A stretch of 64,000 nucleotides of DNA from Guillardia theta CCMP2712. Its lineage: Eukaryota > Protista > Cryptophyta. A model generated the notes under the pieces. The model did not search any database. It saw nothing but the letters and a program-made list of their open reading frames with translations, and was not told the origin of the DNA. Positions 1 to 64,000 of this stretch are shown one piece after another. Where the stretch lies: NCBI RefSeq assembly GCF_000315625.1, contig NW_005434656.1:231741-295740 (forward strand), in the 5' to 3' direction. A program made the translations under genes and the position numbers. Numbering within the stretch: position 1 is the stretch's first letter; each line of letters starts with the position of its first letter.

Positions 1-19
1 CTTCAAACAGCCATGTTTG

Positions 20-505
20 ACCAGTACCCTACCCTTCAATTCGGCTGCTGTATTCCGATCGTACCCCTTCTTCTTTTACCCTACCCCTTCAGATGATATC
101 CTTACTACCCCGTGGTCCTAGATGGAAAGCAACGTATTCACCCCTATGACCCGCATATCAACCTCTACCCCACCCCTACCGTCGTCGTTTACCACCTCGC
201 CTACCGACCCAGGTACCCACTACCCCCTTCGGATATCACCCACCCTACCTACTGAGAAAGTCAATCGGGACAAGTTACCCCACCCTTCACTCCAAAATTG
301 TACCCTTACCCCTGAATGAAATTATTAACCCCTCTTTTTCATAGTAAAGTCATCGAATCCAGGGTACCTGAGCGTTGAATAGACCACCCTCCACCCCTGT
401 ATCTTATACCCCTACCCCCAAGATACAGCCCACCCCGAATAGGAGGTCAGGACGGGCATCAACGGCGTCGAATTACCGTTACAAGGCATCTGACCGTTAC
501 CCCCT
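20..505. promoter_or_regulatory. C(A/T)ACCCC motif cluster (reverse complement of GGGGT[A/G]G)
   Basis: Dense TACCCC/CACCCC/CTACC words in non-coding, non-microsatellite sequence; same vocabulary as the other intergenic clusters. Confidence 0.35.
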
Positions 506-1360
506 AAAGATTCGTGATGTGCGGACGCAGCGCTATGAGATGAGATGAGGTCAGTGAGGAGGGAGGAAGAGGAGGAGGAGGGAGGGAGAGGAGGAGGGAG
601 GGAGAGGAGGAGGAGGGAGGGAGAGGAGGAGGAGGGAGAGGAGGAGGGAGGGAGAGGAGGAGGGAGGGAGAGGAGGAGGGAGGGAGAGGAGGAGGGAGGG
701 AGAGGAGGAGGGAGGGAGAGGAGGAGGGAGGAGAAATACCACAGGATGGCAGGAGACGAGGTGGATGGAGTCCGTGGGTGTTGGTGGAGGTAGGAGATAG
801 GAGAGGAAGGAAAAGAAGGGGAGAAGGAGGCGAAGAATTCCAGGAATGATTCCCCATCAGTTATATGGATGTTGATGTTGATGTCAGCCTGCCGACTTGA
901 TTGCGAAAGTGAGTGAACGAGGGTCAGGAAGTGATGAATTGTCACTGGAAGGGATCGGGGGGAGACTGGGCTGCAAAAGTGAGGGGAACGAAGTGAGAAG
1001 AGGGAGTCTGTAATTGTAAAAGATGTATTATCAACTGTATGATCAATCGTCACACTGACAAAGAAGTCTGGCAGCCTTGGGCTTCTGACTTGTTTCATCG
1101 TTGCGTTTGAGTACAAGCTTCCGAGAAACCTTCCGGTACATTTAAGATCATTGCGTCACTTGCAAGTGAAGTTTCCTTAGCGATGTCTTGCAAGCTCGTC
1201 GTTTGATCGCCCTTTCAAGTCGTTGAGCTCGAGCAGCTGCAAGGACGTGAAGTTTTCAGTTGGGCACAAGAAATTTCCGATGACGATGAAGATGAAGAGA
1301 GAAGAAGAGAAGTATTGTGTGCGGAGGGTGTTTTTTTGCTGGTGAAGGTAGTTTCTCAGT

Positions 1361-2844
1361 GCTGGCGATGATGCTTCGAGCTGTTGGGTTCCGCTCAACG
1401 CCAAGAGAGCAGAGCTACGACTGGATGCGACCTTGATCTGCGGGCAGAGCTTCCGGTGAGAACAGATGGAGCAGCCAGAGAAAACACAGCGAGAAAAAGA
1501 TGGAGGAGGAGCGTTGGGTTGGAGGGAGGAGAAGGGAGCAGCAGGGAGAAGCAGGGAGGAGCAGGGAGCGAAGAAGCGAAGGAGCGGAGGAGCGAGGAGG
1601 GGGAGAGAGAGCATGCATGTTTGCTCGCAAGAAGGTTTGGGAGTGGAACAGGTTGGTGTGAAAGGATCGAGAAGAAGCTGGGGGAGGGCAAACGGCATGC
1701 GTGACTGCTGGTGGTGGCAGTTGGAAACAGACAGGAGAGGACGAATGGACTTGCGTGATATCAGGTGATAGGGAGAAAGAGGGGAAAAGGGAGGGGGGGA
1801 GAGGAGGTGGGGGTGGGAGGGGGAGGGGGAGAGGGGAAGGGGAGGGAAGGGGGAGGCAGGGAGGGGCAGGGAGGAGGAAGGAGGGAGGAGGGAGGAGGGA
1901 GGAGGGAGGAGGGGGAAGGAGGGAGTGACCGTGGTGCTAACAAGGACATAGATGCTCTTGTATCACTGAAGCAAACAGAAGACGACGTGCTCGGTTTGTT
2001 GCTCCTGATACTCCAGAGGGAGACAGTGACAGGCTTTCTGTGCAGTAACAACGTACATGAAGCATGAAGCCGCTGCAAGCAAGTTGAAGGGGAGAGCGGG
2101 AGAGGAGGGGGGAGAGGAGACGGACGTCAAAAGGACTCGACCGAGCGAGAGCTTGATGACGAGCATGAGGGATTATTTCGGACTTTCGACACCGCTGGAA
2201 CCGCTTTACAACGAATGGGTGAGATGAAAAAGAAGATGATAGATATGTGTGAAACAATCCTTGCTCTGTTTGTACAAGAGAACGTACACTTCTCTTGTCC
2301 TTTCCATCCTTGCTATCTGTTTTGTTGTCCTTGTTTGCTCGCCTACTTTGCTCTGTCTGACTATCTTATCCTTATCCTTGTCCGCTCAGTCGAAAGCCGA
2401 TGCGCAATGGGGCCAGCTCGCAGTTGCCTTCCCAGGACTTCGGGTGAAAATCTTAACCTGTTGACATCATGTTGTCTTTTCTTGTATCGTTCTCTGTCAT
2501 CGCTGTTCAGCTTCGTGAGCCTTTTTTCCTTGATGTATGAAGTCCAGTTGATCTTCAATTCGTGCTACATCCTTAAAACTCCTGGTCTTGCCCTACCTCC
2601 TGCTCCTCCTCCTGCTCCTGCTCCTCCTGCTCCTGCTCCTGCTCCTGCTCCTCCTTCCCGAGTCATCGATGTTCGCTCTACATTTCTGCTTCCAGCAATC
2701 TTGCGCATTGCTCGTTCGAGGCTTCTTCTCCTCACCGGCTTTTTCTCGGCAGGTCCTTCGGCAAGATCCAGTGGAATGTCTTTTCTCGTTCATTTGCAGC
2801 TCCAACAACAACATTGCAAGAATTACATTGATGGTGATTTTTCA

Positions 2845-2886
<42 letters not shown>

Positions 2887-3254
2887 CTCCTCCTCCTCCT
2901 CGTCCAAATCTTCCTCGTCCTCCTCGTCCTCGTCCCCCCTTTCTCGTTCTTGTCCTTGTCCTCCTTGCAACCGACCTGACGCTTTCGATCGGCATAGATC
3001 GACAGGCTCTGCAGCAAGTACGGGAAAAGGCAAGTTCAATCATTGAGAGGAAGGAAGAGCAGAGTCTGCAAGTGAAGTGGGAAGTGGCAGAAGTTGAGAC
3101 GAGGAGAGACGAGACGACAACAGGAAGACACTTATTGAGATTATGCTGACTTTGGTTTCAAGATTCGGGAGGTACAAGAACATCGAATTCTTTTCCTTCC
3201 CAAAGGTTTTCTTGCTCCTGCTCTTGCTCCTGCTCCTGCTCCTGCTCCTGCTCT

Positions 3255-3327
<73 letters not shown>

Positions 3328-3658
3328 CCCTCCCTCCTCCCAGCATCCCTCCTCCTTGCCCCTCCTCCTCCTCCTCCTCCTCCTTCTCCTTCTCCTCCTC
3401 GTCGGCTGATTTTTCTCCCTTGTGCAGCTCGAGAATCTTGCAAAGGCATCGGAAGAAGAATTGCGAGCGCTGGGTCGGCAAGTTTTGTCGTGACATGTGA
3501 TGTAACATGTTGAAAGGTCTCGGATATCGCTCAAAGTATGTTCACCGCACTGCCTCCTTCCTCGTTGATGAGGTACGTGTTGTCGTTGTCGGAGATGATG
3601 ATGATGATGATGATGGTGATGGTGATGGTGATGGTGATGGTGATGGTGATGGTGATGG

Positions 3659-3744
<86 letters not shown>

Positions 3745-4013
3745 GTGCTGGTGATGGTGCTGGTGATGATGATGATGATGATGATGATGGATATCATGAT
3801 GATGCTCCACTTTATCCTCACCCTCCTCCTTGTCCTCCTTGTCCTCCTTGTCCTCCTTGTCCTCCATCTCATTCACGTTCTCCTTGCTATGTTTGTCTCC
3901 CTCATCGTGTCAGTCAGGGAGGAGAGCCATGGCTCTTCGATCTTCGTAACGTCGATCACAAGGAGGCGCAAGCAGCTCTCCAGCAACTCCACGGTAATGA
4001 GAATGAGGAAGAG

Positions 4014-4067
<54 letters not shown>

Positions 4068-5097
4068 GAAGAGGAAGAGGAAGAAGACGAAGAAAAGGAG
4101 GAAAAGGAGAAAGAGGAGGGGGAGGCAGGGGAAGGCAGGAGGAGGCGGGAGGAGCAGGAACAGCAAGAGCATTAGCAGCATTAGCATCAGGAGCAGGAGG
4201 CGGGAGGAGCAGGAGGAGGGGGAGCGGGAGCGGGAGGAGGTCTGCAAGATGAGTGTGTGAGCAGGGGTGGGTGCGAAGGTTGCAGACTGCGTGTGCTTGT
4301 TTTCGCTCGACAAACCTTGTGCGATCCCTGTGGACACCCACGTCTGGCAGATCACCGTGAGGTAGTACTGGAGGAGAGAGGGAGAGAGGGAGGAAGAGGG
4401 AGGGAGGCACGCGGAGGAGACGGACGGAGGAGACGGACGGAGGAGACGGACGGAGAGGGAGGAGAGGGAGGGAGAGAAGCGGGAGGGGAGGGAGGGAGGG
4501 AGGGAGGGAGGGAGGAGCTGAAGTTTCTGCTGGTAGGGAGTTGGATCCTTCCTTGGCGGAAACGAAGAGTTTGACTCCCAAGATCTATCAGGTTTCTTCT
4601 TGTTGTTCTCATTCACCTTTCTCCCTTCAGATCAGATTCTTCATCCGTCCCTCCTCTCCTCCTCCTTCCTCCCTCCTTCTACTCTTTCATCCTCCCCTCC
4701 TTCCCCTCGATCTCCGTGCTCCGTCCTTCCTTCCTCACTCTCGATTCCTGCTTCGCTGCTCTCCCGTCTTCTTCCTCACTCTCGCTCAGCGCGTTGGAGA
4801 TCTTTGGAGGAGCCGCTACGGAGAGCATGCGGGTTGGGCCCACACGATCCTGTTTGCTGCCGATCTATCCAAGTTCAAGACGAGAAAGTAGGAGGGAGGA
4901 GGGAGGAGGGAGGAGGGAGGAGGGAGGAGGGAGGAGGGGGAAGGGAGGAGGGAGGAGGGAGGAGGGAGGAGGGGGGAGGGGGGAGGGAGGAGGGAGGAGC
5001 TAATTTGAGCTGCAGGGAGGAAGCTCTGGGTGTAGAGAGCGACAAGCCCAAGTCTTCGAGGTCTCCAAAGAAGAAGCAGAAGGTGGAGGACCTGTGA
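1361..5097 (+). CDS. OGG1: 8-oxoguanine DNA glycosylase/AP lyase (multi-exon; start codon uncertain)
   Basis: Exons read by hand: [24 protein letters not shown] (~1386-1455), [27 protein letters not shown] (~2752-2832), GLGYRSKYV (~3516), Hh[34 protein letters not shown] (~4264-4360), [17 protein letters not shown] (~4817-4868); stop TGA 5095-5097. These match OGG1 family motifs. Confidence 0.93.
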
Positions 5098-5334
5098 TGA
5101 AGAAGCAGAGCGAGGAGAGAGGAGGAGAGAGGAGGAGAGAGGAGGAGAGAGGAGGAGTGGATCGAGGGGGAGAAGATATCGGAGAGGAGGAGGAGGAGGA
5201 GGAGGAGGAGGAGGAGGAGGAGGAGGAGGAGGAGAAAGACGAAGGAGTAATCACGGAGGAGAAATCTCAAATTCTTTTGACTGGGATCTCATAATAATTT
5301 TGCTTTCACTGTACATGTTAAAGTTCAAACCTTC

Positions 5335-8300
5335 ACACTGCCGGCTCCTCCAACTGAGTCAAAACCTCAAGGTCCCCCTCGTGCCCTCCCTCCTTCGCTC
5401 TCGCTTCCCCATCCCCTGTTCCTTCCTCCTCCTCCTTCCTCCTTCCTCCTCTCCTCTTCACTTCCCTGCGCTCTCCCTTTCTCCTTGCTCCCGTCCTTCA
5501 AGCATCTTTCTTCCTTTGCCTCTCCTCCCTCTGACTCTCTGCTCTTCTCTCTTCTCCTTCCTGTCTCATGCTCTCTCACCCTGTTCTGCCTTCTCCCTCC
5601 CCTGTCCTGTCCTGTCCTGTCCTGTCCTGTCCTGTCCTGTCCTGTCCTGTCCTGTCCTGTCCTTCCCTGCCTTCAATCGTGGTTCCTCATCGTTGGCGAC
5701 TGATGATGTCGAGCAGCTCCATGCGAGTGTCTCCTCCTCTCCTTTATCTCATCCACCGATGTCTGCAGCATGTCCACCTTCTCCTCCAGCTTGTGCACGA
5801 CCTGCAGCACCTGCCGTCCTCGGTCAGAACCCACCTGTACCCCAGCTGAGCTGCATCACCTGCGACAAGCTCGCCTGCATCTGGAGCAAGAGGCCCTCGT
5901 CTTATCAGGTGTCAGCGCAACAGCAAACGTGAAAAAACCTCATCGCTCACCTATCAATGCCACCGGGTTGCTGCAAACAAGATCAGCAATCTCCTCCTCC
6001 TCCTCCTCCTCTTCCTCCTCCTCCTCCTCCTCCTCATGATCATGCTCCACAACGCGATCTCTCTCTTCATCTCACCCGGCCTCGTTCCCCCCGACTTGTC
6101 CCTGCCGTGTTGGCAACTTGTGTCGGTCGATGGGAGAACCGTGCTGGGGGCTCGCAGGCCTCGGCGGGGAGGCGATGGCAGCAGACTGCCTGTGCTGCTC
6201 GGCAAGAGAAAGATTACTCTGATGGAACCTGCGCAGAGCTTCTATGTCGAGGTAGAAGGTGCGGTAGAGCCGATCCTTCTCCTCCTCGAAGCTCGCGAGC
6301 CCCTTGTTCGTCCTGCTGTACACCGAGCTCCTCCTCCTCCTCAGGTACGACATGCTGATCCTCCTCTCCTCGACACACCCGAAGGCCACGAAGCGCTTCC
6401 TCCTCCACCACAGCTGGATGATCCGGGCCGCCGACTCAAGGACGCGGCATCGGAGGTGGTTCAGGTCCATCTTGTTGAGCAGGAACTGCTCGTCCTCGCT
6501 CAGTTGCAGCGTCTGCGTTATGCTCGCCGTGATGAACGCGACGATGATCGGGCCCACGGACATGGCGGCGCATGAGGCGAACCTGCCGAAGTGAGTGACG
6601 GGGACGACGTCACCGTAACCAACCTGAGAGGATGAAGCAAGTCAGCGAAGGCTGCTCCGATCTCCACTTTCTCCTCCTGCTCCTCTCCTCGTCCTCCTTC
6701 TCAACGGGTCCCTCCTCCGGTTCTCCCCTCGTCGTCTCCTCCCCACGACCTTGAAGAACTTTAGTCTACTCTCGAGCCCTTACCCTTTTTCACGACCTTT
6801 TCTCACTTGTAACTCCTTGTACCCACCTCCTGTTTCCCTTACAGACCGTCCTACTTCCCTCCCCTCCCCTCCCCTTTCCTTCACTCCTTCCCCTCCCTCC
6901 TCCTTCCCCCCCCTCCTCCTTCCCCTCCCTCCTCCTTCCCCTCCCTTCCCTTCCTCTGTCCCCTCCCTTCTCTCCTCCTCTTCCTTCCACATCCTACCGT
7001 AGTAAGAGTCACGTACACGACCCACATCTGATCCCAGAGGTACGTGCTGTGCTCCTGGTACGCGGGGCCCTCGGCGATCCGGATGAAGTAGGTGATGGTG
7101 AGGATGACGCAGACGGTGAGGAAGGAGATGATAGAGATGGGATGGCGTTTGATCGCAACCTTCACCGCCAGCAGCCGGAATGAGAGGAGACTCTGTTGAA
7201 CCATCTTGATCGTCTGCTGATCCCTGAGCATGTACGATTCCTGCATGCTGCCGTTACAGGAATTCCGTGGGAGCGGGACGAGCAGGAGGAAAGAAAAGGA
7301 AAAGGGGGGCGACGAGGACCATGAGGACGACGAGGAGGAGGAAAGAAAAGGAGTGGAGGAGCATGACGAGGAGGATCAGCAGGATCAGAGGAGGAGGAGG
7401 AGGAGGAGGATCAGGAGGAGAAGCAGAAGCAAGAGGAGGAGGAGATCAGGAGGAGGAGATCAGGAGGAGGAGATCACCTCCAGGTTGAAGTAGCGGAATT
7501 GAACTTTCATATGGACCCATCGCCAGGCATGGTACAGCCTCAGCAGCATCAGAGCGCATAGGATAGACTCTAGCCTGTAGTAGACGGTCGTCCCGGACAT
7601 CTCGAGAGGACAGTCGTAGTTGAGGAAGGGCACGGTGTGGACGGCATTGATGAGGAGCTCGAGGTAGAGCCCCAGCCTCGACCCGATGCTGAGGCTGAAT
7701 GCCTTGGGCATTCCCTTCCCTCCCTCTGCCAGCTGTTTTCGATCCTTCATCAGCAGGGACTCCTTGGACGACTCCAGCTGGGTTGTCAACTTGTACTGCA
7801 CGATGACAAGGCCCATGATGACGGCTGTCATCAGACTCTGGACCAGCTTGAGGAAGTCGGCGATTGGTTTGTTGCACTTGCGGGGATTCTTGCTGAGGGA
7901 CTCCATGTACTTCTCCTCCTCTGCGGTCAGAGAACGGTCGATGTAGTCTCCTGAGACACAGAGCTCGTTGATCATCACTCCCAGGAAGAGAGAGAGGACG
8001 GCAAGGACCGCCAGCAGCGTCTGCCTGCTCTTCAGCATCGCCGTCAGCTCTCGGATCTGACGCTGCTCCTTCGTGTGAGTCATCATGAGAGTCGCAACAG
8101 CCTCCTGCGAGCTCTTCAAGTCAGAACCAACATGAGGCGTCAACGAGCAAGGGCGACCTCGACCACGTGCCTCGGCGGCTTCATCTTGCTCTGACGGATG
8201 CTTTCCCGTATTTTGCTCCTCATTCTCACTGAAGGTCGAATGCTCCCAGCGTCTGCAAGGAACGCTTCTCGCTTCAGCTGGAACTCATCCACCTCTCTGC

Positions 8301-8469
8301 TGGGGAAGACAAACTCTCCCTGCACCGAAGAGTTCTCGCTGGAGGAGTTCTCCTGCTGCGGTGCCCTCGGCATCTTTCTGCGCAGGCTGTATCGGTTGTC
8401 AAGCTTCGAAAACTTGGAGCGGTTGCGGGCCCAATCCTCCTCCTCCTCCTCCTCGTCGAGATGATTCAT
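5335..8469 (-). CDS. Small-conductance Ca2+-activated (SK/KCNN-like) potassium channel, multi-exon
   Basis: TM-rich exon 7480-8110 (LAVLSLFLGVMINEL; LYLELLINAVH; LMLLRLYHAWR). Pore YVTLTT|VGYGDVVP is split by an intron (~6625-6997). Then S6 and a calmodulin-binding-like LESAARIIQLWWRRKR. The 3' end is approximate. Confidence 0.85.
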
Positions 8470-9401
8470 GCTCAAATACTGTTCCCCTGGCTCTCCGTCC
8501 CGGAGATCGTGCCAGCAACTCTGCAGCTCATGATTACACAGGCATCAAAACTCTCAATCCTGTAGTCCTCCATTACATTCAATCCATCCACGTCAACTCA
8601 TCGAGTTCAACCTCCCCGCAGGCCATTCCTCCCTTCCTCGCCTCTCTACTCCCTTCCTCGCCTCTCTACTCCCTTCCTCGCCTTCACCTCTTCTCCCTCC
8701 CCTTCCTCTCTCCCTTCCTCGCCTCTCGATACTCCCTTCTTCTTCTCCTTCCCCTTCCCCTTCCCCTTCTTCCTTCTCCTTCTCCTTCTCCTTCGCCTTC
8801 CCCGTCCTAGAAGCTCCCACACCGCCTGCTCTAGTCATCCATTGTTCTTTCTCTGTTGGCTAGCTCTGTCAATTCCCCAAGAGGGCACCTCGGGGCATGG
8901 CAATAATTTCCTAGTTGCAGAATAGAAAAATACCGAGAGATGGCCCCTTTCTTCTGTGGGAGTCAAATCAAATGCGACAACTTGTGAAAGCAAAATGACT
9001 TTCAAATCGTCAAGACATCCAAATTGCGACTGTTGGCTACTCAACTTTATGCACCAAAACACTCAACGTGCTCCGCCGGCCCCCCGGGCCTTCCGGCCCG
9101 GACCCGGCGTCCGACTAGGCCTAGTACGTTCCGACCGATCACGATCCGATCAGTAGTACCGTCCGACGGGCCGTACCGCCGGGTCCGACCGGCCCGGCCC
9201 GCCGCCCGCACGACCGGGTTCACTGAGTCCACGCCCGGCCCGGGCCGCCGCCCGGGCCGGCCCACAGCCTGCCGGGCGGCTCAGCATGCAGTTTTGAGGC
9301 GGGCTCATTATGATCATGAAATATTTTGGAGGAGGGGTGGTCAGGAGCCGGTAGTATGGCTGGACAAGTTTTTTGCACCCCACCCTCAGCTGGTAGCCTC
9401 C

Positions 9402-9645
9402 AGAGACTAGGAGAGAGGGGTGATCAAATAATTGGGGGGTACATTGGGGGGTACATCCCCGATTCACTGGGGTCAATGTCACCGCTACCTTACTTCATGA
9501 CCCCTCCTCTCGACCTTGACCACCCCCCCATTTCACACTCACCTTACCGCCCCCTTGTCACTTGTTTTTTTTTTTTGGGCTCGAATTAGCGCCTCACGAC
9601 CGTTGGCGCCGAAAGGCGGGCGATTTTAAAATGCTCCTAGTGTCT
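9402..9645. mobile_element. Putative short non-autonomous element (MITE or Helitron/Helentron-like end)
   Basis: Imperfect 12-bp inverted repeat AGAGACTAGGAG (9402-9413) / CTCCTAGTGTCT (9634-9645). GC hairpin CGCC-GAAA-GGCG (9607-9618) lies ~18 nt before CTAG-T. T-run at 9565-9576. Confidence 0.4.
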
Positions 9646-10106
9646 AAGGGAAACAATAATTTTGTTCTAGTACTGCAGGACCATTATAAAATTCCAATGA
9701 CCAGTTATACATCGGAAGCGGTACTGGGACCTCCTTAAAAACTATTTTAAATACAAACATTTTAGCACTACCTGTCAGCAGCCACAGCGCTCCACACAGC
9801 AGGGTTCCCCCTTCCATGCTGGCGAGCAGGGCGCGGCAACGGCTCCTTCCCATCCCCCCTTGTGTCCACCTCTCAATGCTTCCCTTCCCCTGACGTCTCC
9901 TTCCGCGCTCTTTTCTCCCCCCCTGCAGTAACCCGCACTGTCACCCCTTATGACCGATTGGATGACACTCAATCGCACCACTCTTGCTTCCCACTCATCC
10001 TACTAGAAACCTCCCTTCTGCTCTCAACGGTCCCCCCCCTCTCTGTCGTCCATTCCTTCCGTAAGTCAATCTTCCATTGGCCTTCTCCGGTTCCTTGCAA
10101 CGAAGC

Positions 10107-11969
10107 ATGTCCCCCATCAGCGTGTGCGTGACAATAGACAAGAGGAGCTGGAGGAAGCGAAAGGAGGATCGCAAATGCAGCCCCAACCTGAGCACGGACG
10201 GGGTGCTGAATACACACAAGGGGTCGTTTCACAGAAAGCATTCCCTGACAGTGATGGATATCAACCATGCCACCAAGGGTGCGAGCGGCGCTTCGCTCTT
10301 CTACTGTTCTCGGCCTCTGGAGGCAGCTCTGACAAGGAGACCTTTCCAGTTGATCATGCTCGTACTTGGAGGATACAGCCTCTTCTCTTTCTTCGCTTGC
10401 TGGTCCTTCGTACCTCGACATGATCATATCTCCGAGCTCCGTTTCATCACCTTGACTCTGAGAGGAGGCGACGACGTGGCCCTTGCGAGGGTCGGATCGT
10501 TTGGAGCTCTCTTGTATGGCAAAGAGCTTCGCCCGAGCAACGCTTCTCAGAGCGGAGCCATCGTTTCTTTGCAGTACGAGCACACTGTCTCAATGGACGG
10601 CTGGTACTTCACAACCAGCGAAGCTGACAAGCAACTCGATCCGATAAGGTTCCGTGTGGAAGCATATGACGTAGTCAAGGGCAAGTGGAAGGTTGTGGGC
10701 TCGTCAAGCTATCTCGTGTGCGTGAACACGTACATCTTTCTGGACACTCGTTTCCGCACCAACGAGACCCGAGGCTTCCAGCAGGTTTTCCAGGTGCAAG
10801 CGAGGAGCGCTTGGCCAGAGCTGATGGACAAGCTCGTAAGCGCCTTGTGCTTCTTCATCGGAGCTTTTGCTGCTGCTCATGGTCGTGCAGCCTTCGCGGC
10901 AAACTTGGCCGTCTGGACTTGTCTGATCCATGCCGTTGACTTCTTGTTCCTGGCGTCCCAGTCGTGGCTGTTCGGAACCAGGGCAGCGCCAGGAGACAAG
11001 AGCACATACCTGCTCGTGGTGCTCGGGATGGACTGGGTCTTATCCTTCGTTCTGCTTAGATGCCTGAAACAAGAGCATGTCGCTCGATTCTTCCAGATTC
11101 AAGGGTTCGGCTACTTCGTGCTCTTTCTCTACATGCGAGGTAAGCCCACGTTTGGCTCAGCAATCGGGCATGCATACATCATCTGTTCCATCATCTTCTA
11201 TGGGGGCGTGGGGATCTCGATACCGGCTTTCCGCAGTTATGAACTCTGGAGGGCAAAGCGGATGATTCAACCCGACGTGCTGCAGTACGAGGAGCTGTGG
11301 AGAAGATGTTTAAATACTCTCAGCCAACAGCTTGACCAGCTTGGCGAAGTGATCAGGCTCTACGAGAGCGCCTGCTCTGAAGACGGCAGACAGTACGTGC
11401 AGAGCTGTCCGACATCCTCTGGTCCTCTCGTGCCGGTCAAGAGCCTGGAAGAGCTGTACTCGCACAACGAAATCATCTCTGCCATCCTGAGGTCCAAGGT
11501 GCTGACATGGGCTGCGCGATGCGACGGGCTGCTGCATGCCATGGAGGAGCTGATCAGCGCGAGGGACTGCGAGGGCCCTGAGATGATGTCGCTCGTTAGA
11601 TGGAGCCCTACCAAGAAGAAATCGCGGGTTGTGGAGAAGGCCTTTAGGCTGTATCACGGGGACTTGTCAAAGGTTCTAGACGTCGTGAGGGAGTGCATCA
11701 TCTTCAATCGAGTTGAGGACCTGAAGGAGTGTATAGAAGAGATCTTCCACGACGAAGACATCGAGTTTGTTCGCATCAAGAACCGTCTGAGCAAAGATCA
11801 CTGCGCGCAAAGCACTGGAGGCTACAGGGATGTGCTGTTGAACCTGAGGCTCCGCTCGTTCATCTTCAAAGTTGTTGAGGTTCAACTTATCTTGCGGGAG
11901 TTCTCAGAGCTCAAGAGCGATGAAGGGCATGCGCGATACGTACAATACAGGAACTGCCTCTGCTCGTAG
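10107..11969 (+). CDS. Intronless multi-pass membrane protein with C-terminal RelA/SpoT-like (RSH synthetase-type nucleotidyltransferase) domain
   Basis: Single long ORF (first ATG 10107). About 6 hydrophobic segments. C-terminal motifs KKKSRVVEK, LDVVR, IKNRL, GGYRDV, VEVQL, GHARY occur in the order of RSH synthetase motifs. Confidence 0.78.
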   Translation: MSPISVCVTIDKRSWRKRKEDRKCSPNLSTDGVLNTHKGSFHRKHSLTVMDINHATKGASGASLFYCSRPLEAALTRRPFQLIMLVLGGYSLFSFFACWSFVPRHDHISELRFITLTLRGGDDVALARVGSFGALLYGKELRPSNASQSGAIVSLQYEHTVSMDGWYFTTSEADKQLDPIRFRVEAYDVVKGKWKVVGSSSYLVCVNTYIFLDTRFRTNETRGFQQVFQVQARSAWPELMDKLVSALCFFIGAFAAAHGRAAFAANLAVWTCLIHAVDFLFLASQSWLFGTRAAPGDKSTYLLVVLGMDWVLSFVLLRCLKQEHVARFFQIQGFGYFVLFLYMRGKPTFGSAIGHAYIICSIIFYGGVGISIPAFRSYELWRAKRMIQPDVLQYEELWRRCLNTLSQQLDQLGEVIRLYESACSEDGRQYVQSCPTSSGPLVPVKSLEELYSHNEIISAILRSKVLTWAARCDGLLHAMEELISARDCEGPEMMSLVRWSPTKKKSRVVEKAFRLYHGDLSKVLDVVRECIIFNRVEDLKECIEEIFHDEDIEFVRIKNRLSKDHCAQSTGGYRDVLLNLRLRSFIFKVVEVQLILREFSELKSDEGHARYVQYRNCLCS

Positions 11970-12452
11970 AGGCTCCTTTTTGCCATGTTGTCATTTTGAA
12001 TTTTTCGTCAATCTTGAGGAATCAGCCGATCAGACGCCTAATGTAGGCAAAATGTGCCAAACTTGCTATCGGAGTTGTCCGATTTTGAGATTTTAGATCA
12101 TCTGGAAGCTCTGATTGCGATTTTGAAAAAGCTGTGATTGCGATTTTAAAGTAATGTCGAAAGTATGTTATAAATGAATGAATCACTTGAAATTTGCATG
12201 CCGTCTCCGTCTTACACTGATTTATGTTACACCGATTTGTGTTTGTTCAAATGTTTACTTAGACTACTACTTGATCGATGATTTTAACCAAACAAAAAAG
12301 AAATGCATCTTGACACGATGCAGCTTGTAGCATTTATGATACATCTCTCTAGGTTTTCACGTGGGTGCGTGAAGCTAGCATACACGGGGGACCGCAAGCA
12401 ACAAGAGCATGGACGAGCACGCATGCGGGGCCATGATCACCTGGTCGGCAGA

Positions 12453-13982
12453 TCATGAGTCCTCGATCACGAAGCCTCCTTCAAGAAGCCCCTCGCTCAT
12501 CTCAACTCCATCAGACTCTAGCTCTGCCCTCGTCTTCATCGCCAGCGACCTCCAGTCGATGCTCATGATGTAGATTGACAAGCTCGTGAACAGCAGGAAC
12601 ACTCCCCACACCTGCCCCCACCACAGACCCAGGATGCCATGGCCGTAGTAAAAGCTCATCGTGAGACCCAAAGGGATCCCGATGAGGTAGCAGGCTACCA
12701 GGTTCGCAACCAGCCCCACCTGCTGCTTCCCCGAACCCAGCAGGATCCCGGACAGAGCCCCGTACCCCGAGTTGAACAGGAGGAAGAGCATCAGGGCTGG
12801 CGTGCATCTCGACACCAGGACGAAGGACTCCTCGCCCTGAAGGAAAGATGTCACCCACGTCCCCCTGCTTGCCCACAGGGGGACGATGATGAAGAATGCC
12901 GACAGCAGCGCCAGGAACACCGCCATCCCCGCTGACCTCTGCGCCGCCACCGGCAGCCCAGCCCCCAGCGCGTTCCCTACCCGAGTCCCTGCCGCGATCG
13001 CGATCCCCTCTCCTGTCGCGTACATGAAGTACGAGAAATTCACCAGCACCGTCTGCACAGCCGTCGCTGTCTCCCCGAACGCGCTCCCTACCACTCCCAG
13101 CACCTCATACGACCACCACTCCAGGCACACCATCCCTGCTCCCGTCAGCGCTAACCCCGCGAAGCCCCACAGCCCTGCCTTCGCCCCCCAGCTCCAGCCC
13201 TTCCACGTCTTCTTCTGGTAACCCCCGGCTGCGATCAGCCCTAGGAACACCACGTTCCCGCACGTGTACGCGCACAGCACCGCCACAGGCGCCCCGTACA
13301 ACCCAAGCCCCAGCATGTCCCGCTCGATCAGCAGCCACCCGAACATCCACGTGAACACCAGCACTGCGCATGAGACGGCCGTAATCGGCCGCAGGATCCC
13401 CTGCGCCTCCAGCCACACCTTGAGCAACTGCATCAGCGCCATCGGCGGCAGCGTCAGGATCTGCCAACGGATGAAGCTCCCCGCCATCCCCGCGATCGTC
13501 GGAGCGATCCCGCAGGCATGGAACATCTGCCCTGCAAATAGCCACAGCGTTGAGATAGCCGCCAGCACCACCCCCGCCACCACCATCGCCTGCTGCAGCA
13601 GCAGACCCACAAGCTCGTACTTCCTCGCCCCGTAGGCCTGCGACCCCAGCGTCCCCAGCGCAGTCGACGCGCCCGTGTACACTGCATGCCCGCTCATGTT
13701 GGATAGCATGAAAGCCAGCCCTGCCGCAGCAAGCTCTCGCTCCCCGAGCTTTGCCACGAAGGCCAGGCACACGATCTCCACACCCGTGTCGAGAGCATAC
13801 GAGACGGTGGGGGGTAAGGCATAGACGAGGAAACTCCAGAACTCCTTACGGAGAGCTTGCCCGTCCAAGAGACGTGCCTCAACAGTCTGCTGCTGGCTCA
13901 CTTCATATACCTTGGGTGTTTTGAAAATCTCAAGAATCTTTTTCGAATGGTGCGGCGTTGAACCAGATTTTTGCACGGTCAT
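12453..13982 (-). CDS. MATE-family multidrug/toxin efflux transporter (intronless, 509 aa)
   Basis: About 12 TM segments. Typical MATE motifs: LGERELAAAGLA, LGTLGSQAYGARKY, MVCLEWWSYE, TRVGNALGAG, LSGILLGSGKQ, YLIGIPLG, GILGLWWG. Confidence 0.95.
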   Translation of the reverse strand: MTVQKSGSTPHHSKKILEIFKTPKVYEVSQQQTVEARLLDGQALRKEFWSFLVYALPPTVSYALDTGVEIVCLAFVAKLGERELAAAGLAFMLSNMSGHAVYTGASTALGTLGSQAYGARKYELVGLLLQQAMVVAGVVLAAISTLWLFAGQMFHACGIAPTIAGMAGSFIRWQILTLPPMALMQLLKVWLEAQGILRPITAVSCAVLVFTWMFGWLLIERDMLGLGLYGAPVAVLCAYTCGNVVFLGLIAAGGYQKKTWKGWSWGAKAGLWGFAGLALTGAGMVCLEWWSYEVLGVVGSAFGETATAVQTVLVNFSYFMYATGEGIAIAAGTRVGNALGAGLPVAAQRSAGMAVFLALLSAFFIIVPLWASRGTWVTSFLQGEESFVLVSRCTPALMLFLLFNSGYGALSGILLGSGKQQVGLVANLVACYLIGIPLGLTMSFYYGHGILGLWWGQVWGVFLLFTSLSIYIMSIDWRSLAMKTRAELESDGVEMSEGLLEGGFVIEDS

Positions 13983-14659
13983 GGATGAGTTCTTTCTTTC
14001 GAGAGATGGCGGTGAAAGGGCCCTGAGTCTTTTGTAGTCCGGATCGCAGCTGGTTTTCTAGAATGAATTTTGAGAAAATCTCATCCTGTAAACGTTTCAA
14101 AGAAGTGTCAGCGACCGATATGCCGGGAGCAACAATTCTCGATGGCCATCAAACAATCGAGGCCACAAAACAAGAACCAAGTCCTTGAACAAGAACCATG
14201 ATAACATCTGACAGGCAAATGATGTGGCAAATATCAAAACTGGCAAGAGGATCTCCCTAGCGAAGCCTCACTGAAAGGTGGAAACGAACAGGACAAGGAT
14301 AACATTTCGTCACAACGACTCAAAAAGGTTGAAGGCTTTCGCATCCAGGAGCAGTTCGATCAAATGATCCTAAGTCCTACTACTCAATCATATGTCGACT
14401 CAGGAGTATACGGAGACAGGAGATGGAATAAGAGCGCGACACAGAAGCAGCACCTAGGAGAAAACAACGCGGGCGTTATGGCTCAGAAACGATTCGCCTT
14501 TTCGTCACAACTGGACTAATGTTTGTAGGTGGAGGTGGAGATGGATTGGGATCAAGAAGAGTTGCTGTAGATTATGACATCAAGAGCAAACGAGTAGGTG
14601 TAGAGGAGACCAGACAAGAGCAGAGGCGCGGAAAGGATAACATAGCCGCCTGAACCATC

Positions 14660-15035
14660 AGCTGGTGGGGGAGGAGCAAATTATCATGGGGGTGGGGGGT
14701 GATCAGATGCTTGTCTAGGGGGTAGTATGACAGGAAAAAGTACCCCTTGCATTGACAGACAATCCAAAGGGGTGGTGAAGATGGGAGGTACTACATTTCA
14801 GTAGAGTGGGTGGTGATGATACCGGTACTTTATACTAAACATTTACCAATTTTGCAGGGGTGGTCAGATCGTCGGTAGTGGGGTGGGTGATGCCCCTTCT
14901 TTCCCCAACAGATATTTTTTTTTGTTTCCCAAGACCCCTCCATTTCTATGGGGAAAGACCCACCTATGATGGGTGGTACACATTATGCTCTCCACCCCTC
15001 ATTTTCCCACCCTGAACAGGGAATCTGTGGGGTAC
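14660..15035. promoter_or_regulatory. GGGGT(A/G)G motif cluster in the divergent MATE/HMG intergenic region
   Basis: Many GGGGTGG/GGGGTAG copies followed by CACCC/CCCC copies. It shares AGGGGTGGTCAG-N4/5-CGGTAGT with 9333-9355. The regulatory role is inferred. Confidence 0.4.
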
Positions 15036-15689
15036 TGGAGCGAATCCTATAAAAGTCGAGATATTGGTCTCGAAAAATAATTTAATTGTTCAAATCTTCT
15101 AGTTATATGCACCCAGTATGGTACAAACTTTCATATATATAGTTTTAGACGACTCCTCGCCCATTGTAGCCTCCCCCCACATTCTGTACTTACAGGGCAG
15201 AACTCGTTACAAAGAGAACATTACTAGTACAAAATTCCCCGTTATATATACTTTTATATATTGTCTGTACTGCGATAAAGTCCTTTTCCATTGTACATGG
15301 CAACATGTGGTAGCACCGTAGTTTTAAAGCGAATAACTTGAAGATGGACAATTTATTTGAAATTGTATGATATATTTCCAAATAACAGAATTAAATCTTT
15401 CACAATTTTGAACAAATTGGTTACCCACCCTGTGATCCTGCATATCCCTCCTAGAAGATACCGGTGGTTCATCCCCCTGCTCCTCCTCACATCAAACAGG
15501 ATCTCTGCTCCTGAAGCCGCGCTGCCTCCCTAGAGACTGGACCCGTCTCTCAACCGCTTCTTTGTTCAGAACTAGGGAGAGTCTTCTCTCCCTCCCTCCT
15601 TTGCCGCCATCTCGTTTCAACACCCGTTTGATCGCTCTGGCGAAACTCAAGAAAACCTGGTTTCTAGCGAAGGAGCATTTTTCCCAAAC

Positions 15690-16187
15690 ATGTGGCAGCC
15701 ACCACCATCGATGATGAACCCTTACTTCATGCACCCTGCCTTCATTCCGTACCCGTATGTATACCCAGTCTATATGCCCCCAATGCCACCACAACCACCA
15801 CCTCCGCAAGTGCCGCAGTTGACCAAGAAGCAGCTGAAAGCAGAGAAAAGGAAGAAGAGGAGATTAGCCAAAGCTGAGGTGCTTCTGTTGCAGGTTGCTG
15901 CACATGCTGTCTCTGATACTGATCTGCAGGGCTGCCCTCGAAAACCCGCGACCTCCTTTGTAATGTTCTCCAATGCTCACAGAGAGGAAGTGAAGAAGGC
16001 AAACCCCACGTTGCCCATGATAGACATCGCGCGGAAGCTCGGCGAGATGTGGAGAGAGCTGGATCCCATGATACGCAAAGAGTGGGAAGACAGGGCAACG
16101 TCAGCAAAGGACGAGTACCTCGAGGCGAAGAAAGTATGGCTGGAACAACGGTCGTCCAACATTAATGGACTTTACAAGGATGAGTAG
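15690..16187 (+). CDS. HMG-box protein with Pro-rich N-terminus (probable intron ~15879-15929)
   Basis: PRKPATSFVMFSNAHREEVKKANPTLPMIDIARKLGEMWRELDPMIRKEWEDRATSAKDEY is a canonical HMG box; basic NLS-like KRKKRR precedes it. Confidence 0.9.
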   Translation: MWQPPPSMMNPYFMHPAFIPYPYVYPVYMPPMPPQPPPPQVPQLTKKQLKAEKRKKRRLAKAEVLLLQVAAHAVSDTDLQGCPRKPATSFVMFSNAHREEVKKANPTLPMIDIARKLGEMWRELDPMIRKEWEDRATSAKDEYLEAKKVWLEQRSSNINGLYKDE

Positions 16188-16344
16188 TTTAAACGACTTT
16201 TCCCGATAACGTAGGATTGTCTATCTCACTACAGCAGGAAAGCAACTTAAATGTTTTTGCCGGCGATAATGATGGCAACCAGTTAAAAATACTTCAATTT
16301 TGAATAGTGTGAATGAATGCTTTGAATACTTAGACTGGTATCTT

Positions 16345-17506
16345 CTACGCGTGCCCTTGATCACGGCACAACCTACAATCAGCCCTCACTGCTGAGATTT
16401 GCAACAGGACACCATCCAGCTCAGGAGAATGCTATTGAGGCGTCAGCATGGATGCCAACTCACTGTACCCAGCTGCATCGGCATGATCAGCCGCCGTGAA
16501 CCCAGTCCTGAGCAGGCGCTTGTCAGACTGTTGTCAAAGCAACATCTCATCAGCGAGCTCACTTGTCTTCGGCATGAAGAACCGATCCTAACTTGATGAG
16601 CTCGTGTACAACTTCAACCCTCCCTCCTGACGCTGCAGCTGCGGCCATCGCTTCACCATTACGTGTCGAGCGGCAATTACACTGCAGACCGTGCAAGGGA
16701 GTCGCCCCATAGTTGTTGCTGGAGGCAGGAGACGAGCCAGCGCGTACGAGTTCCCTGCAGAGAGCACGAGAGCATCTCTTCAGGAGGCTTGGAGCATGCA
16801 ACAGGACAGGAAGGGGATACCGCACTATCTCGACGTGGCCATTGTAGGCTGACACGTGCAATGCTGTGTCCCCGTCTTCGTTTGCCTTGAGGCAAGAGAA
16901 AGTGAGAGGGGGTGAGCTGTCAGAGAACAAGCACGCGTTCATGCATCAGGAGACAATCAGTACCACGTTCATGTCAGCCCCGCACTGGAGGAGAGCCTTG
17001 ACAAGGTCAGCCTGACCTTCAGCTGCAGCTGCAAAGAGGAAGCTTTGCGCAGTCTCAGAGGAACCGAGTGAGGTATGAGGCAACACCTTGGGCTCTCGAC
17101 ACATGCCTCATTCACACATGACAGAGGAATTCGAATTTCTTCTCCGTAGAGCTCACTGACAATCACATCATCCTGTATCTGTCAAAGGCATCAGGCGCGG
17201 ATCCAGCCATGCATGTCATTGTTTTACGAGAGTCTGGGCGACTCGCTCATGATTCGCCACTCTGTTTTCTGCAAAGATCGTGAGAGCAAGGACGAAGAGC
17301 AGCAACAGCCCACCCTCCGCTTGACTGCTCCCTCGAAGCATCGCCGCTCTCTTCCGCAACTCTTCCTGAGCGATGCCTCCTTTCAACCGCAGAAGTCGAG
17401 CTCCTCCACCCCCCATCCATGCCGAGTCGATCATGGTCGAAGCAACCATCGCCAGGTGGCAGGCCGCAAACACGAGGATCAAACTTGCCCTAGTCCCTCC
17501 CTTCAT
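16345..17506 (-). CDS. Ankyrin-repeat protein with N-terminal signal peptide and LRLKGG motif (multi-exon)
   Basis: Signal-like MKGGTRASLILVFAACHLAMVA, then ARLLRLKGG. Ankyrin repeats: GDTALHVSAYNGHVEIVR, GATPLH..AAASGGRVEVVHELIKLG. Confidence 0.75.
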
Positions 17507-17996
17507 CCTGAAGTCTTGCCTGCTTCACCTGTCTGCTTCACTCTTGTTGCTTGCTACTCTGTTCTATGGCCTTCTTCAACTTCTCCTCTATCTCGTCAGC
17601 AGAATGTCCCACGTAAGATCCAGCAATGCCAGGTGTGTTGGTTCTCCTGTTATGATAAAAGTTCCTCGTGCCAACCTGTGCCAACAAGCTCAACAGACGC
17701 TCCCCGTGCCTTCCCCCACACAACTCACAATCACAGCGATGATCGCACATATCGTGAGCCCTTCCACTACCGCATGCCTCTTGAACTTGTAGGAGCCGAA
17801 GACCTTCCTCCACGTCATGTTGCCGATCCCACTAGAGGGCAGGAGGGCAGGAGGGCAGGAGGGCAGGAGGGCAGGACCTGCGGGGCGCGAGGAGAGGGAA
17901 GGGGATGCGGGGAGGAGAGGATTCTCCGGGCAATCGCCCCTCGTCCCCGCTAATACCAGCTCATCTCCCTCATTCTCACCCCCGCCTCTCAGCACC

Positions 17997-20340
<2,344 letters not shown>

Positions 20341-20487
20341 GCAGGGACTGTGCTGATGAGAAAGTGTCGATCGTTGTATACAAGCGGGTTGATGTGGTCA
20401 GATCTGTGCAGTTGGCGATCAACAGCCGTTGCTGGGTGACGGGCAAGTCAATGATGACGCGTCATGTTTGTTGAGATTTGCTGTGTG

Positions 20488-23400
20488 TTATGCTTGATGG
20501 ATGTGCTTCTTGTTAAAGTGATTGAATCCGCGCGAGTTGCCGCTCATGCGCTCACTTCCCATCCTCCTCCTCCTCCTCCTCCTCCTCCCCCTCCCCCTCC
20601 CCCTTCTCTCCGCTGTCCCTTCTTCTCCTCTTCCTTTTCTCCCATCGCTCACCGTCAAGCTCGTAAGCTCTTCCTTTACTCGTATGGCTTCGGCGATGAC
20701 GCGTATGGGGATGATGCGAGCTGAAGGGGCATGAGGGCGACGCGATGGTGACCGGGACGAGAGAAGTCTTGAGGGGAGGAGACTCGGAGATGCGCGACGC
20801 TCCTGGGGGCAGCAGTGAGGGGAACGAGAAGAGCAGGAGGGGGAGAGGACCTGTTCTCCTTGTTGATGCCCTTCCTCGCGAACTTCTTGCCCTCTGAGTG
20901 TCTGCTCCTGCGTCACCGGAAGAGCGAGGAGGAGGAGGAGGAGGAGGAGGAGGAGGAGGAGGAGGAGGAGGAGAGGGTTCAAAAGAGGTGGGAAGGGGAG
21001 GGGGGGGGGTATGGAGAGAGAGAAGGGGCAGCGGATCACCTGCCAGGCATGAAGACTTGGAATTTGGACGCGAGCTTCTTGACGAGGGACTGGCGCTTGA
21101 GGTTCGTGGAGGGGGAGGCAACCTCTGCTGCTGTTCCTGCTGGGGAGAAGAAGGAGGAGACGGACGGGGAGCTTCTGTGGAGGACGGGAGACTCTTCTAC
21201 ATGCGGGCATGCACGGAGGAGGTTCGAGCCCACTAGCGCGTGCATCCTCCATTTGCTTGCGTCCTCCAGCAGCTTGTCCAGAAGACCCTGCGATCTCTCA
21301 GCCTCCTCCAGCTCTTCCCCAATGAATCCTCCTCCTCCTCCTCCTCCTCCTCCTGCCCCTCTCCTCCTCACAACGATCCTTTTCCGTTCCAGATATCTTC
21401 ATTGTGCCCTCCCCTCTGCTCTCACCGCTTGCAGCAGGGAGTTGGACATGGCGTTCTCCGTCTGTTTCTCGTCAGGCCCAGCGGGAAGGCAGTCGATGCT
21501 TACGGAAGCGTCTTCGGCAGCCAGCAGGCGAGCTTCGAGCATGGAGATCTACGAGGGCAACAAGATCGGAGGGAAGCAGGGGGGAAGGAGGAAGGAGGAA
21601 GGAGGAAGGAGGAAGGAGGAAGGAGGAAGGAAGGATAAGAGGTGAGGGATTAGGGAGGAAGAGAAGGAAGCAAGGAGGAGGAAGAGGGGAACAAGCTTAC
21701 CTGCTGCAAGAGTTCCAGCTCGCGGAGGTTCCAGGCATCGTCGACTTCGCTCGTATTCTTCCTCATCTCCTCTTGCCGTGCAGGAGCACCCTGCTCCACC
21801 TGCTCCTGGGAGAGCAGCTGGACTTGTGCCAACTGACAAATCTTGATCACAATTTTTGTCTCTCCTCCTCCCCGGCTCTCACCTTGGCCTCCTGCTCCGC
21901 AATCTTTCTTTCAGCTCCGCATTTTCACGCCGCAGTCTCTCGATCTCCTGCTGGTGCTGGTGCTGGTGCTGGTGCTGGTGCTGGTGCTGGTGCTGGTGCT
22001 GGTGCTGGTGCTGGTGCTGGTGCTGGTGCTGGTGCTGGTGCTCCTCCTGCTGGGTGTGCGGGTCCGGCAGGGGAGGGAACTCGAACAGCTGCATGCACGA
22101 GACGACTTCACAGCTCGGGCTGCAGCTGGCCTTCGCCGCCCTTCTCCTCTCCTGCTCCAGCCGTTTGACAACCTGGCGGGCAGCCCGGAGCCTGCTGGAC
22201 AGGACCCTCCTCTTGACGTAGGCGCAGATGACCTGCAGAGAAGAGGACAACCTGTCCTCCCTCCTGGCCTCCAGCTGGGACCAGACCAGGGAGGGGAGGA
22301 AGACCTTGGACTTTCCCAGCTGGAAGTCCTTGGGTGTCAAACCGGCGGAGAGGAGCACGTTCTCAGCTAGCAACCGAGCTGGGGGTCGATGCTGGAGTTC
22401 GACAGGGTCGACGTGCTGGGAAGGACCTGCTGGGGGGAGGTTGGGGGCAGGAGACAAGAGAAGCGGCTGAGAAATCGGGGGAAGGAGATCTTGATGGGGA
22501 AGCCGATGCTGGCGACCCTGCGGGGAAACGAAGAAAAGAGGGGAAATGCAAGTGAGCGAGGAGGAGGATGAAGAAGAAGAACACGACCATGACAATGATC
22601 ATGATGAATTGAAGGAGGAGGAGGAGGAGGAGGAGGAGGAGAAACATGATGGTGGAAGAGGAGGAGGTGGTTTCAGAGGAGATGATGGCAAAGGAGGGGG
22701 AAGAATAAAGAGAAAAGATTCGCACGACACAATCTACTCACTTGGCAGCTTGTAAGATCCCTGTTGCTCTGATCTGCTTGAGGACAAACACATCGTCGAA
22801 GGTGTCCGGTAGTTTCTTCTCGTTGGAGTTGATGCAGCGGATGAAGTGGGTCTGCGTTGAGCCCATGATCCCCTCCAAGGAAGTGAGCTGCTTGCGGAAC
22901 TTGGCAACGAGGCTCTTGCTCGTCCCACGGGAGCAGTCGGCGACTGGCTGCTTCCCCCCCCCGTGGACGTCGGCGATCTCGTGGAAGAGGAGGCGAAAGA
23001 ATCGGAAGTGACATCTGGAGAAGAAGTCCAACACGTCTCTCCCCACAGCGTCTCTGTTCTTGTCCACGAACGAGGTCCCGTTGTAGCAGACTTGACCGGC
23101 GTAATGGCTGATGACGAAGGTGAGGCTCGACCTCTTGGGTACCGTGAGCTTCTCGTGCTTGCTGGCGACGATCGTGCGGACTTTCAGCATGAGAGACTCG
23201 TCTGATCCGCCTGTAATCATCAACATCAACTTCTTGATCAACTTCTACATCATATGCAGCATCATCTTCTCCATCATCATCGTCGTCGTCGTCAATTCAC
23301 CATGGTTAACCATCATTGCAATGAGATGACAACATCGTCATCATCGTCTTCTCCATCACCATCACCATCACCATCACGAGCACTGTCACAATTGCTGCCA

Positions 23401-26391
23401 TCATCATCAACATCCATTTTCCTTGTCATCATCTCCACTACAAGATCTGCTCCTTCTGCTCCTTCTCACAACTTCGTCACCTGGAATCCTGATCTCCTCG
23501 TCAACGAGCGTGAGCAGCCCCGTCTGCCTGTCCTCTACCTCTCAAGTCAGACCTTCAGTCTTCTCCACCCAAACATCCCAACCTATCGCTTCAAGCTCTT
23601 CTCGTTACTAACAAAGTCCACGAGGGAGAAGGTCAGCCCTTCCTCTCGGTACGTCTCTTGCTCGAATGCAAACATGTGGTTGTTGAACAAGCTCTGCAGC
23701 CTCTCGTTTGCGTAGTTGATCAGGAGCTGCTCGAACCCGTTGACTTCCAGCGACTCGAAGCCGAAGATGTCGAGAACGTTGATTACGCTACATCCCCTCG
23801 CCTCGCACCTCTCTAGGACTTTCTGCACTTCCTGCTCCTCGTCCAAAGGCTCCTCCTCCTCTTTCACCCTCTCCTCCTTCTCCTCCTCCTCCTCCTCCTT
23901 CACTTGTCTCCTCACGACGTTGGACAGGAGAGCCAGGTTCATCCTCCTGACCAGCCAACTGAACAATCTCTCATAGATTACCTTGCACATCCCGTCTCTT
24001 GCTTCCCCTGCTCGCTCTTCTGACCGATCCACCCCTACCTCCTCCCCTGCCAGCCGCACTTTCCTCGTGCAGAGCGTCTCCTCCAGCTCCGAGCACGAGC
24101 ACTGCAAGCACGCCGCCGCTGCCAGCAGCGCATGCGAGCTCGAACTTCGGTCGACTCGCGCTCCTTCTGCTCCGACCGTCATGGCTGGCGACGAGAGCAC
24201 ACAAAACGGAGGAGGAAAGAGAAGATGGGAAGAGGAACGAGGAGGATGAGAACGGGGGTGGTTGTGGGGGCGGGGGGGGGAGGGGAGGAGAGGAGGGGAG
24301 GGGAGGAGGCGGAGAAAGCTTGTTACCAGTGGAGTTTTTGGATTCTACAGGGAGGAAGAGGATATTCCCCAAGGAGAGGATGAGACCGACGGTGCTCATC
24401 ACGTTGTCAACCTCCTCCTCCGTTAGCCCTCCTCCTCTCATCGCCTCCTTCGTGCTCTCTAGCGTTGACCTGCCATCTCTCTCGTTGTCTTCGCTTCCTA
24501 CTGGGGCATGTAAGGAAGAGGAACGAAGGGGGGGGAAACAATTCTTTGCCTCCCAGGAGGCGGAATGTAGGGAATGAAGGAGAAGCACTTTGCATGTGTT
24601 TCTGTTCGTCAAGGTGTAAGTTAGTTCATGAAAGGAAGGAGAAATCGAGCAAGAGTCAAGGATGGTAGAGGAGAGGAAGGGGAAGAGGTAGAGGAAGAGG
24701 AAGAGGAAGAGGAAGAGGAAGAGGAAGAGGAAGAGGTAGAGGTAGAGGTAGAGGTAGAGGTAGAGGTAGAGGAAGAGGAAGAGGAAGAGGAAGAGGAAGG
24801 AGACCTGGTATTGATAGAAGATGTGGAAATTTCGCTCTCCCTTCTCAACGTGCGCGACCCTGGATCTCTCCAGGAGGAAGACGTTAATGGAGCATCCTTG
24901 CAACGAGTACTTGCTGTCTGCCCTCGAGAAGTAGAGAGAGACAAACTTTCCGTAGCGGGAGGAGTTCTGGTTCCTGACAGTCGCTGCGTTCCCAAAGGCT
25001 TGCAAGATCGTGTTGGACAGCAGCACCTGAAGGAGAGGAGGATTCAGGGGAAGTGGGCGTCTATGCTGGACCATTTGAATGGAATGAAGGCTGGCGGGGA
25101 GGAGGAGGTGGATGAGGAGGACACAAGATGGAAGGTACAATCTCATGCTTCCAGACACAGGTAGCAGTTGCTGAGGAGAGGAACCAAGGAGAGGGTCGCG
25201 AACGACGAACGGGTCAAAAGGATCCGCACGCACCTTCTGCTCCAGACCCTTCACGACTGAGCCAGACTTGCTGGGAGAGCTCCTGCAGCCTTGGAGGGAG
25301 ACGAGGTGGAACAGGAGGAGCTTCGTAGTCTCGGTCTTTCCCGCTCCTGATTCTCCGCTGATCAAGATGGACTGATTTACATCTTCAACCATCATCCTCC
25401 TGTATTGTTCTGTTACACACCCTTTCCCGCACACCCTCGACCGTCATCCACATCATCATCGTCATCATCGTCTCCATCATCATCTTCTCCTCCTCCTCCT
25501 CCTCCTCCATCATCATCATCTTCATCTCCTCCTCCTCCTCCTCCTCCTCCTCCATCATCATCGCCGTCGCCATGGGACATGCCTGAAGGTTTCCTCAGCA
25601 ATGGCAAACGGATGAGGAGGAGAGGAGCTCATTGGGATTCCGAAGAAATCTGACGAGTTGTCATCGGAGAGAGGAGAAGAAAGGAGCCACCTGACGGTTG
25701 TGCCGTCATGGCTGAAGACCCTCCGCTCCATGGGTTTACAGCAATCATCACGGGGCCGGTGTAGGTGTAGAACCTTTGAAACAAGTTCAGGTTCCTCTGA
25801 GAGTAAGAGGGAAGGAGGGGAAGGGAGGAGAGGGAGAGGGAGAGGGAGAGGGAGATGGAGATGGAGAGGGAGAGGGAGAGGGAGAGGGAGAGGGAGAGGG
25901 AGAGGGAGAGGGAGAGGGAGAGGGAGAGGGAGAGGGAGAGGGAGAGGGAGAGGGAGAGGGAGAGGGAAAAGCAGCAGAGGAGGAGAAGCGAGGGAAGGTA
26001 GCCTGACCTCTCTGTCTTGAACCTCTTCTTGAGGGAGTAGAGCAAGTTCGGCTCGTCGAGCAGGGTCAACCTGCACACAAGAGTCAGCAAGTCAGAGGTA
26101 GATGTGACCTTCGATGCTCCAGCACCTCGTCAGATCGTCGGGATCGTCGTTGTCCTCAGGGTTGACCTCCTTCACAAGCTCTCGGGTGACCTGCAGAGCG
26201 GTATCCATCCTGCCTGTCTCAACGCCACCAGCTGTCGTTTCCTCCTCCGTCTCCATGAACTTCACGACAACGCGGCAAGAGGACTCTTCGACGACTCTTG
26301 CTCTCTCCCATCTCTGCGTGGGATGCCATGCCCACACCAGCCGTCCACCTGGCTGCGCTTGCTGTCCGGCCGTTGAGGTAAGAGACGCCAT
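20488..26391 (-). CDS. Myosin heavy chain (N-terminal SH3-like, motor, IQ, short coiled-coil tail), many exons
   Basis: LDEPNLLYSLKKRF, YTYTGPVMIAVNPW, P-loop GESGAGKTETTK, AFGNAATVRNQNSSRYGKF, ERNFHIFYQ, switch II DIFGFE, FEQLLINYANERLQ, HFIRCI, FQLGKSKVF. Confidence 0.95.
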
Positions 26392-26519
26392 CGCCCCCCT
26401 CAGGACTTGCAGGAGGGAGGGGAAGGAAAGATCCAGCGACTGTCAGCAAACAATCAGAATGATGGCAAACCAACACTAGCCACTGCTCTACATTCTCCTC
26501 TATATTTCCCTCCCGTTAA

Positions 26520-26635
<116 letters not shown>

Positions 26636-26916
26636 TCTCCGCGGCGGCATGGTCGTCCGTTGATCATGGTCTCGATGACTCATTTTGACCGCTCCTTTCA
26701 AATTTTCAAACTGTGAGAGGCGGTTGGCGTGTCAAAGGCCACCAGGCGTGTTGACGGTGACTCTATCAAGGTTATGAGTCATCATTAGTCACGGTTGAGT
26801 GAATGCGCCGCCCCCCAGCTGACCGGCCGCGGGTTTCCGGCCCGCCGAGGGTCGTTGGCAGGTGGGGAGAAGGTGGGTGGGTCCGTTTGGGTTCAATTTG
26901 AATCCAGAACTTGGAA

Positions 26917-29498
26917 ATGGTTGCGCGACCTGGCAAGAAGAGGAAAGTGAACGACGATGATGATGAAGTTAAGGTGAGCGAAGATACTGAAATGTCTTCG
27001 AACATTCATCATCTCAAACATTATGCCGCTCATGCTCAACATCATGTTCAATATCATTATCGATAACAGCATCATATTGTCACAAGCATCACCATTGCCT
27101 TGTAAATGTATCTTACAGTCACACCCTCCTTTCTTTTCTCCTTCAGGTCGTCGACGACGTCTTCGAGACCTGCACTTCTGCTCAGCATGAGGTCATCAAC
27201 CTTGCCGCCAGCATTGCTGCCAGGCGAGCAGAGCTCGAGCAAGAGAAGGCCAAGATGCTCTCCGAGAGCTTGCGAGAGCAGGGGATCAAGCAGGAGAAAG
27301 ACTCTCTCCTCTTGCTCAGACCCAGCAGCATCGTGAAGCTAAACGTCGGAGGCACCAAGATTGATGTCAAGCGCAGCACAGTGACTGGCTTCCCGTCGAA
27401 GCTGAGGTGGATGCTAAGGTGAGCTGCGGGAGAGGGCGCGAGACGGGGCTGACTGACGTCTGTGGCGGGCTGGGGAATCAGCGGGCGGTGGGATCACGTC
27501 TACAAGCATGACAGCGAAGGTCGGATCTTGCTGGACTACGACGCCAGCTGGCTGGAGCCTATCATCAACTACCTGGTAACCTCCTGGGAGAAAGGGAAGA
27601 AGGCGTTTGAGGCAAGGGAGGGGAAGGAGAAGCAGAGTTGAGAAAGGCGCAGAGGAGAGAGCGATCTGACTAGACTATGGCAGAGAGAGCTTGCCATGCA
27701 GCAGTCGCCGATGCCGATGGAGCCGCCCAAGGTGGATGGGGAGAATGAGATCGGCTTCAGATACCTGACGCGAGCGCTGGGGCTGGATGGTGTGATCGTG
27801 AACAACAAGCAGATGGATGTCGAAGAGGGCCTGCTCAAGTCATGGGCAAGACCACCCATGACTCAGAGCATCGCGTCAGCCGTCGGATGTGGGAAGGAAC
27901 GCTGCGACTTCAAGCTGCTGTACCGGGCCAGCCGAGACGGCTTCTCGATAGGGACGCAGCAGCAAAAGTGCCAGGGAGAGTCGAACACCCTGACGATCGT
28001 GCGGGACACTGACGGAAACGTTTTCGGAGGCTTCTCGGACGCAGCTCGAGAGTTTAACGGCAGTTACTCGAGGTCGGGGAAGAGTTTTCTCTTCAAGCTC
28101 TCTTCCGGAGAGATTCAGGACCCAGCAGGCCTAAAGCTCTTCCGGGTGCTGCCGGGAAAGGAGGAGAAGGCAGTCCTCAATGACCCTCAGTCCTATGCCG
28201 CGTACGGCGATGGTGCGGACTTGCGCATTGCCAACGAATGTCAGAGTTCAGCGATCAGTCGGTGCAACCTGGGGCACACGTATGATAAGTCGGACGGACA
28301 ACCTCACGAGCTCACAGGAGGGAAGCCGAACTTCCAAGTCGCCGAGCTGGAGGTGTGGAAGGTGTCGCTGGAGCTGGACAAGGCAAAGGAGGCTCCGCCT
28401 ACTGCAGAGAGGATCCCTCGTGACTGCAGCAAGGTGCTAGGAGGGCTGACGAAGCAGTTGGACGCGCTCGAGGCCTTCCAGTACAAGCTGCTGACGAGAG
28501 GAGTGGAGTTGTGCCAGGAGGCGCGAGTGCTGGACGAGGAGGCAGAGGACCTCAAGGCGGAGAAGGCGTACATGAAGGAAGTGGCGAAGGCGATTAGTCA
28601 GGAGAAGGTCGTGTTCTTCAACGTCGGGGGTAGGAAGCTCTACACGATGAAACAGACGCTGGCGCTTGTCCAGGGCTCCAAGCTTTACAAGAGATACGCG
28701 AGCGGCAATGGAGAGGTGCCGGAGGGCGACCTGGACGACGACGGAGACATCTTCCTGGACGTGAACCCTTACTGCTTCGGGAAGATCGTCTCGCACCTCC
28801 GGACTCGCAGGCTGCAGGAGAGCCTCAAGGAAGACGTGAAAGGGCTTCCTCCTGCCATGCTCCAGGTCAGGGCCACGGAGGAGGCGTCGTTCAAGCGGAT
28901 GCTGGCCTTCTTCGAGCTGGACTGGGACGAGCTGGAGGGAAGAAACCTAGACCCTCGTCTCCCTGATTCCATCTTCTCCCGCCACTACTCGAAGCTGCAG
29001 CCATACCTGTCAAACTGTACTGTGGAAACCAAGTGGAGGCTCGTCTGGCGAGGCAGCAAGGACGGTTATTCAGCTGCTGAGATACACAAGAAGTTAAGCC
29101 AGCCGGTAGTCCAGCGCCAGCTCGTGATGGTGAAGGATGGGCAAGGAAACATGTTCGGCGGCTTCACAGACGTGTGGCAAGTTGGGGGAACAGGTTACAT
29201 CCATTCGGCTTCCTCCTTCTTGTTCAGCCTTCGTCGAGCAGGACTGACTGATGAGCAATCCTTCAAGATATGTGGTATGAAACCCGGCATGAACAATCAC
29301 GGTATGCTGCTTGGCGACGGCAACATCTACCACTTCGGTCAAAGGGACTTGATAATCGTTACTAACTGCAACAAGAACAGTTCGAGCTCCTGCGGCGGCA
29401 TCGGAAACACCTTCAACAACCATGGCGTACCTCATCTGCTGACTTCAGGAGCACCATCCTTCAAAGTAGACGAACTCGAGATCTGGACTTTGGCCTAG
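26917..29498 (+). CDS. Tandem BTB/POZ (KCTD-type)-TLDc protein: BTB-TLDc-coil-BTB-TLDc (4 exons)
   Basis: BTB1 IVKLNVGGTKIDVKRST (~27330). TLDc1 LLYRASRDGF..GNVFGGF..FQVAELEVW. BTB2 VFFNVGGRKLYTMKQTL..IFLDVNPYCFGKIVSHLR. TLDc2 LVWRGSKDGY..GNMFGGF..FKVDELEIW. Confidence 0.88.
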
Positions 29499-30085
29499 CT
29501 GACTCGTTCAGTCGCATTTTACTACGTGGCCTCGCCCTGCGATTAAAATTTTCACTGCGTCACATCTCTGAGTACCGTGACTGTTTGACTCGCTCGGAAG
29601 ACGTCCCGCGTGCCACAGGGCCCCGGCCCGAGCCGAGCCGCTCATGTTTCCGAAATCATTTCGAAACAACCTTGAACGTGAATACAAACTGCATGTAGGC
29701 TTTTGTACCAGAAGTCCCTCGAGGGAATATATTATTAACTAAAGGCTAGGCTATAACCAAACCGGGCCGGGCCGCCCGGGCCAGCGGCGGCTGCCGGCCC
29801 GGGCCCTGAGGCTGAAATCACTGCTGAAGTCAGGTGACAGTGAGCCCCGGGGCCGTGGTGGAGATGAGGGCACAAACTCTCTCGAAAATGCAGAGAGGCG
29901 TTCGGTTGTCGGGAGGGAGGAGAGACGGGGATGGCGGAAGGAGAAGGAGAGGAGGGAGAAGATGAAGAGAAGGGAGAGAAGAAGAGGGCCGCAACGAGCC
30001 GAGCGTCGCAGCTTCATGGTATGAGCCTGCCTTCTCAGCACGACGCTGGTACGGCGCACTTGGATATTGCAAGGCGCAGGAATCC

Positions 30086-33000
30086 ATGAGCGGGGAGAGG
30101 AGGGGGGCGGCGGACTTCACTCTGAAGGGGGTGGGGACGTCAGGAAGTTCTACAGCAAGGTCAGGAAGCAATATCCGACGTTCGTCTCCTCTCTCTTCCA
30201 ATGTCGCGCTGCAAAGGGACCGGAGCTCGCCCTCCCGCCCGACAGGGTGGCAACCCTACATCCTCCGAGGGAGGGTTGACAGCCATGCACACGACGGGTT
30301 GCACCGGACCTTCTTCAAGACGGGGAGAGTCGCGGAGATATTCCTCGGCACCAACAAGAGCATGCGGGACAGAACGGCCACTAGCGCCTCGCACAGGCGG
30401 AAGCATGACGAGGGTTTGCAGGATCCTTCCAGGGCAGCCAAAGAATCTCATCGAGATCAGGTGATGCTGAAAATTTATTCACTCTCTCCTCCTCTTCCCT
30501 CCCTCCTCTTGCTCTCTTCTCCTCTGTCCTCTGTCCTCTCCTCTTCCTTGCCACCCCTTACCCTTCGCTCCCCCACCCTCAACACCTCCGGCCTGCCCTG
30601 TCGTCTATCCCTCTCCTCACCACTTCCCTCTCTCAACATCCTCATCATGTGTCACACATTGCAAGTGTGGTATCGTGCGCATGACTTCTCCACCAGATCA
30701 CTCGGAGATTTCAGCTCTCAGTGAACGGACCTGGAGGTAACCTCGTACCCAGCTGGATCAGACCAGGGGACTCGTCTCTGCAGAGATTCTCCTGGCCTTC
30801 TTCCACGACTCTACCAAAGGACAGCCTGTACAAGGGTACAGCTGCCATCTCCTCGGGGAGGACATGGGACAAGGCCATGGAGCCGTTGAGGGGGGCGAAG
30901 TCTGTGCAGGAGGAAGCGGCTTCTGATCACAGTCAGACCCTGCCATGTAACGACCAACTCAACCCAGCTGCGACTCTTTTGATGCTTCTCCTCGCAGCCA
31001 CGAGCTCCAGCGACGACGGGAAGCTGTCGCAGGCGATCACTGTGATCCTAGACTCGAGTTCGACCTTGTTTGACGCTCTTGCTACAGCGAAGGAAGGACC
31101 CGAAGCACATGAACGGTGATCACCCCCATGTTTCGCTCCAGCTTCCGCATCCTGACACCTTCAGTCTCAGTCTTCCTCCCTGCATTCTCCAACGAGACGA
31201 GACAGGAGAGGAGGGTGGCGGCGAGGGGGAATGAGGAGGAGTTCCAATCAGACAGCGAGGAGACCCACAGCTCCAGGATGGATTCACCGCTGACACAGGT
31301 GGGTCCTCGTGGTGACGTGGCTGGTGGCATGGCCGATGGAAGCGCCAAGAGCGGCTGCGCCTTTCCTGCCCCTTCTGACTCGCCGCATGTTGGAAATGCA
31401 GCCTGACCTCTTGGAGTGCGACGACGATGGGGACTCGCAAGACTCCCGCGATCTTCAGATGGAAGGTGGTTGTCATACCCTGTGTTTCAAAGGTCCCTCC
31501 TTACCTTTTCTTGCAACCGAGAAGAAAACTACGACGAGGATGACGAAAGTGAGATCTCCTCCCCCCCCCCTCTCGCCTCTCCCCCCCCCCGCAAAGTCCT
31601 GATGAGGCAGCAGGTGACGTGCAAGACAGCGGCAGGAGTGACAGCGAGAGCGAGTCAGTCGTCGATCCTGGCGAGGTGGCCTATGAAGCCTGAGCTCAAG
31701 GTTCCGGGGGCTGACGTGCGACCTCAGCAGGATGTCGACCAGCTGCTGGACGAAGTCGCCGCTGCCGATGTCAGCGGGCTGAAGGGAAGAGTCTGGCACA
31801 GGTAGGGAGAAGCCCTTGGGAGGCGGTGAGGGAAGAGAGTTGAAGGAGAGAGGAGGAGAGGATTTTCAGGACGAGGACGAGGACGAGGAGAGGAATTGAT
31901 TGTTTGCATGCAGCTGCTTCTTCGGGCGTCCTCCTTCACTGCATTTCTTGCACGATTGGTATCACAATGCCGGAGAGGTTAAGAGTGGAGACGAAGACGA
32001 AAAGAAGGAGGAGGGCAGGAAGCAGGAGGAAGCGACAGAAGAGACGATCTCAGAATCATGGAGCAAGAAGGATGGGACCAGGTCCTGTTGAATGATATCA
32101 ATCTCCTCGTCCTCGCTTGCCCTTCCCCCTTCTGCCCTCCTCGCTCCTCCCTCCTCCTTCTCTCCCTCCTCCTTCCTGCTCCTCGCGCTTGACTCCTTGC
32201 TCCTTGCTCTACCTTCCTCGCTCTTTGCTCCTCTCACTGATGTCCCATCAGCTCGTGGGAGGATGCATGGAAGGACAGTCGAGGGAGAGATCTCTTCTCT
32301 CTCTTGCAGGAGAAAGGCTGGATGAAGCTCAAGATGACAAACAAGAGCTCACAGGTAGACCCTCGTCCCTGCACCTTACCCTCCTCCTCCTCCTCCTCCT
32401 CCTCCTCCTCCTCTTCTCCCCAGTGCCTGTACCCCTCTTCCCTACTGCCCCTCCTCTCTCCTCTCCAGTGCCTTTCGCCTCTTTCCCGCTGCTGCCCTCC
32501 CTGAACTCCTTGCAGGCTCGTAGAGCCCACGAGAATGCTGGTTATGCTGTCTTGCGGAAGGACCAGAACCCGGTGAGGAGGAGGGGACAGGAAATGAGAT
32601 GGAGGGAAGGAAATGAAGGGGGTGAAGGAGGAAGTGGTAGGAAGTAGGAGCAGTTGAAGGAAGAGGATGAAGGAAAGAGAAGGAGCATGGAGGAGGAGCA
32701 TGAAGAGGGAGTAGGAAAGAAGAGGGAAGGAGGAACAAGGGAGCTAGGAAGAAAGAGCAACGAGCAAGTAGGACGGAAGACGCGGGTTACTCACCTTCCT
32801 TCCAGACGGCTGCTCGAACTTCTCATTTCAACTGCTGGTGGGCCCACGCGCTCTCGCCGCATGACAGCAGGTGGAAGAAGCTGCAGGCACATCAGAAAGT
32901 CAATCACTTTCCCGGTCTGCTCCCGCTGCTCCTCCCCTCCCCTCCCCTCCCCTCCCCTCCCCTCCCCTCCCCTCCCCTCCCCTCCCCTCCCCTCCCCTCT

Positions 33001-35632
33001 CCTCCCCTCCCCTCCCCTCCCCTCCCCTCCCCTCCCCTCCCCTTCCTGATCCGCACACGCAGGGACCTTCTGCATTGGTCGCAAGGATCGACTGACGAGA
33101 AATCTGATGCGTTTCAAGCGCCGTGTTGGGAAGGTGTGCAGTAGGAGTCGGAGGATGGATGGAACGAGGAAGGAAGGGAGGGAGGGAGGAAAGGGGAACC
33201 GGGAGTGGAGGAGGTGGAGGAAAGGAGTGGCCACTCCTGCTGTTGACGAGGGATGATGTCGATTCCCTCGCAGGACAAGTGCGACTTTTATCCCTCCACC
33301 TACATTCTTCCTGCGAGCTACACGGAGTTCAAGAATGATTTCCAGGTGCTCGTGCTGGGGGATGTTGTATCCTCTTACTCCTCCTCGCTCAGTCCAGCAA
33401 GGGAGTCTGGATCTGGAAGCCTTGCGCCAGCGCCCGGGGGATCGGGATCAAGATCGTGACGAGACTAGAGCAGGTGGGGGAGGGGAGGATGCGGAGGTTG
33501 GAGGATGAAAAGGGAGCTGAGGGGATGAGAAAGGATGGTGGGGAGGGCGAGGAAAGGAGGAGAGAGGGAGGGAACGAGGTATCGTTCTGACTGGATCATG
33601 ATGAAAGGTGTCGAAGAAGAAGCCAGGGCTCATCCAAGTAATATCCATCTTTCATCTCCGACATTTTTCTTTCCTTTGCATCTTTGATTCCGTTACCTCT
33701 CCCTCCCTCCCTCCCTCCCTCCCTCCCTCCCCTTCCTCTCCTGCTAATCCCTTGTGACGTTATCACCAGGAGTACATCAACTCTCCTCTCCTCATCAACG
33801 GCTTCAAGTTCGACCTTCGTGTCTACGTTCTGGTACATCTTGCGTGCTTGGCCTCCTCCGCAGCTCAACAGCCTCTGCCAGGCCACAAGCTTCAACCCCC
33901 TGAAGCTCTACATCTTCACCAACGGGCTCGTGCGTTTCTCAACGAAGAAGTACAAAAGAGTGAGTGATGGGTTCGCTTCTTTCCTGCCTGTCCTGACCCC
34001 GACGAAAGATCAAGAAGAACTCCAAGGCCGTCTCGCGCTTCATGCACCTCACGAACTACTCCGTCAACAAGAAGTCTTCTTCCTTCCAGGCACTCGAGGG
34101 AGGGCGAGGGGGAACTTGACCGTGACGCGCCCGGCAGGTGCGGAGTGATGCGGACATGGATGCATGGACAGGCAGCAAGTAAAGACGAAGCTCGTCCCTT
34201 CTTCCCTCACCTCACGTCTCAGGTGGTCCATCCGTGCCCTCTGGCGATACCTGCGGGAGGAGCTGGACTACACCCAAGAGAGGGTAGACAAGGTACCGGG
34301 GCCCCGAGGCGCTGAGGAGCGATGACGTCATCACCTGCAGGTCTGGAGCGACATCCGGAGCGTGATCTTGCGCACCTTCATAGCCGCGGAGTCTCACATC
34401 AACATCAACACCTCCCTCCTCCACCTCGACCGTTCCAACTGCTTCGAGCTCTGGGGAGTCGACATCCTCCTGGACTCAGGTTGTCAAACTTCTCCTCCTG
34501 CTCCCCCCCCCCTCCTCTCCCTTCCCACACACACCGCGCCCAGCTGACGTCGGCCTCTCGACAGCCCTGAAGCCATGGCTGGTGGAGGTCAACACGTCCC
34601 CCGACCTGAGCGCGAGCAGCCCTCTTGACAAGTGATGACAAGCTCGTCTCAACGGCTGCAGCCTGACTTGACAGCAGGGAGATCAAGGGCTCACTCTTCA
34701 CCGACACCTTTACTATCGTCGGCGCCGAGGTCGTCAAGCAGAAGAAGCATCATGGCAGGTCCAGGGACCCCCAGGTGACCCCCAGCTGGCCTGTCAAATC
34801 TCGCTGACATGTCACAGCCGGAGACACGTGTGAGGCCGACGGGATCAGCAGATGAAAGCCGGAGGAAGCCGAGCAACAACCTGCAAACAACCTCGACGAG
34901 CTGGTTCAGCGATCTCACACCGGTTGCTGCGCCGGGCTGTGTGTTGTGAACTGACGAGGCCGAGTTCAGCTGGACATCCAGGTGCTCCAGCAGAGCGAGG
35001 ATGAGTTCCGTCGGCAGGAGGTTGTCAAAGTTTTCAAACGTCCTCTGTCCTTCTTTGACAAGAGCCTCAGTCGACACAGTTCGAGATCTTGTACCCCCAC
35101 CCCTCCATGTGCGAGATCTACGAGCCGATGTTCGAAAGCTCGGTGACGATTCTTTCTGTCTGCTTCCTCCTTCCCTGCGCTCGTTCAATCTTCTCTTGCT
35201 CTCTCCTTGTTCCCTCCTAGCCCTTCCTCCTTCCCTTGCTGCTTCTCTCTTCCCTCCTCCCTCCCTCCGTCTCCTCCATCCCCTCTGCTCCCTCTCCCCC
35301 TCCACACGTCCCTTCTTCTTCCTGATGTTGTCACAGAGAAGCTTGAACCGTCTCTTGCACCATTGGGTCAAGGTAGCTGCCCTGCCCTGCCCTGCCCTGC
35401 CTCCTCCCTCCTCCTCCGGGCCCCCGCTCCTCCTCCCCCGCTCCCCTGATCCTCTCCTCGTCCATCGATGGCTCTGATGTTGCCCTACAGTGCAGGGAAA
35501 ATCCTCCTCCTCGACTTTGCGAGCTGCTAGACATGAAGCCTTCAGCGCTGCACACCCGTCGAGAGGAGCCCCAAGTATGTCGTCCTGCGTTGATAAGCGC
35601 GACCCAGACTGTAAAGTTGTAACTAGTCGTTG
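30086..35632 (+). CDS. Tubulin-tyrosine ligase-like polyglutamylase (TTLL4/5-like), many exons; ends approximate
   Basis: FPGTFCIGRKDRL, FYPSTYILP, WIWKPCASARGIGI, QEYINSPLLINGFKFDLRVYV, GLVRFST, MHLTNYSVNK, CFELWGVDILLD, PWLVEVNTSPDL. Confidence 0.92.
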
Positions 35633-36149
35633 AGATGTATGCTGTTGTACAGTTGTGTAGATTCTTTGAAACGGAATAAAGATCACTGTTTTACATGATA
35701 ACATTACAACCTTGATTCAACTTTCATCCCCACGTGCTACTACAGACTAGCTGTTGTCTCCTTCCCCTGTGACGGCAACCCCGGTGTGAACTCCCGCGAT
35801 ACCTGGAGAGCAGCTTGTTAGCTATGGACAAGAACAACCGAGCGTGGACCTTCGTTGGCGATGTCGGCAAGGGACTCGACATAGCACAGGCACTGACTTG
35901 CTGTGATGGGAGCTGAATACTAACTTGGCGATCAGAGGAGCAGGGGGAGGTACAGGGAGACCTGAACGACTATACATGCTCCTCTGCACCTGACGAAGAT
36001 GATACCCGAAGCTCCCTTCCTGGATGAGTTGTAAGATGAGACGAATGACAAGCTTTCGTACTTGCAGTGTATGGTACGTGGGTTGCAGTGAAGAGCAAAG
36101 TACTTCTCTCTCCCCACCCGAATCCCTTCCTGTTGCTCACACATCAGCC

Positions 36150-36718
36150 CTGAAACAGAAAATGGCGAGGATGGACTTTGAAAATTTCAGTTGGGTCTCG
36201 AAAGTTCTTCAAGACGAAGGAAGCAAGCTCCAAGTTTATCTGTAGAGCATCAGGCGATTCCGATGACGCTCGCGTCCAGTTTCACCTCGCAGGGCTTGCG
36301 ACTTTGTATCAGGAAGGGACTTTTGTGCTTGTTCTTGGAGTACTCGATACTCCAGTCGTCCGTAATGATGAGACACAGCTTGTCAATCGAGCTGCTTGCC
36401 TGCCCCACGTTTATACACGGCCCTGCTGCCTCCTCGCTCCTGCCCTCCTGCCTGCTTCACAGTTTCGAGTATGTTCACAAGCCTGACACCCTGAACCCAA
36501 CAGTTGCCTTCTACCTATCTTGTTCCCTCCCTCCCCTCCCTCCCTCCCTCCCTCCCTCCCCTCCCTCCCTCCCTCCCTCCCTCCCTCCCTCCCTCCCTCC
36601 CCTCAGGCCTCTCGCTCTTGGATCGTCTGCTACCCTGCATTGCCTCCTGCCATGTCGCCTCCTCTACCTCCCATGTCGTCAAGACGCTGTTCCACGTATG
36701 CCCCGTTGCGTCCGCCAT
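36150..36718 (-). CDS. Small hypothetical protein (spliced)
   Basis: Complex-sequence segments bounded by plausible splice sites (MADATGHTWNSVLTTWE; CINVGQASSSIDKLCLIITDDWSIEYSKNKHK; INLELASFVLKNFRDP). No family recognised. Confidence 0.35.
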
Positions 36719-36954
36719 GGCGGAAAATTATTCCCTGAGACTATCAGATCTGATGGGCCCGATCATTTCAAATGATGCCTCGAAATCTCAGACAGGAAAA
36801 ACTGAGTGTCCTTTTAATTTGAAATTATCTATGAAAACATTTTGGTCTTTTCTGTTTGATTTCTTTTTTGACGTGGTACCAGATTTGGGTCTCCTGGCCC
36901 TGAATCATGGACTAGTCACTGCCGCTCGCCGACGACCATGGCGCGCGAGAGGAA

Positions 36955-39114
36955 ATGAGCGACGAGAATTTCATGCAGGAGGAGGAGGAAAGGATGCGAG
37001 ACAAGCTGGTGGAAGAGCAGGAGGAGAAGATTGGCGTCAACGGGACCCATCAGGTCGAGCAGACTTTTGAATTCAGAAGGAAACTAAGCGTGATGAAGGA
37101 AAGAGAGTTGGAGGAGATGGAGAGAAAGCACGTTGAGATCCTCTCTGCCCTCCAGCATGAGAACGATATGCTCCGCAATCAGGTCAAAGATCAGTCGAAC
37201 ATCGCCAAGCAGCTAGAGAACCAGGTTCAAGAGCTGAAACTGTCCATATCGTACTCGGTTTCATTGGACGCGCTGAGAGAGTATGAAGAGCTCATTGCAA
37301 ACGAGAGGGTGAACAGCTGGCTCATGACTCTGAATAACATCGCAAAACATTGGACACGGTTGAACACCTCGCGATGCTTCTGGTTTTGGTTCAACCACGC
37401 GATGTGGAAAAAACGCAACCTGTGGTGTGTTCGACGAGTGTCAAGGGCCCGTCTTCACGCGTGGCTGAGGAAGTTCAAGAATGTCATGACGATGAAGAGA
37501 GTTGTGAAATCTGATACCCGCAAGGCCCAATGGCTGAAAATTATGCACCAAAGAAGGAGATGCCGATTGCAATTCAAGCGATGGATGAAGGTGTGCAGGG
37601 CAAGAAAGCAAGGTTGCCAGAGGGTCGAACAATCTCTCCAACAAAAACGTGCTCGTGATCTTTCATTGTTGTTTGTATTTTGGTTGAGTCGGCTAAGAAA
37701 ATCTCAACGGATTGGCAGAAATCATGTACACAAACAGCAGCAGTTTATCAAAGACATGTTTCACCTCTGGTCGGAACAGAACACCCGTTGCAAGTACTTT
37801 CAGCAGACGATGCAGCTTCAGGAGACTGTCAAGCTCTATGAGAGTGAAATAGAGGCAATCATGACGCGTCTACATGAGGTGGAGACTGACCTTGAGTACG
37901 AAAGGAGCAAGAACTTGCTGGAATACCGCGAACAGGCGATAGTAAAAGAGAGGGAGATCGAGAGGATAGAGCAGAATTGTGCGGAGAAACTTTCTGCCCA
38001 CCTCGAGGAGATCAAGATACTTGAAGCTGTCAATAAGAACCTGACGGAGAGAAACAAGGAGCTCGAGTCAGAAGGTTCCAACAGAAAGCTGAGCCTTGTG
38101 AAGGATCGTCCGATAGACGTCTGTGTTCCGGATGCTGCCCAGGATACAAAAGTCATGCATGAGATGTCTATACATCTCTCTATCACGATCTACAAGGCGA
38201 GGATGACGAAACGCATCGTGTTTGACAGCTTTCGAAGTTTGACAGGGAGCCCTAAAGCAAGGATGGGTGATTTCTTGTCATCGCTGCTCGATCGTCGCAC
38301 TCGTCAGCTTGCCTTTCAGTGCTGGTCTACAGCCAGGAATCTCAGCAGGAACTTGCTCGTGAAAGCAACTCGTTGCAAGTCAAAGTCTTGTGACCGCACG
38401 CTACTGGTTGCGTTGCAGGATTGGAGGGGATTGTGCCGGGCGAAGAGGCGGGAGGAAGGGAAAATCATGAGAGTGCGGAGGAGAAACTGTGAGAAAGTTC
38501 TGCGATGGAGCTTTGAGAAATGGAACGAGGAGCCTGAGAGCATCTGTGAGATGAGAAGCCAGCTGGTGAGGAAGGAGGCGGAGGTAGCGGAGAGGACAAG
38601 AGACTTGCAGGAGAGCAACTCCAAGTACGACGCGATGCTGCTGTCCAGACGGCGAGAGATGGACAGGATGAGGCAGGCGGCAGGGTCCCTGGGCTTCCAT
38701 GCCCAGAAGAAGGTTCCCCTTCTTCGTGCGATGACAAGCTGGAGGCTGCAGGGCATGCTAAAGTTCCTCTTCTCCTGCGTGAAGCTCAAGGCAGCGGCGA
38801 TGGGAAGGAGGAGTGTTTCGAGGAGAGCGCTTCATGCCTGGGCGTGGGAGGCGCTGGGGGAGAACGAGGAGGAGCAAAGGAGGCAGCAGGATGGGCCTGT
38901 GCAGATGACTCCTAAGGAGCAGCTTCGTGCGGCAAGGAGGATGGTGACGTCATGGGAGCGGCTGCAGCGGAAAATCTTCTTCAAGCAGACGTTTCTAGGC
39001 GGCAGCTTTATCCGATGGATCAACGAGCTGGCTCTACGAGCCTTCAGCGAGTGGCGGCAGGGCTTGAACTCCTCCCTCACCCGCCGGCGAGTCAACCTAG
39101 GAGGGTACGTCTGA
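36955..39114 (+). CDS. Coiled-coil protein with Sfi1-like (centrin-binding) Trp repeats, 719 aa
   Basis: Long uninterrupted ORF. Recurring basic [FL]xxW[RK]-type repeats (LQFKRWMK, LAFQCWST, VALQDWRG, RWSFEKWN, LRAFSEWRQ) are interspersed with coiled coil. Confidence 0.65.
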   Translation: MSDENFMQEEEERMRDKLVEEQEEKIGVNGTHQVEQTFEFRRKLSVMKERELEEMERKHVEILSALQHENDMLRNQVKDQSNIAKQLENQVQELKLSISYSVSLDALREYEELIANERVNSWLMTLNNIAKHWTRLNTSRCFWFWFNHAMWKKRNLWCVRRVSRARLHAWLRKFKNVMTMKRVVKSDTRKAQWLKIMHQRRRCRLQFKRWMKVCRARKQGCQRVEQSLQQKRARDLSLLFVFWLSRLRKSQRIGRNHVHKQQQFIKDMFHLWSEQNTRCKYFQQTMQLQETVKLYESEIEAIMTRLHEVETDLEYERSKNLLEYREQAIVKEREIERIEQNCAEKLSAHLEEIKILEAVNKNLTERNKELESEGSNRKLSLVKDRPIDVCVPDAAQDTKVMHEMSIHLSITIYKARMTKRIVFDSFRSLTGSPKARMGDFLSSLLDRRTRQLAFQCWSTARNLSRNLLVKATRCKSKSCDRTLLVALQDWRGLCRAKRREEGKIMRVRRRNCEKVLRWSFEKWNEEPESICEMRSQLVRKEAEVAERTRDLQESNSKYDAMLLSRRREMDRMRQAAGSLGFHAQKKVPLLRAMTSWRLQGMLKFLFSCVKLKAAAMGRRSVSRRALHAWAWEALGENEEEQRRQQDGPVQMTPKEQLRAARRMVTSWERLQRKIFFKQTFLGGSFIRWINELALRAFSEWRQGLNSSLTRRRVNLGGYV

Positions 39115-39118
39115 CGTG

Positions 39119-40601
39119 TCACAGCCGTGAAGAAGGGATAGAGCGGAAGGCGGGAGGGCGTCGCTGTACGAACGCATTTCTTCCTTCTTTCCCTTCTTCG
39201 GAGAGATAATACAAGCGGGTGGCCTGCCATGACTGTTATCCTCCTTTTGCTTCCGGGCCGAGCAAAGGTCACCTGGCCGGCCAGCTCCATGATCCCTGCC
39301 TGCCCGTCCTCGTCTGCGTTGATCGCTGCTTTGAGACAGGCCAGAGCTGTTGGACTGAGAGCTAGGATGCGACTGTTGGGAACGTGAGGAGAGGTTGGAA
39401 GGAGGAGGTGGGAGAGGCTGATACCGGCACCATCTTAAAGTCTCCCTCTGCGTTCTCTTGTTAGAAAATGTCCAGGCAGCTCGTCAGAGGTCACCTCTAG
39501 CTCGGCAAGAGGTACAACAGAATTGACAAGCTTCATCTCCAGTGCCTCCTTGGCGTTGTACAACCTCCAGGTCCGATGAGCGTGGGAGCACGATGAGCAG
39601 AAGGGAGGGAGAAGGGATCAAAGAGGGAAGGAAGGAGGAGGTCAAACAAGGAGGGAGAAGGAGCAGCGAAGAAGAGGCAAGCCCCTCAAGCTCACCTGCA
39701 AAGGAACCAGATCTCCCTGGCCTTCTTCTGCCCGACTATCCGCGCCATATGAGAAGAGCCATACCCCGCGTCGAAACTTCCAACCTACCCAGCAGGTCAG
39801 GCCTACCTCCCTAAATGACGTGGCAGGGAACCTTGGGCCCGGTCTGCCCGAAGAGAGCGTTGTCTGCCGCAAGCGACAAGTCGCAAACCTGCCATGCCCC
39901 CCTATCACTCGACGTTTCGTTGCCATCGAACCAGGAGTACCATGTGCAGAATGTGCCCGCCTCCCACCGCGTATCCTGTAGCGCAGCCATCAGCTAGCCA
40001 GCAGGCAGGCGAGCAGGCGCCACGTCACCAGCGATCATGGCGATCACAGGCTTCGGGCACCTCCTCATCTGAACCTGCCGTAGCCTCTCGAGTCAGCCGC
40101 ACGAAGTAGACCATGCGTCCGTTCCACCTGGAGGTCCAGCACAGAGAGTCTCGGCACAGGTTCTGTCCCGTCATCGTACCCTCCTTCTCCTCTCAGCGTC
40201 TGATCCCCTCCCGAGCAAAAGGCGTTGGGCCCTTCCCCTAGTGCAAGCTCACCCCCAGCAACAGTCTGCCTGGATCTCACCGCAAAGAATGATCACTCCT
40301 ATAGAAACATCGTCCTGCGCAAGAGCAAACGCCGTCCGGAGTTCCTGCCAACACCATCACGCTCAGCAGCTCTCACCCTCACGCCCAGCAGCTTTTTCAG
40401 CGTCATCACCTGGATCGTGAGAGGTCTGAACGCATTGTGAACTTCTGGCCTGTTGATAGTGATCTTGGCGATACCTTCGTCGCTCGTGTGGTATCGAATG
40501 TCCTTGAAGTTTTGCGCTTGAGTTCTGTCATGCCATTGTGTATCTTTGTTCGACACCAGGTGAAAGCCATCCTTCTCCTGCTGGGGCGCCTGCGCAACCA
40601 T
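39119..40601 (-). CDS. menB: 1,4-dihydroxy-2-naphthoyl-CoA synthase (phylloquinone/menaquinone pathway), multi-exon; start uncertain
   Basis: [90 protein letters not shown]; C-terminus ..PSSRL*. Confidence 0.95.
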
Positions 40602-41331
40602 GAGCACTCGACAGACGGTCTACAATGGTTCACCTTTGACCTCCCGGATTTCCCCAAGGACTGCGGAACAGTTAGCGATAGAAAGAGATCACGATCAGCG
40701 ACAGCATGATGTCTAACGATCCTTCAAAACATAACTGTAATATCTCGAGGCCTTCTGTTTCCATTCAACACGTCTCATCACTTCCGATTGTTCCCATCAT
40801 TGCCCGACTATGATATCATACATACCTCCTCCCTCTCTCCCTCTCCTCCTCCCCTCACTCGCTCTCTCCCTCGCTCTCCTTCTCCTCATCCATCTCCTCC
40901 TCCTCGCTCTCCTCCTCCTCTTCCGTAGTTCCTCACCATGATGACTTGGCCTCCCTAGGGCGAAAGTTTGAAACTTCGACCCCACAAAGTTGAAAGTTTG
41001 GAAGTTTTGCAACTTTTTGTTTGGAATAGGTTGGAGTTCCGAGTTCGGAAGGAGGGAACAACTACCCACCCCCATATTTCCCCCTATATCAGAGCTAAGA
41101 GTACCGGTGATATTCTCCTTTTCTCAATTTATTGACTATTCTTTCTGGTTCTTATTGTGTTACTTGTTTACAGTAATGACCTTTTATGTTGGTAGCTTCA
41201 GGCGGAACAATTAGTACCGCAATTCTAATAATCGATCATTCATAGTAGCGGTACATTATGTTGCAGGTACTGTTTAATAACATTTTATAATTTTTAAAAA
41301 GGCTTCTCCCGCAGTCCGGTCATCGCCGGAA

Positions 41332-44300
41332 ATGCCCGAGTTCGAAGCAGTAGCGGAGCAGGGAGGGCGAGCGGGGAGCAGGTAACATTCCTTCCTTCCC
41401 GCTCCCTCTCTACTCAGTCTCCCCACCGATGACAGGTGCAGCAGGTGAAGCCCGCTTCCTGACCTGAACGCCCATCATCGAGATCTGCCCGGTGTGAAGG
41501 GGACTTCTCAGCCGGAGGGAACCTCTTCCATGGGAAGCAAGGGCTGGTAGTCAGTCGACCAGAGAACGCAAGAGCATGTACTCCCACTCCTACGAATCTT
41601 CTTCTGGGCCTGAAGAGAGCGGAGAATTCGATGACCTCGAATGCGGTATGCCCCTCCTATATGAGCCATCCGGCTCCCCCTACTTTGGCACTTATCCCGA
41701 CCCAGGCATCGGCATCGAGGTCAAGCAGCAGAAGGGGCAATATCAGGTACTTCTAGTTCATCCGAGGAGAGCTACACTGAGTTGGGGCCTCAGGTGTCCC
41801 ACATCTCGGAAAACAGCTCAGCCCAACGGGTGAGAGAGTTGGAACGCTCGCCGACGTTCCTTGAGAGGGAGCCTTGCTGAGCGCTCTTCCAGACTGGGCT
41901 GTTGCATGTCGGAGACGTGATCCTCTCAGTGGAAGGTTTCATCCATGGTTGAGTAGATTGCCCGCCTGTGAACTCCTTCTCCAGGCATCTCCGTGTTCGG
42001 GAAGAAGCAGCACGAGGTCTTGGACCTGCTCCTGGGACCTCTTGACACTCTGGTGAGGGCGATGTGAGGGCAGACACCTTGAGAGTCGTGCGAACTTGCA
42101 AGGAGCTGAGCTGATCTCATCTCAGGTCGAGCTAGAGATCGAACACTGCCAAACGCCGGTGAAGGATCGCAATGTGATGGTGCGGTAAGTGATTGAAGGT
42201 TGCAGGGCAAACGGAGCAACGTCGTTGTCAGGAGGACGAAGAATGATGAGGTATGGATCAACGTGTGCCATCTTTCCTTCCATCGTCTGTCGCGCTTTCT
42301 GGTCCACGCACCCTCCTCTCCCTGCCTGCCATCGCTTTCAGTGCTCTGCAGTCGTACAGTTCACTTGAACCATTTAACTGGGTTTGCTCAGAGTGAAAAC
42401 ATGCCTGGAACTCCGACCTCAAACGATTGCACCCTCTCAGGTACATATTCGTTTTTCTTGCTTTCAGTAAGACACTTCATGCAGATGAAGGGACTGTCTG
42501 CTCGTCCAAGGGGTTGTGAACTCTTTTCGTTGTCAAGCTTAGTAACGTGATGCACAGGAAAGAGGAAGTTGGAAACATAGGAAACACGGTGAGTTCCTTG
42601 ACATTGATTCTCTTGTTTGTATCGCTCGCTGCATTCTTCCTCCTGGTTGTATCGCTCACATTCCGTCAGGAGAATATTGATGGGAGTGACAACGCTGTCT
42701 GCGAGATCTCGTCGGATCTCATCGAGCAGGATCGGGTTGAGCCAGGGGCCTCGCCCGAGGTCAAGGATGGGCTTGACGAGGGGGGAGAAAACTCGTGGGA
42801 TCCTGAAGACTCTCACGTCGAGCATGGGGAGAATGGCAACGAGGTGCGGTCGGAGCGAACTTTCTGTGCGAACTGTCAGGTGAGATTCGGCGGGCCCGGG
42901 CCCCAGGGTGTCAGTGACGGGATGCAGTCGATGTCCGAGTCAAACCAGCAGCTGCGAGAGGAGAATGAAAGGTGGGCGGTGGTGCGGCAGAACCGGGGGA
43001 ATGAAGGAGTTTGGTGCAGGCTGACGGAGGAGAACGAACGGCTAAGGAAGGAGATAAGGATGTTGTCGGAGGACAAGCAGAATGTGCTGAAGAAGTCTTA
43101 TGCGCTGTCTGAAGCGAGCCTCGACCCCAGCGAGTTTGTGTTCCACATGTAAGCAGCCGCAGCGGAGCATTGGGGGAGGAGGGAGAGGTCTGAACCTGCT
43201 GATAGGAACGACGAAGAGCAGGAAGTTGACGGTGACAGGGTCGGCGATTTTGCCGAGGGATCGTTTGACCCATCGGAGATGGGAAGTTTGGTTGACGAGC
43301 AAGATCAGGTGAAGGGATAGAGGAGTGGGCTGCTGCTGATCGTTGAGATGCCCAGGACAAGAAACCTGACAACTGTGGGATCGGAATCACGCTACACGTT
43401 GATAATGAGGGTGAGAAGAGGGGCTAGTTAGTCTTGGCGGGGTCACTTGGGTAGCTTCGTGATGGTCTTTCTGGTTGATTCATGGTTCGATGCTGGAAAT
43501 GTTTCCATTGGGGATGATGGAGATGATGGAGATGAAGTGGTTAGTTCAGGGAAAAAGCGTGATGTTGGTTATGGTAATGGTGATGCTGCTAAAGTTTGCG
43601 ATGACAATGACGATGATGACGGAGATTTGACTAATGATACTGCAACGAGCTCCGATGGTTGTTACACTTCCTCCCAGGGACATTTCGGATCATCTCCATC
43701 ACTCACGGCGGGCCTGCGGATCTCTCCGGGGACGTTCTTGTGGGGGACGTGGTCACTAGCGTCGACGGCACTCCCATCAAAGCGATGAGAAAGGTCTGTT
43801 AGTGTCGTTTGACCAGCCAAAGTTTGACCGCTGCTCTGACACCTTTCTCCCACCAGCCTGACGTCATCCGACTGCTCAAGGGGCCGGCTGGGACGAGGGT
43901 CGCCGACCCTCTGCAGGGACTCTGCTGGTCTGAATTTGCCGCAGGTCAATCTCGAGCTGCGGAGAAATGACAAGCGTTGTACCGTGGAGATTGAAAGGGA
44001 CGAGGCCCAGCAGAGAGTCTGGAAGGTGAGATGTCATCCCGAGCCCTTCCTACCTTCCCCTCCAGCTCTCTCCAGCCTGATGACGCGTCGTTGTCAAGGT
44101 GCTCTCGCAGTACTCCGAGCTGCATCCGGAAGACTTCGATGACGTGGACTACGATCAGGACGTCAGGTCCGTAGCTGCCCCCCCTGCTGCAGTCCAGCTG
44201 TTGACCGTGTGGGCCCCAGTGGACGAGGAGCGGCGGAGTCGATGAAGCTCCAGCTACAGCAGAAGGTCAGCTGACATTGCACCCTTGACTTTGACAAGCA

Positions 44301-47300
44301 CCGCAGCTGGAGCATATCAAGATGCTCGAGGCGCAGCTGATGGAGGCAGAGAGGGGGAAGGAGGGGATGGTGAGGGGATGGGGACTAGGGGGAGGAGCTG
44401 AGCTGGAGCGCAGCTGGACCGGATCAACTCTCTCCTCACAAGAGCGCAAGAGAGCGACACGTCGACGGGAGCGAGACAGAATGTAAAGCGAAGACGAGGA
44501 GATGATTGAGACGATGATGATGATTGAGACGATGATGATGATTGAGACGATGATGATGATGTAGATGATGATAGCGATGGTGGAGATGATGATGGAGATG
44601 ATGATAGATATGATGATGAATTGGAGATATCACGACGCTGCGTGTAATGAGCAGATAGTGACATGAACTGCAAGGTGGTGGAGTCTACTCGACAAGACGA
44701 CTCCAATCCGAGTCAGCAAACCACCGCAGACCTCAAGACTTCAGGTGCCAGCAACTCTCCGCCAAAGCCAGATAAGAGCGAAGCAGATAAGAGCGAAGGT
44801 GATATTAGCCTGTTCCCCTCCTCTCCTTTCCTAGCATTCTGCACTTGCTTCTTCTCCCATGGATCCTCCACCTCCCCATTCTGCCATCTTCGTCATTCTC
44901 ATCCAGCTGAACAGCGGGAGTTGGGCTGGTCCTATGGCACGAAGGTCCCCCGCTCATCTATCGGTCAGCTATCTTTCTGGTCTTGTCGCTGCTGAAGTCT
45001 CTCCTGCAGGGTGAAAGAGATGAGGGACAAGAGGTACCGCCATGTTTCCTTTCCTCCTGCCTCCTTCCTCCTACCTCCTTATGATTTCTCCTCCTTTCTT
45101 CTCCTTCCGCTTGCTCGTCCTCTTCCTACTCAGATCTGTTCCTCCCAGTTATCTTCCATCATTGTTTTCCTCGTTTCCCCTTCATTGTTCCCCGTCTCCC
45201 CCCTCCCTCCTCCTCACTTTCTTCCCCCTCCTCTTTCTTCTCCTTCTCATGCTTCTGCAAGTCCATCGCAGATCAGCCGTCAGGTTCAGATTAATGACAT
45301 TCTATTGACCGGTCAGAACTTCACAACTACCTCCCTCAATCTTCCTGCTGCTTCCACTCCCGCCCCTGCCGCTACTCGTACTCCTGCCCCTGATTCTGTG
45401 TCTACCTCTTCCTCTCAACTTTCGCTCAAACTTTCTACTCTGCCCTCTATCCAATTTATGCGTGCTTCTTCTTCCTCCCGTTCTCACGACTTTGCTGTTC
45501 CGATTCTGCTTTCTCGTCCTATCGCCCTCGCACATTCCAGTCGACAGCATCGCCATTCGAGATATGGCTGAGGCTGACGTGATCGACCTGCTCGACGGGC
45601 AGCATGTAACGACAACATCTACCGCTCCGTTCCTCTCCCACCACCCTTCCTTCGTCTTCCCATCCCCTCTACCTTCTCATCCATCCCTCTTTCTTTCAAC
45701 TCTGCATCGCACCTCTCAGTCCCGCCATTTCCTGCGAATTCTTCTCCTTCCTTCTGCCAACGTCCCATCACCTCCTCCTCGCCTCCCTCCTCTTCCCTTC
45801 CTTCTCCTCTCCTTATCTCGTCAGCAGGGAACTTCCGTCATCCTCGGCCTACAGCGGGTCAACGGCCAGGGGCTGCTCTACGTGACGTATGTCAGCCTTA
45901 CGAGGAGCAAGGAAGCCGGACCATCGGTAGCGGAAGCGAGGATGAAGAGGTGCTGAAAGTGGGAAGGAGAGGAGGAGGAAGCGGAGGAGATGAAGGAGGC
46001 AGGGGAAGGGGGGTTACTGGAGCAGGATGAGGATGAGGATGGGGTGGGGGGAGGGAGACGAGGTAGCCGAGGAGGAAGCGAAGGAGGAGGAGGAGAGATC
46101 GAGAACAGGATTTGCTGCTTTCTTACCCCATGAGCCCTCCAGTGAAGAAGCGCAGAGCTCATCCAACGGTCAAAAATCTTCGAACATGCGGTGAGAGAAG
46201 GGAGAAAGCAGAGCAGAGCAGAGCAGAGCAGGGCAGAGCAGAGCAGAGCAGAGCAGAGGGAACGAGTGCAGAGGGTGGGAGGGAAAGGAACGGGGAGGGC
46301 TCTAGTGGTGATTGCGTTTCGTTGACAGATGTTCGGTTGGACTTCTGGTTCGCAAGGATTCGCGAGGAAATCTCAGGTGGGACTGACAGACACAAGGGGA
46401 AGGAGGAGGAGGAAGTGGTGGAGGAAGTGGTGGAGGAAGGGACTCAACCAGTCGCTGCTTGGAGACTGTGGAGGAGGCGGAGGGCGGAGAAGGATGGGAG
46501 AGAGGAAGAAGGAGGGTGCAGGGTGCGACGGGAGAGAAGGGGAAGGAAATGAGGGAGGGAGGGGCAAGGGGAAGGGGGGGTTGATTGATGAATATAATCA
46601 GAGTTCGGGGGTTCGCTCCGGGGGGACCTGCTGATCGCTGCGGAAAGGTCAGGCCAACAGCCCTTCCTGTCTGCTCCCTCTTCCTCATCTCCTCCCATCC
46701 CTCGCCCTGCCTGAGTTCCAGCACCCTCGCCTCCTGTTGTTTCTTCCCCGTATGTTCTTTCGAATCTTGTGATTTTCCCTCCTCTCCTTCCCCTTATCCT
46801 TCTGATGCTCCTCCTCCTTCGCTTCGCTCATCGTCCTCCTCCGCCTAGTCCAGCGCCTTCCCCTTCCTCCTACTCCCTCGGTTGAGACCATGGTGCAGAT
46901 ACAAGTCGGGCACATCCTCGTGCAGGTGGACGGGCAAGGGGTGCGAGGGCTGCACTACAATGAGCTATCCGGTCTGGCTCTCCTCTCCTCTCCTCTCCTC
47001 TCCTCTCCTCTCCTCTCCTCTCCTCTCCTCTCCTCTCCTCTCCTCTCCTCTCCTCTCCTCTCCTCTCCTCTCCTCTCCTCTCCTCTCCTCTCCTCTCCTC
47101 TCCTCTCCTCTCCTCTCCTCTCCTCTCCTCTCCTCTCCTCTCCTCTCCTCTCCTCTCCTCTCCTCTCCTCTCCTCTCCTTCCCTACCCTTAGCTGCAGCT
47201 ACCCTTAGCTGCCATACTTATTTGTCCACTAGAGCTTTTTCTCGGATCCCCAGGCAGTTCAGTCGAGTTGGTCTTTCAGGTCTCTTCCCTGTTCCCTTCT

Positions 47301-47667
47301 CTGCCTCTACTCCCTTCCTCCTCCCTCCCTCCTCCCTCCACCCTCCTCCCTCCCTCTTCTCCTAAACTCCTCCCTCCTCCCTCCTCCCGCCTCTCCCTCC
47401 CTTTTCTCGCCTTCCCCTCCCTCCTCCCTCCTCCCTCCTCCCTCCTCCTCCCTCCCTTGCTCGTCATGCTCCACCCTGGTCCCTCCTGCTCTTCCTCTTT
47501 ATCTTTCCCATTGGTCCCCCTGCCTCTCGCTCTTATCCTCCTCCTGCCACTCTTCTTCAACCTGACTTGCAGCAGGAGGGTCATGGCGCTGAGTCTCGTA
47601 TTTTCCGCGTCCAGCTGCAGCGAGACGCTGGGCTAGAAGGAGGTAGGAGGACGAGGACGAGGACGAA

Positions 47668-47700
<33 letters not shown>

Positions 47701-49089
47701 GAGCGTCGCGATCGTTTTCTCAATGTCTGGCAGGATACTCGCGGTCGAGCAGACGACTGGAGACAGCGAAGGATGTCGATCCTGTACGCGGAGGGGAGGG
47801 GACGGAGAGGAAGGGAGAGGAAAAGCAAGGGAGGAAGAGAAGAGGAGAGAGGGGGGGGAAGGGAATGAGAAGGGGAGAAGGCATGCAGGAGGAAAGGAGG
47901 TTGGGAAAGGACATGCAGGAGGAAAGGAGGGAAATCAATTCGGTTCTAATCTTGCATGTGCCGTCAGGTCGCAGCTGAAAACGCCGTGAAGAATGCGCGA
48001 GCGAGCGCTGCTTCCCGTTTTCAATCTTCTCCTCGCTGGGGGAAGCAACCTGGTGACCTGCCCTTCTGCTCGCCCCTCCTCCTCTGACTGCAGCCGGGAC
48101 AGGTTCATCCTCAGCAGCGTGTGAAGTGATGGGGATCAAGATCGAGAAGGACGCCGACGGGTGCCTTGCTGTCTTGCTGTCAGCCGCCCGCAGGCTGACT
48201 GCAGTGCAGGAGCGTCAGGATCGTCGGGCGGGACAAGGTTGACGAGGAGGAGGAAGATTTGAGGGTGGATGATCGAATAATTTCCATCAACGACGAGCAG
48301 GTTACTACCTTCCTCTTCTTCTCCTCCTCTCCCCTCTCTCCCTCTTCGTTTCCTCTTTCTTAGCATGCATATCCTCTGACCCCGTCGTTGAACTTTGCAC
48401 AGGTCCGTCAAATGTCGATCCAGCAGGTGCAGGAGCTGCTGGGAGGACAGCAGGGAAGCAGCGCAAAGCTGCTGGTGGAGCGACAAGGCTGCCATCCCTT
48501 CACCATGGTAGGGATCAGAGGCAGGAAGCTTGGAGGAGGAGGAGGAGGAGGAGAGGAGGGCGCAGGCTGCGGGGTAGGGATCACATTCAAGCTGAGGAGG
48601 GACGGGCACTACCATGTCAAGTCGCTTGCGGACGGAGGGCCCGCGCAGCTCTCGGGGCTTGTCAGCATCGGGGACATCGTCGTCTCCGTCTCGGGGGTGT
48701 CCATCCACCACTTGAGCCACGCCCAGCTCGCTCAGCTGGTGCTTGGGGTAAGTTCCAGCTGGGGTTGTCAGCTAAAGTTGTCAAGGGCATCTGACGTTCT
48801 TCTCCAGCCCAAGGGCACCAGCGTTGAGTTCGTCCTGCTGAGGCGGACCCCCGAGGGAGAGCTTTCCACCCGCCCAGCTGTGCTGACCCGAGCGGAGCTG
48901 CCTTCCTTCTCAGCTCTTTCCGGTCAGTCGACGGAAGACGGAGGAATCACGGAGCAGCCGTCGTCAGGTAGCTCAGGTCAGAAATTTCCTCCTTCTTCAT
49001 CTCAGTTCTCCTCCTCTTTCTCCTCCTCTCCCAACCGTAAAGCTGACTTCGCATCAGATGGCTCGGAGGGCGGCAGAGTGACTGTGTAG
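41332..49089 (+). CDS. Multi-PDZ domain protein (about 5-6 PDZ-like units; may be two gene models)
   Basis: Repeated PDZ signatures: GIGIEVK..LHVGDVILSV; CGIGITL..GGPADLSGDVLVGDVVTSVDG; GGPADRCGK..IQVGHILVQVDG; GVGITF..GGPAQLSGLVSIGDIVVSVSG. Confidence 0.75.
46979..47178. repeat. (TCCTC)n intronic microsatellite, ~40 copies
   Basis: Pure pentamer run. Confidence 0.97.
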
Positions 49090-49768
49090 CTTTTACTTCA
49101 GAGAGCCAGTAAAGCTCCCGATATCCGACATAATCCAGTCTCTCGACACTGAGTCCCAAGCTAGCCCATGACTGAGCCTAACCGTAGTCATCATGGTAAT
49201 CGTTCCCCCGGCCCGTCCCCCGGCGGCCGCCCGGCCTCCGGCTCTCAGGCAGGTACTGAACGACTGCTGCAAGCCGTCGCAGAAGAAGACGGCTGACATT
49301 GGCGGGGGCCGGTGCTGGGGTCGGGTTCGGTCACCGGTTGGTCGCGGCTGTCCTGAGTCACGCGCGGCAGTGTCAGTCGGTCACGGTCACGGCCCGCGGT
49401 GCCGCGCAGCCCGCGGTCACCGGGTGGTACGGTCTGCGCGGTGGTCTGGCGGTCACGGGGGTAGAACTCTGTCTGGCGGTGGTGCTGTAGCCTGGCTGAG
49501 GGGGATGTGGGGGCCCACGTCAGAGGCAGGGAAAATTTGACTAGACGGCCGTTGGTTTACGAATTTTGTCGGGAGAAAGCAGGAGAAAGCAGGGCGATAG
49601 AGGAGGGAGAGAGAAAGAGAGAGAGAGAAAGTGAGTGAGTGAGTGAGTGAGTGAGTGAGTCAGTGAGTCAGTGAGTCAGTGAGAGTTAGAACAGAGGGAG
49701 AGAATGATCGTTGTGAGGGGTTGAGAAGACAACAGCAGGGTTGATGAGTTGATAGGAAGTCAAGGAGA

Positions 49769-52700
49769 ATGAGATTCGACCGCTCCTGGCAAGTCAACGA
49801 CCCTCCCGACAAGGAGAACGCGTGCAATAACAGGCCCGATCCCCTCCACACAGGAAGAAGCAAGGAAAGAGATGAAAACTTGCGCGTCCTGCTCCGAGTC
49901 AGGCCGATCGAAGCTGGTCGGACGTCCTGCATCCAGGTCGGCCCACCGGTGAACTGGAGGCAAGGGACAAAAACTAGCCGGCAGCTGAGAATCACGGAGG
50001 AGAAGCGAGCACACGAGTTCATGTTCGATACAGTCTGTGGTCCTGAGTCCAGCAACCTTGACATCTGGAACATCTCTGCCAGGCGGGTCGTCGACTCGTT
50101 CCTCAGCGGCATCAACTCGGCCTTGTTCTCCTTCGGCCAAACGGGCTCGGGGAAGACCTGGACGATGCAGGGGGACTGGCAAGGGAGTCTCTCAGAGGAG
50201 GGGAGGTCGAAGCTGGAGGTCGAAGGCATCAGCGCCATGGCTCTGAGTCACGTGCTGCAGACGTTGCACAGCAGGTTCGGTCACAGTGAGGAGAAGTGGG
50301 TATGTGAGTGCAGCATCCTTGAGGTCTACAACGACTCGGTCTGTGACCTGCTATCACGTTCGACGTCCGACCTCTGCCTGAGGGACGATCCCAGCAAGGG
50401 AGTCTGGGCGGAGGGGGCGACGACGCTGCGTCTGAGGCGCAGGGAGGATGTGATGAAGGTGGTCAAGACAGCAAGGAGCAGGCTCAGGTTCTCCTCTACC
50501 GCCATGAACCTCCGGAGCTCGCGCTCCCACCTGGTGATCACGGTGTTCCTGTACCTCGAAGACGAGGAGAGGAGCGCGGAGAAGAAGGAGGAGCGAATCT
50601 TCAGACAGTCAAGGTTGACGCTGGTGGACCTGGCGGGGAATGAGAAGGTAGTCCCTTGCTATGAGCTCTCCCTCTGTAAAGCCTTGCCAGGTGAGCAAGT
50701 CGGAGGCATCAGGAAAGACCTTCCGAGAGGCCACGTACGTGAACAGGTGAGAGAGACTAAAATGGTAGAGAAATTATGGAGTAGTGTTGACGGGGTGAGA
50801 GTGGAATATGATAGGTGAACGAGGAGGAGGAGGAGGAGAATTTCTTCTTGTAGCGTATCATACCTTCTGACCACACTCACACAGATCTCTCCTTGCCTTG
50901 GGCGCTGTCCTGTCGGCCCTCGCAAAGAGGACAGAGCATGTTCCCTACCGATCCTCGAAGCTGACGTTCCTCCTGAAAGACGCTATTGGAGTTGATTCAA
51001 GGATATGCGTCATCGGTCATGTCAACCCTGACGTCCAGATGTGCAGGGAAAGCATCAACACCCTCAACTTCATGACCTTTGCCCAGTCGATCCAGACGAA
51101 CCCCAGGGGAGCCAGCGTCAAGTTCGTGTCGAGCTTTCAGTTCCTCAGGGAGACGAGGAACGGCCGGGGTGACCCGGGCTCGGGTCACCCGTCACTCCGA
51201 GGGAGGCCGATGGAGGACAGGGGAGCTGAAGGATCTAGACCAGCTGCTGGCATGATTGCACAGGCAGCGGGGTCAGCATCCAAGTTCTTCCAGCTGTGGA
51301 GAGACGTGGTTTCATGGAAAGTGAAGGTATCTTACCTCATCTGCTTCCTCCTGCTGACGCTCCTGCCCTGCCGCAGGGACGTCTGTGGGTCTCGCGCCTG
51401 GCCTGCCATGCTCGGAACCGGCAGATGCGGAGGCTGCTGCTGCTCCACCTGGACACATGGAAGGATCTGATCAATGAGCGGTCCTTGCAGAGAGCTGCTG
51501 CCGACCTCTTCCGCCACAGCCGCGTCCTGCGGTCCGTAGAAGACGTCAAGAGGAGCGTCGATGACCAGGCAGCAAGGCACAGCAGCGCTAGCATGCAAGG
51601 CTTCGCCATGTCCAGCAGGATCGTCGACAGCTCCTGGCCTACCTACGACCAGTGGAAGTTCACGACGCTCCAAGAGCCCACAACTATCGAGTGTTCCCTG
51701 TCTCCCGAAAAGCTCACTGTTAAGACTCCTGTCAAGACTCCTGTCCCCTGCGAGGCTTCCGGCGAGTTTAACGTCCATAGAGCCATCGTGCAGTCCAGGT
51801 GGGCGAAGCTTTCTCAGCTCTACCTGCTCATCCGGATGGACGACATCTCCGAACCTTCTCGAGCATCGCCCGAGACACGCCCTACAGGGCTGCAAGCACT
51901 GGCGGAGGAAGACGAAGGCTATCACGCGATCAAACGCGACGCTTCTCCCTTCTCCGACCTCTGCGAGCAGAGCGACCTCTCTTCCGATGACGGCCAGGGA
52001 GCTGGCAACCAGCTGGGTGCGGCGGCGACGCCTCCATGGACAGAGGCAGCAACAGGCCTCGTTGAGGAGCCATGCAACGCTCGTCAAGATCAAGATGCGA
52101 GAAGAAGGAACTCTGCGTCCGACGACGAGTGGGAGCGGGGATGGCCAGGGGCAGGAAGGGCGTCACAAGTGGAGGTCGACAGGGTGGGAGGGGCAGGAGG
52201 AAGGTATCGGGACATGGCAGAGTCGGTGGAAGGCTCCATCATCCAGAAGGACCTGTCGTCGGAAGGGAATGAGCTGCAGGTGACCTTCGAGCCGTGGACT
52301 CCCCGCAAACAAGACGCCCTCCCCACCTGCCCCCCCAACAGGCCTGAGCTAGCCCGGCCGTCCTCGCGGCCCTTCTCCGCCAGCGAAGTTCGGAGCAGCT
52401 GGAAGGTTGAGCTGAATGACGGCAGAGGACAAGGGAGTCAGGGCGCAGTTGCCAGCAGATCGTCGGGCGACCGCAAGGCTGACAAGGGCAAGGTGAGTGC
52501 TGGGAAATGAATGGCACCGAGCTGACTGCCGCCTCTCAACCAGCTGGACGTGTCAAGGAGGTCAACGACTGCCAAGTCAGGTCTGCAATTTTCAGCTGGA
52601 GATTCTCCTGCTCGTCGCTGACGTTTTGCCGCAGGCCCGTCGTACAACAAGAGCAAAGAGAGGGCAAAGCTGTTGGACTTGGCAGCTCAAATCGCCATGG

Positions 52701-52770
52701 GCAGAAACCCGAAATGAAGCTGCTGGAAGACCTTGGCTCGTCGTTCAGCTGGCCATGGCTCATAGTATAA
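49769..52770 (+). CDS. Kinesin (N-terminal motor domain, disordered tail), multi-exon
   Basis: RVLLRVRP, FMFDTVC, P-loop GQTGSGKT, LEVYND, MNLRSSRSH, LVDLAGNE, HVPYRSSKLTFLLKDAIG. Confidence 0.93.
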
Positions 52771-52789
52771 TCCCTGCACATAATCGAGA

Positions 52790-53600
52790 ACGAGGCAGAC
52801 TAAAAGCTCGATTGTGAATCGTGACGACCTCCCTCCGACTGGGTTCGTTCCCCTGACAAACAAGTCAACACCTTTCCTTGTAGCTTCACTGAACATCAAC
52901 CTGCTTTCGCAAGAGAACTTCTGCCCCAAAGAATACCATGATGGCGCAAAGGCCAAACCAATCCTGCCAGACGGGATCATTGAAAGCGCTGTGCTCTAAA
53001 GAACCCACCATGATCGACATGCTTGGAGGTGCCTGCAACTTGTAATTGAGTTTGGGGATCCAAAGCAGGAGATCATCTGAGCAAGACATCAACTGCGAGT
53101 CAAATGAAAAGCATGACCAATCTCTCACATTCGCTAGCTAGGTACCCAAAGAGCTTTCCCAAGTCGTCCTGTACGATCACTGAAGGGTCGGAGGTTGCAG
53201 ACTTCGTAAGGGATTCATCCACAGCAAGCTTGTCCTCGGTCAGAGCTTCCTCGGAGTCTGAGTCTTCCAGGGCAACATGGTTGTCTAGGCTCTGGTCCAT
53301 CTTCTCTGCCTCTTGGGAAGAGCAGCATCTCCTTCCCCTCACCCTCACCTTCCTGCCGGCGATAGCCAGCGCTGCTTGTGCTGTCCTCAAGGTCGCGAAC
53401 GACTTGTTCTTCCGTCGCTCTTGCTTCTCGCCCTGCAGGCCAGTGTACAGCATCTCGGAGAAGACGAGCAACGAGATGTGGACAATGACGTCTTGAGCCG
53501 TTACCAACCCCATCGACAAGTGACCTACCCTGGTCTCTGTTCGCATCCTAACAGTTACTTCCTCTCCTGCAAGGTCAAAGTTCCTGTCAGACGATGCCAG
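52790..53600 (-). CDS. Hypothetical protein (spliced; ends uncertain)
   Basis: Several coding-like segments (e.g. EAEKMDQSLDNHVALEDSDSEE..; LLLWIPKLNYKLQ; GRIGLAFAPSWYSLG) separated by short intron-like spacers. No family recognised. Confidence 0.4.
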
Positions 53601-54171
53601 CAGGAGTATGGTGAGTGTGTGGAGGATACGTTCGTACTTCTACCACATGTGGTTTAAACTTCAATGCTTCTATACATCGCACACTTGGGCAACCCACTTC
53701 TCCGTTTGCCGTCCTGCAACAACGATTGTACATATCTCTATTCCTTCATACTGCACGGCGGAAACAACTCTTCGCCTGTATCTGTGAGCTGAGATGTAGT
53801 GGTTCTCATACATATGTCAACAACGATTGTAATCTGTTCTTCCTATCGGCCGACTCGCCATTGCGCCCTTTCACCATCTCCACCCTAGCAATCAGACAAG
53901 CGACTTGCTCCATTTGGCCATATCACTCTCCCTCCTCCTCTGGTTTCATGAATGGCACCGGGTCCTTCATTCATCCTCCTCATACTGCCATCGCTCTCCT
54001 CCTCTCCTCCTCCTCTCCTCCTCTCCTCTTGCCCGTCGCTGTAAAGGCTCCCTGCATTCTTCCGTCTCATTATTCCACACCTACCCCCACTACCACCGGT
54101 ACAACTACCCTATCTTCGGAAAGAGTGCCAAGCCGCGCCCGCCTCAAGAATTCGGTGGCCCCCGGATTGCG

Positions 54172-55416
54172 ATGCCGGAGGTTTTTGCGACAGGAGGGGG
54201 AGGAGAGGAGGGAGCGCGAGGGAGAGAGGAAGAGAGAAGGCAGCGGGTGCATGCTGAAAGGATCAGAGTCTCATCATACTCCTGCCTCGTTGTCGCCCTC
54301 GCTCTCTCCAGCCAGGAGGTGTCCTGCTTCCACCACCTGCCCTCGGGTTGGGCCATCGGTGGGGCCGGAGCATGCGGAGGGTCGCGGTCGAAGATGCCGC
54401 TGGCGGGTCGAGCTCTTTGTCTCAAGATGAAGACAGACTCGAGCAGTAGCAGCAAGCGATGGTTGAATGAGCACGTCAACGACAAGTGGGTGAAGCAGGC
54501 ACAGCAGGACGGTTGGCGCTCCAGGGCAGCATACAAGATCCTGCAGATCCAGGAGAAGGACAGCATCTTCAAGCCGGGACAACTTGTCCTTGACCTTGGT
54601 GACGGATACAAGTTGTCGCTCGGGTGTCTCTCACGGTGCTGGTCCCCCAGGCTCTGCTCCCGGCAGCTGGTCGCAGGTCGCGTCGAAGAGGGTGAGGGAA
54701 TCAGCCCAATCGCGCGTCCTTGACGGCATGCGAGCAGGTGTTGCCGACGGGTCGTGTGATCGCTACGGACATCCTCGAGATGCGCCCGCTCCCAGGTGTG
54801 GAGTTTGTGCAGGGAGACTTCACGGAGGACACGACGCGCGGGCAGCTGAGCGTCATGCTCGCTGGGGCTCGAGCGGACGTGGTCCTTTCGGACATGGCGC
54901 CGAATCTAAGTGGCAATGCGCTGCTGGATCAGGGTATGGTGGGAGAGAGAGGATAGAGACACGATGATGACGACAAGGTTGAAGGTCGAGCATACAACCT
55001 TGTTTCCCTTGCTTTCTTCATGATGGAAGAATGGCTGAAACGAGGTACCTTTGAACTGCTACCTGCAGCTGGGGACTGAGGGGGCCTGCTAGGGGGAAAG
55101 GCTGTAGTGAAAGTCTTCCGAGGAGAAGGATATGACGAATGTTTGAACGAGATGCGAGCTCGCTTCAACGAGGTATCAGCAGCCTCCTCCCTTCGCTCAG
55201 ACTGACCCTGACAAGGTGAAAGTTCGCAAACCTGAAGCATCCCGAGGGCGCTCGACGGAGATATTCCTCGTTGGGATAGGGTTCAAAGGGGCTGGAGAGA
55301 TTCAGGCGGGACTGGAGGAGGAGAAGGAGAAGGAGATGGAGGAAGGGAACGTTCTTGCTGCTGACGACAAGCCAAAGGTGATGGTCGATGTTGAGTGTCT
55401 TGTCCTTCCCTATTGA
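54172..55416 (+). CDS. rlmE: rRNA large-subunit 2'-O-methyltransferase, RlmE/FtsJ/MRM2 family (multi-exon; start uncertain)
   Basis: [33 protein letters not shown]|[47 protein letters not shown] (K-D-K-E tetrad context). Confidence 0.92.
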
Positions 55417-55745
55417 TTGTAGTGATCGATTGCCTTGCTGCGATACCTGCAGCTGAAGTTGAAGCCAGGGCAAGAAGAAGAAGAAGTTGGACGATCTCAT
55501 GGATGGGATTTACGGTGACATGTGAAGATACTAAGTCGTTCCGAGCTCGGAACAACGACAAGTTCCCATGGGGGTGGCGAGTGTAAATGAAAGGCTGGGA
55601 AAAATTTTCATGTCTTCAAAGGGAAGAAGGGAGTCGGAGCACGGTTTGAGGGCATTCAAAGGGCAAAGGCAAGAATGTATGACAGCGCCAGCAGGAAAGA
55701 ATAAGATGTAACTACATAACAAGAGGTGATAGTATCGTACACTAG

Positions 55746-58276
55746 TCAAACAATGGGAAGTAACCCGTCCACCCGAGACCTGCGGCCAGATGTCAACCAG
55801 CATAAGATTGAAGTCCCAAGTCTTTTCGTCGACATCCTCACCTGCAGAGAGGACAATTCTGTGACATCTCGAGAATCTGCTTCCCGCACCTGAGGGAAGA
55901 ATGAGGACAGGAGGATGGGCGCTGAGCACAAACGGACTTCTTGCAGAGACAAGCGTGTCCACAAGGGAAGAGACGGATCTGGACTGGAGCATCCATACAG
56001 ATGCAGCACTCGGAATCAGCGATGGAGACAGACCCTGCGAGGGCATCAGAAGCTCCTTTCCCTCCCTCTCCCACCTCAGGCTCACCTGGGAGTAGACCGG
56101 AGAGAGGAGGGCAGGCGTCGGCATCCTTGGAGGACCTGACGACGAGCCGTCACAGACTGTCGTGACCTCCACGCTGATCGCTTACGAGTAGAGCTCGTTG
56201 AGTGAACTCAACCTCCTCATCCTCCTCGCATGCCTCCGCGCCTCCGAAGGCGACATCATCCCGCTTGCAGGCAGTCAGCAGGGAGAGAAGAGGCAGGGAG
56301 ACTTCACCTCGAGCTCGATCGCTGTATCACTGGCGCCGACATGCGAGCCCGTCCGCCCATGGTCATTGGACGGCCGGAGAGCAGCGAGGGGACGGAGTCT
56401 CCTGGGGCCCACGTGCGCGATGCCTCATCCTCATGCTGCTCTCCCTGGTGCCGAGCTTGCAGGCTGCGTCCTGATGATCTCCAGCCCCTTGATAAGGAGG
56501 CAGGAGGCTCCTGCGCCAAACAGCAAGGATGAGATCATGCTGATGGACGTGCGTCCGTGATGAACCTGAGGAAGAGGAGGCGGGACGTGGGGCAGCTCGA
56601 CCTGTTGCAAGCTCGACATGTGTAGGATGCTCTGCAGTGTGACCCAGTCCAGGTTCTCTATGTCAAACGGATCCTTGGGCCAAGAAGTTCAGCACTGAGC
56701 ACGAGAAAGGGAAAAGTTCATGATGAACCTGTTGGTTCCGGCTGCGGTGGTCAGTCTGCGAGGCGAAGGCCATGACGTCATCCTCGCTCATTCTCTCATG
56801 CTCCCTCAAGAAGGTGCTGGGGCTAACTCCGCTCTCGGTCGCTCCGTGAGATCTGAAGATTTCAAGAATCCTGCTGGTCCTCCCAGCATCGAGTCGTTCT
56901 GTCGAGCGCACGTAACCTCGCGCGTAGAGGTAGCCGAACAGAACTGAGACCATGACGACAATCATGATTAGGGATGTCAGCCATATCCAAAGCGAGGAGC
57001 TGGAAAACCTGTGTCAAACTCGTCTACTCATCAAAGGCTTACCCGCCAGTCGTGTTCTGGGGCTCCGACGGTGCTGCGGTACCGGGGCTGCCGGCAGGAT
57101 GGCTGAGCGGAGTGGTTCCTGGCTCTGTTCCCGCATTCGTTGTGTTGTACTCGCCAACACCTCCTGCTGGGTTGGGCGTGGTCAGAGGCATTGCAGGAGC
57201 TGGAACAATGCTCGCAGGAGGTGGTGGAGGAGCTGTTGTCCGCACCGTCTGCTGGCCCTGTCTATGTGATCAGCCAAACAACCCCTCGATGTCAACTCTA
57301 CCTCAACAGCGCAGTACTGCCTGTCAATGAGGTCACCACAAGAAGGCTGTCAGGCGCGTTCGTCAGTGAAGAGATCAAGCTCGGAAGGAGAAACTCATAC
57401 GTCCTGCAGAGAAGAGAAGCATGTCGAAGGTACGCCCAAGGCTGGGTTCAGAGTCTGCTCGCTACTGCACGTCCAGCTGCTCGTACTGTTTGCTCGACAG
57501 CCGCAGACAGGAGCTCGACCGGCCTCCTCGCATTCACCTAGCACGGAGCCATCGGTCGTAGACCGCAGGGTGGGACATGTCGAACAACAGACGCCGACGT
57601 CCTGGGGAAAAGACTTGCAGACCCACCATGTGTCCGAACTCACAGAGTTGCGGAAAAGTCTGCACGAGTTGGGACTCTGCGAACAGGTCCCTTCACATCT
57701 CGATATCTCCAGCGTCTTCACCTGGATGGACATCTGGACTCCGAGCGCCTGCAGTGCCTCTCTCGACAGCAGCGCGGTGTTGCCGGCGTTGTCTTGAAGA
57801 AGCACACTGTCAAGGGACCAAGTCCCCGGCTCCGAGTACCCGTCGAAGTTAGCGGGGAACTGAACTGTGTCTCCAAACGATGATCTGCCCACGATCAGCC
57901 AGCCGGGGAACGAGAGAGAGGCTATCTTGAAGTAATTCAGGTCCACCATGTCGTTGGAGTAAAAGTTCGATTGCGCCCCGTCTCTGATCGCCATGGGACT
58001 CGCGATCCTGACGCCGACGTACTTGACCCCCGAAGCTTCTTGACCGCTCCAGCTGTTGTCCGTCACCAGCGCCGAGAGCATCGGCTGAGCAGCGCATGAA
58101 AGATCCTCACACCTTGAGCCTGACCCACAGGACGACCTAGTGCAGGCCCCTCGGCATGTCGCAGACTTGTCCATCCAAGAGATGTTCAGCAGGCGCGGCG
58201 CAAAGGAATCAGCTCCTGCCAGGTTCGTCCTCACTCCCAACAGAGCCATGACGAGAATGGCAAGTTTGTAGCGCAT
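55746..58276 (-). CDS. Type I membrane protein: signal peptide, Cys-rich ectodomain, P/T-rich stalk, TM, C-terminal C3HC4 RING finger
   Basis: MRYKLAILVMALLGV signal; stalk TTAPPPPP..; TM MIVVMVSVLFGYLYARG (~56915-56965); RING CCICMDAPVQIRLFPCGHACLC..CPLCR (~55840-56020). Joining these into one gene is inferred. Confidence 0.72.
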
Positions 58277-58856
58277 GACGGTGGTTCCAAGGGCGGGTTA
58301 ACAACCCCCAACATCGGCATGCCAGGAAGGACTAGTATGCTCTCCTGCATCGTCTCTCAGAGCTAGGAGCATAGTCGCTGTTCCCACCCTGTGCTGTCGC
58401 ATCCTCATCTTGATCATTCCTCCTCCTCCTCCTCCTCCTCCTCCTCCTCCTCCTCCTCCTCCTCCTCCTCCTCTCGTCTTCCTCCTCACGTTCCTCATTG
58501 TTGCTGTAGGCAGCTCAGTGAAAGAGACCGTTTCAAACCCTACCCCTCTTCATGAGTACCCATGTTTTTCATATGTAAAGTACCCCTTCATCATATCCCC
58601 CTACTACCACCCTACCTACTTCCAACTTCCCCTTTCCCCCCATCAAATATTTGACCTCTCCATGCCGATTGGCGCCGAAAGGCACGAGGGGTTCATGGCG
58701 GGGGTAGCCCAAGGGCATGGGAGGGGAAGAAGTAGTGAGGGGGTTGAAGAAGCCAGAGACAAGCTCCTCCTCTACAAGATCCGCTGACAACGGGGAAGCT
58801 TGCCTTGGCTGCCTTGAGGCTGCTGCTAAAGCACAGAACAGAGGACTTTCGTCATC

Positions 58857-61800
58857 ATGGGGAAGAGGAGAAGATCTGCTTTCATTCTGCTCCTCCTGAT
58901 CATCGCAGATGTTCATTGCATTGACATACACCAGTTGCCGCAACAAACTTTGCAAGCTTCATGCGGAGCGGGGTCCGTCAGGCACCCCGACGGTTCTTGC
59001 CTCTGCGACCTAGGCTTCTCCTCAGATCCCTTATCCAACGGTTGCACGCCTTGCCCTCAGGGCACGTACAAGTCCAGCAGGTAAGCAGTTGACCTTCTTC
59101 CAAGACTTATCTGACTCTGATTTGGTAGGGGAGGCAACCCGTGCAAGCAATGCCCCCTTCACACCGTCTCTCTGCTGGGCAGCTCTTCGGTGTTGAACTG
59201 CACATGCATCATGGGACATGAACCTGACCAGACCGCGTCCTTCAAGTGTCATCCCTGCAAGCCTGGGTCATACAAGGACAGCGCTGGCTCTTGGCCATGC
59301 TCCCTTTGCAGTGAAGGAAAGTACAGCCCGGTGATAGGTTCGATAAGCGAGAGCGACTGTAAGCTTTGTCCAGCAAGGACCATCAGCAACAAGGGAAGTA
59401 GCAGCGAGGCTGATTGCGCATGCTCTCAAGGATTCGTTGACTCTGGGACTGGATGCAAGGCCTGTGAGCCTGGAAAGTATTTTCACCTTGTAGGAGTTAT
59501 ACCTCGATGCGTTTCATGCCCTGAAGGCAAGTACAGCAACGTCCAAGGCGCGGCCAACCAAAGTGCTTGTATCGAGTGCCCAAGGTTCTCCACCTCGGAT
59601 CCCGGCAGTACCTCTGTACATTCATGCCGATGCATGCGGGGCTTCGAACGGGCTAACTCTGTTCAACGATTCTTGACTCAGTTTTCCCACAAGTATCTTT
59701 CGAAGTCTCCTCTGGACAAAGCAGTCGATATTCCAAAGGAATCTCCACAGAGTGACCTCTGCACTGCCTGCTCTCCCGGTCATTTCATGCCGGAACATAG
59801 CTCCAAATGTCACAAATGCAAAGCTGGGATGTACTCCAATCAGTCATCGTCAACATTCTGCCATTCATGCCCGCCCAACTCCTGGTCGAAGGCTGGATCG
59901 AAGTCTATCGATGAGTGCACTTGTTACAATGGATATGTCAAGTCAGACTTGTCCCTCTGTGTTCTTCCTGTTGTCGGTGAAGCCGAAGCTTTGAGAAAGA
60001 AGGCAGCTTCCTCTGAAAAGGAACTTTCAGTTCCATCGCAGATCCCGCAGGAGTTGTTTAGTCATGTCAAGGAAGCGACTTTAAGTAAGGTTGCAGTCGC
60101 GCAACCGAAAATGACACGTCGTCTTCTTTCGACTTGCTCCTGTCTGACTCCATGCAGCACTTTCACGACTCCGAGTGGACAGATTTTGACAAGCGATGGG
60201 GACTATCCTGTGAACGACACATGCTGGTGGATTATCGATCCTCCAATTTCGAGTGAAAACGCAACACTGATCATTACGATCGTGCGGTTTGAGACTCAGC
60301 TGAATGCTGATCTCCTCAACATCATGCAGTGCTCAGATCAGAGTTGTAGCCAAGTCACTCCAGTGCAATCGCTCTCTGGCAGCTTGTCAACTCAGGTTCC
60401 TTTGAATCTCGAACTCCTCCTAAGTCGCGGCGTGGTCAAATTGGAGTTCCAATCTAACGATGATAGCGTTACCTTCAGTGGTTTCGACTTGCAATGGAGG
60501 GTTATCTGTAATTGCCAGCAATCCTGCACTGTTCTTGATACCCTGTCGGGCCACGTGGACGTTCAGTGGATAAGTGGATACAGATACTGCAACTGGACGA
60601 TCGCGCCTCCTCTCGACGTGATAGCATCCGGGGGTGAAGGAGCTACACTTCATCTTAATCTAGAAGGTCTCTACCTTCTCGATGGCCTCGGGCGGATCTC
60701 GATATACGAATGCGACGATTGTCTTGCTCAAGTTCCTCGGCTCAGTACGTGATAGACGGCAACCTGACTAACGACAAGCGAAGCTTTGTCTTCAACTCTT
60801 ACATCATCTCCATCAATCTCTGGTCTGAAAGCGTGCAGGGAACCTCTGGTTTGAATTTCTCTTGGCAAATTTTGTATCCATGTCAGAGGGGCTACGAGAC
60901 AGTTGGAACTACTTGTGCTATCTGCCCGCCAGGAAAGTTTTCAGACAGTTTGAATGCTTCTCAGTGTCTTCTCTGTCCACCCGGAAACTACAGCTCTCAA
61001 CCAGGAAGCACCAAGTGCGATCCTTGTCCAGGCAATACGTACAGCTCGGCAGGCCAAACCTCTATATCAGCGTGCAGTTGCAATACCGGCTTTTCTGGCT
61101 TTGACCTCCAAACGTGCTTGCAGTGTGGGGTAGGCAAGTACAAGGCGTTTGTTGGGTTCGGAAATTGTTCCTCATGTCCTCCCGGCACCTTCAGCGATGC
61201 TCTCGCTGCAACCAATGTGTCGTCGTGTCAGGCATGTCCTGAACACAGTGTCTCTCTGCAAGGAGCTTCTTCAATCAGCGATTGTCTGTGTGATTTGGGG
61301 TACGAATTTCATTTGAACTCATCCGATCCTTTCAACGGCACTTGTGTTCCCTGCGTCGAAGGTTACTACAAGGACAATGTGGGATCGCATCAGTGCAGTC
61401 CATGCCAGCCAGGTAACTTCGCCAACTCCAGTGCATCGTCAACCTGCCTTCTATGCCCAGACAACTCTTGGAGCCTAGGGGGATCGGCTTCAATCTTGGA
61501 TTGTGCGTGCAACGCAGGTTTTGAAAGGGTGGGGAGCGAGGAGTGTCGTTTATGCATGTTTGGATATTACAAGGACAACCGGAGTCACGAAGCCTGTAGC
61601 CCCTGTGCTCCCAATTCGACCTCAATTCCTTCCAGGACGACCTGCTGGTGTAATGCTGGGTTCTTCGGGGCCCAGGAATGTTCAGCATGCCCTGTGGGGA
61701 AGTATAAGAATGTGACAGGGCTAGAAAATTGCTCGCTATGCCCTCTAGGCACTTACGCTGATGCCCAAGGTCAACACATCTGTAATGCCTGTCCGCCGCA

Positions 61801-64000
61801 CTCCAACACAACATCTCTTGAAAGTAGCTCAATGTCGGACTGTCTGTGCGACCCTGGTCATTACAATGTGGGAGATGAATACAACATCGAATGCGCAGCT
61901 TGTGAAGTGGGTTTCTATAAGGCAGAAAGTGGATTCCAAGCTTGTCAAGAGTGTCCGGAGGGAATGTACACCTACAGTACTTCGAGCTCTCACTGCAGCA
62001 CTTGCTCAGTCAATAGATTCTTGCCATACGACTGTCAGTGCTCTCCGGACTGCAAGGAAGTGGTTTATTCTGAGCTGAATGCTACTCTCAGGAATCAGAT
62101 CGAGGTGTTCGAAAACACGTCGTACAACTGCGAGACTCTGTGGGAAGGCTTCTGGATCGTTCCGTCGAGGTATCCTGACTTGTTCGTCAAGGCTCTCAAG
62201 GGGTTGGGAGCACACGAGGGGTTTTACTTCACCGGGCAGCAGTGGGTCGACTCGTCATCGCGACACTGGTGTCACGTCTGGAACTACAGCACCTTTGTGA
62301 ATCACTTCCTGATCGAGTTCGAAGGAGCTCAATTCAGCTGCTCCAACGACGTCATTCTCCCCGTCCTCAAGCAGGCGTTTCAAGCCGAGTCTGTGGAACA
62401 GATCGAATGTAACTTGACCATCGTCTACAACGTCAGCAACGTCTTGCCGGGGCTCAGACCTGAATACCTGGACAGCCTGTTTGAGGGGATCTCTGAGATC
62501 CTGCGCTGTACGCGACCGCAGCTGAGAAACATCACCTTGAGTCAAGAGGTCATCGCTACGAGCCCCAACTCCGGGACCAAACAATTCCATACGCTCTGCA
62601 AGGATGCCGCTAGATCTATCTGCATGCGATGCAACAACAACAGCTGGTTCAACTCGACCAACGGCGTCTGCATGCCTTGTTCGTGCCCTGCTGGACAGTA
62701 CTTAGCCCGACCATGTAAAGGACAAGACAATGGCTGTTCTCCCTGCGACCTCGGGGTGATCTGACCTGATTCATTGCAATCTTGTATTGACGATGTGAAA
62801 TAGACTTACTCTTCCAGCATGGTTGGAGCATGCACCAAATGTCCTCCTGGAAAGTGAGTAGAGTTTCAAGGTCATCTCAATGTTAGCTGACGAGCATGAT
62901 CAGGTACACCGACAGGCTGGAGTCTAAGGGTTGTGACGATTGCGCCGCTGGATATTCGTCAGCCCCGGGAGCATCTTTCTGCATCCAGTGCGCCATCGGG
63001 TTCTACACGGATGAACCTGGTCAGCTCTGCCGCCCCTGTGAGGCTGGATACTTTTCGATGCCTGGCGACTCGACGTGCACGGGATGTCCTGCAGGAACGG
63101 CAAAGTCAGTGACGGGGAACGGCATGTGCTCGCCCTGCCGTGCGGGCACATGGTCGCAAGCGAACGCGAGCCACTGCAAAGCTTGTTCTGTCGGCACCTT
63201 CTCAACGTACGGAGCATCAATCTGCCAGATGTGTTCTAACGGGAAGTACACCAACGTCACAGGTATGGCAACTCGTGTTGTGTCCTTGATTGAAGAATCT
63301 TGAGCAGGAACGAGCGTCTGTTACGACTGTCTGGCGGGGTTCGATTCCGATGAGAGCAGAGTGTCCTGCCAGGACTGTCCGGCGGGAAGCTATAGTATGT
63401 CTGGACATGCATGTGAGCTGTGCGAGCTGGGCAAATACTCGAATGCCAGTGGAATGACGACTTGCATGTAAGCAGCATCTTTGCTAACCCTTCTTTTCTC
63501 ACTTGCCGTGCAGGGCATGCGATGCTGGAAGGACTTCGTTCACCTTGGGCTCGATCAATTGCTCGGATTGTCCGCAGGGAACATTCAGGAGTGACCTAGG
63601 CAGCAAATACTGCAGTCCTTGTCCCCCGGGGACCTCAGGGTTGGAGCTCGGTGCCAGCCAGTGCCCAGCTTGTCCCGCTGGAACTTTTTCACCTGGCAAC
63701 ACGTTCGAGTGCGCTGGATGCCCGGCCGGAACTTTTTCTACGCAGAATTCCTCCGTCTGTTCCTTTTGCCCGCTGGGGAAGTTTTCAGACCAGGTGAACA
63801 GGACCTCCTCCTCTGACTGCTCGCCTTGCGAGGCGGGAACATCGTCGGACTCCCTTTTTCAGTCATGTGTCAACTGCCCAGCAGGAGAGTACTCCTCTGC
63901 TCAGACAGAGTTTGTCTGCACTGCTTGCCCGGCGGGAAAGGTCTCCCTGTTCCCCGGCACACAGTCGGCGCAAGGCTGCGTCCCCTGTAACGCGAGCACA
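58857..64000 (+). CDS. Very large Cys-rich secreted/surface protein with ephrin-receptor-like (GCC2/GCC3) repeats and two CUB domains; continues past window end; 1-nt frameshift at ~60720
   Basis: Signal MGKRRRSAFILLLLIIADVHC. Dozens of CxxCPxGxY/F repeats. CUB motifs YPVNDTCWWII..FETQLNADLL..FSGFDLQW and YCNWTI..SGLNFSW. Confidence 0.88.

Follow-up and report, generated by a model that had tools for sequence, protein, structure and literature searches.

RSH-fold alarmone synthetases are known as bacterial stress enzymes, as bacterial toxins and as plastid enzymes. RelP/SAS2 and RelQ/SAS1 (PDB 6fgk, 6ewz, 5ded/5dec) are soluble, homotetrameric (p)ppGpp synthetases of bacteria, and Tas1/Apk1 (PDB 6ox6), the (p)ppApp synthetase toxin of the Pseudomonas aeruginosa type VI secretion system, is a soluble, secreted bacterial protein that is paired with an immunity protein. 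According to the 2025 literature, every characterised member acts either in the cytoplasm of bacteria or after export from them (PMC12691689). The plastid-type long RSHs (RSH1-4/CRSH) are eukaryote-encoded and combine an HD hydrolase with the synthetase domain (and TGS, ACT or EF-hand domains), without transmembrane (TM) helices. Fungal NLRs are reported to carry RelA_SpoT as an effector domain (PMC4986451), which qualifies the statement in an earlier note on this DNA that characterised eukaryotic RSHs are soluble plastid proteins. These NLRs are soluble STAND NTPases with an N-terminal RelA_SpoT domain and repeat sensors and not membrane proteins, but they resemble the system described here in that sensor proteins of a eukaryote use an RSH-like domain outside plastids as their output, within expanded and variable families.

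Here we analysed a window of 64,000 nucleotides from the cryptophyte Guillardia theta CCMP2712, in which one gene probably encodes a receptor-like membrane enzyme with an active, regulated RSH pyrophosphokinase domain, as judged from sequence comparisons and structural models. The features of the locus are as follows.

9793..12192 (+), approximate transcript (5'UTR, CDS, 3'UTR), an unspliced ~2.4-kb mRNA, from transcript-like contigs and RNA-seq
10107..11969 (+), CDS, 620 aa plus stop, intron-free, from the ORF listing and transcript evidence
10107..10337 (+), basic N-terminal region, aa 1-77, with 14 K/R against 6 D/E, putatively cytosolic
10338..10403 (+), TM1, aa 78-99, from hydropathy and model helix 19-40 (numbering of the aa 60-440 model)
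10404..10808 (+), beta-sandwich (jelly-roll), aa 100-234, putatively extracytosolic, strands in the AlphaFold model with pLDDT about 90
10809..11234 (+), TM2-TM6 bundle, aa 235-376, model helices 176-198, 202-229, 240-260, 263-284 and 293 onward (same model numbering)
11235..11408 (+), helical linker, aa 377-434, putatively cytosolic and continuous with TM6, a single helix at model residues 293-363
11409..11966 (+), RSH-synthetase (small-alarmone-synthetase/Tas1-like) domain, aa 435-620, from the model, two fold searches and family profiles

The ORF is a real, expressed gene of Guillardia theta. Positions 10077-11969 (+) form a single open frame with its first ATG at 10107, and the identical 620-aa protein is present in the public protein collection as P0001. 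The transcript-like contig of run X2 covers 9793-12192 and is colinear with the genome, that of run X1 covers 9994-12132, both are distinct from the contig of the adjoining MATE gene, and RNA-seq run X19 contributed sense-strand 3' reads over 11696-12238. No splice joints were found across the gene in the transcript-like contigs of three runs and the RNA-seq 3' reads, in agreement with the intronless ORF of ~620 aa that the earlier note had described, and all the strings quoted there (FQLIMLVLGGYSLFSFFACWSF, ISELRFITL, VSMDGWYFTT, DPIRFRVEAYD, WKVVGSS, KKKSRVVEK, LDVVR, IKNRL, GGYRDV, VEVQL and GHARY) are present in the translation. Expression in ordinary culture transcriptomes is apparently constitutive and of appreciable depth. 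We considered an ORF artefact and rejected it, as expression and conservation in paralogs and orthologs speak against it.

The C-terminal 186 aa gave a high-confidence model (pLDDT 90.7), which was compared with known structures by two independent fold searches. All top 50 Foldseek matches in the PDB were RSH synthetases, Tas1 being the best with an E of 4.1e-6, and in VIA-align ranks 1-11 were RSH synthetases with Z of 12.8-7.8 (RelP 12.8, Rel 12.1, RelQ 12.0, Tas1 11.6), followed by RsfS at Z 7.0 and other nucleotidyltransferases at Z 7 or lower. CapRel, FaRel2 and the bacterial exported RSH enzyme 8vx3 were also among the matches. The model and both searches point to an alpha/beta nucleotidyltransferase core of the Pol-beta-like kind, preceded by the N-terminal helices specific to RSH enzymes; as modelled, the C-terminal domain is an RSH synthetase fold, as the earlier note had read from short motifs. 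By sequence, the window protein alone was blank against Pfam, NCBIfam and the PDB, with no match to Pfam PF04607 at E up to 10. The Pfam RelA_SpoT family appeared below threshold in 11 of 45 paralog domains (best E 2.4e-4), the full-length paralog L017 reached 26.0 bits (E 1.2e-5) against the PF04607 gathering score of 27 bits, and family profiles searched against the PDB retrieved Tas1 (E 5.4e-5, the best) and RelP (E 1e-3). No HD or other hydrolase domain was detected in the window protein by Pfam and NCBIfam, which bears out the absence of an HD domain noted earlier. The canonical plastid-type RSHs of Guillardia are two separate genes, on contigs C47 and C24, that score above Pfam thresholds and carry the only HD_4 domains in the genome. 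A plastid RSH identity was rejected for the window protein, given its lack of HD_4, its 6-TM architecture after the N-terminus and the presence of the canonical genes elsewhere.

Within the RSH fold, both the profile and the Foldseek search rank Tas1 first, and in VIA-align its identity is 22% over 145 residues, but Tas1 itself has neither a TM region nor an ectodomain. RelP and RelQ share the fold over the whole domain (Z 12.8-12.0 over 143-146 aligned residues). The sequence evidence points to a Tas1-like enzyme, with the reservation that the HMMER alignment covers only ~41 residues, which does not fix subfamily membership, and that the Z of Tas1 does not exceed that of RelP, RelQ or Rel. 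Some enzymes with Apk1/Tas1-like folds prefer guanylate acceptors (PMC12691689), and the similarity therefore does not tell the product.

A count of paralogs, which the earlier note had proposed, gave at least 45 paralogous genes in the Guillardia theta genome, many with two synthetase domains, and at least 83 domain matches, some of them in tandem clusters. Transcriptome orthologs were found in Cryptomonas, Chroomonas, Hemiselmis, Hanusia and Rhodomonas. An exhaustive HMMER protein search returned 5333 matches, and for this reason the near-blank word-indexed protein searches (the query itself only, both with the protein and with alignment A2, and 3 matches with alignment A1) are uninformative. 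A scan of viral contigs with the synthetase domain found no relative. Some paralogs are automatically labelled "RelA/SpoT domain-containing" in databases, and no paper on this cryptophyte family was found within the literature searched. The window protein thus belongs to a large, lineage-specific cryptophyte family of about 50 membrane proteins. Pairwise dN/dS was <1 in all domains, with dS mostly saturated, so that the ratio is no test of diversifying selection on the ectodomain; change in the ectodomain is 2-4 times faster than in the synthetase domain.

These properties of the family also bear on a possible rival reading in which the same protein is a defence or self/non-self effector. A virus, grazing or damage to the membrane might be the trigger, upon which the Tas1-like domain would poison the cell that makes it. 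By analogy, such an effector could act through ATP depletion by mass (p)ppApp synthesis or through pyrophosphorylation of the tRNA CCA end, the models being the fungal NLRs with RelA_SpoT effectors (PMC4986451) and bacterial toxSAS/CapRel abortive infection, with toxSAS mechanisms summarised in PMC11782079. The closeness to a toxin, Tas1, with CapRel and FaRel2 among the other matches, is consistent with this role, as are the size, lineage specificity and tandem clustering of the family and the joining of a fast-changing ectodomain to a conserved enzyme domain. The Atlas also has look-alike domains in fusions with TPR or ankyrin repeats, which we take as a lead only. Furthermore, no dedicated partner hydrolase family was found, HD_4 being confined to the two canonical long RSH genes, and this would be unusual for a reversible second-messenger system. 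On the other hand, the ectodomain does not display dN/dS >1, although dS is saturated, and the apparently constitutive expression in ordinary cultures and the lack of an evident immunity or antitoxin partner speak against this role.

For the receptor-like enzyme that we favour, catalytic competence would depend on four motifs, located as follows.

11613..11639 (+), motif 1, K503-x3-R507-x3-K511, ATP-phosphate-binding basic cluster, aligned to Tas1 IKSRERAMQK with the spacing of Tas1
11679..11690 (+), motif 2, D525-V-V-R528, with the Mg-binding Asp, which falls on the corresponding Asp in RelP and Tas1
11820..11831 (+), motif 3, G572-Y573-R574-D575, G-loop carrying the base-stacking Tyr, in line with RelP NGYRSLH
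11877..11885 (+), motif 4, E591-V-Q593, with the catalytic Glu of ExQ, aligned to EIQIRT of RelP

Conservation was determined over 185 domain copies (174 cluster representatives after clustering at 50% identity) from six cryptophyte genera. In motif 1, K503 is conserved in 99%, R507 in 91% and K511 in 100% of the copies; in motif 2, D525 in 100% and R528 in 99%; in motif 3, Gly in 95%, Tyr in 80% (with Phe in a further 11%) and Arg in 95%; and in motif 4, E591 in 99% and Q593 in 83%. Every near-invariant residue of the family is present in the window protein, and the Asp, the Glu, the basic cluster and the GY pair are all aligned to RelP and Tas1 and 80-100% conserved. The motif order of RelP and RelQ (K/R cluster, D, GY, ExQ, HxxY) aligns with that of the window domain, but their canonical motifs are partly replaced: RxKxxxS (of RxKxxxSxxxK) by KxxxR, GYxSxH by GYRDV, and ExQIRT by ExQL, with loss of the RT. 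The change of Ser to Arg in motif 1 that the earlier note reported and the Arg at D+3 in motif 2 match the Tas1 pattern, both proteins having a K-x3-R-x3-K motif 1 and a D-x-x-R motif 2. Because the S/H of GYxSxH and the RT of ExQIRT are replaced, the chemistry could differ. The partial replacement of all three motifs, together with the failure of the window protein to match PF04607, might suggest a pseudoenzyme, or a regulatory module that binds nucleotides within a 6-TM protein of transporter or channel type, in either case without pyrophosphokinase activity. We consider this very improbable, as 99-100% conservation of the catalytic Glu, the Asp that binds Mg and the Lys/Arg that bind phosphate in 185 copies is not expected of a dead enzyme, and the active enzyme Tas1 carries the same replacements.

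The membrane region was examined in an AlphaFold model of aa 60-440 (pLDDT 83.5), which has a TM helix at aa 78-99, a beta-sandwich at aa ~106-229 and five more TM-length helices, matching the 1+5 TM count and the beta segment between TM1 and TM2 that had been predicted from the letters. In the model, TM6 continues as one long helix that leads into the enzyme domain, and in the linker Y394 is invariant and W398 nearly invariant (>=90%) within the family. Against the PDB, Foldseek found nothing below E 0.06 for the aa 60-440 model, and the window protein had no Pfam match to PF00754. In the Atlas shape search, the whole 381-aa model reached a query TM of <=0.33, with rows that include F5_F8_type_C, DUF4457 and Muskelin_N, and the beta-domain alone reached a query TM of 0.66-0.68 to three clusters, one of them 60% F5_F8_type_C, with feature scores of 0.88-0.91. 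The segment that the earlier note compared with F5/8C folds is modelled as a jelly-roll, and a loose likeness to F5/8-type-C or galactose-binding domains is weakly suggested by the models. VIA-align of the aa 60-440 model gave Z 10.3 for TMEM45A and about 8 for rhodopsins and GPCRs; these values lie below what the tool states as noise for helical bundles, hence no 7TM or rhodopsin kinship is claimed.

Regarding topology, the C-terminal domain would be cytosolic and the beta-sandwich outside. The short loops fit the positive-inside rule for a C-terminus-in arrangement, and the flank after TM6 is very basic. The beta-domain contains N-x-S/T sequons in 25 of 25 paralogs (N145 and N219 in the window protein) and keeps about three Cys in the long forms, and the jelly-roll ectodomain is probably glycosylated. 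An inverted topology, with the synthetase outside or in an organelle lumen and the beta-sandwich in the cytosol, has precedent in bacterial exported RSH enzymes (PMC12691689), 8vx3 being among the fold matches, but it is very improbable in view of the loops and basic flank, the sequons and Cys of the beta-domain, the cytosolic supply of ATP and the strongly basic 77-aa N-terminus, in which no signal peptide was seen by eye.

We infer the activity, regulation, product and topology of the window protein from its sequence and from the models. As a receptor-like enzyme, it would run from a basic cytosolic N-terminus through TM1 to an extracytosolic jelly-roll, then through five more TM helices, the last of which continues as the linker helix, to the RSH domain. 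The latter would be a catalytically active pyrophosphokinase that moves the beta-gamma pyrophosphate from ATP onto the 3'-OH group of a purine nucleotide, yielding a (p)ppApp- or (p)ppGpp-type product, the acceptor not being fixed by sequence. Events at the ectodomain or in the membrane bundle may control this activity, the signal passing through the rigid TM6-linker helix to the enzyme domain. By analogy only, the arrangement can be set beside membrane class III adenylyl cyclases and receptor guanylyl cyclases, where a 6-TM module and a helical transducer precede a cytosolic nucleotide-converting domain, and the long paralogs likewise repeat their synthetase domain; the catalytic fold of the cyclases is unrelated and no homology is claimed. 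A complex prediction for two copies of aa 377-620 scored 0.01, which has no bearing on whether the protein dimerises. Second-messenger signalling and a role in defence or as a toxin are equally plausible for such an enzyme.

Tentatively, cryptophytes may possess a cytosolic receptor-driven alarmone system, in which dozens of receptors with variable ectodomains switch on Tas1-like pyrophosphokinases, the output being a second messenger or an innate-immune shut-off of growth or ATP. Its products in the eukaryotic cytosol might be (p)ppApp or (p)ppGpp, or pyrophosphorylated tRNA. With only 186-244 aa and a good model, the cytosolic domain lends itself to direct tests of its chemistry. If true, such a system would be the first outside plastids to synthesise alarmones in a eukaryote, and its receptors would be the first class of receptor-enzymes to use the RSH fold. 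The family, in which an outward-facing domain would be coupled to an apparently active RSH synthetase, would be a concrete candidate for making pyrophosphorylated nucleotides outside plastids, would represent a novel kind of receptor-enzyme or immune effector, and would extend the biology of these nucleotides to the eukaryotic cytosol.

The gene occupies a single open frame (10077-11969, forward strand) whose first ATG, at 10107, gives a protein of 620 aa, in agreement with the intronless ORF of about 620 aa read in the earlier note, and all the peptide strings quoted there are present in its translation. Other genes of the window gave only partial matches in separate ORFs (myosin head, kinesin motor), which is consistent with exon fragments of genes that have introns; the window gene, in contrast, is one ORF. 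Reads from 3' ends in a genuine RNA-seq run lie in sense orientation at 11696-12238 and are the firm part of the evidence for expression; added weight comes from transcript-shaped contigs of three public runs, whose RNA origin is a guess only. These stop at the borders of the gene (9994-12132; 9793-12192; more pieces in the third run), and carry no joints or differences from the genome; the convergent MATE gene has a separate contig. Protein sets derived from the transcriptomes of other cryptophytes also contain orthologs. The 3' ends of the window-gene and MATE transcripts are ~25-100 bp apart; a loose poly(T) end lies at 12236, and separate transcript contigs run from 12215/12267 onward. Further features of the window are:

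12453-13982, reverse strand, intron-free MATE efflux transporter gene, 509 aa (Pfam MatE, E 6.8e-45)
18187-18691 and 19403-19839, (AT)n microsatellite (about 252 units) and about 13 copies of a 33-bp unit (96% matches), flanked by CTC/CTG-rich low-complexity arrays; these two repeats account for the drop in GC (0.37) and the strong skew in the 18-20 kb region
27696-29498, forward strand, 600-aa ORF with a TLDc domain (E 1.8e-40) and a BTB_2 domain
59190-62764, forward strand, two neighbouring ORFs with many Ephrin_rec_like/TNFR cysteine-rich repeats and a weak NCD3G (family-3 GPCR nine-cysteine) match; the pair probably represents exons of a single large surface receptor rich in cysteine

Searched alone against Pfam, NCBIfam and the PDB, the window protein returned zero matches. 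An alignment of 45 copies of the C-terminal domain, from 25 complete paralog ORFs, has invariant K69, K77, D91, D115, R126 and R140 (domain numbering) and the consensus motifs WAxxKxxxRAIEK, TDVVRQxIVF, RIKNRLDP...SGGYRDV..N, CELQL and GHxRY. Its profile matched Tas1, the (p)ppApp synthetase toxin of Pseudomonas aeruginosa (6ox6, E 5.8e-4), and the small alarmone synthetase RelP/YwaC of B. subtilis (6fgk, E 1e-3, profile positions 69-189), while other families in the PDB did not reach that level; with a wider profile (93 copies, many cryptophytes) Tas1 reached E 5.4e-5. Sub-threshold matches to Pfam RelA_SpoT were found in 11 of the 45 copies, and one full-length paralog scored 26.0 bits (cut-off 27 bits). 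The AlphaFold2 model from the alignment was confident (pLDDT 90.7, pTM 0.86), and all 50 best Foldseek matches in the PDB were RSH synthetases, with Tas1 at the top (E 4.1e-6), followed by RelP, RelQ, an exported Streptomyces synthetase, FaRel2, Rel, SpoT and CapRel. An independent all-against-representatives structure search gave Z scores of 12.8 for RelP, 12.1 for Rel, 12.0 for RelQ, 11.6 for Tas1 (22% identity) and 11.0 for CapRel; the first non-RSH fold was RsfS/iojap (Z 7.0), with other nucleotidyltransferases at about 5. Because the profile matches, the predicted model and both structure searches agree on RSH synthetases, the assignment of the modelled domain to this fold is secure, as the earlier note had proposed.

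In the HMMER alignment to RelP, D525 lies opposite the Mg-binding Asp, GYRD opposite NGYRSLH, E591-x-Q opposite EIQIRT and GHxRY opposite EHKIY. The motif deviations that had been flagged from the sequence follow the Tas1 pattern: K-x3-R-x3-K of the family resembles IKSRERAMQK of Tas1 in motif 1, and in motif 2 an Arg stands three residues past the Asp, as in KDLARN. Among 185 copies of the domain, taken from 174 representatives of clusters at 50% identity, conservation was:

K503, 99%
K511, 100%
D525, 100%
R528, 99%
G572, 95%
Y573, 80%, plus F 11%
R574, 95%
E591, 99%

The window protein retains all of these, among them the Asp of DVVR (D525) and the Glu of EVQL (E591). Retention of the catalytic residues, both across the 185 copies and in the window protein, argues for an active enzyme. 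The likeness to Tas1 does not fix the acceptor, since an enzyme built like Apk1/Tas1 may have (p)ppGpp, (p)ppApp or both as its product (2025 study, PMC12691689), and tRNA is what other toxSAS enzymes pyrophosphorylate (PMC11782079).

The membrane part was modelled over aa 60-440 (pLDDT 83.5), in the order:

aa 78-99, TM1
aa ~106-229, beta-sandwich
aa 235-257, helix
aa 261-288, helix
aa 299-319, helix
aa 322-343, helix
aa 352 to about 422, TM6 and its cytosolic extension as one long helix

The model matches the 1+5 TM count made from the sequence, and its TM6-linker helix bears the invariant Y394 and the nearly invariant W398. Similarity of the TM bundle to TMEM45A (Z 10.3) and rhodopsins (about 8) is within helical-bundle noise. 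A discoidin-like fold for the beta domain, also suggested earlier, is plausible but unproven: Foldseek gave no convincing match in the PDB, and the modelled domain alone matched three Atlas clusters (TM 0.66-0.68 by query), one of which is 60% F5_F8_type_C and two of which are without a common Pfam family, with feature scores of 0.88-0.91 to F5/8-type-C clusters. No signal peptide is visible by eye in the 77-aa N-terminus. This segment is basic, Lys+Arg in the 25 paralogs are more frequent in the presumed inner loops and post-TM6 flank (1.4, 1.3, 3.6) than in the short loops presumed to face outward (0.4, 0.8), the beta domain of each paralog contains between one and five N-x-S/T sequons, and most long forms retain three Cys there; these sequence features favour a beta domain outside and a synthetase inside.

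At least 83 matches to the window protein were found in the Guillardia genome (an 87.1-Mb eukaryotic assembly of 669 contigs). Among the 25 complete ORFs extracted, five have the short form that the window gene shows (620-655 aa), and 20 are long (about 900-1500 aa; loci L013-L032 on contigs C30, C86, C48, C56 and others) with the C-terminal domain present twice. Searched exhaustively with HMMER, the family profile matched 5333 representative proteins at E <= 1e-3, 2558 at <= 1e-10 and 802 at <= 1e-30; among 30 of the best clusters, those named by taxon are all cryptophyte (Guillardia, Hanusia, Rhodomonas, Hemiselmis, Chroomonas, Cryptomonas paramecium) and the remainder are metagenome or run assemblies. 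The short forms cluster in a tree built from the 45 Guillardia domains (four with support 99/95, all five 89/32), where a paralog on contig C66 is sister to the window gene (domain identity 51%). Many long genes carry two domains that are mutual closest relatives (for example L019, L021, L023, L024, L027), and between close paralogs synonymous divergence is smaller in the synthetase domain than elsewhere, which together suggest gene conversion or internal duplications that recurred. In no region does pairwise dN/dS reach 1, and dN in the synthetase domain is 2-4 times below that of the ectodomain and TM bundle, with dS saturated.

The evidence best supports a receptor-like RSH pyrophosphokinase anchored in the membrane, whose cytosolic enzyme domain would be regulated by way of the TM6-linker helix. 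Its physiological role could be signalling through a pyrophosphorylated nucleotide or a defence-type shut-off in which ATP is depleted or tRNA modified. Defence is favoured by the likeness to Tas1 and CapRel, the expanded family and the precedent of fungal NLRs with RelA_SpoT effector domains (PMC4986451), and, as a lead only, by look-alike domains that other protists have joined to TPR or ankyrin repeats. The lack of a partner hydrolase family points the same way: no stand-alone HD_4 hydrolase was detected in the Guillardia genome, where canonical RSH genes (HD_4 plus RelA_SpoT, with introns) occupy only two loci, C47:131263-132737 and C24:131220-132315, presumably encoding the plastid (p)ppGpp enzymes. 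Signalling and defence are not told apart by the expression seen in transcriptomes of ordinary cultures. The searchable literature yielded no paper on this family, and the domain label exists solely through automatic UniRef annotation of some paralogs ("RelA/SpoT domain-containing protein"). A known enzyme fold here stands in an undescribed eukaryotic membrane-receptor architecture.
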